Made by a program: the position numbers and the translations under genes
Part shown: in pieces, positions 1 through 64,000 of the stretch
Layout: every line of letters begins with the position of its first letter
How positions within the stretch are numbered: the stretch's first letter is position 1
The notes under the pieces: generated by a model
Seen by the model: the letters and a program-made list of their open reading frames with translations, nothing else
The model's database searches: none
Told to the model about the DNA's origin: nothing
Source: a virus
Taxonomy: Duplodnaviria > Caudoviricetes
Length of the DNA: 64,000 nt
IMG/VR virus record: IMGVR_UViG_3300028833_000057
Location: 203,827-267,826 of that record
Reading direction: 5' to 3' (one strand)

Positions 1-611
1 TTTACTTGTACAGCATTAATTGAATCTTTTATAGATTTAATGTATTCATTCTGAGAATTTGCTTTTTCCTTTTCAACAATATTGGAAAATTCTTCAAGAA
101 TTTTATTTATATTGCCTGCATCGTTTTGCTGCATAATAGCATCTTCAAATTTAAAAAGTGTAGCGTTAATATTATTGAATCTTTTTACTACAAAAGAATC
201 TGGAACATAATCTATGTTGGCTATATAATAAACCATAGAAGAACTAGACCCAGCTGCTTCTGTAGCTTTATTTTCTTCATTAGGCTTAGCATTAGTATTA
301 TTTTCTTCACCAGGTTTGCCAGAAATCTTCTCTTTAATTTTCTGATACATTCCTCTAATAAAAGAAATAAGCTTATTAAATAAATTGACAATAATATCTT
401 TAACTTTAAGTGCAAAGGCTTTTAAAGCTCCACCAACTTTCTTAGCAACATCTGCCAATCCTTCATTGGCAATAATAGAATAATAATCAATATTAAGGCT
501 ACATAATGTAGAATAATATTCCTGTGATGAATTCATTATAGTATTCATGAGTTCAAAATAACTACAAGTTTCTGTAGCCATAAGATTATGACGTAAATGA
601 TCTAAATACAT
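1..611 (-). CDS. Internal head protein paralog (truncated by window edge)
   Basis: Not in ORF track. ATG at 611 with GAGG RBS; reads MYLDHLRHNLMATETCSY...IIANEGLADVAKKVGG; same architecture as 27455, 38138 and 39181; open to window edge. Confidence 0.7.
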   Translation of the reverse strand, partial: MYLDHLRHNLMATETCSYFELMNTIMNSSQEYYSTLCSLNIDYYSIIANEGLADVAKKVGGALKAFALKVKDIIVNLFNKLISFIRGMYQKIKEKISGKPGEENNTNAKPNEENKATEAAGSSSSMVYYIANIDYVPDSFVVKRFNNINATLFKFEDAIMQQNDAGNINKILEEFSNIVEKEKANSQNEYIKSIKDSINAVQV

Positions 612-674
612 AAAATCCTCTTTAAAAATATTTATAATAATATGTAAAAAAAAAAATAAGGGAAATATTATCCC

Positions 675-1190
675 TTATGGTTGTACAATTGTAGCACTAT
701 CAAAATATAATCCGGGATAAGACCATCCCATATTTGCAAGTTTCTTATATAATTTCTTGCCTTTATCTGTAAGCTTAAAATCAAATAATTCTGTACTATT
801 TGCTAATACCCAAGTGAATTTACTATCTGAATCAAGTGGCATATATGAAGAGTATGCAAGCTTCAAACAAAAACCTTTAGCTTTTGCTGCTTTCATAATC
901 TGAATAGCAACTTTTGCAAGAGATACTGAAGCTTTGCAAGCATTAAATGTCTTAAAAGGCTTATTCTCATATACAACATAATTGCTAATAGTACCGACAA
1001 TTCCAAAATCGCATTCGCTATTTAGACCATCGGTACCACCACGTAATTCAATATACTTCTTGGATAACTTTTCAAATTTTTCAATAAGATCAGATCCAGC
1101 AATATCTTTTAAAACCGGAATAGGTATACACATTGTTAGATCATCTTTTGTCATAAAGAATTTATCTTCTATTTTAACCTTTGAAGACAT
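675..1190 (-). CDS. Hypothetical protein
   Basis: 171 aa ORF with RBS, ends at a hairpin terminator. Confidence 0.7.
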   Translation of the reverse strand: MSSKVKIEDKFFMTKDDLTMCIPIPVLKDIAGSDLIEKFEKLSKKYIELRGGTDGLNSECDFGIVGTISNYVVYENKPFKTFNACKASVSLAKVAIQIMKAAKAKGFCLKLAYSSYMPLDSDSKFTWVLANSTELFDFKLTDKGKKLYKKLANMGWSYPGLYFDSATIVQP

Positions 1191-1557
1191 AGGGCTTTTT
1201 CTCCCTTACTAAAAGTGTCTTATTAATTAAATAATGGCGAAGGACTTTAGAATATTTCTTAGGAATAGCCTTGGGTATAATCTCATTATTTTCCAATTTC
1301 TTTTGCCAATAAAGCCAAGAATTATATTCTACGCCATAAATCTCTTTAAAATCTTGTCTATATACTATTAACTGATTCTTAGCTTTTTCTTTATGTTTTT
1401 GATAAAATCTAGCAGCTCTAGCTGCTTGACTTTCTTTAGGAGTAAGTTTTGGCTTTGGTGCTGGTGTTGTCACATTCTTTTGAATAGCCAACATCTTTTC
1501 CCAAGAACTAGCAGTTTTCATTTTTGCTATTTGTTGTGCGGTTAACTTTTTTGTCAT
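1174..1557 (-). CDS. Hypothetical basic protein
   Basis: 127 aa Lys-rich ORF, overlapping operon arrangement. Confidence 0.7.
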   Translation of the reverse strand: MTKKLTAQQIAKMKTASSWEKMLAIQKNVTTPAPKPKLTPKESQAARAARFYQKHKEKAKNQLIVYRQDFKEIYGVEYNSWLYWQKKLENNEIIPKAIPKKYSKVLRHYLINKTLLVREKKPYVFKG

Positions 1558-1949
1558 GTATTTTCCAGTATTCCAGATAGAAGTTGATTCCTGATTGCTT
1601 CTAATGTTTCTTCATTAAAATCAATAGTATCTCTAACATTACTTAGATCGCTTAAAATTTGAGATCTTCGATCATGTTCTCTTATAGATTCGTCACTAAA
1701 ATAATCTGCATATTCTTCTAAGGCTGTACGTGTGTTTATATAATGCCTAGTGGATAAAAATTCTAATAAACCAAGTGCACATTTGTCACATAGTACATTA
1801 TTACGATTTAGTGGTGTCATATTTCTATTTGAAAGTATCATAAATGTACCTTCATTAGCTTTTAATCTGGCACCACATATACAAAATTCTTTATTAATCG
1901 TCAGGTTTTCCGGACGAAATATGTTCTTCTTTTTCAGTTCTTCTGACAT
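1554..1949 (-). CDS. Hypothetical protein with CxxC...CxxC zinc site
   Basis: CICG and CDKC motifs; ATGA overlap with next gene. Confidence 0.65.
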   Translation of the reverse strand: MSEELKKKNIFRPENLTINKEFCICGARLKANEGTFMILSNRNMTPLNRNNVLCDKCALGLLEFLSTRHYINTRTALEEYADYFSDESIREHDRRSQILSDLSNVRDTIDFNEETLEAIRNQLLSGILENT

Positions 1950-2187
1950 GATGAGTATTCCCTGCTATAATAAGAGATGTAATAATATATGCAATCAAAA
2001 ATCTATATGCCCAATGAATATCAAAGATTATTCCAACAAACTTGTAAAATATATAAATTATGCATGACAAAACTAGAATAAGATTCAGTTTAGGAATCCC
2101 ATACTTTTCAACGCACTTTATATTTTCATCATTCTTATTTTCCATACTTCCTCGCAAATGAAAAATTAATGAATCATGGAGAACCAT
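1894..2187 (-). CDS. Small membrane protein (likely start 2145)
   Basis: Two hydrophobic segments; GAGG RBS before MENK. Confidence 0.55.
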   Translation of the reverse strand: MVLHDSLIFHLRGSMENKNDENIKCVEKYGIPKLNLILVLSCIIYIFYKFVGIIFDIHWAYRFLIAYIITSLIIAGNTHHVRRTEKEEHISSGKPDD

Positions 2188-2214
2188 GATTCATTAATTA
2201 ATATAAGAGTCTAA

Positions 2215-4044
2215 TTAGACTTCCGTGTCAGTCGGGAGGTAGCTAGAAGTACCAGCGAAGCTATATTCACGATAGCTGTTGTTGGTAATCACGATACGGC
2301 CCTGGCATGCAAGGATCTTCTCAAAGGCATAACGTCTATGAGCAATGATACCCGGCACGTTCTGAGCATTCGGGTTGAGGTAGCCGTTACCCGGCTGTTC
2401 AACCGTGAAGCTGTACGGGAAGAACTTCATCGTCATCTGGTCTTCAGCAGTCGGGATGAAGTACACACGGAGGTTGCCCTGCGGAACGTTCGGAGAGGAC
2501 ACAACGTTGTAGTTGTAAGCACCACGGAACGTACCAGTAGCATACTGCGTAGGAACGCCAGCCATTTCACGACCATTACCTTCGAAAGACCAAGTCACTT
2601 CAGGAATGAGCATGGTATCGAGCGGGTTGCCGAGAATCACGAAGTAACCAACTTCGAAGTGGAGATGGTTAATGAGATCCTGAGCAAGATGATCGAGGAC
2701 GATTCTGATTTCCTTTCTCCATTCAGAAGGCGGAATCAGAGTATTGCCAACCGGCTTGGCAGAGAACTTACGGATAAAGCGACCGTTAGACTTGGTAAGG
2801 AATTCATCTGTGGTTTCATCAATGAACTTGATACCATCAAGGTCAAGCTTCTGAGCGAGAGTATTGGAGATGATGTCAACAACCTTGGTCACACCAGAGA
2901 AAGAATACATCTTCAGAAGGTCAGTAATGTATTCATTCGGCACAGTGGCACTGATGTGCGGAGCAGTAGCGACATGCACTTCCTTATCAATCACGTCGAA
3001 GTTGACTTCAGTCGTGTAGTTGTTCATAACAGAGGACACGAAGGCATCGATAACAACGTATTCAACCTTGCCACCAACAGAAGTGATGGTGAAACGACCA
3101 GACTGGAGATCAGCTTCAGCAAAGATCGTATCAATGATTTCAACCTTAACCTTCGGATCGGCACCAGTAATACCGAGAGAAGCAGAATCAACTTCGAGCT
3201 CAAGACGAACGAGATCCTTGAAGGAGTTGTTACGAGTAGCCATGTTGATCTTGACTTCAGCAATGAGGTCAGCATCTGAAAGCTTCTCGCCATCAACTTC
3301 GATATCAGCAGCAGTCTTACCAGCAACAACAGCACCATTATAAATAACGGTAGAAGTCTTTGCAAACTTCACCTGACGGACAGAAATGTCACGGTCAAGT
3401 TCGTCATTGTCCCTAACCTTATCGATAGCTTCAGCATAACCATCATTGGTAGCATTAGTATCGAAATCGGTAGCAGTGTCCTTGCCGAGTTCGTCAAGGG
3501 TCTTACCAGTGAGCAGGTTCACAGAAGCGAAACCGCCGGTAAGAGCGATAGGAACATCCTTAGCAAGCTGGATCTTGGCAACAGCGTCACCAAACTTGTC
3601 GAGATCTTCAGGCACGAAGAGCTTCTTGCCATCAGAGTTACGGATCCACGGCTGGAGGTAAGTAATCGTGAACTTCGGCTGTTCGACAGCTTCAGTCGGA
3701 AGAGCCTTCGGCATAGCGAGCTTAGCCCAAGACTTACGAAGCATCGGGTTAGCAAGGTAAGACATCGGAGCGATGTTACCGAGAGAAGCAGATTCGAGGG
3801 CAACTTCACGGTTGTTGTTAGCCATGATCTTGAAGTTATCAGCATCATCCTGATTGAATTCTTCAGCAAGCATGTCAACGTAACGAGAGAAGTAAGAGTC
3901 GTCACGGAGAACTTCCTGGAAGCCATCACCGAAGATGTTGATGTCCTGAGCCTTAAATTCATCATAAGTATTATGAAGAATCTGGCTAAAGCCGTCATTG
4001 ACGGACGCATTCGGGCGCGCAGCCTTTGTATACATAATAGCCAT
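2215..4044 (-). CDS. Major capsid protein (jumbo phage type)
   Basis: 609 aa; strongest high-expression codon bias in the window; propeptide ending in ALE|S followed by ..APMSYLANPMLRKSW.. as in phiKZ/AR9-like MCPs; late-type promoter upstream. Confidence 0.75.
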   Translation of the reverse strand: MAIMYTKAARPNASVNDGFSQILHNTYDEFKAQDINIFGDGFQEVLRDDSYFSRYVDMLAEEFNQDDADNFKIMANNNREVALESASLGNIAPMSYLANPMLRKSWAKLAMPKALPTEAVEQPKFTITYLQPWIRNSDGKKLFVPEDLDKFGDAVAKIQLAKDVPIALTGGFASVNLLTGKTLDELGKDTATDFDTNATNDGYAEAIDKVRDNDELDRDISVRQVKFAKTSTVIYNGAVVAGKTAADIEVDGEKLSDADLIAEVKINMATRNNSFKDLVRLELEVDSASLGITGADPKVKVEIIDTIFAEADLQSGRFTITSVGGKVEYVVIDAFVSSVMNNYTTEVNFDVIDKEVHVATAPHISATVPNEYITDLLKMYSFSGVTKVVDIISNTLAQKLDLDGIKFIDETTDEFLTKSNGRFIRKFSAKPVGNTLIPPSEWRKEIRIVLDHLAQDLINHLHFEVGYFVILGNPLDTMLIPEVTWSFEGNGREMAGVPTQYATGTFRGAYNYNVVSSPNVPQGNLRVYFIPTAEDQMTMKFFPYSFTVEQPGNGYLNPNAQNVPGIIAHRRYAFEKILACQGRIVITNNSYREYSFAGTSSYLPTDTEV

Positions 4045-4148
4045 AGTATTACCTATATAGATTATTGTGTTTGCTTCCGGGGAAATCCTAAACTAACCCT
4101 ATAGTCAACGTGTGGCTACATTTATAACGAGTTAGACAGAAGCGATTC

Positions 4149-4160
4149 TAATATTGAGTT
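4149..4160 (-). promoter_or_regulatory. Late-type promoter of capsid gene (AACT-N6-TA)
   Basis: Matches recurring WACW-N6-TR motif; ~105-nt leader to ATG. Confidence 0.5.
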
Positions 4161-4294
4161 AGATTGGAGTTGTGTAAAGTTTAATAATTTTGCGTCGTAT
4201 GGCTATTATTTTAGAAATTTTCATAAATTGTATATAAATAAATAACTAAATAATTTACTTATAAAAAAAATAAAAGCTCTAATGAGCTTTTATT

Positions 4295-4672
4295 TTAAAC
4301 TAGAGTATAATATTCGACAATATATGCTATATTTTCATTAGCATCAACACCACGCCAATAATTTCCATCTTCTTCAATGTCATCATCAGGTTCTATTGAT
4401 CCTTGATCTTCAAGTTCTTTTATAGCAGTTTTAAATGCTCGCTTACACTGTTTTTCACCGCCTATAGCTACAATTCTTACATCAGGGTCTTCTCTACTTG
4501 CACCATAAGCTTTAACTATAGTAGTTACATATAGATGCTCTACATGTTTTTTATACATAAATGCAGATCCATCTAATCTATTTTCATCATGATATGCCTT
4601 AGCAGTATCTGAATCTAAACAGATAAAAGTATTTGGATCTTTAGTTACTAATGTTATTGATAATTTGGGCAT
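4295..4672 (-). CDS. Hypothetical protein
   Basis: 125 aa ORF with GGAG RBS. Confidence 0.7.
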   Translation of the reverse strand: MPKLSITLVTKDPNTFICLDSDTAKAYHDENRLDGSAFMYKKHVEHLYVTTIVKAYGASREDPDVRIVAIGGEKQCKRAFKTAIKELEDQGSIEPDDDIEEDGNYWRGVDANENIAYIVEYYTLV

Positions 4673-4685
4673 AAAACATTCACTC

Positions 4686-5006
4686 CTATTTCATCATGTC
4701 TTTAATATATTCTAATGCCTTATCAAAAATCTCTTCATTTTCGCATACTCTTGTATCATAAAAAATACTTCCAGTTTCATATGCATTAGGAAATCCTAAT
4801 TCTTCGAAGTAATTCCCTGCTTTACAACGACGGGAACTTCCCTGAAAATCAAACATGAAACCATGATCAGTTTCTGATTGCCTTACATGTAAACTACAAC
4901 CTTTTGCTTCTACATTAATAGTCTTAAAAGGTGGTTGATCTATCTCATCTTTATTTTCGTCAACTTCTACTTTGAAGTATTTTGCAAGTTTATTTATATT
5001 TACCAT
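4686..5006 (-). CDS. Hypothetical early protein
   Basis: 106 aa; AGGAG RBS; TTATATTAA motif upstream at 5047-5055. Confidence 0.7.
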   Translation of the reverse strand: MVNINKLAKYFKVEVDENKDEIDQPPFKTINVEAKGCSLHVRQSETDHGFMFDFQGSSRRCKAGNYFEELGFPNAYETGSIFYDTRVCENEEIFDKALEYIKDMMK

Positions 5007-5089
5007 AATGGCTCCTGGAATATATAACGAAATTGTTATACGATATTTAATATAAAAGAGATATAGGGACTACCTATATCTCTTCTAAA

Positions 5090-5878
5090 TTATTTTTGAG
5101 GGTTTTGTTTTGCTTTTCTGACTTTTTCAAGCGCAGCAACAAACGTCTGAATTTTCTTATTAATAATTTCATATAATTCTTCAAGCTTTTCTTTATCTGC
5201 AGTCTTGAAATTTAAAGCCATAGCAAATTCAAGCTGACCAGATGTCTTAATTAATTCTTGCTTAATTCGAAGTACTACATTTCGATCTTCAATGCTTAAG
5301 GCATAATCTATGAACCCCTGCATACCATTAATAAGACTTTCAGTCATTGCAGCTAGTCTTTTATAATTCTTAAATAGATGAATTCTTTCACTTATATCCT
5401 TATTCTTTTCATCTTTTTCTTCTTCATTTTTATGTGGTTCAACATTACCCGAACCACCTGCTGGTGTAGAGCTACCACCGCCACCAGCATCTGGATCAGA
5501 TCCTTTAGTGTAATCTGGATCATTACCTTCATCACTACCAGCATCTGGGTTGCTATCATCTCCACCTGCATTGGCATCAGGATCGCTTTCAGAATCTTTA
5601 TCATTACCACCGGCATCAGGATCATTATTTTTATCATCATTGCCAGCATCAGGATCATTATCTGCGTCATCATCGTCTGCACCAGCATCTGGATCATTCG
5701 CATCTGCTTCAAGTGCATTAGAAAAAGTACTAGCAAATTCATTACTGAATTTATCTAACTCATTAGCAAAATTTATCGTTTTGGAGTTAAATAATTCCTG
5801 AATAGCATCTGAACGATCCATTTCGGACATATTCATAAAGTTGTATAAGAATTCATCATTCATAGTGTACCCTTGCAA
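5090..5878 (-). CDS. Acidic DPDAG-repeat head/scaffold-like protein
   Basis: Repeated (N/D/S)PDAG units, ALE|A protease-type site, helical C-terminus, near MCP. Confidence 0.5.
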   Translation of the reverse strand: MQGYTMNDEFLYNFMNMSEMDRSDAIQELFNSKTINFANELDKFSNEFASTFSNALEADANDPDAGADDDDADNDPDAGNDDKNNDPDAGGNDKDSESDPDANAGGDDSNPDAGSDEGNDPDYTKGSDPDAGGGGSSTPAGGSGNVEPHKNEEEKDEKNKDISERIHLFKNYKRLAAMTESLINGMQGFIDYALSIEDRNVVLRIKQELIKTSGQLEFAMALNFKTADKEKLEELYEIINKKIQTFVAALEKVRKAKQNPQK

Positions 5879-5920
5879 AAATAATGTGCAAGAGAATTTC
5901 TCTCTTGCACTTTAGTTAAA

Positions 5921-6226
5921 TTACTTAGACATCTTTTCCTTCAGAGCCTTAGCATTGCGGAAAGAAACGCTAGAGCTGGCCTGAATATCGACGTAGGTCT
6001 TCTTGATCGGATCATAACCCTTGCGAGCCGGACGATCCTGCTTCTTGAAGACACCGAAACCATCGATACGAACGGTCTTCTTTTCCTTGATATGATCAGT
6101 GACAGCATCAAAGACAGCCTTGATAGCGGTGGCAGCTTCAATCTGAGTAATCTTCAAAGTAGAAGCCACTGCACGACGGAGTTCAGTAGCCGGAGAATAT
6201 TTCTTGGAAGTTTGCTTGTTAGCCAT
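5921..6226 (-). CDS. hup: HU/IHF family DNA-binding protein
   Basis: VRIDGFGVF..RPARKGYDP..SVSFRNAKALKE signature. Confidence 0.93.
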   Translation of the reverse strand: MANKQTSKKYSPATELRRAVASTLKITQIEAATAIKAVFDAVTDHIKEKKTVRIDGFGVFKKQDRPARKGYDPIKKTYVDIQASSSVSFRNAKALKEKMSK

Positions 6227-6359
6227 AATTGTATCCTTTGTTTTTGGATGTGAATGAATTTCAATTTAGTGTTTTATTCGTAAATAATGAATTTTATATT
6301 ATAAATAGAAAATTCTTATTAACGAACATATCAATTGTTCAACCTCAAGGAGATACTCA

Positions 6360-7838
6360 ATGAGTATGTTAACAGAATGGTATGCTCAATACCAGGCTAA
6401 AAATCCCGAAGTATTTAATGAGAATTTCATATTTAATAGAGATAAAGAAGAAAATATGAAATCCATCTTAGAATCCATAGCCATGGCTCTAGAATCTATT
6501 CCTAACATTAAGTTCACTGGCTGTGAAATTGAAGAGGACGAATCTAAGTTTACGGATTTGCATAAGATTGAAGAATCAAGATTGATCCAAGCAACCTTAT
6601 CTTTCCATATAGAGTGCGAAGATTCTGCTACAGGTGAAATTGAGAAACAAGATGTATCTATAAAATTGTTATTACCCAAGCTTATAGATAATTTCTATTA
6701 TAAGTTAAATGGGGTAAGATATTATGCCATTTATCAAATGATTGATAAAGGTACATTCAATATCAATAACGGCTACTCTCTTGGCCTCAAAACTATGTTA
6801 ATGCCGTTTATGCTAAATCGTAACGACATTGAAATTATCGACCTAGAAGGTGAAGTTCATAAGGGTCGATTAATGGAACTGGATGTTTTTAGAAGAAAAG
6901 TAAATATCCTATTATACTTTATATCTGAATGTGGTCTTGAAGAAACATTACAGTTCTTTGGTCATCATGAATCTATTAGATTAAGTGATAGACCTGAATC
7001 TGAAGAGGACGAAATAGGTTTTGAACTGCGCAAGAAATTACTTTACTTGCATGTTAAAAAAGAATTCTTAGATGAGGATAATTGGTTTGTATCTTCACTA
7101 GTTCATCTCTTTATAAAGAGCAAATGTAGTTCCATAGAAGAAGCATCTCATCCCGACTTCTGGAATTACATCTTAGGTAAAATTTATACACCAAACAAAG
7201 ACCAGGCAATTAAGAAAGCATATAAGATTCATTGTTCCGTCCGTCGTATTCTAGATAGTTGTACTGTTGAAAATATGGTACATGTTGATCCAAGAGATAA
7301 AAAATCTATCTATCATATCTTTAGATGGATGCTAATCTATTTCGATCAGTTATCTAGAGAAGACAATATGGATCTAAAGAATAAGCGCTTAAGACTTTTC
7401 GAATATATACTTTACCCGTTAACGAAAAAGCTTTCAACAGAAACGTACAGATGCTTAAATACAAAGAAACTCACAATGAAAACATTGCTGTCTATCTTTA
7501 GTAATATTAAGCCAAATCTATGTACAAGACAACTAATTACAAGCGAACTTCTTAGATATGTTAACTGTGTTAATTGCTTAGACTTATTCTCTTCTGCAAT
7601 GAAAATTACACAGAGTGGGCCTCAAGGTTTATCTAGTACAAACGTACAGACAAGATACAGAGGTCTTCATCCGTCTTATATAGGTAAAGTTGGACTTCAT
7701 GCAGCATCTGCAGGTGATCCCGGTATGGTACTGACTATGACGCCATTTGCCCAACTCGACGGTCTGTTCTTTGATAAAACGATTCAATATAGAACGGATA
7801 AGAACTTACCAGATGATATTCATCTTCTTGAGTTCTAA
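6360..7838 (+). CDS. Multisubunit RNA polymerase, beta N-terminal subunit
   Basis: LPKL..FYYKLNGVRYY.IYQ and RGLHPSYIGKV..AGDPG correspond to RpoB F.INGTERV..SQ and RDVHPTHYGRVCP..EGPNIG. Confidence 0.88.
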   Translation: MSMLTEWYAQYQAKNPEVFNENFIFNRDKEENMKSILESIAMALESIPNIKFTGCEIEEDESKFTDLHKIEESRLIQATLSFHIECEDSATGEIEKQDVSIKLLLPKLIDNFYYKLNGVRYYAIYQMIDKGTFNINNGYSLGLKTMLMPFMLNRNDIEIIDLEGEVHKGRLMELDVFRRKVNILLYFISECGLEETLQFFGHHESIRLSDRPESEEDEIGFELRKKLLYLHVKKEFLDEDNWFVSSLVHLFIKSKCSSIEEASHPDFWNYILGKIYTPNKDQAIKKAYKIHCSVRRILDSCTVENMVHVDPRDKKSIYHIFRWMLIYFDQLSREDNMDLKNKRLRLFEYILYPLTKKLSTETYRCLNTKKLTMKTLLSIFSNIKPNLCTRQLITSELLRYVNCVNCLDLFSSAMKITQSGPQGLSSTNVQTRYRGLHPSYIGKVGLHAASAGDPGMVLTMTPFAQLDGLFFDKTIQYRTDKNLPDDIHLLEF

Positions 7839-7862
7839 TAAAAATAAAATAGCAGACAACTG

Positions 7863-8132
7863 CTATTTTATTTTTTCAGCAATATGAATACAATTCATAC
7901 AATTAGAGTAATGATTAGGAAAGCTCCAGCATGTCCAACATCTATCACAAGACTGCCTTGCTTTTTCTATTTTTCGCATCATTATATTTTTAGGATCATT
8001 ACGTTCCTTCAAATATGCAGCTTTTCTTCTTTCATATATCTCTTTATTTTCTTCTGAAACAAAAAAGAAATTCCAAGAATCCGGATCTGCTATCCGCACG
8101 ATATTATTACTATCGTCTGTAGGTTGATGCAT
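7863..8132 (-). CDS. Small Cys-rich protein
   Basis: CDRCWTC...CMNC. Confidence 0.55.
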   Translation of the reverse strand: MHQPTDDSNNIVRIADPDSWNFFFVSEENKEIYERRKAAYLKERNDPKNIMMRKIEKARQSCDRCWTCWSFPNHYSNCMNCIHIAEKIK

Positions 8133-8133
8133 A

Positions 8134-9249
8134 CTAATTCCTCAATTTAATTGGATCATATTTCATTGAAAGAGTTTGAATACGAACATCGCCGGAAATT
8201 GCGATATATTCAATTATACCGTTATTTAAAACGCCTTTAAAGCATGTATATTTCTTTCTCTGATAAGTAATTACGCATATGCCCATTTTAATAATTCTCA
8301 GGAATGATTCTTTTGCACCGTCAATAAAGCTATTAAAATCATCATCTGTATCAAATGTAATTATATGCGTATCATTACTCTGAATATAAATACTACCAGT
8401 GTTTATATCATAATTTACCATTAAACCTAAATTCTTACGACTATTATCATCAAGCATATAATTTATATCATCAATAGTACTTCTTAATTTCATAAGATCT
8501 ACTTTGACTTTATTTACGCTATCTTTAACTTTTAGCTTTAATTTATTATCTTGGTGATAAGATTTAACGGTAATATTATTACCTATGCCATCATTAAGAT
8601 TAACTTTTAAGTTAAATTGAGATATACCTTTATAATCTGTAATCTTTGTATCACTTTCAGACATAATCGGTTCTATATCATAAGTATTGATACACATAAA
8701 ATCTGCATCTGCATTTATGTCTGCAAAGCTTACTATTTTATTATAAAGTACAATTAAATCTCCATAGCCATCTAAATTGATAATGTAATTTTTATTATCA
8801 AAATTTTCCATAAATGGCATGGTATCTATAAATTTATAGAATCCTTCTTCAAAATCAAAAAATGCATATCTTAGATTTACTTTTCCAAGATTAGTTTGAT
8901 AAATAATTTTACCTTCCGGCGTTACATTAAATCTTACAATTATGATAGATTTATTATTTACTGCTTTATATTTTATCAAATTAGCTTCTCTTGGAGCATA
9001 TAATAATGATATACATATATTATCTGCTTCTGTAGATACTTCGCCTTTATTTAATACTTCTACATACTTTAAATAAAGGCGTTTATTACCATTTAAAGGA
9101 TAAACTTCAGTAATTGGCATATTTCCTTGTGAAAAATATTCCAATACTTTATACATTTTTTTCCAATGGTATCTTAAGAGATATAAGTCATAAGGCTTAT
9201 AATCTCTTATCCATCCTAATAGTAAGAGTAATTTACGTAGTGTTTTCAT
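8134..9249 (-). CDS. Hypothetical protein
   Basis: 371 aa ORF. Confidence 0.7.
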   Translation of the reverse strand: MKTLRKLLLLLGWIRDYKPYDLYLLRYHWKKMYKVLEYFSQGNMPITEVYPLNGNKRLYLKYVEVLNKGEVSTEADNICISLLYAPREANLIKYKAVNNKSIIIVRFNVTPEGKIIYQTNLGKVNLRYAFFDFEEGFYKFIDTMPFMENFDNKNYIINLDGYGDLIVLYNKIVSFADINADADFMCINTYDIEPIMSESDTKITDYKGISQFNLKVNLNDGIGNNITVKSYHQDNKLKLKVKDSVNKVKVDLMKLRSTIDDINYMLDDNSRKNLGLMVNYDINTGSIYIQSNDTHIITFDTDDDFNSFIDGAKESFLRIIKMGICVITYQRKKYTCFKGVLNNGIIEYIAISGDVRIQTLSMKYDPIKLRN

Positions 9250-9472
9250 ATTGCTTTGTTGGTTAGATCAAGATTATGTTAAATACCAAGAATAATTACT
9301 TTAGGCTGCAAAAACGAAAATTTCGCATAATAATCTTAAATAATTTTAAATAAATATTTTTAAATAAAAATATTAAAAAATAAATAATAAAAATATATTT
9401 AAAAATATAATAATAAAAATTTTTAAACTTAAATATGATAAGAAAAATATTCAAAATTAATAGGATAAATTT

Positions 9473-10654
9473 ATGGCTTCTTCTAAATGTTTTATAGAAT
9501 TAGATCCCTATATAAAAGCTTCTTTATCTAAACCTGAAAATTTAAAAAAGCTTTTAAATCATATTAGAGATTATTTAGGTAAAAATGCACAATTATTAGC
9601 AAAAGCATCAGTGGAAGAAAAACCTGGATTTTCTGTTAATGAAGATCAGCAGATAGTATTTGATTGTATGGGTATTGATAGACCTATGGTACTTGATGTT
9701 CTTACTAGAACGACGCAAAATGATGTACATAAAGGTTGGGCAGTATGGCAAGGTGAACAGTACTTGGCTTTTGCAATGTGTATTAGATATTTTGAAAAGA
9801 CAAAGAACAAGCAAGCATCACAGTTAATGCAGTTATATTTTGACATGCTTTGGTATAATGCATTGCATCGTAAGTACTTTAAGTATCCTCCAAAACATGA
9901 AGTAATGGAATATACAATTGCAAATTTATCAAATAAATATGATATTAAGCGTATTGGAAATCTTATAGGTACTTTAAGAAAAATCTCAGATAATAATCAT
10001 AAAAATGCATTATCAAGATTGTTATCTAATGAAGATGACAAGATATTTGTATATCAACGAGATCTTAGAACACGTCTTAATGGATTTATTAAAGCATTAT
10101 CTATACAATATTATGCAAACTATGAACAAGGCAATTATCTTAATGTAGATAAAGATAAAAATTCTGATGACGAAGGTAATGAATATTCAGTAGATAGAAA
10201 ATCAGATTCTGCGGCACTTTACAATGCAGCAGAAAGTTTTAGTTTATGGTTTGTTACTAATAGACTTAATGATCGTTTAGTTAAGATCTGTTCAGGAATT
10301 AGTCCTGAAATATCTCCCTTTAAATTCTCATCTGTTTTGAATGGAATTAAAGAAGATACAAAAGGTCGTTTAAAAAATATAGTTATAGGATTACTTGAAC
10401 AGCTTAGTGATATTCATGGCGATGCTACATTTAGAGCAATACATACGAAAGAGTTTCCTATATTCTGTATCCGTATGTTATCGAAATCTAATTCCAAGAA
10501 TGAATCTATAAATATGGTAAAGAATAATATAGATAGTTTACTAAATGATTATTGTAGTACATTTAAGACTACAAAAAGAGAAGCAACCAAGATTAATTAT
10601 AGAAAGGCCTTGATGTCTTATATAGCATTTGGTATTCAGCTTCAAAGAAAATAA
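9473..10654 (+). CDS. Candidate sigma-like promoter-specificity subunit of non-virion RNAP (AR9 gp226 / phiKZ gp68 type)
   Basis: 393 aa, helical and basic; YTIANLSNKYDIK segment recalls this family; lies near RNAP subunit genes; recognition from memory only. Confidence 0.45.
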   Translation: MASSKCFIELDPYIKASLSKPENLKKLLNHIRDYLGKNAQLLAKASVEEKPGFSVNEDQQIVFDCMGIDRPMVLDVLTRTTQNDVHKGWAVWQGEQYLAFAMCIRYFEKTKNKQASQLMQLYFDMLWYNALHRKYFKYPPKHEVMEYTIANLSNKYDIKRIGNLIGTLRKISDNNHKNALSRLLSNEDDKIFVYQRDLRTRLNGFIKALSIQYYANYEQGNYLNVDKDKNSDDEGNEYSVDRKSDSAALYNAAESFSLWFVTNRLNDRLVKICSGISPEISPFKFSSVLNGIKEDTKGRLKNIVIGLLEQLSDIHGDATFRAIHTKEFPIFCIRMLSKSNSKNESINMVKNNIDSLLNDYCSTFKTTKREATKINYRKALMSYIAFGIQLQRK

Positions 10655-10662
10655 ATAAAATA

Positions 10663-10816
10663 AACTAGCTTGAGTTCTCTCAAGCTAGTTTATCAACATA
10701 AGTCAAACAAAATGCAAAGGAACAATATCACAAGGAAGACATTGTTATAGGGGAAGGTCCCCTCTTATTGCTAAGAGGGGACGAATTCACCCGCCAACAA
10801 AGGAGCCATATGGCTC
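10663..10816 (-). ncRNA. Putative late antisense sRNA with anti-SD segments
   Basis: Late-type promoter at 10816-10827, 5' hairpin, internal 11-bp hairpin, terminator 10663-10690; 18-nt exact complement to RBS of gene 21924-22364. Confidence 0.6.
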
Positions 10817-10901
10817 AATTTTTAGTTATATATAACTAAAAATTTTTTATAATGTTAAATTCTTGACCTAAAAACTTCAAATTGTTTTAATAGGTTGCTT
10901 T

Positions 10902-11774
10902 ATGAACGAATTTCTTGATTTTAAAGGCGAAGTCTCGTTATATCGAGATGGAGTTTTAAAATGGACAAGAAGCAATAAGATAACTTATCAAGGTAGAGCT
11001 GCTCTTCTTAAAGGATTATCTCATTCTTTGTCTATAAATAAAACTCGTGGTAATAATTTTACGGATAGTATCGATGTAAATTCTTACCTTTGTGGCGTTG
11101 CATTTGGTTCCGGTGGTACCATGAATGGTAGCGTTCTTAATTGTAATACATCATATCATGATGTAGGGCTGTATAAGCCTGTTCCAATTAGACAATTAAA
11201 CGAGACTCAATATCGAAACGAAGATGATACCTATAAAAAAGATTTAAATAATTATATTGCTTTTGCAGATGAAAACGTAAAATATTATATAGATAATAGT
11301 CGGCAAATAGATGCAAATATAGATATTCATAAATATCTTTATTTTAAAAAGATTTCTGAGATTACATCTGTAAATTCAATGACAATGAAAGATAGCACAA
11401 ACAATTTTTCATTTGAATCTTCGTTTATAACTTTTAGTATATCTATAGATCAAAGCGATTTTAAAGTACCTAGTGCAAATGTTACATCTATAAGTGAACT
11501 TGGTTTATATCTTGGTACATTAAAATATGATGTAGCTCAGATTGAAAGAGAATCAGAAATTGATCCTGAAATAAAAGAAAAGTTTGATCCAAGACTTAGA
11601 TGTCAAGACGGTAATGACATGCTTTATCGTCAACAACAGTATGAAGCAAAAAAGCATAATTGCTCATATTTCATTAGTGGATCATTACCGGTAATGTTCT
11701 CTCATATAACTTTCCCGGCTGAAGATATACTTGAACCTAAAGATTTGACTTTTAAATACTCAATATTTGTATAA
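10902..11774 (+). CDS. Baseplate / tail-fibre attachment structural protein
   Basis: N.IT..GR...VAFGSGG...ISELGLY...FSHITFP...FKYSIF pattern typical of baseplate/tail-collar proteins. Confidence 0.6.
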   Translation: MNEFLDFKGEVSLYRDGVLKWTRSNKITYQGRAALLKGLSHSLSINKTRGNNFTDSIDVNSYLCGVAFGSGGTMNGSVLNCNTSYHDVGLYKPVPIRQLNETQYRNEDDTYKKDLNNYIAFADENVKYYIDNSRQIDANIDIHKYLYFKKISEITSVNSMTMKDSTNNFSFESSFITFSISIDQSDFKVPSANVTSISELGLYLGTLKYDVAQIERESEIDPEIKEKFDPRLRCQDGNDMLYRQQQYEAKKHNCSYFISGSLPVMFSHITFPAEDILEPKDLTFKYSIFV

Positions 11775-11783
11775 GGTGGATAT

Positions 11784-12548
11784 ATGCACGATAGTTTAAA
11801 ATTCAGAGGTGAAGTCATAGCTCGTAATAAAGCTACAGGTGAGATTCTATTTAAACAGCATAACTGTATTGTTGAAGGCGGTAGACTCATGACCTTAGCT
11901 AAAGCTATGGGTCTTGAAAATGGTAAGATGACACAGTTAGGTGCGGCTATAGATAATCCTGAATTAAAAGCTTGGTTTACTGGTATCGATCCTAATTCGG
12001 AATCTGAAGAATCTCATAGACAGGGTAACTCTGGTGATTATAGTATAATGTACTATAAAGTAGGTTATGATACTACTGATAATGGTATAAGTCATCCTTT
12101 ATCTGTAAATACACAAGCAACAGATATATCTGATCTTAGAAATTCTTGGTATGTAGATGAAGTAGATTACTTTACTACAGATGATAAGCAAAAGGATGAT
12201 ATCCCGGAACAGTATTATACTGGTGATGATAGGTATCCTTGGCCTGAAGAAGATGTTATCCAGCCTATTATTAACCAAGCTAAAGATTTTGATACTATAT
12301 TCTTAAGATATAAGTTGCCATTAAAGATGCCAGATACTAGTATTGATAATGATGATATTCATGATCTTGGTTGGCATAATGTAGACCTTACAGTTCCTTA
12401 TGTAACGGTAAACGAACTTGGGCTATTTATGTCCTGTAATGCCGAAAAAGATACGGAAAACTGGTTACTATTCTCGCTATTAAAGTTCCCTCCGATTACT
12501 CTACAGGCAGAAATGGAAGTAGAGTTCGAATATAGAATATATGGCTAA
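11784..12548 (+). CDS. Baseplate structural protein, paralog-like to 10902
   Basis: HNCIVEGGR...VNELGLF...FS.LKFP...FEYRIY, same pattern as upstream gene. Confidence 0.6.
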   Translation: MHDSLKFRGEVIARNKATGEILFKQHNCIVEGGRLMTLAKAMGLENGKMTQLGAAIDNPELKAWFTGIDPNSESEESHRQGNSGDYSIMYYKVGYDTTDNGISHPLSVNTQATDISDLRNSWYVDEVDYFTTDDKQKDDIPEQYYTGDDRYPWPEEDVIQPIINQAKDFDTIFLRYKLPLKMPDTSIDNDDIHDLGWHNVDLTVPYVTVNELGLFMSCNAEKDTENWLLFSLLKFPPITLQAEMEVEFEYRIYG

Positions 12549-13761
12549 TGTAAGAAAACAATTATCCGAAGATGGGATTAGAACCCTCTTATCGTTAAAG
12601 CACGACGATATAACGGCAGATTGGATGCGAGATAACTTTGCAGTTATAGATGGAAAACCTGCAAAATATAATTTTACTGATGAGTTTGATCTTACTGTAG
12701 AAGATGCAGAAAAAATATCTTTACCTAAAATAGATAAAGATATTACAACTACTGCAGGACGATTCTTAGTGAATTATTTTTTGCTTGGTTGTGCTGAATA
12801 TACAAAGTATTATACATTTATTAATGAGCCTTGGAATAAGAAGGTCATAGGTAAAGTTTCTGCAGCAATGTGCGATCTACTTCTAGAGCAGAAAATTACT
12901 GGATTAACTTTTGAAGACTTTATTAATAGACAACAGTGGATGGGCTTTGCATTTAACTCATGGCTTAATCCAAGTCTTACTATGGATTTCTATAAAACAC
13001 ATCCAGAAGTCCAAAGACAGCTTGAAGCAGATATTGCAGCAAATAAAGATAAAGTAGATGCTACTGATATTAACACGTGTATTGCAATTACAGATAGAGC
13101 TGTTAATAAATTCAAAGAGATAGTTAAAGACTCACCATCTGCTGACTGGCAGACATCGGGTGCAAGTAAGAATGTTCTTGCACCTATGGTTGTATGTCGT
13201 GGTTTATATGCAGAATCTAAAGACAAGAACAAATTACATTTTGTTAAATCTAATCTACAAGATGGTATCGAAAAAGATGAGATTCCAGCATACGTAGATA
13301 TTGGTATTGGCGGTGCTTGTTCCCGTGGTGTTGATACACAACAAGGTGGTTATGTTCGTAAGAAGTTTAATTCTGCATTTGCACATGTTAAGTTAGCCGA
13401 TCCTGGTACTGATTGTAAGACAAAGTATGGTCTAATGGTCTTAATTACCAAAGAAAGCAAGAGTAGAATTTATCTTAGATATTGTGAATATCAAGGTAAA
13501 GAATACTTGCTAGATAATGCCAATCTTAAGCTATTAGAAGGAAAGCTTGTAAAGCTTAGATCGCCAATGTTCTGTACTAGTGATGATATCTGTAATAAAT
13601 GTGCAGGTGAGTTCTATTATAGAATGGGTAGCCGAAATGTTGGTTTACTTGCCTCATCATTAGCTGGTGCACTACTTAATCTAGCACTTAAGGGTTTCCA
13701 TGAAGCTACGATTGCCGCAGTGGATATAAACTTAGATAAGTATGCGAGACGTATTAAATAA
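12541..13761 (+). CDS. Multisubunit RNA polymerase, beta' subunit fragment (bridge helix, Zn site, trigger loop)
   Basis: RGVDTQQGGYVRKK (bridge helix), DCKT..LRSPMFC..ICNKCAG (Zn), NVGLLAS..LALKGFH (trigger loop). Confidence 0.9.
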   Translation: MANVRKQLSEDGIRTLLSLKHDDITADWMRDNFAVIDGKPAKYNFTDEFDLTVEDAEKISLPKIDKDITTTAGRFLVNYFLLGCAEYTKYYTFINEPWNKKVIGKVSAAMCDLLLEQKITGLTFEDFINRQQWMGFAFNSWLNPSLTMDFYKTHPEVQRQLEADIAANKDKVDATDINTCIAITDRAVNKFKEIVKDSPSADWQTSGASKNVLAPMVVCRGLYAESKDKNKLHFVKSNLQDGIEKDEIPAYVDIGIGGACSRGVDTQQGGYVRKKFNSAFAHVKLADPGTDCKTKYGLMVLITKESKSRIYLRYCEYQGKEYLLDNANLKLLEGKLVKLRSPMFCTSDDICNKCAGEFYYRMGSRNVGLLASSLAGALLNLALKGFHEATIAAVDINLDKYARRIK

Positions 13762-13824
13762 TGGCCCTTTAAAATCATAGAAATTCAGTTACCTCAACTG
13801 TAAATTACTAACATGAGAGGTAAT

Positions 13825-13968
13825 ATGACAGAACATATGAGATACGGCGAAGGTGTAAGATTCGAACGTCTTAGAAGAATTACTGGATATTTAGTCGGTG
13901 ATTATTCTTCCCGTTTTAATGATGCTAAACGTGCTGAAGTAGAAGATAGAGTAACGCATGGTTATTAA
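13825..13968 (+). CDS. Stand-alone NrdD C-terminal-like glycyl-radical mini-protein (47 aa)
   Basis: Below ORF-track cutoff. GAGG RBS; MTEHMRYGEGVRFERLRRITGYLVGDYSSRFNDAKRAEVEDRVTHGY with RITGYL and FN.AK.AE..DR..H. Confidence 0.85.
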   Translation: MTEHMRYGEGVRFERLRRITGYLVGDYSSRFNDAKRAEVEDRVTHGY

Positions 13969-14004
13969 AATAAAATCCTAGAGGTCAAACCTCTAGGATT
14001 TATT

Positions 14005-14910
14005 TTATTTTTCAAAATGCGATTTATCTGGAAATTTAGCTTTAAGCATTTCTTCAATAGTATTCCAGCATGAATAATTTGCCTTTATTCCGTCATTGAG
14101 ACATACACAAGGATGGTTCGCATTAATCATATCTTGTATTGTATCAAATGAGATGCTATCTTTTACTAATAAAAAGCCCTTATGATCTATAGGCTTATGT
14201 ATTGTATTTCCTTTGTATGCAGAAATATAATAAAACATCCATTCATTAATATTCTTGGATGCTCTAAACTTAGACATACTCATAGTGCTAAGAATAGTAC
14301 GACCATAATTTTTCCATACTTCATCCCAGTCAGATTTTAAGTATGGTTGAGCTAAATGCCAGTCGGCATATTTAATCATCTTTCCAGAATTTACATACTT
14401 ATTAAAATGCTTTACAGAGTTATACCTAATATGACTCCAAAGATCATTAGTACGAATTTTATAATCCTCATTTAGTATCTGGATGAAATTTACGGCTTTA
14501 TTTCCAATAAAGTATCTATCTTCTGTATTAGGAATAGTAAATAGCATATCATCATTATTTACGATAAAATGATCAGATAAACCTGGAATTTTATTTACAA
14601 GTGGTATAATTACACCTGAATTAAATGTGGGCAACAAATTCTTAGGTATATAATCTTTATGATATACAATATTTAATTTTTCTGCCCGAGGATCTAACCA
14701 TTCAGGAATCTGTGTCTTAAATGCTAAAACTAGATGTATTTTATTTATCCAAGGAAGATTCTTTTCTATGCTCCGCAGCTGATACTTAAGTGTATTCGTC
14801 TCTCTAAACCTTGCACTTCGTTTTGGATTTGTCCTATATAGACTATGATAATATAACCAATGTGGATCATTACTATTTACATACGGAAGAACTATATCAA
14901 TAGGTGTCAT
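14005..14910 (-). CDS. Stealth family sugar-phosphate transferase
   Basis: CR1 PIDIVLPYVNSNDPHW; CR2 LKYQLRSIEKNLPWI..PTFNS..NDD; CR4 CLND. Confidence 0.92.
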   Translation of the reverse strand: MTPIDIVLPYVNSNDPHWLYYHSLYRTNPKRSARFRETNTLKYQLRSIEKNLPWINKIHLVLAFKTQIPEWLDPRAEKLNIVYHKDYIPKNLLPTFNSGVIIPLVNKIPGLSDHFIVNNDDMLFTIPNTEDRYFIGNKAVNFIQILNEDYKIRTNDLWSHIRYNSVKHFNKYVNSGKMIKYADWHLAQPYLKSDWDEVWKNYGRTILSTMSMSKFRASKNINEWMFYYISAYKGNTIHKPIDHKGFLLVKDSISFDTIQDMINANHPCVCLNDGIKANYSCWNTIEEMLKAKFPDKSHFEK

Positions 14911-14988
14911 AATAAGCCTTTTCTTTAAGTTTACAATATAATGTATATATTGTTATATTAAGAAATGACCCATTAAAGGAGTTAAATA

Positions 14989-16368
14989 ATGGCTGAAGAA
15001 CCATTAAAAAAGTACAATTATTCTATTATCGTAAACCATGGTGATACGAATAAATTCGGATGTAGCCGGAGATGCGAATACTGCAACTGGCAGCGTCTTA
15101 GAAACTTTGGAAAATCCTTGCCAGATATCACTAATCAAAATTTTGATGATGCCAAGGGTTATATAACAATATCTGGAGGTGGCGATCCATTATGGAGTGG
15201 AAATCAAAGGTCTGTAATGGATTATATACCATTTCTAGTTACACAAATCATAGCTAAAGGACACAAGCCAAGAATTATTACAAGGGAAGTGTCCAACTTT
15301 AAAGCTGTAACTGAAGAAACACATGCAAATATTTACTTATCATTATCCTATGATGAGATTGTTATAAAAGAAATTCTTGCTAATCATGAATTATCTAATT
15401 TTATAATAGGTTTAGCAAAAAAGCAACTTATAGAAATGACTATAGTTGCCGGTGCAGAACTTGATCTGCGTCAGATAGGTTTGCCAATATTTGAAATTTG
15501 CAAATTACAAGACACATTAGGAATTAAATTCCCTATAACCATCCGTGAAAATCTTAGAAGCATAAAGTATCTTAAGAAAGATTATATACATAAAGTATTA
15601 GAGCATATTCGAAAGAATATTTTAAACTATGAGCCAGATATTAGATGGCTTCCAGCTAAAGTGTGTTTAGATGATAATATCTATATTATTGCACCACACA
15701 AATGTTTTGGCTATCATGTAAAACTTTATGGCAACGAGATTACTCCTAATTACGTTGAAGCGTTTAATCTGTTAAGTAATAATCAGCACTATATGGTATT
15801 TGGTAGTGTCGCTAGATATATTGCAACATATCAGTACTTGCAAAATTGCGAGCTAAAGATACCTATATACATGCCAGAGTATCATGATATCGATGTATTT
15901 GTTGAAGAAGGTTATTTAAATAATCTTATAGAAAAACTTAGTGCATTGGGATTTACTAGAAATAAGCGTATATCTGAACATAAAATACGTATTTATCATC
16001 CTCTTGATACTGCATTTTCTATTGATATAAATCTTGTTCAGAATATAGATATTGCAAAAGTTATAGTTTCAGAAGCGCTATACAATATAAATCGTATAGG
16101 CATTCTTAATGGAGATCTACTAATATTTAAAGGATTTGATTACACAGATCTTCTAACATTTAAGGCTAGAGAATTACCACATAGATGGGATTATTTAAAC
16201 TTCAATCGTAGAGATAAGAGTGAAGAAAAGATGTTCACAAAATTATCAACACGTGGTTGGAAAATATATCGTATGTCCATTTTCGGCAGAATTCTCCAAG
16301 CATATTATAAAATACAAGCACATGTAAAAAGATATTTCCAGAAAAGGAAAAATAAAAATGGAAAATGA
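14989..16368 (+). CDS. Radical SAM domain fused to nucleotidyltransferase-like domain
   Basis: N-terminal CSRRCEYC and ISGGGDPL; C-terminal FGSVAR..HDIDVFV..IDI..YNINRI resembling a CCA/poly(A) polymerase head. Confidence 0.7.
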   Translation: MAEEPLKKYNYSIIVNHGDTNKFGCSRRCEYCNWQRLRNFGKSLPDITNQNFDDAKGYITISGGGDPLWSGNQRSVMDYIPFLVTQIIAKGHKPRIITREVSNFKAVTEETHANIYLSLSYDEIVIKEILANHELSNFIIGLAKKQLIEMTIVAGAELDLRQIGLPIFEICKLQDTLGIKFPITIRENLRSIKYLKKDYIHKVLEHIRKNILNYEPDIRWLPAKVCLDDNIYIIAPHKCFGYHVKLYGNEITPNYVEAFNLLSNNQHYMVFGSVARYIATYQYLQNCELKIPIYMPEYHDIDVFVEEGYLNNLIEKLSALGFTRNKRISEHKIRIYHPLDTAFSIDINLVQNIDIAKVIVSEALYNINRIGILNGDLLIFKGFDYTDLLTFKARELPHRWDYLNFNRRDKSEEKMFTKLSTRGWKIYRMSIFGRILQAYYKIQAHVKRYFQKRKNKNGK

Positions 16369-16549
16369 CTTTGAAGAAATGTACTTTGTAATCTTAGATC
16401 ATGAAACAAGTAAAGTAGTTTTTAAGAAAATACCTATTCCTAAAAACTGTCCAGACGTAGAAGACTATTTGGATAGAAATCATATAGCTAAGCGAACTGA
16501 ATGTAGCTTTATGTGTTCGCCAAATCCTATTGACATTGTTTATGAGTAA
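16358..16549 (+). CDS. Small hypothetical protein
   Basis: 63 aa, AGGA RBS, followed by terminator. Confidence 0.6.
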   Translation: MENDFEEMYFVILDHETSKVVFKKIPIPKNCPDVEDYLDRNHIAKRTECSFMCSPNPIDIVYE

Positions 16550-16591
16550 ATAAAAAATAAGTAAGCCAGATGGCTTACTTATTTTTTTTTT

Positions 16592-17332
16592 TTAATCTAA
16601 GAATCTCCATGCGTCAATAGCGGCTTTACAGTCATTGCAACATTTCATCAATTTAAGTGTAGCATGATCAATTCTATGCAGATCTCTTTCTTCGATTTCT
16701 TCAAGATAACATGTACCTTTTTTTAAATCGGCATGCCATATCTTTTTTACTTCATTTGTAATAGGTTGTGATGCTGGACATTCCGTTTGATGTCCTGCAG
16801 GATTAATATACGCAATATTCTCAAATCCATGAGTGGCATGATCTGGATTTTCTTTATTATAACCTATTACATGATATTTTATATTATTTGCAAGACAGTA
16901 TTCTTCCTTAATGTCTCTTTCCAACTTATCTACTATAAGTATTTCATCATAATATTTTGGAAAATTATTATATTGATGGTATGCTGCTACTCGTTTTACA
17001 TTTTCATAAGACTTTATAGGAAGCATACCATTAGTTTTTATTAACACTGTATATGCATGTCTAGATAGCCATTGGCAAAGCTCATCTATTCCTTTGTATA
17101 ATGCGGGTTCACCACCTGTAAGCTCTATAACCCATGAAATATCTATATTTCTTTCTATAAATGGAATTAATTCCGAATTATTTAAAGGAAATTTAGGTGG
17201 AGCCGAATTCCTCCATTGCTTCATAGGGCAATGCTCACAAGCTAAATTGCATTTATTCGTTAATGCAATCTGTAAAAAGTTTTTATGCATAGATATTACT
17301 GATATGAAGAACCTTGAGGTAATATGACACAC
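16592..17332 (-). CDS. Radical SAM protein (likely start ~17290)
   Basis: CNLACEHC, ELTGGEP, KTNG; C-terminal Cys motif. Confidence 0.9.
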   Translation of the reverse strand: MCHITSRFFISVISMHKNFLQIALTNKCNLACEHCPMKQWRNSAPPKFPLNNSELIPFIERNIDISWVIELTGGEPALYKGIDELCQWLSRHAYTVLIKTNGMLPIKSYENVKRVAAYHQYNNFPKYYDEILIVDKLERDIKEEYCLANNIKYHVIGYNKENPDHATHGFENIAYINPAGHQTECPASQPITNEVKKIWHADLKKGTCYLEEIEERDLHRIDHATLKLMKCCNDCKAAIDAWRFLD

Positions 17333-18294
17333 TGCTTACCAAATATGCGTAAAGTATATCTATGTTCAATACCTTGATCAGGAAGATTTATCGTTGAATT
17401 TAAATCAGGTAGAACTACTTTCCACATATCTGTTAACTCTTGGGTATTATCTACATTTCTAAAGTTTACAGTCATCGTTTTATTAGAGCTTACGGTATTT
17501 TTACCTATTAAAGTAAGCCTAATATCAAGATTATAAGCTTCACGGGCTTCTAAATTTGGTAAGCATACTTTAAGATAACAGTATCTTACTGACGCTGAAT
17601 TATTAATTTCTACAGCTATATCTTGAGTAGCATTATTAGTAATATTTTTAAGTACTAATGAAACATCACCAGATGTACCAACTACTTCGGCAGATATATC
17701 AAATGCCTTTATATATGGAATTATTTTTTTCCATTTAGGTTCAACGTCAGTTTCGCCTACATTAGTTGGAACTAAAGTTAATATGTGATATTTATTCTCA
17801 GACGCCGTATATGTAGGATACTTGTCCATCCATTGTATTTGTGATAAAGAATTGGTACGTTGTAATACCTTACCTACTGTGGATGCTGCATTAGAAACAT
17901 TTGGATTAAGATCTTCAGGGATAGGAGCCAATATTCCTAATATGCTATTATCTTGGCTGCATGTTAAATAATGAAAAGACCCATCGCCTAAATATTCAAA
18001 ATCAAGTGATGGTATATCATGTACTGATCCTCGATATTGATGATGTTTTAAGATGGGCATATCAATATCTTCCCATTCAGTATGATCTGATCCAGTTACT
18101 ATATTTCCATTATTATCTAGCTCTATCTTTTTAATGGTCTGCTTTGCATGATTTGTTGTTATGGTAGCATTATTAATGGATGAACTACCGGAATTCTTTT
18201 TTCCTGCCAAAGCAGTAGATATCTTAGACTTTATACTACTAAGAATTGAGTATAAACTTCCAACGTTTAAAATATGATAATCTGTTTTTGCCAT
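17296..18294 (-). CDS. Putative tail fibre-associated / structural protein
   Basis: 332 aa, beta-rich, directly downstream of fibre-like gene. Confidence 0.45.
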   Translation of the reverse strand: MAKTDYHILNVGSLYSILSSIKSKISTALAGKKNSGSSSINNATITTNHAKQTIKKIELDNNGNIVTGSDHTEWEDIDMPILKHHQYRGSVHDIPSLDFEYLGDGSFHYLTCSQDNSILGILAPIPEDLNPNVSNAASTVGKVLQRTNSLSQIQWMDKYPTYTASENKYHILTLVPTNVGETDVEPKWKKIIPYIKAFDISAEVVGTSGDVSLVLKNITNNATQDIAVEINNSASVRYCYLKVCLPNLEAREAYNLDIRLTLIGKNTVSSNKTMTVNFRNVDNTQELTDMWKVVLPDLNSTINLPDQGIEHRYTLRIFGKQCVILPQGSSYQ

Positions 18295-18303
18295 AAATAT
18301 ACC

Positions 18304-19830
18304 TTATAAATTATTAAAAAGTGCAGTGCATGCATCAATATCATTACTATCAACGAGCTGTAATGATAATGTCTTAGCAACAGTGTGAGACGAAGATGAT
18401 TCAGTAAGTGATAATCCATTATTCGTACTTGCTAAGGAGACAGTTTCTAAATTACTGTGGATTGTGTAATTAGTATGACCATCGGCTGCAGTAGAAGATG
18501 ACAAATCAATATTGTCACCTTGAGTAATAGTACTTTTTGCAGCGGTAACCTTGCTATCTACTTCAGATTTGACGTAATAGTTACTTAAATCAATCTTACC
18601 GCCAAAATCATTCCATCTATATACCGGACTGTCATCTGTACCAGTATTAACACAACCAACGTCTTCTTCTGGACTTACTTCTATAGAGTAACTTGCACCA
18701 GCAGAATCTGTTAAATTGATAGTAGTCTTTTCAGTAAGACCTATCACATTATAGACTTCACCAAGTCTATTTGTGCTGGGAGCTAGAGCTTCAAGTTGAG
18801 ATCTAGTAATATTACCCTTTGGTTTATAGACAGAATGTATTGCAGCCTCAATAGCATCATTACGATTATTTACTTCTGTATTAATTGCAGTTTCAATAGC
18901 CGTATTACGATTATTTACTTCTGTGTTAATTGCAGTTTCAATAGCTGTATTACGATTAGTAACTTCTGTATTAATTGCATTTGTAATAGCATCGGCTAAG
19001 GCACTTTCAGCACCCATTGCTCTATCTTTTTCTGTTTCTATCAGTCCTTCTAAACGAGTATCTTCATTTGTTCTATTTGTTATTTCTATAGTTAAAGAAG
19101 ACTGTAATGCTGTATCGGCTGATTTTCTAGCAGTTGTTTCTGCTGTGTCTGCTGATTCTCTAGCTATACGTTCATTATTAATATCTGTATTAATCTTGTC
19201 AATAATATTCTTCCATGGGAATGTATTATCAACAAAACGCTGTTGCCACCCATCCGGTGTATATGTGGTTTTGTAATCACTAATATTTACAAAACGTTCA
19301 AAGTACTTATTCGTACTTGTAGAAGAAATAGGATCTGTACTTACCTGCGAATCAACTAAAACATCCTTGAGCCATATAGTACCTGTACCATTAATTCTAC
19401 CAGTACCAGATATTTTACAATATGCATAGAAAGCATTATTTCCTATTGTAAGTGTCTTGCCGTTAAAATCAAGTACAGAGCTTATGCCTAGAATATCTTT
19501 ATTACCGCTAATGGTAATATTTTCTTCTAGTCTAATATCTTTTGCCAAGAATATTGTACGTATACTTACATCAGATAATGCCTTGCTTAGTTCACTATAT
19601 TCTAGGATTACAGCGTCTGCTACCTTTTCAATGAAGTCATAGGCTGGTAAGATAACATTCTTACCATTTTCTTCACCTTCTTTGATATTTATACCAACTA
19701 TATATGAGTTAGTATAATCTGGGTAATTATCATCTTTAGTCCATTTCTTAAGATTCTGACCTTTATTTTCATTTATCTTTCGTATAGATGCATCAGAAAT
19801 CTTCGTTAAACTTTCTGGATATACTGCCAT
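18304..19830 (-). CDS. Tail fibre-like protein with coiled-coil repeats
   Basis: AI(E)TAINTEVNNRNT repeats, E..AR..AD heptads, VYKPKG..GEVYNV..W..FGGKIDLSNYY.KSEVD fibre motif. Confidence 0.7.
   Translation of the reverse strand: MAVYPESLTKISDASIRKINENKGQNLKKWTKDDNYPDYTNSYIVGINIKEGEENGKNVILPAYDFIEKVADAVILEYSELSKALSDVSIRTIFLAKDIRLEENITISGNKDILGISSVLDFNGKTLTIGNNAFYAYCKISGTGRINGTGTIWLKDVLVDSQVSTDPISSTSTNKYFERFVNISDYKTTYTPDGWQQRFVDNTFPWKNIIDKINTDINNERIARESADTAETTARKSADTALQSSLTIEITNRTNEDTRLEGLIETEKDRAMGAESALADAITNAINTEVTNRNTAIETAINTEVNNRNTAIETAINTEVNNRNDAIEAAIHSVYKPKGNITRSQLEALAPSTNRLGEVYNVIGLTEKTTINLTDSAGASYSIEVSPEEDVGCVNTGTDDSPVYRWNDFGGKIDLSNYYVKSEVDSKVTAAKSTITQGDNIDLSSSTAADGHTNYTIHSNLETVSLASTNNGLSLTESSSSHTVAKTLSLQLVDSNDIDACTALFNNL
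18840..18980 (-). repeat. About three 45-bp coding tandem repeats
   Basis: Encodes 15-aa repeat AIETAINTEVNNRNT. Confidence 0.85.
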
Positions 19831-19890
19831 ATAATACCTTTAAATAAAAAATTTATACCAAATTGGAAGTTCCAATTTGGTATATTTCTA

Positions 19891-20085
19891 TTATCTAATA
19901 ACATCTTCAACTTTACGTTCTCTTGTCAAAGCTGGCATATCTGCATGTTCATCTGGATGCTCTGCAAGTAGTACTGATTTAGGATCTGCTTCTTCAACAA
20001 GAACATCACTAACAAAACGCCTATGAATGTCTTGAATCCTAATAGGACATGATTCACCACTATAAACTGATTTATAAAATGCCAT
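19891..20085 (-). CDS. Small hypothetical protein
   Basis: 64 aa ORF. Confidence 0.5.
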   Translation of the reverse strand: MAFYKSVYSGESCPIRIQDIHRRFVSDVLVEEADPKSVLLAEHPDEHADMPALTRERKVEDVIR

Positions 20086-20133
20086 ATAAATACCGTTGTT
20101 AAATTCATTTAAAAGTTATCTTTATATTAAATA

Positions 20134-21840
20134 ATGCAACTTAATGTAGGATTTGAATTATATATTAAGAAATGCAATAACATGAGGCAACAACTTATGA
20201 AATCTGAAGAATTGCAAGATGAACTTGTCATGTGGTATCCTACGAAAGTGGGTTGCTCACAAGATGAACGTGATAAGGACTACTCAACTCTTGTGGAAGA
20301 GATTACTAAATTTCCACGTGTTGCAGTTGTCAATATAATTAATAATTCTGATGGAACATTCCACACTATTGGCTTTGTACCTCTTAAGAGAGATGATAAT
20401 TTTTCAGAAGAAGATATTATCACTGGAATAGAAGATTATGCATGTCTCTATAGCGAAGATGACAGTTGTTACGATCCGGCAGAAATCTTTGATCATGAAG
20501 ATTACAGCATAGAATTCTATAATACAGAAGCAGAATCTGAACTTCAGAAAGTATTAGATTACCTCGATTGTATATTTGCATCTGAAAATTTCGAGGTAAC
20601 TATTAGCGGTACTGAAGATGAAACGGAAGAAGGATTCTGCGATACAATCAAGGAAATGAATTCGTCGTTATATTTGGCTCTTGCGGATGATCCGGATAGT
20701 GAATTAGTAATTATCGCTGCCGAAGATATTACGGAGTTTGAAAATAAAACTATAGATCATCTTCCTATTCTATTTAGTGATGTCTTCAAAAATGTTAAAT
20801 TTGCAGAAATTGGCAGTCTCAAGACTGATAAAGATGTCGTAGAAAATACGCCATATGCAAGTGAAGATTTTATTCTTGAAGATGTGCTTAGAAATAAATT
20901 TGGTGATGATTGGTATGATGAAAAATCTGGAGAAAATTCTAATGCCGATGAAGGTCCTAGCTACGGTGAAGAAGAATCTTCAGATAATGATGAATACCCA
21001 CCTGAACCAGATGAAGTACCTGAAGAAGAAAGACCAGTAGAACATCTAGTAATTACTACCGATGCCTATAAAGCCGGTAAAAATATTCAGACAGAAAATA
21101 AGAAAGAAGTTATTATAAATGTTCCTAAAATCACACACACTCAAAACCAAAAGGATATGAAAATGAACTTGTTTGGAAAGTTGAATTTCAAGCCGGTTAC
21201 GGCAGCCGTTACCTTCGATGGTCTTCTCGCCATCGATGTGAACACCAATGAAGCCGAAGCTACTCAGTACAAGGCTGTGAATGCCAACGATGAACTCGTT
21301 GACGTTCTTGACGAAACGATCGCCATGGAACTTCCTCTGTTGATGCCCGTCATGGGTCAGGCTCCGGAAGTTGGCGACTATGTCCAGCAGGGTGGCGTTT
21401 GGTACAAGATCTTGGACGACAAGACCGCTCTCAACATGGTTAACGGTACTACCGCTGGCCTGAAGATGACGTTCACTCAGTTCTTCAAGAGCTCTGTCTT
21501 CTACCGTGCCATGATCAATCCGTCCAACATGATGAGCAATGGTCTCATGATGGCTATGCTCATGAATGGTGACGGTGCCAATGGCAATTTCGACATGAAG
21601 TCGCTCATGATGCTGTCCATGATGAATGGCCAGAACGGTGATTTCATGAAGAATCCCATGTTCCTGATGTTCCTGCTTGGCGATCAGAAGGAAGGTGGCT
21701 TCGACATGAAGACGCTCGCAATGATGTCCATGTTCAATGGTGGTGCAAACCCCTTTGCTAACATGTTTGGCAATGTTGCTTCTGCAGAAAAGGCTGCTCC
21801 GGCTGCAGCTGCTCCGGCTCGTCCGAATCGCCGCAAGTAG
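20134..21840 (+). CDS. Acidic N-terminal domain plus Met-rich repeat C-terminal domain; probable internal start at 21157
   Basis: 568 aa; AAAGGA RBS before in-frame ATG 21157; codon usage shifts there. Confidence 0.7.
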   Translation: MQLNVGFELYIKKCNNMRQQLMKSEELQDELVMWYPTKVGCSQDERDKDYSTLVEEITKFPRVAVVNIINNSDGTFHTIGFVPLKRDDNFSEEDIITGIEDYACLYSEDDSCYDPAEIFDHEDYSIEFYNTEAESELQKVLDYLDCIFASENFEVTISGTEDETEEGFCDTIKEMNSSLYLALADDPDSELVIIAAEDITEFENKTIDHLPILFSDVFKNVKFAEIGSLKTDKDVVENTPYASEDFILEDVLRNKFGDDWYDEKSGENSNADEGPSYGEEESSDNDEYPPEPDEVPEEERPVEHLVITTDAYKAGKNIQTENKKEVIINVPKITHTQNQKDMKMNLFGKLNFKPVTAAVTFDGLLAIDVNTNEAEATQYKAVNANDELVDVLDETIAMELPLLMPVMGQAPEVGDYVQQGGVWYKILDDKTALNMVNGTTAGLKMTFTQFFKSSVFYRAMINPSNMMSNGLMMAMLMNGDGANGNFDMKSLMMLSMMNGQNGDFMKNPMFLMFLLGDQKEGGFDMKTLAMMSMFNGGANPFANMFGNVASAEKAAPAAAAPARPNRRK

Positions 21841-21923
21841 TCGAAAAGTCTAGTCTGGGTTAACTAGAGATAGACCATAATAAAGACGGATATCTGCAAG
21901 GATATCCGTTTTTATTTTTTTTT

Positions 21924-22364
21924 TTATTTAAGTAAGCAATCAATAATTTCCCTATATGGATTATTAATAAATGAGAAAGATTGATTATTAATAATAATAC
22001 GATCTGGGAAAATTTCCACTTGCTTATTAAATAATTTTGATATAGCTTCAAAGAATATATACGGGATTATATTCAAATTTATAGAAAGAGTATTATTTTC
22101 TATATCATCTATAACCTTCATAAATACTGCATGACTAAAATCATCTATCTTAGATTGGAATCTTTCATCTTCATCATAGATAGAAAATTCAGCATAAAAG
22201 TTTTTAAAAGGTGATATAGCTAAGCAAGAAGTATTTCCTGGTAGCTTTACTATTACTCGATCCTTATTAAATGGATTTATTCCTTCAGGGTCATAGATTT
22301 TTACTACTACACCTTTATCTTGTAAGGCTTCAAGTATTTTTTGATTTAATTCAGATATATTCAT
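21924..22364 (-). CDS. Hypothetical protein, predicted sRNA target
   Basis: 146 aa; AAAGGA RBS. Confidence 0.7.
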   Translation of the reverse strand: MNISELNQKILEALQDKGVVVKIYDPEGINPFNKDRVIVKLPGNTSCLAISPFKNFYAEFSIYDEDERFQSKIDDFSHAVFMKVIDDIENNTLSINLNIIPYIFFEAISKLFNKQVEIFPDRIIINNQSFSFINNPYREIIDCLLK

Positions 22365-22388
22365 ATTTGTTCCTTTGCATTTTGAATA

Positions 22389-25133
22389 TTATATATCCTT
22401 AGTTTCATTAGATGTACTAGAAACCATTACAGGGCCACCTACAACGCTTATAACTACATCCTTCTTATATAATGGATACTTACTTACTTCTTCAGAAGTA
22501 GGTGTTATTACTCTACAGAAAAGTTGTTCTTTAAAGGATAAACTATTCTCGTAATTTCCATATCCACCATCTTGAGGAACATTGTCAAAACGCTTATCGG
22601 TGTCGATTACTAGCATTCCATTGTTATCTAGATAGGATTTCTGATTTGCAATCTTAGTTATAGAAACTTGTACTTCATCAAGTACTCGTTCATGAGTAGT
22701 ATTGGCAAGATTTAATCCTATACGATCTGTGTCAAAATATGGTTGTGATATTTTTTTACTGGGATCGTGCAACCATGGATATTTACCAGTAAAGATATAT
22801 TCGCCTAATATTTTCTTACGGTGAATATCGCCAGTAAATATATCATGCATTTGTATAGTAGATTGGCCTTTATTTGTAAGATCATAAACTGTACCACTAC
22901 TATGTAACTGTACCGTATAAGATTTTAGGTAATCTAATAACTTTACTGCATATATGATGATATAATCTTGTAAGAATGCTTTGAAGTTTACATCTTCTGT
23001 TAATTTAGTTTTCTTTCCATTAGGGGGAGGACTATAAACATATACATCTGATAGAGTATACATTATATCATCATATAGATTCATTAGTAGATCCATTCTA
23101 GTTTTCTTATCACCTAGAATTGCATCTGCAATTTTATTATATGCCTTAGGATGATTCAATATGAGATATTCCTCTATAGACATATTCTCATAATAACCAT
23201 ATCTATTTGAAAATTCATTTCTAGATTCAAATAGTGCTTCTTCATTCTTTATTAGAAGGGCGTGTTCAATTATAGTCTTTAGCCAAGGTACATGCTTAAA
23301 CTTATCGACTTCAATATTATTATCTTTAAGCCATGAATATAATATTTCTGCATATGAATCTTCATGACCAGTTGGCGAGACTAATGACCTATTTTCATAG
23401 TACCTATTTATTTTTGATATCAGCGATGATAGTAGAGCATCGGCAGGAAATTCTTCAGAGTTTTCTGGGATATCTATTCCGGTAATATCATCATCATCGT
23501 AAGATACTGCCATTAAAGCATTATTTAAGCCCTTGAGTACCTCAAAGTTATCTTTAAAATGTTGAGCAAATCCATAGTACAAGAAGTTATTATTACTTTT
23601 TGTACTCTTTAAAGATGAGTCAAATTCATAATCCTCTTTCTGCCAATAATTATAATTATTTTTATTGTATACGTCTAAAGTAAGGCTCTTGTACTTATTA
23701 TTTTCTTTATATACATTATTTAAGTCATATAAGTACGTAGCTAATACAGTAGATATATTCTTTGCATTTGGAGGAATATCATCGGATATATTGGTATCGA
23801 TATTCATCTTTGTAAGATATAATGCACAGGCAAATAATCCGAATAAATCAAGTGAAGGATCTTTTAATGAATTTGATCTTATTGGGAAACTATTTTTTGT
23901 TTCGTGAAGCATGCTAAAGAATAATAGAAGACCTTGGACATCAGGAATATTAGCTATTTCAGTATTTATAGCTATATATTTAGATTCAATGTAAGATCTA
24001 TCTCCTATTTTATCTTTAACTACATCGGCATCATAAGACTGATTCCAATATGCATCTTTACTAGTTATATCTTCGAAAGGTATCTTTATGATATCTTCGG
24101 CAGGAGTTTCCCCTAGATATTTTTCTACATCATATACATCATATGGAACTTTTACAAAGTAAAGATTTGCACTTTCTTTATGTTCTTTATACTCTTCATA
24201 AGACATTGTACCATTATTAAACGCTTCTTTCTCAGATTCACTAAATCCTAGATCACGGCACAAATAGTATTTGTATATTTTAGCAATATTATTATTAAAA
24301 ATGTCTTCTGTTATGATTTTATATACATTATCTGTACCCTTATTCTTAATAAGAGCACGAATATTACGTAATACTCTTAACTGGAATTCCAGTGGAAGAT
24401 CATTTAGGAATGTAATACCGAAACTGTATAGTGCATTTCTTATATCATACTGATCAAGTAGATCGTAGCTAAATTGTTTTTGTAATTCAGTATCTAAATA
24501 TGAGAATATTGTCATTAATGTAATAAACAGGCAGTTAAATTTACGATGCATATCATCATACATTGATGCCTGGTTTTCCATTACACTTGCAAACCATTCT
24601 CTATTTTCAGTATAGAGATCTAAGAAAACTTCTGCGTTTACATCTTCCGGTAAATAATTCTCATCATAGTCAAGAATAGAATAATCTTTAGCATTTCTAG
24701 TGGTCATTATATCTAGGCCATAGTAACAATATAATCCACGATAATATGCATTAAGCTCAAAGATATTCCCCATATATGGTGGATCAACCATCTGCTTATT
24801 CTTATTATGAACCGATCCTCTAACTTCTTTAAACCGCGACTCACTATCTGCTACATATTTAGTATTAAGCTCATATGCGTCAATAAAGAATTGCTGACCA
24901 TCGGGCATTAAGTTATATTCATTAAGATCTTCAGGAAAACCTTTCCTATCGTATTTATAGATATATGGTAAAGAATCATTTCTGCAGGATATATAATAGT
25001 TACTAAGTTCTACTGACTCTGGAGTTTCATAGCTATTGGCTAGATTCTGATTTTTAAATAAAAAGGTTTTCGCCCAGTTTATTAGATCTTTAAGCTTTTT
25101 AGCTTGTCTTTCTTCATATACGGCTCTTGACAT
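22389..25133 (-). CDS. Large virion protein, probably baseplate wedge
   Basis: 914 aa; LYSFG..LP...LRNIRALIKNKGT motif; late-type promoter at 25160-25171. Confidence 0.55.
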   Translation of the reverse strand: MSRAVYEERQAKKLKDLINWAKTFLFKNQNLANSYETPESVELSNYYISCRNDSLPYIYKYDRKGFPEDLNEYNLMPDGQQFFIDAYELNTKYVADSESRFKEVRGSVHNKNKQMVDPPYMGNIFELNAYYRGLYCYYGLDIMTTRNAKDYSILDYDENYLPEDVNAEVFLDLYTENREWFASVMENQASMYDDMHRKFNCLFITLMTIFSYLDTELQKQFSYDLLDQYDIRNALYSFGITFLNDLPLEFQLRVLRNIRALIKNKGTDNVYKIITEDIFNNNIAKIYKYYLCRDLGFSESEKEAFNNGTMSYEEYKEHKESANLYFVKVPYDVYDVEKYLGETPAEDIIKIPFEDITSKDAYWNQSYDADVVKDKIGDRSYIESKYIAINTEIANIPDVQGLLLFFSMLHETKNSFPIRSNSLKDPSLDLFGLFACALYLTKMNIDTNISDDIPPNAKNISTVLATYLYDLNNVYKENNKYKSLTLDVYNKNNYNYWQKEDYEFDSSLKSTKSNNNFLYYGFAQHFKDNFEVLKGLNNALMAVSYDDDDITGIDIPENSEEFPADALLSSLISKINRYYENRSLVSPTGHEDSYAEILYSWLKDNNIEVDKFKHVPWLKTIIEHALLIKNEEALFESRNEFSNRYGYYENMSIEEYLILNHPKAYNKIADAILGDKKTRMDLLMNLYDDIMYTLSDVYVYSPPPNGKKTKLTEDVNFKAFLQDYIIIYAVKLLDYLKSYTVQLHSSGTVYDLTNKGQSTIQMHDIFTGDIHRKKILGEYIFTGKYPWLHDPSKKISQPYFDTDRIGLNLANTTHERVLDEVQVSITKIANQKSYLDNNGMLVIDTDKRFDNVPQDGGYGNYENSLSFKEQLFCRVITPTSEEVSKYPLYKKDVVISVVGGPVMVSSTSNETKDI

Positions 25134-25227
25134 ATGTAATATTCCATATTAAAATTTAACAATAGTAAGTTTAAGCTTAGAAATTTTGTAAAAAAAAAAA
25201 TAATGGCATATAGCCATTATTTTAATA

Positions 25228-26007
25228 TTAAGAAATACTATGCGCCGTATCAAACATGCTTTGTAGAATAGAACGATACAACTCATAAGGAACAAGTTCG
25301 CCTTTATTTAAGTAATCAAGTATATTAGAATCTACTTTAAATGGAGTATATTCTGTAGTAAATTCATTACCTCTTCTTAAGAATACAGGAAGATTTACAT
25401 CTATACCATTTGGACAATCGCTTTTATCAAAAGTTTCGATCTTTAGCAATTCTTTATATGCAACTAATAAGTATATATGTGGACGACCAATTTCTTGATC
25501 AATACCATATTTTTCAAGATACTTCTTTACCGGCATATAGAATTCTCTTTCTATGGTATATACATAATCTTTAAGAGAATGCATATCAAATTTCTTAGCA
25601 ATATAAAGAAGATACATCTTATTAAATAAGATATGATTAGAATCTTTATATCTTCGACCATATCTACAATCAGCTGCATTATTATACTGAACTTCACTTA
25701 GCATAGTATTACCATATGCATAAGATGCTATTAATAATGCTAATGATGCATTTGAATATATCGCATAATCTGTATCTGTAATATCTTTTACATAGCTATA
25801 ATTAAATGCTTTATAGTATTCATTATCTTTTGGCATGTCAACTTTTATATCATCTCTTTTGGGTGGATTGATGATATTATGCTTCTTTAATGAATTTAAT
25901 GCCGTATCTAAGATACTTTTTCCTAGTATTGCTGTTATTAAATATGGATCAGAACCATATTGCTTTCTAAATGGCTCAGCTCCAAAAAGGTTGTCTAAGT
26001 TTACCAT
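25228..26007 (-). CDS. Hypothetical protein
   Basis: 259 aa ORF. Confidence 0.7.
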   Translation of the reverse strand: MVNLDNLFGAEPFRKQYGSDPYLITAILGKSILDTALNSLKKHNIINPPKRDDIKVDMPKDNEYYKAFNYSYVKDITDTDYAIYSNASLALLIASYAYGNTMLSEVQYNNAADCRYGRRYKDSNHILFNKMYLLYIAKKFDMHSLKDYVYTIEREFYMPVKKYLEKYGIDQEIGRPHIYLLVAYKELLKIETFDKSDCPNGIDVNLPVFLRRGNEFTTEYTPFKVDSNILDYLNKGELVPYELYRSILQSMFDTAHSIS

Positions 26008-26014
26008 TGTTTTC

Positions 26015-27379
26015 CTAACGGTTTAAGAGTATGTCTTCAAAATAATTTATATCGTCTCTAGATAAACATTCTGTAATAGTAATAAACTTAGCTGCACGAG
26101 TTATAGCGGTATAGTGCATTTGTCTAAGTTCATTTGGATGTGAAAAACACTGAATATATAAGACATTATCCCATTCACTACCTTGACTTTTATGAACAGT
26201 ACATGCATAACCAAAGTCAAAATAATCAATTTCTGAACGGGCTTTATTATGAAATTTTTCTACAGCTTCAGAGAAGGTTCCTGGTGGATAGAATGGCACC
26301 ATAGATGCTATAATATCTTTTACAGTATATCCAGCTTCAGTATCAAAATCGAATGTAAAAGTACCTTTTAATTTATCAATATTCTTAACTTCTCTGACGT
26401 AGCCTTGTAAACCATTGACGAGCTTGTGCTCATAATTATTTCTAGTACACATCAACTTATCACCTACAACTGGAATATTACCACTAAAACCATTTATAAA
26501 TCTACATGATTGGTTTAGGATATCTCTAAGGTGATTTGTACTACATAAAATCTGATCAGAATTTCTATAAAACTCTGGAAAGTTCTCGATTACATCTGTA
26601 GGACTTACTACTGCAATTTCTGTAGAGTCGGCATATTTGCGAATGATATTGTCCAATTTAACTCTTGGTGCTGGATCATCAATAATATCAGATGCTAGAG
26701 ATATGATTGGGCTATCTCCACCTTGTCTATGGATTTTTTCCAAGACAAAATCCGGATTTGTAATTCTACTATTAGAACCTTTAACTGGTGGAAGCTGATG
26801 ATGGTCTCCTATATACAATACTGGAATCTCAAATGATTCCAAGTCTGTAATCTGTTCATCATTAATTAAGCTTGCTTCATCACAGACTATAAGTTTAATT
26901 CCAGCAAGTTCTTCAAAACTGCGTTTTATAAATGTTACTTCAGTCTTAGGCATTCGTGTACTAGCAATTGTACGCCTAGCTTCAATATCATTTGTAAAAA
27001 TATCTTGAGCATCCTCTCCAGCATCAATTCGATTTGAGATTTCATTTATTGAAATTCTATTTGAATTGAAAATTGAAAACTTTGGTTTCTTAGCTTCTCT
27101 TTGACGTTCTTCAGCTTCTTCTTTTGGTATATAGATCAACTTGTGCATAGTAACGGCATCTAATATGCCTTTCTTACGCATGACCATTGAAGCTTTTCCA
27201 GTTGGAGCTATGAATGCTACTTCACCGTCTATAGCTAGATTTTCAACCGCCATCTTTACTATCGACGATTTTCCTGTACCTGCTCTTCCAGCTAATACGA
27301 AATATTTCTTAGGTAATAATGAATACCATTTACAAATTTCTGAAATGGCTTCTTCTTGGATTGGGTCTAGTTTGAACAT
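26015..27379 (-). CDS. dda: Dda/RecD-like SF1B DNA helicase
   Basis: GRAGTGKS, APTGKA, DEAS, GDHHQLPPV, HRQ, YACTVHKSQGSEW, YTAITRA; start moved to ATG 27379 (GGAG RBS, early motif at 27402-27410). Confidence 0.92.
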   Translation of the reverse strand: MFKLDPIQEEAISEICKWYSLLPKKYFVLAGRAGTGKSSIVKMAVENLAIDGEVAFIAPTGKASMVMRKKGILDAVTMHKLIYIPKEEAEERQREAKKPKFSIFNSNRISINEISNRIDAGEDAQDIFTNDIEARRTIASTRMPKTEVTFIKRSFEELAGIKLIVCDEASLINDEQITDLESFEIPVLYIGDHHQLPPVKGSNSRITNPDFVLEKIHRQGGDSPIISLASDIIDDPAPRVKLDNIIRKYADSTEIAVVSPTDVIENFPEFYRNSDQILCSTNHLRDILNQSCRFINGFSGNIPVVGDKLMCTRNNYEHKLVNGLQGYVREVKNIDKLKGTFTFDFDTEAGYTVKDIIASMVPFYPPGTFSEAVEKFHNKARSEIDYFDFGYACTVHKSQGSEWDNVLYIQCFSHPNELRQMHYTAITRAAKFITITECLSRDDINYFEDILLNR

Positions 27380-27454
27380 AATCTCCTTTAGATTACTTAA
27401 TTTAATATAATAATACCTATACATTATATTGACAATAAATAAAGGACATTAATT

Positions 27455-28369
27455 ATGTACTTAGATTATCTAAAAATTAATCAGGAAAGAGTTTCTTATT
27501 CTGATTTTATGCTCGCTTGCATTGAAAGTACTAATGAACTTAATACAGAATTATTTAATATCCAAAAAAGATTTATTATGGCTACAGAAGGAGCTTCTGA
27601 AGTTCTTAGTGCTGTAATTGAAAAAATTAAAGCTTTCTTTAGAGCTGTTGGTAAGTTCCTCAAGTCTATTGCTTCAAAACTTAGTGCATTTATTAATTTC
27701 ATAATTGATAAAGTAAGAAATATATTCTTAAAAATTAAAAATGGAGTTTCTGCCGCTAAAGAAGATGTTAAGGATAAAGATAAATTTTATATAGATATTC
27801 GTAATGCAGTAACTGGTATTTGTTTTAAAAGCAGCTTAACCCCTCCGTCTTTTATATTTTCAATGATTAATTCTGCTAAAGATGAAGAAGATTTTGAATC
27901 TTATCATAAGTCGTTTGAAAAAGAAATGACTGAATATACACAATATGCAAGTAATATTAAAAATATTATTAAAAATGGCATAACTGTTATTCAAAATGCA
28001 GTCTTAGACAATGTAAAAAGCTGTGAACGATCAGTTAATAGTAGTCTTGAGAATATGCAGAAAATTGTTAATAGAGTAGAAAAAGATTTAGATTATTTTG
28101 ATAAAGATGAAACAGTTGCAGACTTAGTTAAATATCATGAAGATGATCAGGAATGGATGAAAGAATATGTTTCATTAGTTAAAGAATATAAGCGTACGAC
28201 ATCTTTATATATGGGAATAACATCTTTTATTTCTAAAACCATGTATAGCCTTATCATAAATGGTTTAAGAAAATACAGTACCAGAGATGAAGCTATAGCT
28301 GCAAAAAATACGCTTGTAGAAAATCTCATATCGGGCATTGACGCTCTTAATTTTGAAGATAAAAAATAG
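27455..28369 (+). CDS. Internal head protein paralog
   Basis: Propeptide ending ATE|G followed by amphipathic basic helix; promoter TACATTATATTG at 27420-27431. Confidence 0.65.
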   Translation: MYLDYLKINQERVSYSDFMLACIESTNELNTELFNIQKRFIMATEGASEVLSAVIEKIKAFFRAVGKFLKSIASKLSAFINFIIDKVRNIFLKIKNGVSAAKEDVKDKDKFYIDIRNAVTGICFKSSLTPPSFIFSMINSAKDEEDFESYHKSFEKEMTEYTQYASNIKNIIKNGITVIQNAVLDNVKSCERSVNSSLENMQKIVNRVEKDLDYFDKDETVADLVKYHEDDQEWMKEYVSLVKEYKRTTSLYMGITSFISKTMYSLIINGLRKYSTRDEAIAAKNTLVENLISGIDALNFEDKK

Positions 28370-28459
28370 TTAATCTTTATAATAGAAATACCTTCATGGT
28401 ATTTCTATTATTTTTATACAGTCCAACATTTCAATGTATTTAGAAATGAAGGAAAGAGT

Positions 28460-29353
28460 ATGAGTACCAATTATTCTCTTATTTTAGGCAGTCATGATCT
28501 TAACGGAAAAATGAAGGCTATTGTGCTATCTAATGAAGATCCAAAGAATCTAGGCCGTGTTGGAGTATATATTCCTCGTGTTATGGGATTAATTCCCAAT
28601 GGTACTTCTGCTGAAGAAGATACTGATATAATAGAAAAAAGTATAGAATCCAAATATACTGAAGACATGGATTTAAAGGGTAAAGGTTCTTTAGATAAGG
28701 TAAACTTTATCTGGGCTAGACCTTTTATGTATGGGTATAATAATGATGGCGTATCTGGTGGCGAATGGAAAATACCTCCAGTTGGTGCCCGTGTTATTGT
28801 GGAATTCATAGATGCTAATCCTCAAGAATTGTATTACTTTCCATTTGCTCCATATGATGAAGATACTGGATTTGAATTTGATCCATATGAAACTGAAGGC
28901 ACTGGTACTGTTAGCATCGAAGTCTTGTATAAAAGTTTAAAGCGTAATATTGTATTATTTGATTCCACAGATGATAAGGATATCTTTGTTATAAAGATGA
29001 AATCAGGGATGACTTTCCAGTTAGATGCAAAGAATAATACAATAGAATTTTATACTAATGATAAAGAAACGCACATTACTGTAGATGGTGGTGATGTTAC
29101 TGTAGAAAATAAAGGTAATACAGTAGTGAATACTAAAGGTAATGTAGACATAAATGCTGAAGGAAATATTAATGCAGTTGCATCAGGAAATGCTACAGTA
29201 AAGGGTAAGAGCGTAGAAGTTATAGGTACTACTGATATTACACTTAAAAGTCCAGATGGTAGTTTATGGCATCCTAACTCTATGACAGTTTGTCCATTTA
29301 TTAATGTAACACATTGTCTTCTAACTTCTATTAAAGGTGGTACAGCGTTATGA
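28460..29353 (+). CDS. Baseplate hub/central spike (T4 gp5/gpV-like)
   Basis: DPKNLGRV..WARP..PPVGARVIVEF OB-fold; beta-helix V...GN repeats; terminal Cys/His. Confidence 0.85.
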   Translation: MSTNYSLILGSHDLNGKMKAIVLSNEDPKNLGRVGVYIPRVMGLIPNGTSAEEDTDIIEKSIESKYTEDMDLKGKGSLDKVNFIWARPFMYGYNNDGVSGGEWKIPPVGARVIVEFIDANPQELYYFPFAPYDEDTGFEFDPYETEGTGTVSIEVLYKSLKRNIVLFDSTDDKDIFVIKMKSGMTFQLDAKNNTIEFYTNDKETHITVDGGDVTVENKGNTVVNTKGNVDINAEGNINAVASGNATVKGKSVEVIGTTDITLKSPDGSLWHPNSMTVCPFINVTHCLLTSIKGGTAL

Positions 29354-30567
29354 TGACTCCAGCTGAAAAATTCGTTTCCATGTTAGAAACGAATATGGCT
29401 GATTATATGGATACACTAAAGGATGATGATGGTAAATATACAGCTACTGCAGATACTACAAAGCTGCAGAATATCTTTAATAGTACATTAAAAGATTTTC
29501 TTGAGACTTATCTTCAAGTAGATATTATATGGGTGGGGGCCTCAACAACAGTGCCAGTTACTCCCGATCCATTTGTAGGTGATATTGGATATACCATAAC
29601 ATTTTCATCCATGAATGTATTACCATTATCACCACCGGTACCCATTCCTCCAGATCCTGCTGTTGCTGAGATGACATTTGATAAATGGATAAGTGTTCAG
29701 CTTAAGACCGGTATGGTGCAAATACCTACTGAAAAATTGTTTCAAGTTACGCCTTTAATGCTTAATCCTGCTGGACAAATTGTTACAGCATTTTCTACAA
29801 TAGCTAATGGCCAACCTCCAAAGGACAATGAAGAAAGCAGAGCCATGACTAAGAAGGCATACAAGCAAGTATTTGATAGTCTAACGATGGTGATGTTTAA
29901 TCCTATTCCTTCTGCTGGAATTCATAATACTATATACTCTGGCACAATGAGTATGTCAAATTTATATTTTAAACCTATTACTGAAACTTCAGAGACACAC
30001 CCAGAGACAATATATACAGTTACACCAAATCATGAAATAAAATTCTTGAATGCAGATACTAAAGCACCTTCAGAAATGATAGATGTTTTTAATAAAGAAT
30101 ATGGTTATAAAACTGAAGAATTAGCTTTAACTGCCGCTAATGAAGCTACAAGAACACCTTATGCATATAAAGAATCAACCATAGAAGAAGAATCTACGAA
30201 GATACCTCGTGAAATGTATATAGACGAATATTCAGGTGATCCAGATTTTAATCCAGATGTACCAGAAGATCAGCCTGTAACTGTAAAAAGATATTTTGTT
30301 ACTAGCATATCTGCAACATCTACAATGCCAAAACTTTATGTACTCAGAACTTTAACATCAGAAGGATATAATGTATCTGAAGGCAGTAAGTGCAAAGTAC
30401 AAATAGTATTCCAAGAAGAAAGTGAAAATACTAAATGGGATACATATTACAAAATAGTTGACGTAAAATTAGATGATACTTCAATTACTGGCGATTCAGA
30501 TCTAATTTATGAGACTGGTGAAATTACTTCTAATTGTAATCTTACAGTATATCTAGAAACAAAATAG
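29350..30567 (+). CDS. Putative virion structural protein
   Basis: 405 aa, coupled to the spike gene. Confidence 0.5.
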   Translation: MMTPAEKFVSMLETNMADYMDTLKDDDGKYTATADTTKLQNIFNSTLKDFLETYLQVDIIWVGASTTVPVTPDPFVGDIGYTITFSSMNVLPLSPPVPIPPDPAVAEMTFDKWISVQLKTGMVQIPTEKLFQVTPLMLNPAGQIVTAFSTIANGQPPKDNEESRAMTKKAYKQVFDSLTMVMFNPIPSAGIHNTIYSGTMSMSNLYFKPITETSETHPETIYTVTPNHEIKFLNADTKAPSEMIDVFNKEYGYKTEELALTAANEATRTPYAYKESTIEEESTKIPREMYIDEYSGDPDFNPDVPEDQPVTVKRYFVTSISATSTMPKLYVLRTLTSEGYNVSEGSKCKVQIVFQEESENTKWDTYYKIVDVKLDDTSITGDSDLIYETGEITSNCNLTVYLETK

Positions 30568-30574
30568 GTAAATT

Positions 30575-31180
30575 ATGTCCGAGACCTCTCCATTTAGAAT
30601 AATGAATTATGTGGATGTAATTCCACCTAATATGCTAGATAAAGGTTTTATCATGGCACCATTTTCAGCTATGGTATATCAGCCTAAAAGATTTAGATAT
30701 CCAATCTTACTTAAGAAAAATAATAAGTATATGTGGAATCTAATAATGGACTATTATTATAATGATCTTAGAAGATTGGAAGTTCCATTTCACTATTGTA
30801 TAGAAAAAGTAGTGAATGAATGGGATATTCATGTAGGCATGGCAGCATGCAATAGATCCTGGTGGATTAAAGAATTGTGTAATCTTAATCTTTTGCCGCA
30901 TGAATTTATAAATTGTAAACTAATATGCTTCTGTGATGACTTTTATTATGATATACCTGACGAACGTATGTATAGACGTTTATGGAACAATATTTTTTCA
31001 TCATGGATGAGAACAACTGGAAAAGACCAGAGATTCATACATTATATTGATGAAATCTTAGATTGGGATTTGTATCATGAGCTATATAGAACTAAAAAAG
31101 TTCCATATTTGATTAATCGTGGTACATTCTTTAATCGTCATATTTTTGATCAGACTAGAGTGTTCTATAGAAAGTATTAA
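30575..31180 (+). CDS. Hypothetical protein in baseplate operon
   Basis: 201 aa; PFHYCI motif weakly amidase-like. Confidence 0.55.
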   Translation: MSETSPFRIMNYVDVIPPNMLDKGFIMAPFSAMVYQPKRFRYPILLKKNNKYMWNLIMDYYYNDLRRLEVPFHYCIEKVVNEWDIHVGMAACNRSWWIKELCNLNLLPHEFINCKLICFCDDFYYDIPDERMYRRLWNNIFSSWMRTTGKDQRFIHYIDEILDWDLYHELYRTKKVPYLINRGTFFNRHIFDQTRVFYRKY

Positions 31181-31188
31181 GGTATATT

Positions 31189-31623
31189 ATGATTAATATT
31201 AGGGATTCAAGTTTAAGTATAACTATTGGCGAAAATATCATTGATAGTAAAAATAATGATGCTACTATTAGTCGTGAGACATCAAAATATAATTTTGGAG
31301 AAATTATATTTGATAATCCATCAATAATTCCTAGACAATTTTGGGATCTATTTGAAAGTACAAAGACACAACAGGAAGTACCTCCAGAAATGAAATATAA
31401 CCCAGAATCATTTGCTAGAAAGTTTTATAATACTGCTGACTTATGGTGGTTTGTATTACTATCAAATAATATGACTACACATAGAGAATTTAAAAATGAT
31501 TGGGCTTATGCATGTGATAGTAAAACAGTAGATATACTTAAAGATTTACTAGAAGCTACATCTGTAGCAATAAATAAGACTATAAAATTAGAAGATCTTA
31601 CACTTTATCCAATCAAAGTGTAA
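31189..31623 (+). CDS. Baseplate wedge protein (T4 gp53/LysM-like)
   Basis: YNPESFARKFYNTADLWWFVLLSN. Confidence 0.8.
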   Translation: MINIRDSSLSITIGENIIDSKNNDATISRETSKYNFGEIIFDNPSIIPRQFWDLFESTKTQQEVPPEMKYNPESFARKFYNTADLWWFVLLSNNMTTHREFKNDWAYACDSKTVDILKDLLEATSVAINKTIKLEDLTLYPIKV

Positions 31624-31666
31624 ATAAAATACCTATGAGAGAACTTCTCTCATAGGTATCTTTATA

Positions 31667-33685
31667 TTAGTCATTAGCAGTAGACCAAAGATCATTATAT
31701 GTATCAGGATTAAAGTCTTCGTACTTCACTTCTTTAGGTGGAACCATCTGATAGAAAGATTCCAAAGCCTTTACAGATTCAGCACTAAGTTCTTCAACAT
31801 CCTTTACATTAGATTCCTTAAATGCTTCATATTTAGTATTGAAGTTAGGAACAATTCTTGCATTAAACTTAAGAATCTGATACTTCTTACCTTTATCTTC
31901 AGCAATAGCATTAAACTCTTCAGGTTCAAGTTTAGACTTAGCAAATAATGCTTCAGATTCTGCCTTAAGCAATTCAATATTATTATGCAGAATATTAGTA
32001 GCATCCGTAATACATTCCTTAATCATATTATTAATGAAATCGGAAGTACCACCAATATTATTGTAGAAATCAACTCCACCATCAACAACTGCCTTAACAC
32101 CATCGCTGAATGCATATCTACGAATATACTTTGCAGCTATAGTAGTAGCCGTAACAAGGTCAGAGCTACAGCCAACTGTACGGTAATCTTTACCAAAGAC
32201 AATTTCTTCAGCAACCATACCGGCAACTGCAACTGTAATAAAGTTCTTCATAGTCACACGAGTGTGTCTAATCTGATGAGTATTAATATAACCGGCTGCA
32301 ACATAACTATCTGCAATCACAGAAACGATTGCTGCAGGGACAGCATTAAATAACTCAGCATAGACAATAGCATGACCTGATTCATGAACAGATGTACATC
32401 TACGTTCATCTTCATCACGTGCCATACGAAGCATAGCTTCATCAACTGGACCAATACTAAAGAATTTTCTACCATCATCAGTATTTACAGTATGATCACT
32501 TTCATCATAAGATAAAGTAATTGCTGTCGGCATATCCTTAGTATTTTCATCAGTTTCAATATTGAAAATAATCTGAGGAATTACAGTATATAGCATGCTG
32601 GTAATTGTGCTAAATACTGGACGTGCACCTTGAGTTGGGAAAACACCATTTCTATAGATTGCCTTATAGACTGAAGGATCAAATGTAATATCTACATTAG
32701 AAATCTTTTTAGTATTTTCTTTTAGCTGCTCAAGAGCCTGGACAATTATCTTTCTATAACCAGCTTTACTGATGGAATAGAAGATAATATGATTATTGCC
32801 AAGTCTGGCAATTTGTTCAGGGAATAAGAATTCGCTTAGACCACGTTTTACATCGAATATTGTAATATCCTTGCAACTTTCGTGAATAACATCGGCATCG
32901 ATATCAACTCTAGCGGATTCTGTCGCCATTGCAAACACGCCATCAAGATTACCGCAAATGATGAATACGCATTTTGAGAAATCTAATTCAAAGACGGTAT
33001 TAGAGAAATTCTTTAGTGTAGCTTCAGCCACTGAGAGCATATCGGCTTCAGACATTGACATAATCTCAAGCAATGGCTTCTTAATCTTAAAGATTTTAGC
33101 ATATCTAATGGCAGAATATACAGAATCTTTCCAAGGAGCAATGCATCTCTTTTCTCTAGATACAGACGGATTAAGACTTGCTTTAATATGAGCGACCATG
33201 CTTATAATATCGGTCTTATCTATTTCTTCATGAATCTTTCCTGAAGAAAGAATTTCCCATAACTTTCCGTCTGTTGCAGCACGATTATTAAACATGCCTT
33301 TAGTAACCAGATTCTGGAATTCATCAAGCATTATAATGCCATCAATTTCTGTGGTAGAAGAATCTGAATTAACTATTAGACGAGTAAAGTCACTAAGAAT
33401 GTTACCCATGCCATTCTTTGTATCTATACAAACGGATGTAAAGACATTGCTTAGACCTAAGCCTTTAACAAACTCACGAACCATCTGAGTTTTACCAACG
33501 CCAGTCATACCCCATATATTTATAACAAGAGGGCGCTGTAATAACTCTTTGGCAGCATACCAAGGAGCCAACATATTAGCAAACTGGTCAATTTGTGCAT
33601 GGCAATCAACTAATTTCTGCTTAATATCTTCTTTAACGGTATTAAGCTTTTCTAGTTTTGCCTTAGCATTTTTAATATTTGCCAT
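31667..33685 (-). CDS. Soluble AAA+ ATPase fused to M41 (FtsH-type) peptidase
   Basis: GMTGVGKT, MLDEFQ, FPEQIARLG, QGARP; HESGHA..AGMVAEEIVFG..GCSSDL; no transmembrane segment. Confidence 0.88.
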   Translation of the reverse strand: MANIKNAKAKLEKLNTVKEDIKQKLVDCHAQIDQFANMLAPWYAAKELLQRPLVINIWGMTGVGKTQMVREFVKGLGLSNVFTSVCIDTKNGMGNILSDFTRLIVNSDSSTTEIDGIIMLDEFQNLVTKGMFNNRAATDGKLWEILSSGKIHEEIDKTDIISMVAHIKASLNPSVSREKRCIAPWKDSVYSAIRYAKIFKIKKPLLEIMSMSEADMLSVAEATLKNFSNTVFELDFSKCVFIICGNLDGVFAMATESARVDIDADVIHESCKDITIFDVKRGLSEFLFPEQIARLGNNHIIFYSISKAGYRKIIVQALEQLKENTKKISNVDITFDPSVYKAIYRNGVFPTQGARPVFSTITSMLYTVIPQIIFNIETDENTKDMPTAITLSYDESDHTVNTDDGRKFFSIGPVDEAMLRMARDEDERRCTSVHESGHAIVYAELFNAVPAAIVSVIADSYVAAGYINTHQIRHTRVTMKNFITVAVAGMVAEEIVFGKDYRTVGCSSDLVTATTIAAKYIRRYAFSDGVKAVVDGGVDFYNNIGGTSDFINNMIKECITDATNILHNNIELLKAESEALFAKSKLEPEEFNAIAEDKGKKYQILKFNARIVPNFNTKYEAFKESNVKDVEELSAESVKALESFYQMVPPKEVKYEDFNPDTYNDLWSTAND

Positions 33686-33797
33686 AATGCAATCCTTTCA
33701 AAAAATTATAAATTTACAATAGTAAGTTTTCGATTTTAAGAATTTGCAATACAAAATTCGAAAACATGAAATTGTATTATTTAACAAGGATATAACC

Positions 33798-34550
33798 ATG
33801 CTAAAAGCTTTAAACTTATCACATGAAGACGTATTAGCTTATATGTGCGATAAGCCATCTGAGCTTACTCGTGTTATGAATATGGCTAGTGCTGTAGCTC
33901 TTGAAGGTGCAGATCTATCTAAATTTAAATTTAATGAAGAAGATAGTAAAGTTATTTTATCTGTTATTGATAATCTTGAAACTAAGATTGAAGCAATTAA
34001 AGATAGAACTATTGCATCGGAATCTCCTAACTGGATCATAGAAATGCTTACAGAAGATCGTTCTAAATGGCCTAGAGAGTTTTCTGAACGCATTAATAAT
34101 GCTGCATCTGTAGCAAAAATTATGAAAATCATTGATGATATCGATGATAAAATTCAGGAAATTAAGGATTCCTTAGATGATGAGATCACTCTTAAGAGCT
34201 TTACTCGTAAAGCAATTAAAGCTGGTGTAATCGTTGCATCTTTATCTAACCCTATCACAGCAGTTGCTGCTGCTGGTGCTGCTGCCGTTAACTCTGTGGC
34301 TATTGATAAAGGTAAACAGAAGCTTCGTCTTGTTATGAATGAACTTTATAACATTCGTAGAAAAGCTGTTGCTCGTCGTGAAGAACTGAGAAAGCAAGAA
34401 TACTCTAATGATCCGAACCACGATACTTATGATAAGACTAAGAATGAGGATAGTGGCTATGGTCAGACGACTGGAATTGATGATGATGACGCGGAGGAAA
34501 GTGCCGATGTCGCATCCTTCAAGATGATAGATAAACTTTTAGACATGTAG
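33798..34550 (+). CDS. Putative processed head protein
   Basis: AAGGA RBS at ATG 33798; ALE|G and ASE|S motifs; late promoter 33763-33774. Confidence 0.55.
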   Translation: MLKALNLSHEDVLAYMCDKPSELTRVMNMASAVALEGADLSKFKFNEEDSKVILSVIDNLETKIEAIKDRTIASESPNWIIEMLTEDRSKWPREFSERINNAASVAKIMKIIDDIDDKIQEIKDSLDDEITLKSFTRKAIKAGVIVASLSNPITAVAAAGAAAVNSVAIDKGKQKLRLVMNELYNIRRKAVARREELRKQEYSNDPNHDTYDKTKNEDSGYGQTTGIDDDDAEESADVASFKMIDKLLDM

Positions 34551-34557
34551 AGGATCT

Positions 34558-35412
34558 ATGCCAGAAACGAAGAACATACAGCCGGTAGAAGAGCCTAATG
34601 CTACTGATAAAGAAAATGAAGATATGACTGTAGCCAACGGTAAAGGAAAGCAGTGTTGTAAGTTTGTAGCAATTCAGAACTATCAAGACCTGTATTCCTC
34701 GTTGCTAATAGCTTCCTCTAATTATCAGAATAAAAATTCGTTAGAAGGATTATATAAGCTTACTGAAAAGCTTTATGATTCGGCAGTTATGGCTTGGGAT
34801 GCTATGATGGAATCTCCTGATGAAGCTCTTAAGTCTTTAGGCAATGCTACTCCAGAAAATATTAATGTAGAAAAATTAATGGCTATGGAATGCTGCGCAT
34901 GTCTTCCTGTCTGTTCAGTAATGAATGGTACAGCTGAAGCCATAGCTATTATTAATGATTGGAAGACAAAAGTTCGTGATATTCAGAGCAAACTCAGAGT
35001 TAGAATTAACTCTCTTAAGTTAGATGCTGAAAAGATTACCGAAACTGAACAGAAGACTTCTAATGCATTTAATAATATCTTATTCTTCATTACACATGAT
35101 CCAGCTTATCATGGTGATCAGTTAATGAGATCATGTAAAGAATGTCCTAATGTTGGTGAAATGACCACCAGGCTGGCCAAATTGCAGGCTATGTTAGACA
35201 CATTTACTGATTCTGATGATAATGATGCCAATAATGCAAGATATGGATTTGGCAACTATAAAAAGTATCCAGCAGTGGGGGCTATTAATTATAGATGTAC
35301 CAATATTCCAAATCTATACAAGTGGAAATCTGTTGTAGGAAGATGTCAAGAAATTCTAAGACTTAGGAATTCGACAAATCCAGAAGATCAGCGGAGGCTT
35401 CAATATGTATAA
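34558..35412 (+). CDS. Hypothetical protein
   Basis: 284 aa ORF in late operon. Confidence 0.7.
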   Translation: MPETKNIQPVEEPNATDKENEDMTVANGKGKQCCKFVAIQNYQDLYSSLLIASSNYQNKNSLEGLYKLTEKLYDSAVMAWDAMMESPDEALKSLGNATPENINVEKLMAMECCACLPVCSVMNGTAEAIAIINDWKTKVRDIQSKLRVRINSLKLDAEKITETEQKTSNAFNNILFFITHDPAYHGDQLMRSCKECPNVGEMTTRLAKLQAMLDTFTDSDDNDANNARYGFGNYKKYPAVGAINYRCTNIPNLYKWKSVVGRCQEILRLRNSTNPEDQRRLQYV

Positions 35413-36013
35413 TGATACAATTATAGATAGACAGCTCGCCGTAAAGAATATTGTATCGGCTCTTTCAACCGGTATTAATTCATGGCTAGATAAGGTGTCG
35501 ATTTTAGCCATTTCGACACCCTCTGCTAATAAATTAAATGATATTCAAGAAAGATTACATTCAATGAAGTCTTCGTTATATTCTAAAGAATATAAACCAG
35601 TTATAGCTATCTTAGCTACAGATGCTATCATTGATGATCCTAAAGATTTAAATTCCTTGTCAAATAATGATATTAAGTATTATTTAAAACAAACAGATAC
35701 TAAAGTTATTAATAAAATAGCTGCTTTAGAAGAATATATTGATGATAGATCCAAGAGACTTAATTTCTTAAAGACACCAGAAGGTTTATTTAAGGTTTCT
35801 AAGTTCTCTGATTTAAGATCAATGTTAGATAAGTTGTATACTTCTATTGAAAATACAAAGAGAAGAGAAGTATGTAGTTATCTTGCTAATGAAGCTGCGT
35901 TTATTAATCGCAATATATCTAATATGGAATTTAAGGATAAGACAGTTCTACAAGATATGGGTAGAAATATTGTTAGAAAGTCCGTATTTAAATGTAGATT
36001 ATTGAGTGTTTAA
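35405..36013 (+). CDS. Hypothetical protein
   Basis: 202 aa ORF. Confidence 0.7.
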   Translation: MYNDTIIDRQLAVKNIVSALSTGINSWLDKVSILAISTPSANKLNDIQERLHSMKSSLYSKEYKPVIAILATDAIIDDPKDLNSLSNNDIKYYLKQTDTKVINKIAALEEYIDDRSKRLNFLKTPEGLFKVSKFSDLRSMLDKLYTSIENTKRREVCSYLANEAAFINRNISNMEFKDKTVLQDMGRNIVRKSVFKCRLLSV

Positions 36014-36069
36014 TTCAAAATCCCTTAGCATAAAGCTAAGGGATATTTATTTTTATATTAAGTAATGAT

Positions 36070-36795
36070 ATGATTGTACATACAGAACTTCGATTTATAG
36101 ATCCTCTATTAGAGCTACTCTTAAGAAGATCATTGACTCTATTTTTAACTAAAATGGAGCATACTTATTATAGACGAAAGCATAAGCTATATTATCGTAA
36201 TGCTTATGCTTCAAGAACAAATTGGTCCAATCCACATACAAAAGTTGAAATTGGAAACATCAATGAATCTAATGAGCATGTTATGGCTATAAGATTCAGA
36301 ATGGATACAAATGGTTTTTATTGTAAGTATCTTACTACACATGGAACGATATTTAATAAAGACTATGCCGATGATTTACATTATGATACTAATTCGCATA
36401 TGAGATACAATTGTCCAGATTTTGTAAAGCATTATAAAGGAATGTCCTTTATAGATAAGCTATTGGCCAATCCTAAAGATTATCTTGTAACTAGAATTCA
36501 TACTGATATACGACGTGATATGGATACTTTTGAAAATACTGTAAAAATATTTAATAATGAAGATTATATAGATCCAATTATGCATACACCTATACATCGT
36601 ACATTCTTCGATCATATAAATCTAGTTACTCCTAAAGATTTATTTATGTCTAATGAACCTTTATCAAAGGTAATTTCACAATCAACGATTATAGGTTTAC
36701 ATAATTTAAATACATATTTTGAGCATTATAATTTTGATAAGAATAAATATAATGCTGCAATTAGATATGGAAATTATTTATATTCTTTGTTATAA
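36070..36795 (+). CDS. Hypothetical early protein
   Basis: 241 aa; TTATATTAA at 36053-36061. Confidence 0.65.
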   Translation: MIVHTELRFIDPLLELLLRRSLTLFLTKMEHTYYRRKHKLYYRNAYASRTNWSNPHTKVEIGNINESNEHVMAIRFRMDTNGFYCKYLTTHGTIFNKDYADDLHYDTNSHMRYNCPDFVKHYKGMSFIDKLLANPKDYLVTRIHTDIRRDMDTFENTVKIFNNEDYIDPIMHTPIHRTFFDHINLVTPKDLFMSNEPLSKVISQSTIIGLHNLNTYFEHYNFDKNKYNAAIRYGNYLYSLL

Positions 36796-36828
36796 ATAAA
36801 CCTTCACATAGAATATACTGGAGTTAAT

Positions 36829-37278
36829 ATGGTAACAAGCGAACTCTTGGGTAAATTAATTAATTCTAAAGAAAATAAAAAATTAGCTGATAAGCTAGTG
36901 ACGGATATCACCAGTGAGTATTATCATAATTTTTCTGGAAAATTTTTCCACTTTAGAATTAATGGAAGTACTGCTATTAATAATGAAGATGTGGTAAAAG
37001 AATTTAATAGCTTACCAGATAATCTACGTAAACTATTTCTAGATATGTTTATAAAAGGTAATTTTATGTATCCTTCAGATAAAGAAGATAATCCGTACAA
37101 ATATCAGAAAATATATAATAATATTATTATTGCTACCAAAGCTTTTATAAATAGTGTTAATATGACTATCGAAAAATTATGTGCTACTGAAGCATGGCAT
37201 AGAAATGCATCACTTAATTATCGTGGATATAATGGCTATGATGATTATATAAATCTAAATTCGAATAGATACTACTAA
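36829..37278 (+). CDS. Hypothetical protein
   Basis: 149 aa; GGAG RBS. Confidence 0.7.
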   Translation: MVTSELLGKLINSKENKKLADKLVTDITSEYYHNFSGKFFHFRINGSTAINNEDVVKEFNSLPDNLRKLFLDMFIKGNFMYPSDKEDNPYKYQKIYNNIIIATKAFINSVNMTIEKLCATEAWHRNASLNYRGYNGYDDYINLNSNRYY

Positions 37279-37301
37279 ACAACACCGGAGATTAGAATAT
37301 C

Positions 37302-37967
37302 ATGGGAATGGATATTTCCTTCTATGTCTTTCAATCTGAAAAGCATCTCAAGGCTTATTCAGATGCAAGTTATGAATTAAATAAGTTAACTGCAGATCTT
37401 GGCGAAAAATATAAAGATAAATTTGATAAGGCATATGAGTCTGCAATTTTTGATGATGAAGATATGCCGCAGATTTATAGCGAAGAAGAGCAGAAGGAAT
37501 ATGATGCTTTAATGCTATCAGTGGAATCAAATGAAGGCAAAGAACTAAAATTCCTTTACGGCGATTCATTTGCGTCAATGATTCCTGCTTACTTTAGAAA
37601 GTATCATAAAAATCTTCTAGTTAACTGGTGGGATTCTCATTATACGCATTTAATAATATCTGAAGATATTATTGATGATTTGATCAATAAAACAGAAGAA
37701 GTATTGAAGTTTCCTGAAAAGGCAATGGAGATTCTTCCAGTATTAGATATTTATGAAGTATATGGTAAATCTGATGACGATCCTGAAGAATATCGTTACG
37801 GAGCTTACCAAGTTATTGATGGAAAAATCTATGCAGACAAGAATATATCTGCTGATGATAATGTATATATCAGAGAGATTGGTAAGTACAATATAGCCTT
37901 TAAACAAGTCAAAGAACTTCTCAATGCGAATCCTAATATCATTCTAGCATATTATGAATCACTTTAA
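37302..37967 (+). CDS. Phage hypothetical protein (MGxD family)
   Basis: MGMDISFY start and YYES end pattern common to small phage proteins. Confidence 0.7.
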   Translation: MGMDISFYVFQSEKHLKAYSDASYELNKLTADLGEKYKDKFDKAYESAIFDDEDMPQIYSEEEQKEYDALMLSVESNEGKELKFLYGDSFASMIPAYFRKYHKNLLVNWWDSHYTHLIISEDIIDDLINKTEEVLKFPEKAMEILPVLDIYEVYGKSDDDPEEYRYGAYQVIDGKIYADKNISADDNVYIREIGKYNIAFKQVKELLNANPNIILAYYESL

Positions 37968-37968
37968 T

Positions 37969-38054
37969 GGAAGTGTGGCCGAGTGGTTTAAGGCTGCTGA
38001 TTTGAAATCAGCCGTAGCTAATCACTACCGTGGGTTCGAATCCTACCACTTCCT
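37969..38054 (+). tRNA. tRNA-Ser(UGA)
   Basis: GGAAGTG/CACTTCC acceptor, TT-TGA-AA loop, long variable arm, GGTTCGAATCC. Confidence 0.93.
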
Positions 38055-38137
38055 CTGAAATGAGTATACCTAAAAGTATACTCATTTTTTTTTAATAAAA
38101 TAAAGATATAGCTTTAATGCTATATCTTTATTAATTT

Positions 38138-39088
38138 TTATTCATCAAATATAGAACTGATCTTAGATTTATATTCTTCAAGTGCAGATTTAGCTGCATC
38201 TTCGGAATTAAATCCAAGGAAAGGTACTAATGAAAAATTTAAAACTGTAATTCTATTCATTATAGACAATGTTTTAGTACACATTAGTGAAATCTTTTGT
38301 ACAATTTCTTTAAGAAGGGATACTTGATCAGAGGTGTATTCTTTATTATTACTTAAAGAATTTATAGTAGCATCCAATCTCTTAACAGATAAGGTAAGTA
38401 TTTTAAATGATGTATCGGATATATCTTTATATTTATCAAGATATTTATCTAAAAACTCAGGATACTTCGCTGCTGGTACTCTATTCACATGTACTTTATT
38501 GGCTCTACTTATTATACTACTCTTGAGATTATTATTAAAGGCATCATAATGTCTTATAATTTCCTTATGCATAGAAGATATTTCTTCAGGTTGGAAGCTG
38601 CCAACTTTTTCAATGTCTTTTATTAATTCATTTAATTCCTCTGTCATACTTTTAACGTCACCAAATGCTACTTCGGCTCCATCAGCATAGTATCTAATAT
38701 CATGAATGCCTTCGTAATATTCATTTTGGTCAGCAGCTTCGTGTGCAGGTTCTGTTTTATCTTCTTTAGATTTTGTATTATTTCCATCTTTCTTTTTAGA
38801 AAGCTTGGCTTTAATTGCATTAATTCTTTTAGATATAAATTCTTTAATTTTATTATATGCAGTTACAATAAAATTCTTTATTTTCTTTACAAGTTCTTTA
38901 ATAAAATTCCATGCAGCCAATGCATACTTTTTTGCATTATCAGTAAAAGCTTCATTAGCTAAAGCATAGTAATTTGCAGATTCATTACTAACCTTTAATG
39001 CACTTTCACTTTTTATAACAGAAGCCAACTGACTATTTAAGTCTTCTGACGATTCAATTATAAATGATAGTATATCTGAATATAGCAT
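38138..39088 (-). CDS. Internal head protein paralog
   Basis: SNES..ALANE|A..WNFIKELVKKIK; promoter TACATTATATTG 39114-39125. Confidence 0.7.
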   Translation of the reverse strand: MLYSDILSFIIESSEDLNSQLASVIKSESALKVSNESANYYALANEAFTDNAKKYALAAWNFIKELVKKIKNFIVTAYNKIKEFISKRINAIKAKLSKKKDGNNTKSKEDKTEPAHEAADQNEYYEGIHDIRYYADGAEVAFGDVKSMTEELNELIKDIEKVGSFQPEEISSMHKEIIRHYDAFNNNLKSSIISRANKVHVNRVPAAKYPEFLDKYLDKYKDISDTSFKILTLSVKRLDATINSLSNNKEYTSDQVSLLKEIVQKISLMCTKTLSIMNRITVLNFSLVPFLGFNSEDAAKSALEEYKSKISSIFDE

Positions 39089-39180
39089 ATATTTCCTCTT
39101 TAAAAATTTATTACAATATAATGTATAAGAATAAAATAAAAATATAGACTCTTGTAGGAGTCTATATTTTTTTTTTATAA

Positions 39181-40134
39181 TTAATCGGCTAACATAGCCT
39201 TAACTTTTTCATCAATCTTATTAGTAACTTCTTCATACTTTTCTTTAGCTGCTTCAGGAGTAGCAAATCCAGACACAGGCATAAGTTCTAGCCTGACGTT
39301 AATCATATACTGTCTAACACCATTATACTTAGCTATGAATGAAGTAAACGTCGAGCAAAGTGTCTTAGCCACAGCAAGATTCTTTTCAGGATAATCTGCC
39401 ATATTAGAGGCTTTTTGAACACCCTTTTCGAATCCATCAAGCATATGCTGTATAAGCTGATAGCATTTATCTTCAAGCTTGGTATAACCAGCAATAAGTT
39501 TTGAAGCCAAATCAGGATATTGAGAAGCTGGCACTTTCTGTACAGAGGATAACATAGCGTTAGCGTTTCTAAAGGTCTGATCATAGTACTTAGAAGACTT
39601 CATAAGTGCTATATAATTTTCAATACCCTTAAGTTCTTCATCATTCATGTCTTTCATGCCAGCAATGACTTCACCAAATTCCATTTCCTTTGCGGTTTCA
39701 TTCATAACCTTGATGGATTCGTCATAAATTGCCGGATGGGCTACACCGTAATAGTACACGACATCTTCAGCAGCTTCATGAGCTGGTTCTGCTTTAGCTT
39801 CTTCAGGCTTCTGACCTTCAGCAGGAGCACCTGCATCCTTTTTACTAAATCTTGCTCTAATAGCAGCAACACGCTTTTGGAAGAATTCCTTAACATGCTT
39901 AAAAGCATTAAGTATGAATGTTTTAATCTTATTAAGAATGTCCTTAATAAATTTCCAAACTTTACCAGCGTATTCTCTTACCTTATCGCTAAGACCTTCG
40001 TTAGCTAAAGAATAAAAGACTGCAGACTCATTACTAATGCTGGTCGCAAATTTGTATTTCATGACTTCTGCATAAGTTTTGTTGATGTCTTCTGTAGAAG
40101 TTATTGTGTAGAGTAAAATATCTGAATAGGTCAT
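39181..40134 (-). CDS. Internal head protein paralog
   Basis: SNES..SLANE|G..WKFIKDILNKIK; shares EPAHEAA with neighbour; promoter 40157-40168. Confidence 0.7.
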   Translation of the reverse strand: MTYSDILLYTITSTEDINKTYAEVMKYKFATSISNESAVFYSLANEGLSDKVREYAGKVWKFIKDILNKIKTFILNAFKHVKEFFQKRVAAIRARFSKKDAGAPAEGQKPEEAKAEPAHEAAEDVVYYYGVAHPAIYDESIKVMNETAKEMEFGEVIAGMKDMNDEELKGIENYIALMKSSKYYDQTFRNANAMLSSVQKVPASQYPDLASKLIAGYTKLEDKCYQLIQHMLDGFEKGVQKASNMADYPEKNLAVAKTLCSTFTSFIAKYNGVRQYMINVRLELMPVSGFATPEAAKEKYEEVTNKIDEKVKAMLAD

Positions 40135-40289
40135 ATAAGAATCCTTTTGTTAAATACAATATAATGTATTGAAAAATATTAAAAAAGTTATATATTCTTT
40201 ATGAGTATATAACTTTATTCTTAGTTAATAAAATCTTATTTAGTCGTTATATTTTTCTACATTTTATTGATTCAGAAGAAGGAGTTTAT

Positions 40290-40994
40290 ATGGAAACTGG
40301 TGAAGGATCTTCAGAAGAGAAAATATATACAAAGCCCTCGGGAATACCCGTATATGCATCTATTATTATAGTTATATCTATGATAATATCGACATTGTAT
40401 ACTATAAATAATAAGAATAAAGAGATTATCGAATATAAAAAAGAAATAGAGACTATTACTGCAAAATCTATTTCAGATAGTATATACTTTAAAAAGTCTA
40501 TTCATGAAAAAGATAGTTTATATCAAGTTCAACTAAAAGAACTTAGAACTGAGTCTGAAAAGAAGTCTGAAAATGTGTCTACTTCTAAAACCATTACACG
40601 AATTGTATACAAAGATAGCATAAAGGAAATATACAGTGAAAATACGGAAAGTAATGTGGAATATATTAGAGAAATTTCTATGCTCCGTGATTCCATTTCT
40701 AATCTTGCTGTTCGTGAATATTCTGCTGAAACAGTGTACGTGGAAAAGCTTAGGATTGATACAGTAAGCGTATATACGGAAGCTGAAAGTAAGGTAGAAA
40801 CGAAGATCAATACAAAAAAGAAATCATGGAATATTTATGCTGAAGCTAATGGCTTCATAAATACAGATATAGATTTCTCTTATGATATTGAAATAGGTGG
40901 GAAAATATTTCTTACCAATAATCTATATGGAAAGATGGGTCTAGGATATAATAGTAAGCCTAGAGCTAATCTAGGAATTGGAATTGAATTCTAA
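40290..40994 (+). CDS. Membrane-anchored coiled-coil protein with C-terminal beta strands (spanin-like?)
   Basis: N-terminal TM helix, coiled coil, alternating beta strands ending in Phe. Confidence 0.5.
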   Translation: METGEGSSEEKIYTKPSGIPVYASIIIVISMIISTLYTINNKNKEIIEYKKEIETITAKSISDSIYFKKSIHEKDSLYQVQLKELRTESEKKSENVSTSKTITRIVYKDSIKEIYSENTESNVEYIREISMLRDSISNLAVREYSAETVYVEKLRIDTVSVYTEAESKVETKINTKKKSWNIYAEANGFINTDIDFSYDIEIGGKIFLTNNLYGKMGLGYNSKPRANLGIGIEF

Positions 40995-41003
40995 AAAAAA
41001 AAA

Positions 41004-41029
41004 TGCCATGGGAACGAATTCCCATGGCA
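41004..41029 (-). terminator. Intrinsic terminator
   Basis: TGCCATGGGAA/TTCCCATGGCA 11-bp stem, UUCG loop on minus strand, followed by a U run. Confidence 0.9.
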
Positions 41030-41031
41030 CT

Positions 41032-41327
41032 AAAACCTAGTTATCAATTATTAAAGATACGATGAAACTAAATCCAAATCGAAATCAAAAACCAGATTCC
41101 CAGCAAAAGCAAAAGCAATGATAGGAATTTTGGGAATCTGTAAAGTGGCATCGAAAGTTGGGGTCGAACCAACGTATCTCCAGCTTACAAAGCTAGTGCT
41201 CAACCTACTGAGCTATTTCGATAATTGGGGCCAATCACTTAGCCTTACAGTCATTAAAAGTTGTATCTTTAATAATCAAATCTAGCTAACGAAGTAGACA
41301 AGCTCCAAGCGTTAGCTCCTAGGTTTT
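41032..41327 (-). ncRNA. Large structured RNA enclosing a tRNA, downstream of coiled-coil gene
   Basis: Helices 41032-40/41319-27, 41047-60/41263-76, 41284-91/41310-17, 41093-102/41131-40, 41138-45/41243-50. Confidence 0.8.
41146..41222 (-). tRNA. tRNA with UGU (Thr) anticodon, non-canonical acceptor, encoded CCA
   Basis: ATCGAAA/TTTCGAT acceptor, GCTC/GAGC D stem, TT-TGT-AA loop, GTTGG TTCGACC CCAAC, G73-CCA. Confidence 0.85.
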
Positions 41328-41343
41328 ATCTCCTTCCCATCCT

Positions 41344-42210
41344 CTAGTAATTCTTCACGAAATTGTAGATATCTTGAAGATTATCGGGAATGATAATCTT
41401 CAGGTCTGCAATTCGCTGAATTTCATTGATGGTTTCCTGCGAATGTTCAGCAGTCTTAGTTTTAAACCAAGAATCGTATTCGTTGAACTTCATACGATAT
41501 TCTGCAAGAAGACGATCGTTCTCCTTCGTCATCTTCTCGTTAATGGAGTGTTTAATTCCATTAAGTTCAGCCTGGATGCTGCGGAACTGTTCTTGAAGCT
41601 GCATGAATACCTTGTCGATCTCTTCCATAGGGATCGATGAAGAGTATACAGCAACAGTGAGAGAAGGAGTTCCCACGCCAGATACGTCCTGCTTACCCAT
41701 CTGAGCTTTTACAGTTTTTCTTGCTCTATTGAAAGAACCATCAGGATGGATAATCTTTCCAATATTTGCAGCTTGTGCTTCAAGCTCCAAATACTTCTGT
41801 CTTTCGCCAACTGACATCTGGTTGATGATATCATCTTCAGAGACCTTCTCAAGATCCGGGCGTTCCATGCACTTCTCGCCCTTTTCACAGAGCCATCTGA
41901 ATATATCTCGATTACGAAGATCGGTTTGAGCCTTTTCCTTTGCATCGATCGCTTCGCGCAACCATGCATTGAGAGCTTTTAACTTACCAACCTTCTCCAA
42001 TTCGGCAATCTTGGTATTGAGCCATTCAAGGCTCTTACCAGCTTCAACAAGAATTGGATCAGCACCAGCAACCTTGTAGGTTACATTCACAAATGTGAAG
42101 TCGTTCAGTTCTCTTTGAATTCCCTCAAAGATCTCCTTCGACTTGTTTGCTATGAAGTTCGCAGAAGTACTGGTGAGGCCTTTCTCACCAAAATAAACCT
42201 TATTGAACAT
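41344..42210 (-). CDS. Coiled-coil protein associated with downstream structured RNA
   Basis: 288 aa; GLTSTSAN..AN, AWLREAI.AK, AA.IGK.IHPDG, L.IIIP..L motifs; high-expression codon bias; own early promoter. Confidence 0.8.
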   Translation of the reverse strand: MFNKVYFGEKGLTSTSANFIANKSKEIFEGIQRELNDFTFVNVTYKVAGADPILVEAGKSLEWLNTKIAELEKVGKLKALNAWLREAIDAKEKAQTDLRNRDIFRWLCEKGEKCMERPDLEKVSEDDIINQMSVGERQKYLELEAQAANIGKIIHPDGSFNRARKTVKAQMGKQDVSGVGTPSLTVAVYSSSIPMEEIDKVFMQLQEQFRSIQAELNGIKHSINEKMTKENDRLLAEYRMKFNEYDSWFKTKTAEHSQETINEIQRIADLKIIIPDNLQDIYNFVKNY

Positions 42211-42251
42211 TTTTACTCCTTGTTAAAGATTAAGTTGAAAAGGTTCAAAAT

Positions 42252-42260
42252 TTAATATAA
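42252..42260 (-). promoter_or_regulatory. Early-type promoter TTATATTAA (representative)
   Basis: Same motif at 5047, 14953(+), 20122(+), 27402, 36053(+), 42760, 43670, 45806, 46511, 59136. Confidence 0.7.
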
Positions 42261-42262
42261 TA

Positions 42263-42733
42263 CTAAAAATTACCATCAGCTACTTGAAGGCAAGTATAAC
42301 CTAATTCGCGCCATTTGGCAACCATAGAGTTACGGTCTTCAAGAATATAGCAAATGTTATATTCAGGATGTTCCTTTAATAAAGCATTAAGTAATTCAGG
42401 CTTAACTTCCGTATCATGGCGAGTATCACCATCTTTACGGAAAAGCATATGTAAAGGAGTATACTGGGTATTTACCAAGTGATGCTTCATCCATGCTATA
42501 GTCTTTTCCTTAATACTTTCACGCCTACCGGAACAGAATATAATATCATAATAGGTAGATAATTCTTCTACTAATTGAATAATTGCTGGAATAGGTTTAT
42601 CTTCTAAACAAGATTCATAAAATGCATCCCAGTTCGGAGTTTCTAAGTCAGTAATATACTTTTTAGCACGTTCCGAACAATCGGCTATTGTACCATCGAT
42701 ATCAACGACGATAATGTATTTTTGTTTACTCAT
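42263..42733 (-). CDS. HAD phosphatase (T4 PseT/PNKP 3'-phosphatase-like)
   Basis: DIDGTIAD, SGR, R..GDTRHD..VK, EDR..V..WRELG.TCLQVADGNF. Confidence 0.9.
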   Translation of the reverse strand: MSKQKYIIVVDIDGTIADCSERAKKYITDLETPNWDAFYESCLEDKPIPAIIQLVEELSTYYDIIFCSGRRESIKEKTIAWMKHHLVNTQYTPLHMLFRKDGDTRHDTEVKPELLNALLKEHPEYNICYILEDRNSMVAKWRELGYTCLQVADGNF

Positions 42734-42797
42734 GATTTATCTCCATAAGAGTTCAAAATTTAATATAAAAAATAAATTCTATACAGATAACTAATTA

Positions 42798-43469
42798 ATG
42801 AAGAAAAGCCTGCAAAAAGGAGAAATTATGGTTCCCGTAATTATATCGGATATTGATGAAGTAGTATTTAATATTACTCCTAAATGGACACAAAGAATTA
42901 TGCATAATGTTATGCTATTTCAAAGAATTAGAAATTATGAACCTATATTTGCGTATAATAAGAGCTTTGATGAATTATATAAATCAACGCAAGAAAGACC
43001 AGAATATGATTTATGTAATTGGCTAATGCTTCCTAGACGAGCAAGAGCGCTTGCATATACTTTATATGCAGATGATGAAAAATTTTACCACGATCTTCCA
43101 CTTACAAAATTCGGAACGAATTTACTTTCTGGTGGAAAACATAGAAAGATAATATTCTTATCACATATCTTAGGCAGACCTTGTGATGAATCTAAAAAAG
43201 AAATGATCTTTCATCATTTTAAAAATTGTGATATCGAATATTATACATTATTTAATGGATTCAGTAAAGGTGATAAAATAAATGAAATCTGTCCAGATTT
43301 CTCTGTATTTATTGATGATCATCCAGATAATATCAAAGATGTTATGGAAAAGTGCGGAGATGAAAAAAAGAAGTTTCTCTTTCCGTTGAAAGGGTATAAT
43401 GCTAATATGATAACAGATCTAGAGAAACTTGTAAAGGAAAAGAAGTTAAATCTCGCAGTTATGGATTAG
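42798..43469 (+). CDS. HAD 5'(3')-deoxyribonucleotidase-like protein
   Basis: DIDEVV, SK, FIDDHPDN, YN. Confidence 0.75.
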   Translation: MKKSLQKGEIMVPVIISDIDEVVFNITPKWTQRIMHNVMLFQRIRNYEPIFAYNKSFDELYKSTQERPEYDLCNWLMLPRRARALAYTLYADDEKFYHDLPLTKFGTNLLSGGKHRKIIFLSHILGRPCDESKKEMIFHHFKNCDIEYYTLFNGFSKGDKINEICPDFSVFIDDHPDNIKDVMEKCGDEKKKFLFPLKGYNANMITDLEKLVKEKKLNLAVMD

Positions 43470-43642
43470 TAATTACCTTCTGAATAATGAATAATCACAG
43501 CAAGAGTAGTTGGACCTATATGACTTTCGCCATTAAGTGGTATGATATTCTTAACGCTGTGATCTTTTATAAAATCATTTATCTTTTCTTCCAATTTCTC
43601 ATATGTAATATCTGAAATAATTTTTACTTTTGTGTGAACCAT
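43466..43642 (-). CDS. Small hypothetical protein (58 aa)
   Basis: Below cutoff; AGGAG RBS, early promoter; MVHTKVKII..LEEKINDFI. Confidence 0.6.
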   Translation of the reverse strand: MVHTKVKIISDITYEKLEEKINDFIKDHSVKNIIPLNGESHIGPTTLAVIIHYSEGNY

Positions 43643-43716
43643 TTTTACTCCTATTAGTATACTCTCATCTTAATATAAAAATAAAGAATATCTCAAAGAG
43701 ATATTCTTTATTAATT

Positions 43717-44193
43717 CTAACTGATTTGGATAGACACTTTATCTTTACACTGGAAATCATCATTTCCCCAATGTGTTCCAGCAAATAAGCCTAAGAAGAA
43801 ATCGGCTATAGATGCATGTTTACGATCTTGACCAGAAGCTCTTAAAAGACCTCTAAAGAAGTCATCACATTCTTCTCTATTAAAGATCTTAAATCCTTTC
43901 CATGCATATAGAGCATCATGGACTACACCTGATAGATTATATAATTCATTCTTAGGATCCCAGTTTTTAAGGAACCATCTTAGGCATTTGGGAACACTTA
44001 GTCCATCACAGATATATCCTCTATCAAAAGTCATAAGCATACGTTTCTTCTTTCCATCTTGCATAAATGGAACCAAGATCCAAGCTTTATCTTTTAATTT
44101 AAACCTATTGTAAGATGTATCCCAATTAAAAAAAGAATACTGTATTTCATTTGTAATAACAGATACTGCCATAATATATCCTTTGTTGAACAT
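43717..44193 (-). CDS. DUF1353 family protein (likely start 44172)
   Basis: GYICDGLSVP..W..VVHDALY..R.ECD..F. Confidence 0.85.
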   Translation of the reverse strand: MFNKGYIMAVSVITNEIQYSFFNWDTSYNRFKLKDKAWILVPFMQDGKKKRMLMTFDRGYICDGLSVPKCLRWFLKNWDPKNELYNLSGVVHDALYAWKGFKIFNREECDDFFRGLLRASGQDRKHASIADFFLGLFAGTHWGNDDFQCKDKVSIQIS

Positions 44194-44256
44194 TCAATAT
44201 TATGTCAAAAAAGAAAGAGCCAAGTATAAAACTTAGCTCTTAAATTCAACAAGATC

Positions 44257-45348
44257 CTACTCAATATAAGAGAATGCCTGTCCTTCACCGAAGTATTTTT
44301 CGATGATAGAAACGACATTTTCCTTATTGATGATTTCAAAGTTCTTGCTGGGCACAGTATACCCAGCATGTTCATTGAAAATCCTGCGTGCAGTCTCATG
44401 CTTAAAGAGTTCTTTATACTCTTCTTGAGCAGCAAACTGCTTACGGATGATATCAATTCGTTCATCCGTAACATGTTGTCTGACATTTGCCAAGAGATCC
44501 TGCATGAGTGGAAGCACCTCTTTGGGCTTATCACTCATAGACAAGAATGTTGGCAATCTTCCACCCATTTCAAGCAGGATACCACCAGTCATGTATACAA
44601 GACCGCGTTTCTCACGCAGTTCCTGCATAAAGGGCGACTGAAGACCTTCCGAAAGTGCATTGATAGCACTAGCCAGAAGAAGTGATTCATCTGGATTGCG
44701 ACACGGTTTGTTTGCAGTAATCCAGATGGTCTTCTGCGGATTTCCGGTTTCCTTCTCAAAGGAAGGTTCACCAGAAATCCTCTCGATCTGAGGGAAGATA
44801 TGCGGGTACAGCTCTTCATGGCTTTCACCTTCAAGCATCGAATTCGGTCCAATAGACAAAATCCAAGGCCTGGTAAAGATCTCCTTACAGTTGTAAAGAT
44901 AATCTTCGTATTTAAATGCATTCACACCAGACTCAATGCCAGTGCTGCCATAAAAGTCAAAATTATCCCACAACATGTGGTGCAATGCCGCACGGATGGG
45001 TTGAGAGAATACCATACCAATTTCTTGGCAAACCGTATTTTTTTCGTTCTCAAAAGTAGCCTTATCCACAGGCTTTCCATGGATAATAGCCTTCGAGAGT
45101 TCCTCAGCCAGCGGCTCAATGTTCTTAGTGAGTCCTGAGAACTGGATCACCATGTTCTCATTGGAGGTATGCGCCTCCTCACTAATATCACCGGCCTGGA
45201 GAGCATCCCTCAAGTGCTTATAATGGTGGCACAAGAGATGTTCCAAGAGATGAGATGTACCCCTGATGCTCTTACGCTCACTAAGCGGAGAGCAATTATC
45301 GTAGACAAAACAAAGTTTCGAATACGGTAAAGAGTTCTGAATATGCAT
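44257..45348 (-). CDS. M16 family zinc peptidase
   Basis: GTSHLLEHL (HxxEH), ENEKNTVCQE, S.FMQELREKRGLVY. Confidence 0.9.
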   Translation of the reverse strand: MHIQNSLPYSKLCFVYDNCSPLSERKSIRGTSHLLEHLLCHHYKHLRDALQAGDISEEAHTSNENMVIQFSGLTKNIEPLAEELSKAIIHGKPVDKATFENEKNTVCQEIGMVFSQPIRAALHHMLWDNFDFYGSTGIESGVNAFKYEDYLYNCKEIFTRPWILSIGPNSMLEGESHEELYPHIFPQIERISGEPSFEKETGNPQKTIWITANKPCRNPDESLLLASAINALSEGLQSPFMQELREKRGLVYMTGGILLEMGGRLPTFLSMSDKPKEVLPLMQDLLANVRQHVTDERIDIIRKQFAAQEEYKELFKHETARRIFNEHAGYTVPSKNFEIINKENVVSIIEKYFGEGQAFSYIE

Positions 45349-45458
45349 TGATGACTCCTTGTTAAGTTAAACTTACATATTCTATTTTATAATATAAAGA
45401 ATCATCAAAAAAATTAACGGAAGAAAAAATATAAGGCTTTATAGCCTTATATTTCTCT

Positions 45459-45773
45459 TTATATCTCTATTTGTGAGCCATATAACCAATGAGATTTAAG
45501 AATTATTTTTATAAAATTCCATTTCGCAATAGATATGATATCTTTTCCGGTAATATTTTTACGTGACAATAGATTATTCTTGGCAAGTTCTAAATTTTTA
45601 TAAGCATAATTATCTGGATTTTTAGGTTTTTTATTGTTTATTTCATTTTCTAAATTATTCATAAAACGTTCAGCAAAAATAAAACATTCGAAGCATGCAC
45701 CTCCAATGATCTTATCTTTGATATATGACTCTTTAAAGTGATCATAAGATTTTTTATCTTTTAGCAGTAGCAT
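45459..45773 (-). CDS. Hypothetical early protein
   Basis: 104 aa; GAGG RBS; early motif upstream. Confidence 0.65.
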   Translation of the reverse strand: MLLLKDKKSYDHFKESYIKDKIIGGACFECFIFAERFMNNLENEINNKKPKNPDNYAYKNLELAKNNLLSRKNITGKDIISIAKWNFIKIILKSHWLYGSQIEI

Positions 45774-46004
45774 AATATCCTCTTATTTAATTATTATTCT
45801 ATAATTTAATATAATATGCAGGATAAAAATTTTACAAAAAAAAAAAATCTCTATAGCCTTATATGGACTATAGAGATATTTTTCAGTGTTATGCTACTTT
45901 GCACCATTAGTTTAACAGATTATGACACTTGTATGTTTAGGGAATAATTTTGTGTGATAAGGTCTTATTAAACTAACTAGTTCGTTAAGCTAGATCTACA
46001 CTAG

Positions 46005-46076
46005 AGCCTAATGAATGATTCGAACACTCGACATATACATTACAAATGTATCGTTCTACCACTGAACTAATTAGGC
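46005..46076 (-). tRNA. tRNA-Thr(UGU)
   Basis: GCCTAAT/ATTAGGC acceptor, TT-TGT-AA loop, TTCGAAT. Confidence 0.9.
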
Positions 46077-46080
46077 GGAA

Positions 46081-46205
46081 CCTTAACATAAGTACTGACT
46101 AAATCCACCCCTCGGTGCGATAGAGCCATCGTCATCACTGACTACTTCAAGGCCATTCAACTAATCTATATGAAATACAAATTAGTCTGACCACTTATGT
46201 TAAGG
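46081..46205 (-). ncRNA. Unidentified 125-nt structured RNA
   Basis: Perfect 13-bp closing stem CCTTAACATAAGT/ACTTATGTTAAGG, between tRNAs. Confidence 0.55.
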
Positions 46206-46275
46206 CATTTAAAAGTTATTGGAGATATATCGGTGTGTGTGGGATTGGATCCTTTTTGAAGATATATCCCCAATA

Positions 46276-46348
46276 TTGGAATGGTGGGGTTCGAACCCGC
46301 GACCCACGCCTTAAAAGGGCGTTGCTCTACCAACTGAGCTACATTCCA
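46276..46348 (-). tRNA. tRNA-Lys(UUU)
   Basis: TGGAATG/CATTCCA acceptor, CT-TTT-AA loop. Confidence 0.88.
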
Positions 46349-46355
46349 TAGCATA

Positions 46356-46429
46356 TCGGAATAGCCGGATTCGAACCGACGACATCTTGCTCCCAAAGCA
46401 AGCGCTCTACCAGACTGAGCTACATTCCG
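46356..46429 (-). tRNA. tRNA-Pro(UGG)
   Basis: CGGAATG acceptor, TT-TGG-GA loop, GGTTCGAATCC. Confidence 0.95.
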
Positions 46430-46524
46430 TAAAGAGCTTAGGGATGGAGGAAACAAACCACCCCTAAGCCTTTTCACCTTTCAAAAGGATACCCTTTCGG
46501 ATACCAGAATTTAATATAATGATA

Positions 46525-46782
46525 TTAATTATTCATCAACGCATTCTGAAGAACGTAACCTTCAAGTTCCCAGACCTTATTTTCAATGCGTTCTCTACAA
46601 ATCTGCTCACCAAGATTCTGATCATAATTTGCCGGGTCTACACATGAGCTAGACTCACAGATCACAAATCCATTCGGAAGAGTACAGCAAACAACTGTAG
46701 TCTTTTCACCCATCTTAATGCTTTCAAACTTTGAAGCATCCAAGATCGCCTTAATATCTTCTGGCGTAATTCTATTCTTCAT
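46525..46782 (-). CDS. Gp49 (N4 gp49/Sf6 gp66) family protein
   Basis: TTVVCCTLPNGFVI.ESS.CVDPANYD..LG..IC...VWELEGY; start moved to ATG 46782 (AAAGGA). Confidence 0.9.
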   Translation of the reverse strand: MKNRITPEDIKAILDASKFESIKMGEKTTVVCCTLPNGFVICESSSCVDPANYDQNLGEQICRERIENKVWELEGYVLQNALMNN

Positions 46783-46810
46783 ATAGCATCCTTTGTTGAA
46801 TGAAAAAAAA

Positions 46811-47016
46811 ATATACCCGTATACGGTGGGAATCGAACCCACATTTCCCATCTATAAGGTGAGATTCGAACTCACGTGGCGTTGTTAACGTCTTCACGGT
46901 TTCCCCCAAGTCAACAGTTTGCTCAAGTCAACTCTGTGTAAGCATAGTATCAGAACTTACAGGGTAATAGGTTTGCTTGTATCCGGCCTTGCATACTTTA
47001 CAGTATAGAGGTATAT
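46811..47016 (-). ncRNA. tRNA-mimic RNA with two T-arms
   Basis: Terminal stem ATATACCTCTATAC/GTATACGGGTATAT; T arms GTGAG-TTCGAAT-CTCAC and GTGGG-TTCGATT-CCCAC. Confidence 0.65.
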
Positions 47017-47034
47017 TGTAGAATCTAAAAATAA

Positions 47035-47118
47035 TAGCTAAGGTGAGACTTGAACTCACACGATGTTGCCATCAAGGGATTTTAAGTCCCCAGTGTCTAC
47101 CACTTCCACCACTCAGCC
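47035..47118 (-). tRNA. tRNA-Leu(UAA)
   Basis: CT-TAA-AA loop, long variable arm, A73. Confidence 0.93.
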
Positions 47119-47128
47119 ATGTAAGATA

Positions 47129-47365
47129 TTACTTCTTACCTTTCAATTTTAAATTTGCTTTCTGCCAATCTGAAACTGTTTTATATTTCTTTTCTTCACT
47201 AGACCAATCAGTGCAAGTAAACTGCCAACCTGGATCTCTATCAATTCTTTCTACACATGCATCACAAAATTTAGTTGTAAATAATGAACCATCTTTTAAA
47301 GATTCAGTTTGTACCCTTTTAGGTTCCTTATCAAAGGGACGACAGCATTTACTGCATATGAACAT
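47129..47365 (-). CDS. Small zinc-finger-like protein
   Basis: CSKC...CDAC. Confidence 0.55.
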   Translation of the reverse strand: MFICSKCCRPFDKEPKRVQTESLKDGSLFTTKFCDACVERIDRDPGWQFTCTDWSSEEKKYKTVSDWQKANLKLKGKK

Positions 47366-47369
47366 ATAG

Positions 47370-47451
47370 TACCTAATGTAAGACTCGAACTTACACTTCT
47401 TGCGAAACTTGCTCCTAAGGCAAGCGTGTCTACCAATTCCACCAATTAGGC
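47370..47451 (-). tRNA. tRNA-Leu(UAG)
   Basis: CT-TAG-GA loop, variable arm, A73. Confidence 0.93.
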
Positions 47452-47460
47452 GGGAAATTA

Positions 47461-47667
47461 TTAAACTCTTACACCATGCAATGTATTCATACTACACCCT
47501 CAAAAGGGTTCTCTTCAAGCATTAGCAACAGTCTTAAGGGAATTCATAAGGGAAGTTGCATTGATTTCCGATTAGCATCCTACATGAGATCCTTGCAAGG
47601 CATTACGGAATTTTATAGTCCGTCCTGTAGTTTCCTTATGTAATCAGTTCGTAGTATTAGAGTTTAA
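47461..47667 (-). ncRNA. 207-nt rod-like RNA (6S-like?)
   Basis: Nested pairings 47461-69/47659-67, 47489-95/47651-57, 47545-51/47634-40. Confidence 0.5.
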
Positions 47668-47828
47668 ACACTTCACAATCGTACCTAACCTATAATCAAA
47701 AGGTTTCATCTGTTTAGAAGTTGCGCTAACTTTATGAGGTAAAAGTATATCCATGTACGGGAACATAGATAAAGATGGAGTCAAACCATCTAGCGGATAC
47801 CATTGTGTAAAACTTATTAAAATCTTAG

Positions 47829-47901
47829 CTGCTTCACATGGACTCGAACCATGGACAAGCGGATTAACAGTCCGCTGCTCTACCAACTGAGCTATGAAGC
47901 A
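47829..47901 (-). tRNA. tRNA-Asn(GUU)
   Basis: U1-A72, CT-GTT-AA loop, G73. Confidence 0.95.
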
Positions 47902-47922
47902 ATTTATAATTTGTTATAAAAA

Positions 47923-47996
47923 TGGACAGACTCGGACTTGAACCGAGAACCCGCAGGTTATGAGTCTGCTGCGCTAACCAATTGTGCCATCTGTCC
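47923..47996 (-). tRNA. tRNA with CAU anticodon (elongator Met or Ile2)
   Basis: GGACAGA/TCTGTCC acceptor, CT-CAT-AA loop; no initiator features. Confidence 0.88.
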
Positions 47997-48346
47997 ATTG
48001 TGATTCTCTAGAACGTGGATTTCAGGAAAATCTATGACAAATTTTATCTAGAGAATCACTTTATAAAAATTAGTGGCTAATTGCTGGAGACACAACCTAG
48101 GAAGACTTGCAGAATAACTAGGTCACAACAATTAGCCAGAAATGAAAACTGAGTAGAGTAAAACGCAGGATGTAAGGGATTACTTTCTTAGTTGAATTCT
48201 ACTCAGTCCTCTTCACACAACTCTAACGAGCAACATATTTGCAACGTCAAAGGAGGTTCATGGAAAATATTTGACGATCTTTCTTCGTCAATACTAAATT
48301 ATAATCGTTCAGCACATTTTGATTACTACCAGGGCCGTACCAGCTG

Positions 48347-48425
48347 TGGATCAACGGAGATTCGAACTCCGAACTTTCTCATGCTTTGCAACTTGAGAGT
48401 GCTTTACCAATTAAGCTAAAGACCC
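48347..48425 (-). tRNA. Atypical Ala-type tRNA-like RNA
   Basis: G3:U70 and A73, intact D and T arms; anticodon arm expanded to a 14-nt loop. Confidence 0.65.
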
Positions 48426-48620
48426 ATGACTTTCTAATCTAGCATATTATAAGAGATGATTAAAGGTACCTACATCTCTTATAAAACTTCTAGTAATGCT
48501 ATAGGGATGCACAGTCTGGCTAAAGGCTATGCATCCCATAGCACCCCTTCTCAACTATGTGAGCGACATATTCGCAACACAACGGAGTTCTTCAAAATTT
48601 AATATATCAATGAAACTATA

Positions 48621-49403
48621 TTAGAATGGAAGATCATCAGCTTCTTCTTCGCTATACTGAGGAGCTGCTGCTTGCTGCTGAGGAGCAGCATTACCAGAAT
48701 TAGCCCAAGACTGTGCAGTAGACGCACCTCTACGAGAAGGCGCTCTAGGAGCAGATGTACCACTGGTATTCTGACCACCATTATAATTATCGCCACGGTT
48801 CGGCTTGTGATCCATAGGAGATACAAGCACACGACACATTTCATTTACAAATTCACAGAATGTGTCAAAAGACGGATTTTCTACAAAGATAGTTGCTTCT
48901 GCATTTGCATCTGTAGAATTGAAACCTTGGAGATTAATATTTTCAAAATAGAAGGAATGTGTATAAGAAATTTCCTTGCTGTTATTATCTGCCTTACCAA
49001 CATAGATAATAACACCATCCTTCATATCTTCTTCTTCAGTAGCAGATCCGTCAATCAAACGGAAATGACTACCATGGAAAGAGATTTCCATGTCAAGGAT
49101 TTCTTTAGCCTTATAATGCATAAGAACCTTGCGAAGAACCTGACAATCTTCTGCAGACAATGACATATAGATAGCATTGTCGTAATCGTATGTTTGTTCA
49201 CCCTTCTTAGGAGTTCTGCCACGCATGTCATTGAAAACTGCTGCAATAGAGAGGGTAGCATAAGCACGACCGAAGCCAGCAGTGGCATAGCCAAGCTGCA
49301 TAGCACCAGTCTTATTATTGAACAAAGTCGTACACTTGGTACGAACATAGTTCGGTTTATCTTGTGTATTGTTATTCGAATTCTGCTGATACGAATTAGC
49401 CAT
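48621..49403 (-). CDS. Putative single-stranded DNA-binding protein
   Basis: Gly/Gln/Ala-rich linker and acidic DDLPF tail; directly after polymerase gene. Confidence 0.65.
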   Translation of the reverse strand: MANSYQQNSNNNTQDKPNYVRTKCTTLFNNKTGAMQLGYATAGFGRAYATLSIAAVFNDMRGRTPKKGEQTYDYDNAIYMSLSAEDCQVLRKVLMHYKAKEILDMEISFHGSHFRLIDGSATEEEDMKDGVIIYVGKADNNSKEISYTHSFYFENINLQGFNSTDANAEATIFVENPSFDTFCEFVNEMCRVLVSPMDHKPNRGDNYNGGQNTSGTSAPRAPSRRGASTAQSWANSGNAAPQQQAAAPQYSEEEADDLPF

Positions 49404-49411
49404 ATTTGTCC

Positions 49412-51391
49412 TTAAAGGTTAACGAAAGTTGAAAATTGTTTTGTAGATACGCCAGTAGGTATCATCTGGAAACCAATACTTTCCATAATTGGATACGCTG
49501 CCTTTGTATTATCAGTGACAATTTTATTTATATCTATCAATGGAATAAGTTCTTCAGGTATAACTTTTAACTTTTTAGGCAAAGCTATAGAATTTATACC
49601 AGATTTATAATATTCCGTATCGGATAATGTCCTTACAATCGCTTCATAAAATTCCGGGAATTTATCCTTGATACAGTATGCATCCTCTGGTCTGCATATA
49701 GGCTTTAAATCCAGAGTATTTAGTTTTGAGTATGGTTGAATCAGATTTTCTGGATGAGCATTATTCCAGAATCTAACAGCCTTTACAATAGCATTAGAAG
49801 TAGGATCCTTATAGACTGATATATTAGAGTATTTACCTGGTTTAATATACTCTGTACTTCTTTCATGTACAAGAGAATTATAAACTATTTCTTCATACTC
49901 TACAAATTTTCTAAGCACAGTCTTAGGATTGATATCCTTCTTCAAAAGAATTTCATTCATAAGTACATCATAGAAATACTTACGAGTCTTAATATTCGTA
50001 GACACTTTCTTAATAGGCAAACCCTTAATTTCATCCTGTAAAGGATCAAGGATATTGCCTTCTTGAACCATTATGATGGTAGAATAGTTCTTCTTATTCT
50101 TAGTCATAGCAACACGTTTGAATAAGAATTCAGACTTCATGTTAATCCTAGGTTGATACTGCTTACTGACGTTAAATCCACCAGTAACAGCATTAAGAAT
50201 ATCCTGAATTACATTAGCTACAATATTATTAATAATATGAGCAGATGCAATCTTGTGCATAGGATGATCTAGATCTAGTCCATCAAAATTATTTTCAAAG
50301 TAATCTACAAATCTACCAAGATAAGTAAATAGCGAGTCAGAGTCTACTAGAAGAATATTCATACGTTTCATATTCTTCACTATCTGTGCTCTGTTATATC
50401 TGATAAATGGATGAGCCACAAAACTTCTAACAAGACCAACTAGTTTCTTTAGAGGTTCGGCAATTTCCTCCGGTGGTTCATTTGGATTAGTGAAGTTATA
50501 AGAATAGCAATTAGATAATATCTCTTGAATCTTTTGCTGAGATAAGAATTCATAAAGATTATTAGTATAATATACTCTATTTCTGAATTCTTGATCCATA
50601 TTCATACATGTAGCAAGAATATCTGGATCATCTTTATCTAATTCATACGATAATTTCTTATTCTTAATATAAGAATACAATATCTCACCAGTAATCTTAT
50701 TTGGATCATCTAGCCATTCACTAATGGTTTCTGGGAACCTTTCTACATAAATCTGACATTCTTCAATGAAACGATAGAATGCATCTTTTGTTTCAAATGT
50801 AAGATTATTTTCCATTAAGCCTTCAAGGTACATAATACCAGAAGTAATAACAGCATATCCACAATATGTGGTAGAAGGGCCGATAAATGGATTAGCAAAT
50901 ACATAATTTTCTTCGCCACTAGCACCATATTCAGCATTAGAAATAAGTTTGAAGAGAAGCTGTCTGATTCTATGAATCATGTATTCACGCTTGTCTGCGT
51001 CATTAACATGCTCAAACATCATGGCTTTTTCTTTTTTACGGTTATTCTGCATTGCAATAAGGAATTTAATAAGAGGCGATTCATTATTGTCATGCTTTTC
51101 AAACAGAGTACCATAACCAGTCATGATATATTTATCTTCATACATATCATCTAACACATCAAGCACACGCTTTTCTGTTACAGTATGCTTATAGTTATTA
51201 TGTATGACGATTTCTTCATTTACGTCCGGTCTAGATAGCCTTTCTTTAATAATCTGCTGAAGATTTGCTTCTACAGATTCAGGCATAGGCTTATTATATC
51301 TCGCAAGATATAACTTCCTTGCAGACTCAACGTATGCATTTAGAAATGTACTCATGTTTACCTCTTGATTCATGGAAAAGTTAGCAGACAA
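49412..51391 (-). CDS. Family B DNA polymerase, C-terminal subunit (likely start 51355)
   Basis: Motif B Q...KLISNAEYG, motif C VDSDS, KKNY, IKGL. Confidence 0.88.
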   Translation of the reverse strand: MSANFSMNQEVNMSTFLNAYVESARKLYLARYNKPMPESVEANLQQIIKERLSRPDVNEEIVIHNNYKHTVTEKRVLDVLDDMYEDKYIMTGYGTLFEKHDNNESPLIKFLIAMQNNRKKEKAMMFEHVNDADKREYMIHRIRQLLFKLISNAEYGASGEENYVFANPFIGPSTTYCGYAVITSGIMYLEGLMENNLTFETKDAFYRFIEECQIYVERFPETISEWLDDPNKITGEILYSYIKNKKLSYELDKDDPDILATCMNMDQEFRNRVYYTNNLYEFLSQQKIQEILSNCYSYNFTNPNEPPEEIAEPLKKLVGLVRSFVAHPFIRYNRAQIVKNMKRMNILLVDSDSLFTYLGRFVDYFENNFDGLDLDHPMHKIASAHIINNIVANVIQDILNAVTGGFNVSKQYQPRINMKSEFLFKRVAMTKNKKNYSTIIMVQEGNILDPLQDEIKGLPIKKVSTNIKTRKYFYDVLMNEILLKKDINPKTVLRKFVEYEEIVYNSLVHERSTEYIKPGKYSNISVYKDPTSNAIVKAVRFWNNAHPENLIQPYSKLNTLDLKPICRPEDAYCIKDKFPEFYEAIVRTLSDTEYYKSGINSIALPKKLKVIPEELIPLIDINKIVTDNTKAAYPIMESIGFQMIPTGVSTKQFSTFVNL

Positions 51392-51436
51392 GAATAATAG
51401 GCTTCAAAAGTGTGGTATATTCATGCCGTCTAACAT

Positions 51437-51482
51437 CTAAATGCGAACAAATTAACAAACTAAATGCGAACAAATTAACAAA
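51437..51482 (+). repeat. Perfect 23-bp tandem duplication
   Basis: CTAAATGCGAACAAATTAACAAA x2 in the uvsX leader. Confidence 0.95.
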
Positions 51483-51491
51483 GGAAGCTTT

Positions 51492-52646
51492 ATGAGCTTA
51501 ATGTCTGAATTCAGAAAAGAAGCAGATAAAAAATCTGATATGCAAGCCAAAGAAGAAATCATTTCCATCCCGACTGGTTATGATATTGCGGATTTATCTA
51601 ATGCTACAAGAGATTACTCCACTGGTAATATTGATGCTGGCATGCGTGAAGGTCATATTATAGGTGCAGCTGGCCCTTCTGGAGCTGGTAAAACTACATT
51701 CCTTCATAATCTTGCATTTGGAATGATTAAAAGATTTGAGAATGGAACTCTTGAAGACATGGATGCCGAACACAGCCATAATCGTCAACGTATGAAGTTC
51801 CTTTATACTAAAGGTGATCCTAGCCTTGAAGACAAATTTGAAGAACAGGTTAGTAAGCCTTATAACCTTAATGTTTATCTCGATGATGTCAATGAAAGAT
51901 TCCATGAAATTTATGATTTCAAGACAAAGCATCGTAAGGAACTTGAAGAAGAGTTTACAACCTTAGACGGTCGTAAGCAAAGAGTAATGGCACCAACTAT
52001 TATTTTCATTGATTCTATTGCGGCACTTTTCTCTCGTAAACAGGCCGAAGCTATAGAATCTGGTGAAATGGATAGTAATATGGCTGGATCTCAGCAAGCT
52101 ATTACAAATAATGCTTTCTTTAAGAAGACATCTAATATGGCCTTTGATGCAAATATTTATCTATTTGTCATTGGTCACATTAATAAGATGGTTCAGACAG
52201 GTTATACACCAAAGCCAAGTAATATTCCGTGGTTGCAGCCCGATGAAAATATTCCTGGAGGTTCTGCTTGGATCTTTATGGCTGACTGGTTGGCTCGTGT
52301 AGATAAGGGACAGGCTTTGAAGGATCCGACTAAGGATTATGGTATTCGTGGTTATATCAATAACTTCCAGATTCTTAAGAGCCGTGGTAATGAATCAGGT
52401 ATTGTCTATCCGCAGGTCTTTGACTTCGTAAATGGTTATAGCAATCTGCTTAGTAACGTTCAGTTCCTTATTGATAATAAGCGTATTATTACTGGCCCGA
52501 AGTCTTACTTAGCTTCCATGCCTGATCTTAAGTTTAATAAATCTACTATTGTTGAAACTTGTCAGGAACATCCAGAACTTGAAGAAGCTATCTCTAATGA
52601 AGTAGCTGAAATTTTTATCTCTAGAATGCCTAAAGCTAAAGAATAA
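51492..52646 (+). CDS. uvsX: RecA/UvsX-like recombinase
   Basis: IPTG..D, GPSGAGKTT, DAEH, IFIDSIAA, PGGSA. Confidence 0.88.
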   Translation: MSLMSEFRKEADKKSDMQAKEEIISIPTGYDIADLSNATRDYSTGNIDAGMREGHIIGAAGPSGAGKTTFLHNLAFGMIKRFENGTLEDMDAEHSHNRQRMKFLYTKGDPSLEDKFEEQVSKPYNLNVYLDDVNERFHEIYDFKTKHRKELEEEFTTLDGRKQRVMAPTIIFIDSIAALFSRKQAEAIESGEMDSNMAGSQQAITNNAFFKKTSNMAFDANIYLFVIGHINKMVQTGYTPKPSNIPWLQPDENIPGGSAWIFMADWLARVDKGQALKDPTKDYGIRGYINNFQILKSRGNESGIVYPQVFDFVNGYSNLLSNVQFLIDNKRIITGPKSYLASMPDLKFNKSTIVETCQEHPELEEAISNEVAEIFISRMPKAKE

Positions 52647-52688
52647 ATAAAAATTACTATATGCAGAAATGCATATAGTAATTAATTT

Positions 52689-54956
52689 TTAGCCCCAACT
52701 TCCACCAGAGCCACCTTCATCACCTTCACCTTGACTAGTATCGGTGCTATCGATGACGTTTCGTTCATTACTAAGATCAATAGCCTTAGTATTTTCTTTA
52801 ACCTTACGGAAGATCTCATCATATTCCTTCCAATCAAGCTGTGGCATTAGCTTCATAGCTACTTGCTTCTTGAATTCAGGTTTAGACTTTTCATCTTCTT
52901 CAGAAGGTTGCTCACCATAAATGGTATTGGTAACGAATTCTGTAATAGACTGAACTTTACCGATTTCTTCTTCAGCTTTACGATTATCAAGAATCGTCGG
53001 ATCCGAGAATTTAGCTTCAAAGATAAATTTCATTGGAGAAGCTTCATTATCAGATAGCTTTCTATATATTTCCGTTAAGCCAGCATTACACACCTGCTGA
53101 TATGCTATAACTTGCTTCTGCACATTACCATTCTGCATAATAAGTGTAGTTGCAAATTCAACATCAGACATAGAGTCAAGTAATGATGCAGGAATACCAG
53201 AACCATTCACAACTGAACGCTTCAAGAATTCCAAGAAGTCATTATTTAACTGTGCTTCCTGACCAGCAAATGTATCAAATTCAACAGCTTTCTTACCATC
53301 GACGACAGGAATATACATCGAGTTAGCCTTAGTGATTCTATTAAACATAGCTGTCACATCAGACAAATCATCAAGTGTAACTTCTCTACCCTTAAGATCA
53401 GCAATAAAGCTATTAACTGCACCTTCAGAATCTTCATCAAGACCAGTTTCGATATAGTAAACGGTCTTGTCTTTACCATTAATAACTTGCTGCATAATAG
53501 CTGCAAGAATACTTAGCACATAAAGCTTAGCAAAGTAAAGTACAGGATCAAGAATAGATTCACCATAGGTATAGCTACCTTTCTTGATATGTACCATATT
53601 CTTAGGCGGCACAAACGTAATAGCGGTTCTATTAATGCTACGATTAGCTTTTAGCATTGTATAAATAAAGTCTCTAAACTGATGGTTCTTTGCAATAAAC
53701 TTACGGTTCATCTTAGCTGCAAGACGTTTTGCAAAGATATCAGTCATAGCCTGAAGACGATTATCTCTAGCCATCATACCACTATTAGCATGGTTCATGA
53801 AAGAGTAAATTCTATTAGTGGTATAAGTAAGGTCACAAGCAGGACAAGAATATGGATCAGTATCCATAGGATCGGTAGATGCCGGATTGAACGTAATATC
53901 AAGATAGTAATAACCTACGCAAGTACCACCAATTTCAACCTTAATCGTTTTATTAGCATCAAGCTGTCTAATAATAGACCCTGCAAGATTCATTTCAATC
54001 TGAGACTTACCAGTACTTTCAGATGCGAATGCTGCATTCTCTCTAAGTTCCTTGTAGATTTCAAATTCTTCAGAGAATAGACCTTCAGCTACAGATGGAT
54101 TAATCTGTACATTCATAAATTTGTCTATTTCTTGTTCCCAATCAGAAGCAGAGAATTTTTTATCTACATACTTATCGCTCTCATTCTTTTTATGCTTTTC
54201 AAAGAAATCGTGTTGAGAAATATTATATAAACTATCAAGCGTATTTACATCTTCAGATGCCAAAGAGTCACCTCTACACTCTTCGATCATAGTAGCGGAT
54301 TCACTACCATACATCTGACCATTCTCAATCATCTTATCGATTTCTTCCTTAAAATTCATAACAACAGTAAAGCTATCACCATATTGGACAACGCTACCTA
54401 CGATCTTAGGAATGAAATCTTGAGAGACCTTATATTTATCATCTAACTTCTTCAATTCATCTTGAGCATCTTCAATAGCATAATCATCACTACCTGTATT
54501 CAAGATATCAAAATGAATAGTATCACCAGAGAAAGAGTTTGGAGAAATAATCATATCCCTATACATGCCTACTGCACGAGCAAGTTCAGGGATCATTTCA
54601 CATATAGCTTTGATACTCTTATAGCGCATGAATCTATTAGATTCATCACCATAGAAAAGATTAATCTCTCCACGTTCAACTTCATCTATAAAACTAGAAG
54701 ACTTATTAAGGGCGTTTCTTCCAGTCTTAAGACCTTTACCTGAACGGTTACGATACATAACCTTATCAAAGAAAGCTACAATATCAGATTCTTCTCCAGT
54801 CAATTTATAGCTATTGACTGCACGAAGGTTCTCTTTAACTTTATTTTCTAACTCGGTTATAGAAGTATCTTGTTTGGAGGGATCAAATCCGAATGCAGCC
54901 TTATCAAATTGCTTATTAAGCCTGATAATATCTTCAAAAGTTTGCTTATTCGCCAT
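52689..54956 (-). CDS. Portal protein (T4 gp20-like, jumbo phage)
   Basis: YGD.F, GYYY, GESIL, YYIETG, MYIPV, SGIPASLL..V.FATTL..QN pattern; late-type promoter 54976-54987. Confidence 0.8.
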   Translation of the reverse strand: MANKQTFEDIIRLNKQFDKAAFGFDPSKQDTSITELENKVKENLRAVNSYKLTGEESDIVAFFDKVMYRNRSGKGLKTGRNALNKSSSFIDEVERGEINLFYGDESNRFMRYKSIKAICEMIPELARAVGMYRDMIISPNSFSGDTIHFDILNTGSDDYAIEDAQDELKKLDDKYKVSQDFIPKIVGSVVQYGDSFTVVMNFKEEIDKMIENGQMYGSESATMIEECRGDSLASEDVNTLDSLYNISQHDFFEKHKKNESDKYVDKKFSASDWEQEIDKFMNVQINPSVAEGLFSEEFEIYKELRENAAFASESTGKSQIEMNLAGSIIRQLDANKTIKVEIGGTCVGYYYLDITFNPASTDPMDTDPYSCPACDLTYTTNRIYSFMNHANSGMMARDNRLQAMTDIFAKRLAAKMNRKFIAKNHQFRDFIYTMLKANRSINRTAITFVPPKNMVHIKKGSYTYGESILDPVLYFAKLYVLSILAAIMQQVINGKDKTVYYIETGLDEDSEGAVNSFIADLKGREVTLDDLSDVTAMFNRITKANSMYIPVVDGKKAVEFDTFAGQEAQLNNDFLEFLKRSVVNGSGIPASLLDSMSDVEFATTLIMQNGNVQKQVIAYQQVCNAGLTEIYRKLSDNEASPMKFIFEAKFSDPTILDNRKAEEEIGKVQSITEFVTNTIYGEQPSEEDEKSKPEFKKQVAMKLMPQLDWKEYDEIFRKVKENTKAIDLSNERNVIDSTDTSQGEGDEGGSGGSWG

Positions 54957-54988
54957 AATTTAATCCTTTAATATTCAATACCAAGTTG

Positions 54989-55231
54989 TTAGATTTGAAG
55001 ATCATAATTATTATAAGAATCAATTCTTACTGATACTGAATAGTTGTCTTTATTCAAAGTAGCAAAGTATTTCTCTACATATGCTTCTACTTTATTAACA
55101 ACTTCACCTCTGTCACTTGATTCAAAGGTAACAGTATCAAATTTAAAATCATTCTTATTTTCACGGTGCTTTACTATGGTAACTAAAGCTTTGTAACCGG
55201 GTTTTGATAGTGACGTGTGCCAGATAGCCAT
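54989..55231 (-). CDS. Hypothetical protein
   Basis: 80 aa ORF. Confidence 0.6.
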   Translation of the reverse strand: MAIWHTSLSKPGYKALVTIVKHRENKNDFKFDTVTFESSDRGEVVNKVEAYVEKYFATLNKDNYSVSVRIDSYNNYDLQI

Positions 55232-55233
55232 AT

Positions 55234-56229
55234 TTATACCGTTTCATTGAAGGTGGTGATTATTTCATTTGTATAGTCTATAAGATCCTGTCTACATACG
55301 TTCATCATATCGGACATTGTAGTTAGGAACGAATCTATATTATTATTCGTATCATATATATTCTGTCTGTTCATATTAGACTCTGTCACAATAGGAGAAT
55401 CTAACTTTATCAATTTACTTACGACATTTTCTTTTAGAATAAAATATTTTACATAAGCAAAATTGATATATGACAATACCATAAGAGCTATTTCATTCGT
55501 AAGATTATCTTTAAGAATAGTATAGCTATTATAATTACTAGAATCAACGAAGATTTCATCAAGGATACCTTGTAATTTATCAGCAAAATATCCAGTATCC
55601 GATCTCATCCATTCTACTACTTTAGCATCATAGTATTCTTTATCATGGTCTGGAGTTTCTTTTCCAAGGGAATATTCGAAGAAATCATAGAATGCGGAAT
55701 GATCATAGAAGTAATTAGGATCTGATAGCTCTCTAAACATAAATCCAAACGGACTAGAATTAGACCATATTTCTTCACTTACATTAACATTAGGAGCAGG
55801 TACTAATACTGTATTTGTACTTAAAGTATTTTTAAATTTTTCAACCCATGAAGTGAAACCTAAGTCATGAATTAATCCATATAACCCATATCTCTGATCG
55901 TCAACAACAATATCATATCCTCTAAGAAAACCATTCATAAGGTTTTCTAATTCTAGGCACATATCTGTTGTAAAAAAATAAAAAGAAGATGATGTAATAT
56001 CCTGCTGATACATATTGTAGAATTTATTATACAAAGACATTCTAGTAATTAGTGCAAGATTTGTATCATTAATATACATTACTTTATCTGATAAAAGATA
56101 TGAATTAGTATCACTAAAGAATCTCTTTACATAACTAAAAATCTTTTCATAATATCTATATGCAGAATATTCTTCTTTTTTAAGTTCTTCACGATAGATC
56201 TTTACTGCGATCTGCTGTCCGTTGTTCAT
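55234..56229 (-). CDS. Hypothetical protein
   Basis: 331 aa ORF. Confidence 0.7.
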   Translation of the reverse strand: MNNGQQIAVKIYREELKKEEYSAYRYYEKIFSYVKRFFSDTNSYLLSDKVMYINDTNLALITRMSLYNKFYNMYQQDITSSSFYFFTTDMCLELENLMNGFLRGYDIVVDDQRYGLYGLIHDLGFTSWVEKFKNTLSTNTVLVPAPNVNVSEEIWSNSSPFGFMFRELSDPNYFYDHSAFYDFFEYSLGKETPDHDKEYYDAKVVEWMRSDTGYFADKLQGILDEIFVDSSNYNSYTILKDNLTNEIALMVLSYINFAYVKYFILKENVVSKLIKLDSPIVTESNMNRQNIYDTNNNIDSFLTTMSDMMNVCRQDLIDYTNEIITTFNETV

Positions 56230-56986
56230 TAGCTTTAACCTTGTCTAATAAAGTTTGAATTTCACGTTTCATACGTCTTAAGCACAATCTGATAGCATTT
56301 GCATCTTTATTCATTCTAAAAGTCTTCATTATCTTAAGATAATCTTCCAGCTTAGTATTCATAAAGGTAGTAAGTTCGCTAGTTATGATTGGCATAACTT
56401 CTGTATTCTTATAATTTCTTCTAAATAAATTATCGGCAAGTATCCACTCTTTTACAGCCTTCCTAATAGTTTCCTGAAATACAGTACCGCCTACTGTAGC
56501 CACAATGGAATCAAATTTTATAGGAATTCTAACAGCTTTGCCAAATATAGGATAAGGATACGTTGTCTTATCCGTTCTAGGGAAATATACTATTATACTT
56601 TCATGACCTTTGTATGTAGTATATTCCTTTTCAGCATCATAGTACATAGTATCTACAGTTTCAGTATATCTTGCACCTTTAGTAACAAATTTTACTATAA
56701 CACGGTTTTCAAGATATATATTAGGGTTATTATCCCCAGTAGGTACTGTCCATGTGAATACTTTTGATGGCATACTTACTTCATAGAGCTTAGTACTCCC
56801 AGGAAGTTGTTGCCAATCTTTTCTAGAGTTACATACTTGTTTTCGTGTGTAACGTCTCAAAGGTTGTAAAAAGAAAGGAAAAAAAGATCCTAAACGTTCA
56901 TTTAGAATCTTTAATGCCTTAATGTCTTCTTTATCAATGATTTCTTTATAATCATCTTTAGAAAATGGCATTGGGCGAAGTAGCAT
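56189..56986 (-). CDS. Hypothetical protein
   Basis: 265 aa ORF. Confidence 0.7.
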   Translation of the reverse strand: MLLRPMPFSKDDYKEIIDKEDIKALKILNERLGSFFPFFLQPLRRYTRKQVCNSRKDWQQLPGSTKLYEVSMPSKVFTWTVPTGDNNPNIYLENRVIVKFVTKGARYTETVDTMYYDAEKEYTTYKGHESIIVYFPRTDKTTYPYPIFGKAVRIPIKFDSIVATVGGTVFQETIRKAVKEWILADNLFRRNYKNTEVMPIITSELTTFMNTKLEDYLKIMKTFRMNKDANAIRLCLRRMKREIQTLLDKVKANEQRTADRSKDLS

Positions 56987-56993
56987 AATGATT

Positions 56994-57683
56994 TTACCAA
57001 TCGATTAAAATTTTTGGATAAGTTAATAAACCTGCAAGTTCTTGACTATTAAATAACAGATATGGCTGTCCAAAGTTCTTATCTATTTTTTGAAGAGTTA
57101 CCCATATTTCACAATCTTTACTGATTTTTGGAATTAACTTCTTACCTATAAGCAAGACATTGGCGCCTTTCTTTTCTAGTGGAGATGAACCAGCAGAGTA
57201 GATCTCACCTGTATTTAAATTTACTCTAGCAAATTCATCAACCTTCTTGAAATCAAGTTTTGATTTATCAAGAGGTATCCATATCATACTATCTACAAGT
57301 TCTGTAATTGGATCATAGGTTTCTTTACATTTCCAAATAGGAATTTTGAAAACTCTAGTTCCAGCTTTAAAAGATAGCAAATCATCTGTAACCGTAATAG
57401 ATTCTGGATCGCACTTCTTAGCTTTATGGACAATTGTTAGATCATCCATTAAGATATTAAAGCATTCTGCTGCCGGGATCCATGATTCCGGAGTCTGATT
57501 TTCATCAACAATACAAAGTTTTGTAATACCTTTTTCCCCACTGTAGGTTAAGGTCAAGAACTTGCCCTCTATAACTACAGATGTTGGGGTTTCAGGTAAT
57601 GACGTACAATATTTATATATTTTATCTAGTCCTTTAAATAAAACTTTATCTAAAGGTTGAATTCTTGGTCTTCTAGTAGCCAT
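56994..57683 (-). CDS. Hypothetical protein
   Basis: 229 aa ORF. Confidence 0.7.
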   Translation of the reverse strand: MATRRPRIQPLDKVLFKGLDKIYKYCTSLPETPTSVVIEGKFLTLTYSGEKGITKLCIVDENQTPESWIPAAECFNILMDDLTIVHKAKKCDPESITVTDDLLSFKAGTRVFKIPIWKCKETYDPITELVDSMIWIPLDKSKLDFKKVDEFARVNLNTGEIYSAGSSPLEKKGANVLLIGKKLIPKISKDCEIWVTLQKIDKNFGQPYLLFNSQELAGLLTYPKILIDW

Positions 57684-58296
57684 ATTCTTCTCTATTATAA
57701 CTTATATCAAATATCTTAGTCAGTATCCGCAATATAATTTGTTCTGCATCAAGAATTTTATCTAATTTGAAAAGCTTTTTATCGCCACTGAAGTAAAATA
57801 GTGTTGGTGAAACTTCCACACAGACAAGTCTATTATTAAACTCATGGACGAGGGCTTTGTTAAGATATACATTCTCGATAAGATTTTCTCTAAGTAATTT
57901 CAAATAGCAAGGACTATCCTTACGATTGTATATAGATGATATGAAAAGTTCAGTATTTGATGTCGAGTATTTCTTATAAAGAATATTATTTAAACATTCT
58001 TCATAAATATATCTAGCATACATTACTGCATCAGATTCATAATTCATCTTGTATACTTTTGTCTTTGGAAAATTCTCTTCAGAAATTTGTGTATGTCTAT
58101 TTATGAAATTCGTTAAAGCATTTTGTGTAAATTTAGCAAGTCTTACTTCATAATCTTCTGCAAATTTATTTTCAGACTCAAAACTAATTGTAATACTACC
58201 TTTAAAATTTGGACATTCTTTCTTTTGCTTTTTAATTAATGCTACAGCTTCATCGTAGTTATCACATGTCTTTGTGACCATTTCTGTACCTTTCAA
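57673..58296 (-). CDS. Hypothetical protein
   Basis: 207 aa ORF. Confidence 0.65.
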   Translation of the reverse strand: MKGTEMVTKTCDNYDEAVALIKKQKKECPNFKGSITISFESENKFAEDYEVRLAKFTQNALTNFINRHTQISEENFPKTKVYKMNYESDAVMYARYIYEECLNNILYKKYSTSNTELFISSIYNRKDSPCYLKLLRENLIENVYLNKALVHEFNNRLVCVEVSPTLFYFSGDKKLFKLDKILDAEQIILRILTKIFDISYNREEYGY

Positions 58297-58654
58297 TAGT
58301 GGTATTTATTGCCATATGTATATTATGGCTATTAGTATTTAGCATTTCAATATTAAACTTTTCGCCATTATATATAAATCTTATAGTATATTTATTGGTT
58401 GCAGCTCCATTATGTATTTGCTCGAATACGCTATAAGTTATGCCATTAGATTCTCCATCATGAGGATAATCTAATCGTACGGAATCCATGTCAATCAGTC
58501 TTTCTTTTATCTTAAAAAGATCTAAGAAATGTGCAAGTTTATTTACATTTTCTGGAGATCCAGGAAATGTTTTTATACAATTTTCTTTCCACTCATCAAA
58601 TGTCATTTGCGTCTCCCTTAAAACGTTTGTTGATGTGAGTATAGAACCATGCAT
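58262..58654 (-). CDS. Hypothetical protein (likely start 58606)
   Basis: GGAG RBS before MTFDEW. Confidence 0.6.
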   Translation of the reverse strand: MHGSILTSTNVLRETQMTFDEWKENCIKTFPGSPENVNKLAHFLDLFKIKERLIDMDSVRLDYPHDGESNGITYSVFEQIHNGAATNKYTIRFIYNGEKFNIEMLNTNSHNIHMAINTTIERYRNGHKDM

Positions 58655-59114
58655 AAGTTAATCCAGTAAATAATCCAAGTAAATGACCGGCGTGGCTAAT
58701 GCCGTCTTGCTTAAATATTTCTGAAATTTCTTGCGACCCATATATGATTAGTAGCAATATTCCACAGATAGATACCTTCGCATCTTTGTTAGATATAAAG
58801 CTATTCAGCATAAATAGAGCAAAGATAAAGCCTGACATTCCTATTGCATGTACATTAAAGATATATTCATGAAAGATATATTCCAATATTGCAGTATAAA
58901 GAAATACTACAATATAATCTATCTTACCATAATATTTTTCTACTGCAGGACTGAGCATTAAAAATATCATCATATTAGACGTAAAATGATTTAAGCTACC
59001 ATGAATAAACATAGCAGTTACAAGATTATATGGTATAATATCTTTAAATAATAATCCTACGAGTGACAATATAATAAATAATAATGATAAAAGTTCAGCT
59101 TTTATATTTTGCAT
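58596..59114 (-). CDS. Rhomboid intramembrane serine protease
   Basis: TAMFIHGSLNHFTSNM, GMSG, SHAGHLLG; multiple TM helices. Confidence 0.92.
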   Translation of the reverse strand: MQNIKAELLSLLFIILSLVGLLFKDIIPYNLVTAMFIHGSLNHFTSNMMIFLMLSPAVEKYYGKIDYIVVFLYTAILEYIFHEYIFNVHAIGMSGFIFALFMLNSFISNKDAKVSICGILLLIIYGSQEISEIFKQDGISHAGHLLGLFTGLTYAWFYTHINKRFKGDANDI

Positions 59115-59192
59115 ATTTCCTCAAATGATCTATATTTAATATAATCATAAAATAGAATGAAAAATAATAAAGCACATTTAGTGCTTTATTAT

Positions 59193-61094
59193 TTAAGCTG
59201 TAGCAAATATAGATAGTAACTCTTCTTGATCAGGTAGACCAAGATATTTACTACCTATAGCAAAGTTATCTCGGCTAACTACGAAATCAGCTAGTTCTGC
59301 AGAGAAATTTACATCACCTACATCTGCTTTAGGATATATCTTGCCAATAAGGGTAGTAATATAGATATTCCATGCAATCTTCAGGTTAGGATATAGTGAT
59401 GAAAGGTCTGAGTCCGCAACTAGATCGAAGATAAGAGAAGATAGTTTGCCAAGGATTTCTACTCCGAGTGGTGACATTAACTTAGGATCTGCCACGAAAG
59501 CTCCACGGAATTTAACCTTCTTAGTCTTACCTTGGCTTTGCACAAGTTCTACGATGCTTTCTTCTTCTACTTCATCATCTTCTTCTGCTGTATCTAGAAC
59601 ATTTAGTATATTTACAACTGCATCAGCTTTTTCATTTTTAACTTTATATGGTTTTAATTCAGGATAACGATCCAGTGTTTTACCATTTTCTTCTGCTTTC
59701 TTTACTAGCTGATTATATACTTTAGTACGGTTATTAGATATAACTAAGCCTAGATATTTCTTATAGAAATCATCAATAAGATTTCTAAGCATTGTAGTCT
59801 TAGTCATAGCCTTATCAATTCTGGTATGAGATAGGCTACTCAACATCGTCATAGTATCAATATCAGATGTCTTGGTATCAAACCAGTAAAGACCCATAGT
59901 ATCTATTGCAGAGTACAAAACAAATTCTGCATAATCTTCATATGGATAGTCTGCAATATCACAGTCATGCTGAACTTTATGTATACCGAGTTCAGACTCA
60001 AGAGCATAGTCCAGAGAATATTCTTCAGGCTTCTTCATAGATTCACGAATCTTTAAGAAGAAGTACTGCATATCTAGACATTCCCAAGGGCTAGATATAC
60101 GATGCCTATCATTCTTTTTAGATAAATCCTTAGCATGTTCATCGCCAATATAATATGCATCTCTAAATGATACTGGGATCTCATCTGCAGATACTACATC
60201 GCATAGATACTCATAAGATTTCTTATCTCTAAGACGACCAAATGTGAAATTAATATCGAATTCTTGGTTCCATGCCATCAAATAGTCAATCTTATACTTA
60301 TTTTTTAAGTCCATATAATGATCTGTAATCATCTGGACTTCATCGCTGTAAAACTTAATTTCTAACTTTACAGGTGGCAATGGTGCCTTCTCAAAAAGCT
60401 TTTGTTGTTGTTCATTAATATGCTTTTCTATTCTTACTCGATGCTCTTCTAAATGCTTTTTAAACTCTTCAAGTTGCGGATTAAACTCTATATACTGCTC
60501 TTCATCACCACTGTTATCAAGCAATCGTATAATTTCTGTATGAGTATGTGCATCAAAGAAAGATATGGCATTAACGGGAGTACTATGTACTTTACCAGGT
60601 ACAAAATCTCTTACTTTACGGTTATTGGTCTCAATATCAAAATAACCTTTACGAATGTTTTTAATCTCTAGATCATTCTCATATTTAGATAAAAATCTAT
60701 GAAAATAGTGATCTTCAAGATTTATATCTATACCATGAGTATGATTTAGCAATAAGAGATTTTCTGGTGAAGTTCTATTTTTTCTACAAGCTGCTAGATA
60801 ATTAAAATTCTTTTCAGCTTCCTCTTTATCAAAATCTGCTTGAAGCCTTACAATTTCATCATATACTTCAGAATATGGACATTCACATTCTTCAACGTCT
60901 GATAAGGGCATTGTTACGGGATCTGCACCTTCATATTCTTTAATTTTATCAAGTTTTGTAGTATAAAACTTTACTGTAGGCTTTGACGTAAACTTAACTT
61001 TCTTTACACCATCTTCATAATAAACTATAGCTATACCATCTTGGTATTTATCATTTCTTAGCTGCTTTACAGTAACTAATTCATATTTAGGCAT
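59193..61094 (-). CDS. Family B DNA polymerase, N-terminal subunit (3'-5' exonuclease plus motif A)
   Basis: ExoI FDIET, ExoII AWNQEFD, ExoIII YSAID, FRGAFV, motif A DLSSLYP. Confidence 0.9.
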   Translation of the reverse strand: MPKYELVTVKQLRNDKYQDGIAIVYYEDGVKKVKFTSKPTVKFYTTKLDKIKEYEGADPVTMPLSDVEECECPYSEVYDEIVRLQADFDKEEAEKNFNYLAACRKNRTSPENLLLLNHTHGIDINLEDHYFHRFLSKYENDLEIKNIRKGYFDIETNNRKVRDFVPGKVHSTPVNAISFFDAHTHTEIIRLLDNSGDEEQYIEFNPQLEEFKKHLEEHRVRIEKHINEQQQKLFEKAPLPPVKLEIKFYSDEVQMITDHYMDLKNKYKIDYLMAWNQEFDINFTFGRLRDKKSYEYLCDVVSADEIPVSFRDAYYIGDEHAKDLSKKNDRHRISSPWECLDMQYFFLKIRESMKKPEEYSLDYALESELGIHKVQHDCDIADYPYEDYAEFVLYSAIDTMGLYWFDTKTSDIDTMTMLSSLSHTRIDKAMTKTTMLRNLIDDFYKKYLGLVISNNRTKVYNQLVKKAEENGKTLDRYPELKPYKVKNEKADAVVNILNVLDTAEEDDEVEEESIVELVQSQGKTKKVKFRGAFVADPKLMSPLGVEILGKLSSLIFDLVADSDLSSLYPNLKIAWNIYITTLIGKIYPKADVGDVNFSAELADFVVSRDNFAIGSKYLGLPDQEELLSIFATA

Positions 61095-61615
61095 TTAATT
61101 TATCCTTGAATTCGTTTTTAAAAGTTAAGGCTACCGGCGCCGACACCAAATCCAAATTGACCTCTAGTATTTATGCCGGGTCCAAATCTGATACCACCAT
61201 CATCAGATGGTCTACGTCTTTCTCTTTTTGCTTCTTCTTCAGCTTTCATCTTCTCATAGCATACAGGATCCTGCTTACATGCTTTAACTTTTTGATTCTC
61301 ATTATATGCTATGCATCCTATAACTATAAATACTAATACTGTAATGATTATATTTACCAAAGTATTTACCTGATCTTTATCCATTTTTACTCCTTGTGTA
61401 ATAAAACGTTGATTATAATAAATAATAGATTTTGAAGATTACTCTTCAAAATCTATTATTTCTAACTCCACATCTCTAAATTTAGCATGAGGAATCCCAG
61501 TATCATCACAAGAAATTGTGGCTCATAATAAACTATAGCTATACCATCTTGGTATTTATCATTTCTTAGCTGCTTTACAGTAACTAATTCATATTTAGGC
61601 ATTTAATTTATCCTT
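61015..61615. repeat. 93-bp exact direct repeat (61015-61107 / 61523-61615) of the polymerase 5' end
   Basis: Identical sequence at 508-bp offset. Confidence 0.95.
61118..61384 (-). CDS. Small membrane-anchored protein (cassette 1)
   Basis: 88 aa; N-terminal TM; Gly-rich C-terminus. Confidence 0.7.
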   Translation of the reverse strand: MDKDQVNTLVNIIITVLVFIVIGCIAYNENQKVKACKQDPVCYEKMKAEEEAKRERRRPSDDGGIRFGPGINTRGQFGFGVGAGSLNF

Positions 61616-62061
61616 AAATTCGTTTCTTAAAAATTCTTTAAACTTCTCAAAATCACTATCAATATACTGCCTTGGATTATCACTGAAACACCTTTGGAAG
61701 CAGCAATAATCTTCATAGACTTCAATTACCAGCCAATCTCGTTCAGCACCATTTTCCCATTGAATACTCATGTCAGCACATGGGAACATTTCAAATTCTG
61801 GTTTAGGTATGAGCTTATCTATCTCTTCAGCCCTTTTCAAAAGAAGTTCAGATAAAGGTTCACAGTCATATCCATTCCAATCTTTTTCAGAGCAGTCTTT
61901 TCTAATGCTTTCTATAGTATTCATAATTTCCTCTGTAATAATTCGTTGATTTAAGTAAATAATAGATTTTGAAGATTACTCTTCAAAATCTACTATTTCT
62001 AGTTCTACATTACGGAATTTAGCATGAGGAATTCCAGTATCATCACAAGAGATTGTGGCTC
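61397..62061. repeat. Diverged ~125-bp direct repeat (61397-61524 / 61934-62061) of the 3' end of gene 61976-62728
   Basis: Mostly synonymous differences between copies. Confidence 0.9.
61595..61924 (-). CDS. Hypothetical protein (cassette 2)
   Basis: 109 aa; DWNGY..EP motif. Confidence 0.7.
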   Translation of the reverse strand: MNTIESIRKDCSEKDWNGYDCEPLSELLLKRAEEIDKLIPKPEFEMFPCADMSIQWENGAERDWLVIEVYEDYCCFQRCFSDNPRQYIDSDFEKFKEFLRNEFKDKLNA

Positions 62062-62728
62062 TTTCTTCTGGAAGAATTCCTAAGACAGAAGGATCTATTA
62101 AGACTACGGAGTCATCCTTACTTGACACCAAATCTATAATAGCTATCTTACCATCAATATCACATACAACTTGGTAAGCATCTGTCTGGGCAACAAATTC
62201 CTGTTCCTTTTCAGCATCAGGAACGCCCAGCATCTGTCTTTTCATTATTTCAAGCTCTTTTTCATCAGTAGTAATTGGTTCAGTTTCATCGCCTAAAGCA
62301 GCATCTACTTTAGCATCAAAATCATCAGATACTACTTGAGCATCAATAGTCTGTACATTTTTATATCCAACGTTATACTTAGAGAAAAGTTCCATAAGTT
62401 TAGTAACAGGAATATCTCCATTATCATTAAGAAGATTACCCGTAAGACGTTTGATCTCTTGATTAAACTTGGTATTCTTGATGTTTACTTTCTCTTTTAT
62501 TGCTTGTAATTTAGCAGTTTTAAGGCTAATTAGATTGGATGTCTGATTAGCTATAAATGTAAGACTACCCCTAGCTCTAGCTTTCTTAATCTGATCCAAG
62601 GTATCTTTAGATTCATCATATAGTGTATCAAGATCCTGAATAACACTGTCAATATTATTCATTTCATCACTATAATCGGTATTTAAACCCATCGATGAAT
62701 CATTATTTGGTACAATCTCATTTGACAT
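61976..62728 (-). CDS. Hypothetical coiled-coil protein
   Basis: 250 aa ORF. Confidence 0.7.
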   Translation of the reverse strand: MSNEIVPNNDSSMGLNTDYSDEMNNIDSVIQDLDTLYDESKDTLDQIKKARARGSLTFIANQTSNLISLKTAKLQAIKEKVNIKNTKFNQEIKRLTGNLLNDNGDIPVTKLMELFSKYNVGYKNVQTIDAQVVSDDFDAKVDAALGDETEPITTDEKELEIMKRQMLGVPDAEKEQEFVAQTDAYQVVCDIDGKIAIIDLVSSKDDSVVLIDPSVLGILPEERATISCDDTGIPHAKFRNVELEIVDFEE

Positions 62729-63032
62729 AAGATACCTTAGCGTAAGTATTCTTTATAAAGTTTTCTAATACATCTTTAGCTTCATTTAAAGCATGTTTAT
62801 TAACTACTTCAGAGTTTTCACCAGAATATACTATCTTTATTCCATCTTTCATAGGTTTGTATACTATTAAGTATAACGGCACCCATGAAGAATCTATGCA
62901 GTATGTATCGGTATAAAAACCTTTCTTTTCTTCTTCATTAATTTCTAAAAGTGCATCTAAACCCTTAAAATATTTAAGATATTCAGAACCTGCTTTTAAA
63001 TTCAAAACATCTAAACGGCGAGATAAAATCAT
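62718..63032 (-). CDS. Hypothetical protein
   Basis: 104 aa ORF. Confidence 0.65.
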   Translation of the reverse strand: MILSRRLDVLNLKAGSEYLKYFKGLDALLEINEEEKKGFYTDTYCIDSSWVPLYLIVYKPMKDGIKIVYSGENSEVVNKHALNEAKDVLENFIKNTYAKVSYVK

Positions 63033-63445
63033 TAGCTAAAATCTCCTTCTATAATATCGTAAGTTTCGTTAGGTGGATTGGATACTACAAAATATGCCCT
63101 TTGTCGCCATAGCCCTATATTAGAATCATATACGGCATGATTATCAATTTCAAATTCATTAATTTCATTTTTTGTCATAAAAGAAGCTGCGGGTTTATAT
63201 GTATTATCTGTATCGCCTTTATAACCGCGCTTAGTAATAGTATCTAGTAATTCTTCTACGGATACTTTCTGTTGGTATTCATTATATACTATATTGTCCT
63301 TATTATTAATATAATCTTTCCACTGATCTAAGTTTTCCAAGATACCTGGGATATAATGTAAAGAAAAAGCCCATCCAATAGAGGACTTTCCAATATGAAG
63401 AGGTTTTTCTCTTCCTTTAAGTCTAATATAGTAATTTGTACTCAT
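63032..63445 (-). CDS. Conserved phage hypothetical protein (MSTNYY..LHIGKSS.GW.F family)
   Basis: Recognisable motif; AAAGGAG RBS at ATG 63445. Confidence 0.75.
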   Translation of the reverse strand: MSTNYYIRLKGREKPLHIGKSSIGWAFSLHYIPGILENLDQWKDYINNKDNIVYNEYQQKVSVEELLDTITKRGYKGDTDNTYKPAASFMTKNEINEFEIDNHAVYDSNIGLWRQRAYFVVSNPPNETYDIIEGDFS

Positions 63446-63492
63446 AAAGCTCCTTTGTGTCAACTAAATGTTAGTCGTATAGAATCTCATGG

Positions 63493-63557
63493 AAAAATAA
63501 ACACATAGCCCGAAGGCTATGTGTTTACTCGTTTAACCCAATAAGGAGGTATTCCTC
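63493..63557 (-). ncRNA. Putative ~65-nt late sRNA with perfect anti-SD
   Basis: Promoter identical to that at 10814-10829; contains ACCUCCUUA; 13-bp terminator stem with UUCG loop. Confidence 0.55.
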
Positions 63558-63566
63558 AATTTTTAG

Positions 63567-63935
63567 TTATTGCTGTGGTGCATTTGCCTTTTCAGCCTTT
63601 TTAATGGCTGCGGACAAACTGCCTTCATATAAATTGCCGGAACTTACAACGATAGACTTAGCTTTACCCCAATATTTTGCACGAAGTCTAGCTCTCCATA
63701 CACGAGAAAGCTTAAAGAACTTCACAAACTTATAGTATAGGATATCATTATTCTGCTTGGCAAGAAGCATACACACTTTAGCAATACGTTTATCCATAAT
63801 AGACTTAGTATCCCAAGTTTGACGCTTGATCTTAATACCTTCAGAAGCAAGCATATCCATTTCTTCTGGTGTAATATCTGATAGAATTTCTTTCAGAAGC
63901 ATTTCATTCTGTGCAGAGAGTTCTGTATCTTTCAT
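63567..63935 (-). CDS. Putative processed head protein
   Basis: Acidic propeptide ending ASE|G, followed by a basic domain. Confidence 0.5.
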   Translation of the reverse strand: MKDTELSAQNEMLLKEILSDITPEEMDMLASEGIKIKRQTWDTKSIMDKRIAKVCMLLAKQNNDILYYKFVKFFKLSRVWRARLRAKYWGKAKSIVVSSGNLYEGSLSAAIKKAEKANAPQQ

Positions 63936-64000
63936 AATAAACCTTTAAGTTTTGTATTTCAATAAAGAAGTTGAAAAAAAAAAAAAAACACAAAAGCAAT

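Follow-up and report, generated by a model that had tools for sequence, protein, structure and literature searches.

Antisense RNAs that block the translation of phage genes by pairing with ribosome-binding sites are known from P1 and P7 (c4 RNA) and from P22 (sar RNA). These RNAs come from the operon of their target or overlap the target, and their role in the temperate phages concerned is immunity (ant control). For jumbo phages with two multisubunit RNA polymerases (RNAPs), temporal control is, to our knowledge, understood almost wholly at the promoter level, and the sRNAs of these phages come without a target or a mechanism. In the Pseudomonas jumbo phages 201phi2-1 and phiKZ, sRNAs have been mapped that derive mostly from 5'-UTRs, for example before a tail gene, and one of them, of unknown function, is conserved in position and fold across genera (PMC11512511). 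In phage AR9, the late promoter consensus has been defined experimentally as AACA-(6N)-T(A/G)+1, and some late promoters drive non-mRNA transcription antisense to genes (PMC5312081).

The window analysed here is the final 64 kb of a single contig of 267,826 bp (G+C 33.5%), a record rated 100% complete by CheckV. Metagenome runs containing DNA of this phage come from sheep gut and bovine gut. Of the named phages, AR9, PBS1 and the Staphylococcus S6 group come closest, with a protein identity of only ~32%; a DNA search of the phage GenBank collection gave no match, near or distant. Among the flanking genes is a split multisubunit RNAP beta subunit (phrog_2962), whose AR9 homologue is annotated as a virion RNAP subunit. 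As the synteny around this gene is absent in AR9, the published AR9 TSS cannot be transferred to the locus described below, which occupies the spacer at 10655-10901 between genes 9473-10654 and 10902-11774.

A candidate RNA gene behind a late-type promoter

A sequence-only reading of this DNA had placed a late-type promoter on the minus strand of the spacer, and AACTAAAAATTG at 10816-10827 does follow the AR9 late grammar. The site reads AACT-AAAAAT-TG and matches the AR9 late consensus, which makes it a member of the AR9-type late (non-virion RNAP) class; the predicted TSS is the last G, at 10816. Genome-wide, AAC[AT]N5TTG has 69 copies, 31 of them in the 8% that is intergenic. Nearly all of the intergenic copies stand 15-36 nt 5' of a same-strand ATG, and the motif is found before the 914-aa virion structural gene, genes of 1370-2129 aa and the virion-RNAP operon at 10902. 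Judged from the sequence, AAC[AT]N5TTG is a true promoter class, and we infer that its timing is late. The copy at 10816-10827 is among the very few late-type motifs with no gene behind them, the next minus-strand start being 1.5 kb away. Outside the window, at genome position 134203 (minus strand), a further ORF-less motif of this type lies just 5' of the tRNA-like sequence GCTCAGCTGG, so late promoters may drive tRNA genes too. Facing in the opposite direction, 45 bp from the sRNA promoter, the late-type promoter AACTTCAAATTG (10873-10884, plus strand) serves the operon 10902-13761 that includes the virion-RNAP beta homologue; this divergent late pair is found in all close relatives. A second promoter class, TATATTAA, resembles the AR9 early element; it has 107 copies (73 intergenic) and stands before 66 genes, including the polymerase-like gene 6360-7838.

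The spacer very probably holds a minus-strand non-coding RNA gene of ~165 nt, running from 10816 to ~10652. The predicted fold has four elements. A 5' hairpin comes first, then a long hairpin that has a closing stem; the third is a hairpin whose loop contains UUCCUUGU, and the last is a terminator. The 5' hairpin (GAGCC-AUAU-GGCUC; 10803-10816, RNA nt 1-14) leads into the conserved stretch CUCCUUUGUUGGCGGGUGAA (10786-10805), which comprises anti-SD 1 and the core GGUGGGUGAA. The long hairpin, hairpin 2, has an 11-bp stem (10757-10782). Hairpin 3 of the MFE fold (10721-10746) presents anti-SD 2 in its loop and is followed by the 18-nt segment UUGUUCCUUUGCAUUUUG (10708-10725, RNA nt 92-109), which is mostly single-stranded and belongs to the variable part of the RNA. 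The further anti-SD segments that had been pointed out before are present, CUCCUUUGUUG at RNA nt 12-22 and UUCCUUGUG at nt 80-88, and in this clade the variable 3' extension bears two further UCCUU motifs. At the proposed end of the RNA, a 16-bp hairpin (10659-10694) is followed on the minus strand by the good U-tract UUAUUUAUUUUCUU; this terminator (10645-10694 in all), also part of the earlier description, is common to the convergent gene 9473-10654.

The unit has its own promoter and its own terminator, as expected of an independent gene. It is intergenic, and its overlap with gene 9473-10654 is confined to the stop codon of that gene and the terminator common to both, which is not the arrangement of a cis-antisense RNA. 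No second full copy was found in the genome. Behind the identical promoter word AACTAAAAATTGAG, a second unit of ~65 nt at 63495-63568 (minus strand) begins with the 5' hairpin GAGG-AAUA-CCUC, continues with CUUAUUGGGUUAAACGAG and ends in a strong terminator. This unit has the layout and the CCUCCUU word in common with the sRNA and is not found by the covariance model described below; it may be a short paralogue.

Phage sequences are contained in two sheep-gut metatranscriptome runs, X3 and X4. Their cover is very uneven, with a depth of 112 and 60 over gene 20134-21840 and of ~2-7 elsewhere, which argues for real phage RNA in those samples. Over 10282-11163 the cover is low, in data given as contigs and coarse bins, a format too coarse for a 165-nt RNA, its strand or its ends. 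Gene 20134-21840 (plus strand; 568 aa, no known family) is the most represented part of the stretch in both metatranscriptomes. Its annotated ATG directly adjoins the word TATATTAAAT, and the true start or the TSS may therefore lie elsewhere.

Conservation, covariation and strand

Homologues of the neighbour gene 9473-10654 occur in metagenome assemblies at 52-93% protein identity, and in all syntenic relatives fetched the homologue is followed by a spacer of ~200-270 bp. The sRNA element is present at the same site in nine distinct phages (the source phage and eight relatives), with lengths of 70-165 nt. Common to these spacers are the minus-strand promoter word, kept as AACWNNNNNTTGRG, a 5' hairpin with compensatory changes, the invariant CUCCUUUG(UU)GGUGGGUGAA and the long hairpin, for which six different stem sequences occur. 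The 5' hairpin varies as GAGCU/AGCUC, GAGGC/GCCUC, GAGAC/GUCUC and GGGGCG/CGUCUC, the last with two G.U pairs. The CUCCUUUGUUGGCGGGUGAA stretch forms invariant columns in alignments A2, A3 and A4, and anti-SD 2 is preserved among the relatives as YCUCCUU. Two relatives, L005 and L010, have a minimal unit of ~70 nt that lacks the 3' extension carrying the 18-mer. In L010, the most distant relative, a minus-strand U-tract directly follows the long hairpin, so that this hairpin is the terminator there. A terminator with its better U-tract on the minus strand is arranged in the same way in L001, L002, L003 and L006.

A covariance model built on the six close sequences alone recovered the four distant members, on the minus strand only (E = 1e-5 to 5e-3); it had no other match in the window, in the remaining genome or in AR9. 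In the alignment, which was fitted to the model, 14 of 22 pairs are compensatory with both sides changed (10 of 11 in the long hairpin), and 92% of the cells are paired overall, 100% in hairpin 2. The observed covariation measures were reached by none of 500 shuffles, and controls with slid partners lost the signal. The element thus has a conserved structure of the kind looked for in trans-encoded base-pairing sRNAs. RNAalifold on MAFFT alignments missed hairpin 2 because the distant members were misaligned, and model R1 was dropped. Rfam gave no match at gathering thresholds, the best permissive scores being those of rimP (22.3 vs 47) and RsaE (15 vs 79). A protein pattern search of IMG/VR gave no match, and 19 matches to a DNA pattern in the same collection were all unrelated and attributed to chance; a pattern scan of JGI metagenomes returned five true matches, identical to known variants, and one chance match.

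When the helices of the relatives are read as minus strand, they contain seven G.U pairs and no A.C pairs, the form in which plus-strand G.U pairs would appear. The MFE is lower for the minus strand in nine of nine phages; z-scores against shuffles are similar for both strands and do not separate them. Good U-tracts after the terminators lie on the minus strand. A 9-codon mini-ORF on the plus strand is not conserved, its ATG being ATA in L002 and absent in L003 and L006, and minus-strand ATGs are not conserved in the relatives either. The G.U asymmetry, the MFE, the U-tracts and the unconserved mini-ORF together suggest that the element is read as a minus-strand non-coding RNA.

Complementarity to phage TIRs

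The 18-nt identity on which the sequence-only reading had been built is confirmed: plus-strand 10708-10725 (CAAAATGCAAAGGAACAA) is the exact reverse complement of 22367-22384, in the leader of gene 21924-22364 (minus strand). The predicted pairing comprises 18 contiguous base pairs over the SD, a 1-nt bulge and three more pairs into the AUG. The TIR involved is a spacer of only 24 nt (22365-22388, minus strand), and the gene, the proposed target, encodes 146 aa directly 3' of the 914-aa virion structural gene 22389-25133. The protein belongs to no known family and has no PHROG or Pfam match. A word-based protein search had left it as an ORFan; this status was overturned by tblastn, which detected a homologue of 36% identity at the same position in relative L038, and by an exhaustive profile search, which added further members of the family. 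As homologues with 36-39% identity occupy the same place in relatives, 21924-22364 is a real gene.

As a bare repeat the 18-mer is ordinary, since the 268-kb genome has ~21 distant inverted and ~32 distant direct exact repeats of at least 18 nt. Complementarity was assessed for the 164-nt RNA against 307 TIRs. A match of 18 nt was reached by none of 5000 composition shuffles and by none of 5000 shuffles in which the three anti-SD cores were kept fixed, the maximum being 17. Under a harsher null, two of 46,971 TIR pairs share at least 18 nt; as TIR-like sequences resemble each other, this gives a conservative p of ~0.04. The hybrid energy at the target TIR is -28.3, with a net value of ~-15.0 kcal/mol after a crude correction for opening costs. 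On this corrected scale it ranks first of the 307 TIRs (-15.0 vs -9.9 kcal/mol for the next), so that the distant ribosome-binding region singled out earlier is also the best predicted target in the genome.

Conservation does not extend to the 18-nt segment itself, which differs even where the neighbour gene is 90-93% identical. Co-variation of sRNA and target in related phages had been proposed as a check; the TIRs of target homologues in relatives do complement the sRNA family. In L038, the TIR of the homologue (ACCAACAAAGGAGC) is exactly complementary over 14 nt to the conserved 5' part of L038's own sRNA and is the sole TIR with a complement of at least 12 nt in that 14-kb locus. In L041/L042, the TIR AACAAAGGAGCTATATG matches known sRNA variants over 11-16 contiguous bases, the cognate variant not being assignable; with one G.U allowed, there are 17 pairs, which run through the AUG. 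The same leader contains, ~20 nt farther 5', the word CACCCACCAA, complementary to the invariant core. The stretch CUCCUUUGUUGGCGGGUGAA complements both the target-homologue TIRs in L038 and L041 and a stereotyped TIR of the genome, AACAAAGGAGCCAT. Altogether, all three retrievable target-family TIRs are complementary to the sRNA family, though not all to the same part of the RNA; the TIRs of L038 and L041 are alike and were counted as about one independent replicate. These observations give hints that the RNA-target pairing may be maintained while the pairing site moves in evolution. No covariation with the respective sRNA was seen for the TIRs of HU-like genes in L005, L006 and L010.

Complementarity extends beyond this gene family. 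Fifteen TIRs have a complement of at least 10 nt to the sRNA, compared with a mean of 3.3 and a maximum of 10 in shuffles and with two for the opposite strand; the RNA complements the TIRs of distant genes beyond chance, as an accessible seed would. Of 66 early-class TIRs, five have complements of at least 11 nt, vs one of the 240 others (p = 0.002, Fisher); the 35 late-class genes have none. A stereotyped TIR, AAAGGAGCCAT(N)ATG, precedes eight or more unrelated genes, among which no paralogy was found. The early-gene matches span 9-14 nt and involve RNA nt 5-21; here half of anti-SD 1 is hidden in the 5' hairpin and the closing stem, and opening would cost ~15 kcal/mol. As an example, the TIR of gene 4686-5006, AGGAGCCATTATG (5004-5018, minus strand), fits the 5' region of the sRNA, and the weak match reported earlier for this leader (AGGAGCCAT-ATGG vs AGGAGCCATTATGG) is present. 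Upstream of this TIR are TATATTAAAT, of the early-like promoter class, and a small UTR hairpin. An early-type cassette, common to these genes, with the order terminator, CGTAAATTTCTATG, TATATTAAAT, small 5'-UTR hairpin RTAACAATTNNGTTAY and stereotyped TIR AACAAAGGAGCCATTATG is found at 5007-5100 (minus strand) and at ~10 sites elsewhere, for example at genome positions 92286-92380 and 88443-88540, before small genes with no relation to each other. It recalls the mobile promoter-stem-loop cassettes known from T4-type phages. There could also be reasons unrelated to the sRNA for the stereotyped early TIR, for instance that it is part of a repeated promoter-UTR-RBS cassette. A broader role of the sRNA on early genes is plausible, but appears rather doubtful to us on this sequence evidence.

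The proposal that the RNA shuts off earlier genes late in infection accordingly fared unevenly. The early-class TIRs are enriched as described; the top target lies in a late operon. Being only 24 nt behind the 914-aa virion gene, which has a late-type promoter, gene 21924-22364 is probably a late cistron, not an earlier gene, and by its position probably the distal cistron of the late virion operon. Outside the window, at genome positions 154528-154560 (minus strand), the leader of a 79-aa gene (154288-154527) reads CAAAATGCAAGGAG and has the word CAAAATGCAA in common with the 18-mer and the target leader. It is possibly a further target or a relic of leader exchange.

Proposed action, rival readings and known systems

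Several stretches of the sRNA mirror ribosome-binding sites, and the RNA therefore probably blocks the translation of chosen phage genes late in infection. According to our model, the late (non-virion) phage RNAP most likely transcribes it from AACTAAAAATTG with G 10816 as the first base, and transcription would stop at the hairpin 10694-10659 and its U-tract. The product would consist of the 5' hairpin, a pyrimidine-rich stretch with GGYGGGUGAA, the covarying long hairpin and a variable 3' extension. Acting in trans, this 'anti-TIR' RNA would pair through exposed CU-rich stretches with the SD-to-AUG region of phage mRNAs and bar the 30S subunit from them. The 146-aa gene 21924-22364 would be the prime target; given its place as the distal cistron of the late virion operon, the RNA would lower its translation relative to that of the 914-aa protein. 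Early-class genes bearing the stereotyped TIR AACAAAGGAGCCAUUAUG might be weaker secondary targets. Transcription, pairing in vivo and repression are proposed here from the anatomy, conservation, strand, promoter class and complementarity statistics, and we consider action by TIR pairing on the 146-aa gene family to have a slightly better than even chance of being correct. A wider version, in which the RNA, together with its look-alike at 63495-63568, would be a global 'anti-TIR' switch, made by the late polymerase, for the AACAAAGGAGCCAUUAUG modules of a cassette-like class of early genes and for dedicated late targets, seems unlikely. If true, it would mean an RNA-based early-to-late translational shut-off across a whole clade of AR9-like jumbo phages, with target sites free to shift between parts of the RNA in evolution (site switching).

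The same unit might instead be a real RNA gene that does not work by pairing with TIRs. Its GGUGGGUGAA and hairpins would then contact a protein or the machinery of translation or transcription; it might serve, for instance, as a decoy or scaffold or imitate the 3' end of 16S rRNA, and its complementarity to TIRs would simply follow from its CU-rich composition. The most conserved part of the RNA, CUCCUUUG..GGUGGGUGAA with the two hairpins, fits this, as nothing in this genome apart from the SD-like word is an extended target for it; pairing of GGUGGGUGAA with a tRNA 3' end, or mimicry of part of 16S rRNA, is conceivable. The 70-nt forms in L005 and L010, which do without the 18-mer extension, and the unit at 63495-63568, with its 5' hairpin and CCUCCUUA in the same layout, point in the same direction. 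However, none of the 5000 shuffles that keep the anti-SD cores reached 18 nt, all three retrievable target-family TIRs complement the sRNA family, and one target-family leader even bears CACCCACCAA, the complement of the core. We regard it as a possible, clearly less probable account than TIR pairing on the 146-aa gene family.

Two further explanations dispense with a minus-strand RNA altogether. The spacer might be DNA-level punctuation, made up of tandem terminators for gene 9473-10654, divergent promoters and a decayed copy of a TIR cassette, and the 18-mer a leader remnant left by recombination or duplication. Its plus strand does resemble three RBS-like words followed by an ATG, the genome has ~50 exact repeats of at least 18 nt, often in regulatory DNA, identities of 18 nt without any antisense logic occur in two other TIR pairs, and terminator hairpins covary as well. 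A remnant would not be expected, however, to keep the sequence between the hairpins invariant down to 52% identity of the neighbour protein, nor does punctuation account for a late promoter conserved in its exact place and orientation with no gene for 1.5 kb, for a G.U asymmetry of seven to none, or for hairpin 2, which has no plus-strand U-tract; the mini-ORF is not kept. This makes punctuation improbable in our view. Still less credible, and in fact very improbable, is a functional plus strand that would be reached by read-through from 9473-10654 and titrate ribosomes or a CsrA-like protein as an SD-rich decoy or as the leader of the 9-codon mini-ORF. The words CAAAGGAAC, ACAAGGAAG and AACAAAGGAGCC do precede an ATG on that strand, the plus-strand U-tract of the upstream terminator is weak, and AAUUUUU follows the small hairpin 10803-10816 on the plus strand. 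Yet the spacer offers such a transcript no plus-strand promoter of either class, the ATG of the presumed leader is lost in L002, L003 and L006, every wobble position becomes a C.A mismatch on the plus strand, the plus-strand MFE is the weaker one in each of the nine phages, and the distant members are recovered by the covariance model on the minus strand only. The minus-strand RNA that pairs with the TIR of the 146-aa gene is therefore the reading that we prefer.

By its proposed mechanism, the RNA would be an ordinary trans-encoded sRNA that covers ribosome-binding sites. What is new is the sRNA family, its occurrence in AR9-like rumen phages that form an uncultured clade, the late promoter and a concrete phage target. 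The case supplies a conserved family with a clear promoter class, a concrete top target and hints of a moving pairing site, and it makes post-transcriptional control in such phages directly testable; the covariance model can be used to find the family in rumen viromes.

Among bacterial sRNAs, the RNA resembles the RsaE/RoxS type of Firmicutes (RF01820) in being a separate gene equipped with a promoter and an intrinsic terminator of its own, and in carrying several pyrimidine-rich motifs, looped or single-stranded, with predicted SD-AUG pairing on several mRNAs. In contrast to RsaE/RoxS, with which it has no homology in sequence or structure (15 bits with the RsaE model vs a gathering threshold of 79), it resides in a lytic-type jumbo phage, is preceded by a phage-polymerase promoter and has predicted phage targets. 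It differs from c4 and sar in that its proposed target lies 11.7 kb away and in that it has its own late promoter in an AR9-like jumbo phage. With the sRNAs of 201phi2-1 and phiKZ it has in common that these are small non-coding transcripts of jumbo phages with their own multisubunit RNAPs, whereas for those sRNAs neither a target nor an anti-SD logic has been put forward (PMC11512511). With AR9 it shares the late promoter grammar; the transcripts described there do not include an intergenic trans-acting sRNA such as the one proposed here (PMC5312081).

Follow-up and report, generated by a model that had tools for sequence, protein, structure and literature searches.

Few new RNA classes of bacteria and phages come with a constant protein partner, and earlier ones of this kind have often opened up new biochemistry. 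GOLLD and ROOL are large, phage-borne structured RNAs whose function is unknown and which are often found beside or around tRNA genes (Weinberg et al. 2017, PMC5737381; bioRxiv 10.1101/2024.12.08.627333). Both are RNA-only cages without a known partner protein. In type III toxin-antitoxin systems (ToxIN-like), tandem repeats of ~36 nt lie upstream of a ToxN-type endoribonuclease, and in MALAT1/mascRNA, which is eukaryotic, nuclear and ends in a triple helix, a tRNA-like structure serves 3'-end formation. The locus analyzed here belongs to a 64-kb stretch of rumen phage DNA (hereafter the window) and, as with GOLLD and ROOL, holds a phage-borne structured RNA in the company of a tRNA gene. In contrast to them, the present RNA is of smaller size, is tied to one partner protein gene and carries hexamer repeats; no GOLLD or ROOL model of Rfam matched the window region or 8 related loci. 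Unlike in ToxIN-like systems, the repeat unit measures 6 nt and is found downstream of the gene, and the protein had no match in PADLOC or Pfam. The likeness to MALAT1/mascRNA concerns a clade of ~97-kb phages, in which the closing helix is followed after ~4 nt by a tRNA-Pro or by a tRNA-like element whose anticodon loop has 6 nt, and an RNase P cut there would form the 3' end of the RNA. In the window, by contrast, the tRNA lies inside the RNA, and no A-rich partner tract was seen. The original prediction had recognized no described system with this architecture. We likewise found no match for it among the families of Rfam, Pfam, PHROG, PADLOC and NCBIfam (the 288-aa protein was searched against the last four), and literature searches returned no description of this RNA.

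The locus had been read as one self-contained minus-strand unit, and every feature of that reading is present at the coordinates first assigned to it (Table 1). The motif TTATATTAAATTTTG ahead of the open reading frame (ORF), proposed as an early promoter, is indeed a repeated element, with 10 occurrences at up to 2 mismatches in the window versus 2.3 expected, 9 of them on the minus strand; its promoter function is putative. Exact copies also precede the neighboring PNKP-phosphatase gene and near-copies the phage's tRNA cluster, and no copy was found between the ORF-proximal motif and the terminator. The predicted UUCG terminator is in place and unchanged in relatives. Together with G-U pairs, the terminator fixes the strand of the RNA, which, judging by the sequence, is co-transcribed with the protein gene as part of its 3' flank. 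The RNA had been proposed to start just past the stop codon; P1 begins 17 nt after it, and the 5' end of the RNA itself is putative.

Table 1. Coordinates of the features at the locus (window positions).
Feature	Position	Strand	Basis or remark
Protein ORF, 288 aa	42210-41344	-	ORF listing
Promoter-like motif TTATATTAAATTTTG upstream of ORF	42260-42246	-	promoter function putative
Structured RNA, ~296 nt, P1 5' strand to P1 3' strand	41327-41032	-	RNAalifold with compensatory changes; family-wide architecture
P1, 9 bp, long-range	41327-41319 / 41040-41032	-	one C-G to U-A switch in two relatives
HP1 hairpin, AGCUAACG/CGUUAGCU plus inner 4-bp stem	41317-41284	-	five pairs changed on both sides
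HP1 outer strands	41317-41310 / 41291-41284	-	
P3, 17 bp, long-range	41279-41263 / 41060-41044	-	seven pairs changed on both sides
Embedded tRNA(UGU), A1-U72, G73, encoded CCA	41222-41146	-	ARAGORN; Rfam tRNA 61.5 bits
HP3, 10-bp hairpin, loop ending in three hexamers	41140-41131 / 41102-41093	-	three pairs changed on both sides
Loop hexamers, three, within HP3	41118-41101	-	
Unpaired NUHUUG-type hexamer run directly 3' of HP3	41092-41064	-	kept in homologous flanks
Intrinsic terminator, 13-bp stem, UUCG loop, then T run	41031-41002	-	sequence; invariant across relatives
Canonical tRNA-Thr(UGU) of the phage, G1-C72 and C2-G71	46004-46076		

The fold of a 356-nt stretch scored z = -5.4 against shuffles, and RNAalifold on six relatives recovered P1, HP1, P3, the tRNA cloverleaf, HP3 and the terminator, with both sides changed and pairing kept in 22 of 92 pairs. 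Covariation had been suggested as a check on P1 and P3, and compensatory changes were found in P1, HP1, P3 and HP3. P1 is the 9-bp long-range helix foreseen, with one compensatory pair switch, and both side hairpins are present with changes of this kind. P3 also exists as a long-range helix, but it measures 17 bp and not the 14 bp first given. A further helix, P4 (CUGUAAGG/CUUUACAG), had been drawn around the tRNA and is not conserved: its strands are complementary here, yet the pairing is lost in relatives whose protein is 95% identical. P4 is also absent from the RNAalifold prediction and overlaps HP3 by a shared CAG.

The same design of closing helix and repeat hairpin was found in distant clades with unrelated sequences, and the hairpin carrying repeats in its loop has the same arrangement in every clade, again on unrelated stem sequences. 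RNAduplex z-scores proved a blunt test of the closing helices (median z -1.6) and were replaced by counts of contiguous stem length. P3-equivalent helices of at least 16 bp were present in 38% of 66 representative loci versus 0.4% of shuffles, and HP3 stems of at least 12 bp in 33% of loci versus 1.2% for comparison. MAFFT and RNAalifold predicted no pairs in 22 distant HP3 regions because the 5' strands were misaligned, and a sequence-only RNA profile was used instead. A candidate K-turn (C-stem, 3-nt bulge, tandem G-A/A-G pairs) would belong to HP3 in most clades; its sequence pattern occurs in 16 out of 49 representatives, the C-stem varying among CCC/GGG, UCU/AGA, CUC/GAG, UUC/GAA and GGC/GCC (by eye); the window's own HP3 has no such motif. 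By these comparative criteria, we regard the RNA as a real, conserved family.

Both sets of 6-nt periodic U-rich repeats described in the original prediction are present, and homologous genes do carry the downstream fold and repeats. NUHUUG hexamers were found in 76% of 161 downstream flanks of homologous genes versus 1.6% of 755 control segments, 200-300 nt behind the gene (median position 227 nt past the stop codon). The family core consists of 2-3 hexamers ending the HP3 loop followed by 4-6 more unpaired ones, with the consensus N-U-H-U-U-G. Around one quarter of the homologous loci fell below the strict hexamer score; some of these carry variants (e.g. NUAUCA-type) and some may lack the RNA. 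The bare hexamer score has ~35 weak matches across this AT-rich genome and is therefore not specific, while two adjacent hexamer sets occur genome-wide at this locus only. A degenerate hexamer DNA pattern run over viral contigs was discarded as too unspecific; among its 119 matches, one lay beside a strong protein-family match and one beside a short weak match.

We also considered that the hexamer run might encode a short hydrophobic peptide, as part of a tmRNA-like molecule or a small ORF. One frame alternates small and hydrophobic residues, changes in G+C-richer relatives fall at the third positions of that frame, and a 50-aa ORF in the window covers both repeat sets. That frame is, however, stop-free by construction, so that its openness is uninformative. 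No tmRNA was called at the locus by ARAGORN or Rfam, and in a tmRNA test across clades the repeat sets do not keep to one frame, loop and tail repeats being out of frame or separated by stops when the sequences of other clades are read. We rejected the peptide reading on these out-of-frame repeats and on the missing start codon and resume context, and consider it highly improbable. A true tmRNA is encoded elsewhere in a related phage (L015:1662-2043).

The complete 77-nt tRNA predicted inside the RNA was called as Thr(UGU) by ARAGORN and scores 61.5 bits with RF00005 (gathering score 29). Of the 10 tRNAs in the genome, this one alone has its CCA encoded. The acceptor identity pairs of tRNA-Thr (G1-C72, C2-G71) are missing from it, the corresponding positions being A1-U72 and U2-A71, with G73. 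Its anticodon changes between relatives and the loop is sometimes non-canonical (A33, 6-nt loops), a drift that bears on phage tRNA evolution. The tRNA had been taken as a defining part of the RNA, which it is not, as most family members have no internal tRNA: it lies inside the RNA in 20 repeat-bearing loci, just after it in 32, and is lacking in 86. The embedded tRNA is an insert specific to this phage's clade. This survey contradicts the idea that the flanks are nothing more than leader and trailer sequences of a tRNA precursor, with processing stems as in rRNA operons, and that the tRNA alone matters. In this phage the tRNA between the long helices is indeed structurally normal, but bacterial chromosomes keep the core with no tRNA at all, and we give that idea almost no credence.

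The protein has 169 homologous clusters. Its family was gathered from four independent collections and spans 27-96% identity to the window protein (own cluster left out). The pair of protein gene and RNA is found again in hundreds of gut phages and genomes of Bacteroidales, and the flanking genes differ between loci (41 clusters among 53 upstream neighbors and 36 clusters among 50 downstream neighbors). The RNA-only profile, derived from the RNA core, gave one match per 3.5-4 Mb genome, just downstream of the protein gene. Among 151 Muribaculaceae species, its matches fell in precisely those 11 genomes that also had a strong protein match, each time on the same contig and strand as the gene and 170-290 nt downstream. 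In a second family, one strong protein match came without a profile match, and a diverged RNA with P3 and hexamers was recognized there by eye. The same profile (R1), made from other clades only, matched the window solely at 41118-41065 (E 6e-7). With the RNA-only profile, the RNA was never found away from the protein gene in the genomes searched, including those of the 151 Muribaculaceae species. Genome comparison thus couples the two, in line with the proposed self-contained unit of an uncharacterized protein gene and a conserved structured RNA. Among viral contigs, a scan with the single protein yielded nothing and a profile scan succeeded. A DNA search of GenBank phages returned a tRNA-sized match only, and protein searches found two unannotated records; from these searches, the assignment of the ~97-kb phages as classical crAss-like was rejected. 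The cassette is also present in cultured strains (the complete Muribaculaceae chromosome CP061009, Muribaculaceae Isolate-036 and Prevotella sp. 885), which makes direct testing possible.

This coupling is hard to explain if the RNA were to act on its own upon a host factor, as its sponge, decoy or scaffold (a single-strand U/G-binding protein, RNase P, tRNA enzymes or anticodon nucleases) and the protein a co-factor or passenger that does not read the repeats, since it is strictly one-to-one across very different genomes. Protein-sponge RNAs typically show such reiterated short motifs in their loops and single-stranded parts, and the drifting, sometimes non-canonical anticodon loops, the encoded CCA and the RNA-repair genes near some loci would all suit such a role. 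On balance, we find it unlikely. The same coupling would also fit a cis-acting 3' UTR element of the gene's own mRNA, acting as stabilizer against 3' exonucleases or as feedback sensor and doing nothing in trans: the RNA never occurs apart from the gene, it always lies in the co-transcribed 3' flank, and the 5' strand of P1 overlaps the stop codon in many clades. However, an mRNA stabilizer needs far less than a 250-300-nt RNA that has two long-range helices, a K-turn-like motif, conserved single-stranded repeats and tRNA modules, and a separate terminator hairpin already stands downstream. RNA libraries bear on this question as well. Contigs from sheep and cattle gut metatranscriptomes cover the RNA, one of 378 nt spanning it and extending into the 3' end of the ORF, and such contigs stop at 41025-41037; they cannot prove transcription, ends, strand, processing or accumulation apart from the mRNA. 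One of them breaks off at 41037, where adapter sequence is attached. In a size-fractionated library, contig depth, a weak measure, was higher over the RNA than over the ORF, which speaks against a purely cis-acting element. We judge that element improbable, to the same degree as the sponge.

The explanation that we favor is a two-gene cassette of a ~290-aa helical protein and a 250-300-nt co-transcribed RNA, most likely forming a ribonucleoprotein, although we put the chance of this at about even. The cassette is widespread in Bacteroidales and their phages, with this locus as one copy. Copies of the protein made from the same transcript would attach to the regularly spaced hexamers, each subunit or binding surface taking one repeat, and the closing helices P1 and P3 may protect the RNA ends. 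The tRNA or tRNA-like module is a clade-specific add-on, placed inside the RNA in this phage's clade or directly behind it in others. In either place its probable role is to recruit RNase P or further machinery that binds tRNA, and when behind, it probably defines the 3' end of the RNA. Excision of the internal tRNA, which in the original prediction would leave a two-piece RNA, is a putative step.

The protein had been described as all-helical, which largely stands: the AF2 model (pLDDT 91) consists of long antiparallel helices but also includes several short strands. The family shares the conserved motifs GLTSTSAN and AWLREA, is mildly acidic (median pI 5.9) and has no recognized RNA-binding domain in Pfam. 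No convincing structural match was found by Foldseek against PDB, BFVD, VIA-align wide, ESM Atlas by shape, Atlas by features or a PDB sequence profile, and these structure and feature searches returned generic coiled-coil matches or the protein family itself. In a prefoldin-like comparison, the alignment covers residues ~129-237 only (TM 0.52-0.61 by the short target, 0.27-0.28 by the query), and the Foldseek match to 1fxk_C has a probability of 0.82 at E 0.3. A homodimer prediction scored 0.42, with 0.41 for an unrelated control. Contact between the protein and the RNA is putative. The acidic character of the family, its lack of a recognized RNA-binding domain, the homologous loci below the strict hexamer score, the limits of the RNA-library contigs and a co-occurrence that also fits a cis-acting 3' UTR element all count against a ribonucleoprotein.

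Neighboring genes hint at a role in stress or RNA conflict, because ~20 copies, in Bacteroidales and metagenome contigs, adjoin a divergent WYL regulator and some have RNA-repair genes nearby (PNKP phosphatase; AAA_33 kinase and Thg1). Bacteroidales of gut and rumen, like their large phages, commonly carry the pair, whose repeat design is simple and testable. With tRNA modules, RNA-repair genes and WYL regulators beside it, the pair may open a new area of RNA-based phage-host conflict.

Two described systems come closest to the favored ribonucleoprotein reading. TRAP and similar ring proteins also recognize a short triplet, here UUG, at a fixed short period in single-stranded RNA, and by analogy this spacing suggests one repeat per oligomer subunit. 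TRAP, in contrast, is a beta-sheet ring that binds 11 GAG/UAG triplets in a 5' leader for attenuation control, whereas the 2-3 plus 4-6 repeats seen here are part of a 3' flank and belong with a protein that is a helical coiled coil; its helical model and the lack of a Pfam match offer no sign of a TRAP fold or family. The second is Ro60 with its Y RNA (YrlA type; rsr-yrlBA-rtcBA operons), which shares with this locus a structured non-coding RNA next to the gene of its partner protein, a long terminal closing helix, a tRNA-like module in some versions and RNA-repair enzymes near some loci. Unlike Ro60, the protein here is half the size and has no TROVE or vWA domain (no Pfam match in it or its relatives). 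Unlike at Y RNA loci, the RNA follows the gene, it carries hexamer repeats and its binding by the protein is putative; no Y RNA or YrlA model of Rfam matched the window region (E <=1) or 8 related loci (E <=0.1). A broader proposal, which we offer tentatively and consider rather doubtful as a whole, is that the cassette is an undescribed ribonucleoprotein module of Bacteroidales, controlled by WYL sensors in chromosomes and repeatedly captured by phages. An oligomer of the helical protein would recognize the hexamers arrayed in the RNA of its own 3' flank, tRNA enzymes would be baited or held by the embedded tRNA-like modules, and the complex would act on tRNAs or damaged RNA in phage-host conflict as a functional analogue of Ro60 and Y RNA.

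On the minus strand of the window, a promoter-like motif, the gene for the 288-aa protein, a structured RNA and a terminator follow one another. The motif TTATATTAAATTTTG is present in 10 copies against 2.3 expected (up to 2 mismatches, 64-kb window), 9 of them on the minus strand, and is also found 5' of the adjoining PNKP-phosphatase gene and of the tRNA cluster. Because this repeated motif lies ahead of it, the 288-aa ORF would have its own start signal; a motif search of the window returned no copy between the ORF and the RNA. The phage record spans 267.8 kb with 33% G+C and 10 tRNAs, and the genome encodes homologues of phiKZ-type internal head proteins. Two adjacent paralogous genes of ~316 aa (38138-39088 and 39181-40134, minus strand) have sub-threshold matches to PF12699 (phiKZ-type internal head protein; 19-23 bits, cut-off 27). 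A 363-aa ORF at 44257-45348 (minus) has a counterpart in relatives that matches Peptidase_M16_C and is adjoined there by a DUF1353 gene, a few genes upstream of the cassette.

Features of the cassette and its immediate upstream neighbour in the window
Feature	Position	Strand	Basis
PNKP-type HAD phosphatase, stand-alone, 156 aa	42263-42733	minus	E 2e-31; without kinase domain; same promoter motif ahead
Promoter-like motif, repeated	42260-42246	minus	motif count in window
ORF, 288 aa	42210-41344	minus	ORF calling
Stretch without credible ORF, between 288-aa ORF and terminator		minus	
Intrinsic terminator	41031-41002	minus	13-bp stem, UUCG loop, T run; strong

Every complementary segment named in the original prediction is present in the window sequence. 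A 356-nt stretch folds better than 100 of 100 shuffles (z = -5.4), and a non-coding flank of ~340 nt is kept downstream of homologous genes in relatives with 95, 78, 76 and 61% protein identity. From six of these sequences, RNAalifold predicted nested closing helix P1 (9 bp), hairpin HP1, long-range helix P3 (17 bp), a small hairpin, a full tRNA cloverleaf, hairpin HP3 (10 bp) and the terminator. Both-sided changes that keep pairing occur at 22 of 92 pairs in this alignment (among them 1 in P1, 5 in HP1, 7 in P3 and 3 in HP3), and these compensatory changes support the helices concerned. The functional strand is fixed by the terminator and by G-U pairs, since these would read A-C on the opposite strand. 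Helix P4 (CUGUAAGG/CUUUACAG), proposed to bracket the tRNA, was dropped: it overlaps HP3 by three bases, is lost even in 95% relatives and is absent from the RNAalifold prediction.

Nearly all homologous genes share one downstream order: a closing helix, frequently beginning at the stop codon, a first hairpin, P3, a variable middle, HP3, U-rich hexamers, and the 3' strands of P3 and P1. Two to three hexamers lie at the end of the HP3 loop, and 4-6 single-stranded ones begin 0-1 nt 3' of HP3, with the consensus N, U (87%), not-G, U (89%), U/C, G (86%). An array, defined as four consecutive hexamers with at least 13 of 16 positions matching, was found in 123 of 161 downstream flanks (76%) versus 12 of 755 control segments (1.6%), at a median of 227 nt past the stop codon. 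A coding origin of the repeats was rejected: were they translated, third codon positions would be among the conserved ones, and between clades the two repeat sets do not share a single reading frame. Contiguous P3-type helices of at least 16 bp are present in 38% of 66 non-redundant loci versus 0.4% of dinucleotide shuffles, and HP3 stems of at least 12 bp in 33% versus 1.2%. Stem sequences differ entirely from clade to clade, which amounts to covariation at the scale of the family. Read by eye, many HP3 loops display a K-turn-like pattern (C-stem, 3-nt bulge, GA...GA) whose C-stems vary in sequence between loci; HP3 of the window is without it. The downstream flanks of four loci (L053, L058, L082 and L085) form a subclade with NUAUCA-like hexamers preceded by D-arm-like tRNA sequence, yet gave no tRNA call; their RNA may be a variant with a degenerate tRNA-like module.

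The RNA and the protein gene are genetically coupled. Neighbouring genes are unrelated across loci (41 clusters among 53 upstream, 36 among 50 downstream), and in some phages the cassette stands alone on the strand opposite to its neighbours. A sequence-only profile, R1, was built from 22 distant HP3-plus-repeat regions, none of the window's clade. It matched the 64-kb window once (41118-41065, E 6e-7) and each of three whole genomes of 3.5-4 Mb exactly once, ~200 nt downstream of the gene. Among 151 Muribaculaceae species genomes, R1 and the protein profile (E < 1e-99) matched the same 11, the RNA following the gene at 170-290 nt on the same contig and strand; the remaining 140 carried neither, save for a 54-residue fragment (E 1.7e-4) in one. 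The pair was rare in 151 genomes of a second family (1 RNA match, 2 strong protein matches), where direct reading revealed a diverged RNA with P3 helix and hexamers at the one gene lacking an R1 match. Since R1 and protein matches co-occur across genomes amid unrelated neighbours, RNA and gene are passed on jointly, as an accessory cassette of patchy distribution. The original observation is confirmed and reaches far beyond one phage. In a complete Muribaculaceae chromosome (CP061009.1, ~2,461,564-2,462,436), the protein gene contains one in-frame TGA at residue ~245, which may reflect a disrupted gene, recoding or an error in sequencing; downstream of it, the RNA core remains detectable.

The tRNA was the sole Rfam match of the RNA region in the window, and eight related loci gave nothing else. 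It had been taken as a defining part of the RNA, a view that did not hold: among repeat-bearing loci, a tRNA is embedded in the RNA in 20, a tRNA or tRNA-like element follows it by at most 140 nt in 32, and 86 have none. The window's clade has one tRNA body with anticodon UGU, CAU or UAU, and more distant clades have GCU or ACU (A33 replacing U33), AGA, UAA, or 6-nt loops. Because placement, anticodon and loop vary between loci and clades, the tRNA is an insert rather than the essence of the RNA, and the module is evolutionarily labile. CCA is encoded in inserts of the window's clade and in the three inserts of a second clade, and most of these inserts have A1-U72. The embedded tRNA is the only one of the genome's 10 with encoded CCA; a canonical tRNA-Thr(UGU) at 46004-46076 has G1-C72 and C2-G71. 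In a clade of ~97-kb phages, the closing helix is followed after ~4 nt by a tRNA-Pro or by a tRNA-like element that has a 6-nt anticodon loop and scores 36 bits with the Rfam tRNA model, so the RNA 3' end could be made there by RNase P.

In several studies, RNA libraries from the gut of sheep and cattle contain contigs that cover the RNA. One contig of 378 nt (41025-41401) includes the whole RNA with its tRNA and the ORF end, and contig ends fall at 41025-41037, adjoining the terminator. Contig depth in one size-fractionated library was 14.4 and 9.6 over the RNA versus 3.1-3.6 over the ORF. These data weakly suggest expression of the RNA; contigs by their nature cannot establish that it is transcribed, where it ends or how it is processed.

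The protein family is large: a protein search gave 169 clusters, and relatives numbered 99 in IMG/VR, 363 among metagenomes and 109 among species genomes. The 288-aa protein matched no family in Pfam, PHROG, PADLOC or NCBIfam, and no solved relative was found by sequence. Its confident AF2 model (pLDDT 91) contains, besides other helices and short strands, two very long helices (residues 61-99 and 195-269); fold searches gave no convincing match, the sole partial one being prefoldin-like (residues ~129-237). Family members are mildly acidic, with a median pI of 5.9. Invariant polar residues spaced 3-4 apart on the long helix (Q206, R210, Q213, N217 and K220), together with the invariant W83, R85 and E86, form a putative binding face.

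Members of the window's clade have a gene for a PNKP-type phosphatase immediately ahead of the cassette. In a group of loci from Bacteroidales contigs, the cassette is followed by an AAA_33 gene resembling polynucleotide kinase and by a Thg1-like gene. A divergent WYL-WCX regulator immediately precedes the cassette at about 20 loci (species genomes, 11; metagenome contigs, 10). CP061009 is among these WYL-linked loci, and its neighbours are housekeeping, not phage, genes. Such neighbours and the tRNA or tRNA-like elements point to a possible RNA- or tRNA-centred role in stress or conflict. The WYL-linked loci L009/L293 (Bacteroidales contigs) carry ~400 nt of extra non-coding sequence (3394-4028) between the RNA and the AAA_33 and Thg1-like genes. 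On a ~71-kb IMG/VR contig of the ~97-kb phage clade (L015), the cassette sits in an RNA-gene island: a full-length tmRNA (1662-2043; Rfam 62.6 bits, E 4e-22) lies among several tRNAs ~450 nt upstream of the protein gene. Upstream of the cassette in two related phages we also observed near-threshold matches, one to the RAGATH-1 hammerhead (L071:2192-2262; 55.2 bits, cut-off 56.3) and one to the type-P1 twister ribozyme (L035:1103-1177; 44.8 vs 67.2).

The RNA was not found in Rfam 15 or in the literature searched, in keeping with the original prediction, which had recognised no described system; a description elsewhere is possible. The cassette is best read as a new protein-RNA pair, with the protein as putative reader of the hexamer array. 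Where checked, it did not qualify as a member of Ro60/Y RNA, TRAP, GOLLD/ROOL or mascRNA. Its closest analogies are with these systems: it resembles Ro60/Y RNA in the adjacency of protein and RNA, the tRNA-like module and the repair context, GOLLD/ROOL as phage RNAs adjoining tRNAs, mascRNA in the type of end formation, and TRAP in evenly spaced triplets as the presumed reading pattern.

Follow-up and report, generated by a model that had tools for sequence, protein, structure and literature searches.

The T4 endoribonuclease RegB inactivates early phage mRNAs through the GGAG of their Shine-Dalgarno (SD) sequences and aids the switch from early to late expression. How giant phages that carry their own RNA polymerases (RNAPs) re-program translation over time is poorly understood. 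Late promoters of the phage AR9 share the consensus AACA-6N-T-A/G, the last base of which is the start site (PMC5312081; PMC7598289). Transcript mapping in the phiKZ-like phages 201phi2-1 and phiKZ shows units devoid of an open reading frame (ORF), in which a terminator lies right after the start (PMC11512511), and novel RNAs were found in phiR1-37 (PMC12197685). A search of the literature found no described jumbo-phage RNA family with an anti-SD sequence.

Here we analyze a locus near the end of the window, by which we mean the whole stretch of DNA that was analyzed, the final 64 kb of a single 267,826-bp virus record (33% G+C). Positions refer to the window unless given as genome positions. 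The unit at 63493-63568 on the minus strand, s1, has in our judgment an even chance of being an independent late small-RNA gene of an AR9/phiR1-37-like phage, the product of which masks early ribosome sites.

The Phage Genome and Its Relatives

The record is rated complete (IMG/VR CheckV), and the phage encodes a B-family DNA polymerase that is a distant relative of the enzymes of the Bacillus phages AR9, PBS1, and BpSp and of the Yersinia phage phiR1-37. Profile searches matched one frame of the genome to PF00562 (beta-like) and two to PF00623 (beta'-like), and a 475-aa protein matches the RNA polymerase entry phrog_25005; homologues of both beta and beta' of a split multisubunit RNAP, which an AR9-type late unit calls for, are present in the phage genome. 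AAGGAG sites are frequent, which suggests a host that uses Shine-Dalgarno pairing. The 5' end of the DNA polymerase gene (59193-61094, minus strand) is duplicated: the first 27 residues of a 46-aa ORF at 61462-61602 (minus strand) repeat the N-terminus of the polymerase, and an 88-aa gene separates the two copies. The record ends overlap as well, with the start of the gene preceding s1 (gene A, see below) and its upstream region occurring twice (window ~63860-64000; genome 1-~140). Poly-T length and a few bases distinguish these two copies, a pattern that a circularly permuted or terminally redundant assembly would give.

Queries with single proteins found no close relatives in IMG/VR; the relatives used here were obtained via a protein database, an alignment query, and DNA patterns. 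The most informative for distant comparisons, designated G001, is an independent, complete genome of 259 kb with 42% G+C and ~53% protein identity to this phage.

Early and Late Promoter Classes

Promoter words were found by counting k-mers in intergenic DNA. Upstream of genes in this genome, 35 sense copies of the late word, AAC[A/T]-N6-TG, were counted against 7 expected (~5-fold), and 17 antisense copies; G001 has 42 copies in sense and 8 in antisense, with 8.3 expected. The enrichment is absent at spacings of N5 or N7, and the copies lie mostly 16-36 nt before start codons, often those of large genes. The early word, TATATTAA, is found 70 times in sense upstream of genes in this genome (5.5 expected), and 32 times in sense and 3 times in antisense in G001 (1.6 expected).

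Early promoters are often followed by a 5' hairpin with a loop of AAUUNN or UGUGGUAA (e.g., genome 92319, 130947, 208863 (-)), and a near-identical start region, AAGGAGCCAUUAUG, stands after these hairpins, which resembles a promoter/stem-loop cassette. Late-type words are present directly before a tRNA gene (genome 134203, minus strand) and, in the tRNA region at ~45900-46200 of the window (minus strand), before short ORF-less stretches ending in terminators; several noncoding RNAs seem to be driven by late promoters.

The Site 1 Unit

The s1 unit lies between two minus-strand genes: gene A upstream (63567..63935; 122 aa), with a weak PHROG match to a virion structural protein, and gene B downstream (63032..63445; 137 aa), with no assigned function. 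The TAA stop codon of gene A overlaps the 5' edge of a late-type promoter, P1 (AACTAAAAATTG; 63557..63568, minus strand), which fits AAC[AT]-N6-T-G(+1) with a predicted +1 at G63557. After the stop codon the minus strand reads CTAAAAATTG-AGGAAUACCUCCUUAUUGGGUUAAACGAG, followed by an intrinsic terminator (63493..63530) consisting of a 16-bp hairpin with a UUCG loop and a U tract (U5). P1 and this terminator bound a predicted small RNA of 65 nt (63493..63557, minus strand), which contains no ORF and folds at -26.7 kcal/mol. A second late-type promoter, P2 (AACATTTAGTTG; 63461..63472, minus strand), lies 3' of the terminator as a separate promoter copy for gene B, its predicted +1 at G63461 being 16 nt before the ATG. 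No sigma-70-type promoter was found before s1.

The RNA would begin with GAGG-AAUA-CCUC-CUUAUUGGGUUAA, in which the 5' hairpin (63546..63557) starts at +1 and has a stem that is kept in relatives. CUUAUUGGGUUAA is predicted to be unpaired, and the CCUC sits in the 4-bp stem of the hairpin (UCCUU in relatives). Inside a block of 19 nt, AUACCUCCUUAUUGGGUUA (63534..63552), lies ACCUCCUUA (63542-63550), which is identical to the final 9 nt of E. coli rrsA as annotated, in agreement with an earlier sequence-only reading that had noted the 3'-terminal sequence of 16S rRNA here.

That reading had also paired site 1 with a second locus, site 2, with which it shares a 16-mer. The reverse complements of 63555-63570 and of 10814-10829 are both ATAACTAAAAATTGAG, which has only these two exact copies in 267,826 bp, plus a single copy with two mismatches at genome 569-584. 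The identity is thus exact, but it is not above chance, given that ~10 exact repeated 16-mers per 64 kb and ~100 per genome are expected at this composition; we therefore did not use it as evidence, and the weight lies on context and conservation. The common design described for the two sites was borne out: a GAG start and a short 5' hairpin running into CUCCUU are found on the minus strand of each, and each ends in a strong terminator of hairpin and U tract. The s1 terminator (-26 kcal/mol, z = -6) is absent from the list of a simple terminator scan, since its stem absorbs part of the U tract; the same scan did list that of site 2. Both promoters read AACT-AAAAAT-T-G, with T at -8, and the predicted starts (G63557 and G10816) are exactly the first base of each 5' hairpin.

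Searches against Rfam 15 at gathering and E-value thresholds gave no family at s1 or s2, with only tRNAs passing in the window; the best scores below threshold were PyrR (30 bits vs 54) and RsaE (15 vs 79). On the plus strand of site 1 there is no ATG, GTG, or TTG at 4-13 nt from the AAGGAGG, as had been observed, and a mini-ORF or decayed gene start was rejected, as indels of 1-2 nt in the relatives break any reading frame. A plus-strand word resembling a late promoter at 63462-63473 was judged to be coincidental because it is the reverse complement of P2 and present in only two of five lineages.

Conservation of the s1 Unit

Gene A homologues at 87-90% identity provided five distinct lineages with the s1 arrangement. 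Invariant in their alignment are the AAC and the T-1/G+1 of P1 and all 19 nt of AUACCUCCUUAUUGGGUUA, whereas the promoter N6, the hairpin loop, the 3' end of gene A (11/32 columns invariant), and the spacer before P2 (3/21 invariant) vary; P2 itself retains AACA-N6-TG in all relatives. Third codon positions are three-way invariant at a fraction of 0.46 in gene A and 0.38 in gene B, so that 19 invariant nucleotides in a row are far beyond the neutral expectation. The 5' hairpin tolerates indels in its loop (AAUA, AUA, CGAAUA) with the stem retained, and the terminator stem shows compensatory changes, including a minus-strand G.U pair in one lineage (L001). The alignment supports strong purifying selection acting on the s1 unit.

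Next to more distant homologues of gene A (58-68% identity) the unit is missing. An s1-type copy does occur in G001 and its sister records, where AACTCTATAATG-AGGCGAAUACCUCCUUUUUUGGGUUAACG and, after it, a long hairpin stand behind an unrelated 483-aa gene whose stop codon again overlaps the promoter word. The conserved block is kept there as GAAUACCUCCUU-UU-UUGGGUUAA, with UU where the window has A. Relatives keep AUACCUCCUU, and the next base differs in G001, so the full 16S-like 9-mer is lost and ACCUCCUU is retained. The occurrence of promoter, 5' hairpin, and ACCUCCUU..UUGGGUUAA behind an unrelated gene indicates that the module moves independently of its neighbors, which speaks against a function bound to either gene A or gene B. 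Taken with the selection on the unit, this makes it likely that s1 is a real, functional minus-strand RNA element.

A Sister Unit and the Wider Family

The predicted RNA at site 2, s2, is ~165 nt long (10650..10816, minus strand) and antisense-oriented between two plus-strand genes; a minus-strand RNA flanked in this way needs a promoter of its own. Its predicted promoter is AACTAAAAATTG (10816..10827, minus strand; +1 at G10816), and the transcript would start with GAGCC-AUAU-GGCUC-CUUUGUUGG. The 5' hairpin (10803-10816) begins at +1, and the other features of s2 are AUGGCUCCUUUGUUGG (10794-10809), a covarying hairpin (10757-10782), and the terminator (10659-10694). Relatives with s2 share 93, 90, 69, 61, 56, and 52-53% protein identity with this phage, and four features are kept on the minus strand: the promoter word (with the variants AACTTAAAATTG, AACATTTCTTTG, AACTTTTACATG, and AACATAAATATG), the 5' hairpin at +1, CUCCU(U), and a G+C-rich hairpin preceded by UGG(N)GGGUG. 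The inner pairs of the 5' hairpin change between relatives (GAGCC/GGCUC, GAGCU/AGCUC, GAGGC/GCCUC, GGGGCG/CGUCUC, GAGGGCC/GGUUCUC), and in the second helix both partners differ in 9 of 11 pairs while all cells remain paired, including G.U pairs on the minus strand.

With a covariance model based on the three close s2 copies, the distant copies were recovered at E ~1e-7 and the s1-type copy of G001 at E = 0.18. In the model-fitted alignment, which leans toward the model and whose pairing figures are to be read with this caveat, 95.8% of cells pair and 10 of 16 pairs change on both sides, with no shuffled or slid register coming close. Judged from these alignments, site 2 is a conserved minus-strand RNA with covarying helices, found in relatives down to 52% protein identity. 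A plus-strand alternative at the same site, AAAGGAGCC-AT-ATG opening a 9-codon ORF, was rejected, the ATG being lost in two relatives (L014, L015).

The search of the genome for further units that the sequence-only reading had proposed was carried out for a late promoter followed by CTCCTT in intergenic DNA, and returned s1, s2, and one more locus, s3, only. s3 (genome 32790-32895, plus strand; L018:991-1096) comprises AACATTATTATG, an RNA with AUCUCCUUGUGUUGUUAGG, a terminator, another late promoter, and a gene, the same layout as at site 1. It was not found at the orthologous place in G001, and its membership is therefore a matter of design. A fourth late ORF-less unit, u4 (genome ~425-584, minus strand; L019), lies just upstream of gene A across the record ends. 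It starts with ATAACTATAAATTG, two bases off the 16-mer of s1 and s2, from which an RNA of ~150 nt follows, with CUUUCCUUGUGUGUCCUCUUAG in an internal loop and the terminator ACGGUCAAAGC/GCUUUGACCGU + U6. G001 has three such units; at G001 22964-23010 (minus strand; L060), 1.5 kb from the s1-type copy, lies a further unit, in which a late promoter precedes a long 5' hairpin, UAUACUCCUCCUUCUUGG, and a terminator. s1 is thus very probably one of at least two such units of this phage, s1 and s2, and perhaps of four, with s3 and u4. Of the proposed family of anti-SD RNAs, the part that stands is a set of ORF-less units (s1 and s2 on the minus strand, probably s3 and u4, and three in G001), together with the strong purifying selection on s1.

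Probable Transcription from Its Own Promoter

The s1 unit doubles as the 3' end of the mRNA of gene A, and its sequence could therefore exist only as a 3' UTR. The element would then serve the stability of, or protein binding to, the upstream mRNA; P1 would be inactive, and any small RNA would derive from processing. Such a role would fit the position of the unit, which in the window as in G001 comes directly after a co-oriented gene whose stop codon overlaps the motif. It does not, however, account for the constant distance of AAC and TG from the hairpin, which is maintained even behind an unrelated gene although the N6 and the coding sequence upstream change, nor for the hairpin starting exactly at the predicted +1, and s2 shows the same design with no co-oriented gene upstream. 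We consider this explanation unlikely.

The early and late mRNAs of phage T4 lysozyme (gene e) offer a model for a different dependence on the neighbors, an anti-SD acting in cis. In read-through transcripts, from gene A or from P1, CUCCUUAUUG would pair with the SD of gene B and silence it, and transcripts from P2, which lack the 5' arm, would be translated. RNAalifold on six relatives indeed pairs CUCCUU-A-UUG with the (C/U)AA-N-AAGGAG of gene B around the terminator, and P2 lies between the two pairing arms. The six core pairs are, however, all invariant and show no covariation, and any CUCCUU pairs with any SD. The module in G001 follows a different gene and has no gene B after it, s2 has no downstream gene on its strand, and the gene downstream of s3 has no AAGGAG. 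Regulation in cis is accordingly improbable, slightly more so than the 3' UTR, and we favor transcription of s1 from its own promoter, which we hold to be somewhat better than an even bet.

Start Regions and Possible Targets

Early and late genes differ in their start regions. GGAG is present in the start region of 41/71 genes with an early promoter against 6/36 with a late one in this genome (p = 7e-5), and of 14/32 against 2/38 in G001 (p = 1.5e-4). The suggested search for complements of the anti-SD upstream of phage start codons identified five intergenic sites where AAGGAGG precedes a start codon on the gene-bearing strand, all of them behind TATATTAA-type promoters. Predicted duplexes of s1 are stronger with early (mean -12.2 kcal/mol) than with late start regions (-9.9 kcal/mol; p = 0.005; shuffled RNA -8.6), and the same holds for the two CCUCCUU units of G001 (p = 0.01, 0.005); this difference is, however, a trivial consequence of GGAG content.

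No phage start region is perfectly complementary to s1 over more than 10 nt, a length reached in two early regions and modestly above background, and no specific complement beyond the generic AAGGAGG was found in the phage start regions. UUGGGUUAA has no complement near any phage start codon except one 9-nt match, and no phage target with an extended complement to UUGGGUUAA and the SD was found. An early RNAP-subunit gene was the best candidate target and the sole one tested for co-variation: it has AAUAAGGAGG here and AUGAGGUAAU in the G001 orthologue, where the RNA has CCUCCUUUUUUGGG. As the two do not co-vary in G001, this gene was rejected as a feedback target of s1. More extended matches are seen for s2, which carries at 10708-10725 an 18-nt perfect complement (UUGUUCCUUUGCAUUUUG) to the leader of the gene at 21924-22364 (minus strand; with leader, 21924-22384) and, in its 5' part, 14-nt perfect complements to two early genes elsewhere in the genome; matches of s2 of at least 10 nt occur in 6.8% of start regions against 0.8% of background windows. 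A search of 185,579 prokaryote genomes with the exact RNA core or its complement gave 110 scattered matches (ACCTCCTT-N-TTGGGTTAA), all antisense of ordinary ribosome sites and none in 16S, and no clue to a host or target.

The earlier suggestion that these RNAs occlude mRNAs with strong SD sequences is weakened by the lack of a target beyond generic AAGGAGG, by the RNAP-subunit gene not co-varying, and by the position of CCUC within the hairpin. The RNA could instead be a protein decoy, a mimic of the 16S 3' tail that offers ACCUCCUU and UUGGGUUAA to an rRNA-recognizing host or phage protein and does not pair with mRNA. The 9-nt identity with the 3' end of E. coli 16S would be explained, as would the invariance of the exposed UUGGGUUAA, for which no mRNA complement was found; UUGGGUUAA presumably also occurs in the conserved 16S region around position 1090. 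Against a mimic, no identity is conserved beyond ACCUCCUU (A here, UU in G001), the GCUCCUU of s2 and UCUCCUU of s3 fit phage start regions better than 16S, and nine matching bases in an rRNA of 1.5 kb, here that of E. coli, are not significant. We regard a decoy as having little probability, comparable to that of regulation in cis.

Less probable still is a role at the level of DNA, as an extended promoter, operator, or replication or packaging signal, with no role for the RNA. Sequence invariance as such names no strand, and the 16-mer at site 2 lies within a 28-bp palindrome. The helices covary, however, and their G.U pairs would read A.C on the opposite strand; the U-tract terminator exists on the minus strand only, and the design repeats with different sequences, all of which makes such an element very unlikely. 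An ordinary intergenic terminator region that happens to contain an SD complement can practically be set aside: 16-mer repeats are expected by chance and the 110 bacterial matches are scattered, but the 19-nt block does not change where its surroundings have diverged, and it is found again at a different locus in a relative of 53% protein identity.

A Possible Role in Translation and Comparison with Known Systems

The reading that we prefer is that of an RNA made late and acting on early translation. The phage non-virion RNAP would read P1 (AACTAAAAATTG) and start at G63557; the RNA would fold its 5' hairpin from the first base, exposing CUUAUUGGGUUAA beside a half-buried CCUCC, and transcription would end at the strong intrinsic terminator ~65 nt after the start. 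Late in infection s1 would pair with the GGAG-type SD regions of early phage genes, and presumably of host genes, whose translation would be lowered, and late genes, mostly of the AAGGA type, would be spared. Late-polymerase RNAs that turn down GGAG-type translation are the simplest reading of the early/late GGAG split, the duplex energies, and the complements of s2. We infer the masking step, given that no specific target and no co-variation were found, that CCUC lies in the hairpin, and that only ACCUCCUU is kept in G001; that s1 acts by masking ribosome-binding sites is thus put forward tentatively, at somewhat less than even confidence.

In its widest form the proposal is that a conserved family of short RNAs of AR9-like jumbo phages, made by the late RNAP and carrying the anti-SD of the ribosome, acts as a global sponge for GGAG-type sites that switches translation from early and host genes to late genes with their weaker AAGGA-type site, a proposal that we hold to be possible but rather unlikely. 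The GGAG-early/AAGGA-late split together with conserved complementary late RNAs makes a simple, testable model of a switch run by RNA, and one that specifies a molecule of 65 nt, the base at which it is predicted to start, and its motif. Should s1 bind a protein or an rRNA-directed factor instead, this would be equally new. Overall, s1 is a real, conserved late small-RNA gene that is probably transcribed independently, and the proposed mechanism is plausible.

Among described systems, AR9 is closest in its transcription. Its late units have the promoter AAC(A)-N6-T-G/A and start at the final base of this word, as is predicted for this phage; it likewise encodes split multisubunit RNAPs and has an AT-rich, TATATTAT-like class of early promoters, the counterpart of which here is TATATTAA; and its late promoters also drive antisense and tRNA transcripts (PMC5312081; PMC7598289). 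The promoters of s1 and s2 differ from its consensus in having T, not A, at -8, the start sites here are predicted from sequence, and late RNAs that lack an ORF and share an anti-SD motif are not described as a family in the AR9 work. Short transcripts without ORFs are known from jumbo phages that carry their own RNAPs; some are conserved across genera, and their functions are not established (PMC11512511; PMC12197685). The RNAs of the phiKZ-like phages and phiR1-37 were seen experimentally and carry no proposed anti-SD role, whereas s1 is a prediction.

The c4 antisense RNA of phages P1 and P7 (PMC12197685) resembles the proposal for s1 in being a phage small RNA that acts in trans on the ribosome-binding region of phage mRNA. 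It arises, however, by processing of a longer transcript, belongs to a temperate phage, and acts on the specific targets a' and b', whereas s1 would present a generic SD complement in a jumbo phage from a late promoter of the viral-RNAP type; s1 has no sequence or structure match in Rfam, C4 included. RsaE/RoxS of the Firmicutes (RF01820) is a short, terminator-ended RNA with a pyrimidine-rich motif that pairs with many G-rich ribosome-binding sites, as proposed here. s1 differs from it in having CCUCCUU and not CCCC, in holding the motif partly in a stem, and in its phage origin, and s2 is not a member of that family, given its score of 15 bits against a gathering score of 79, obtained at site 2 only. 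RegB, lastly, is a protein nuclease made early, and the agent proposed here is an RNA made late, with masking as its putative mode of action; if the proposal is true, the sponge would be the RNA counterpart of T4 RegB.
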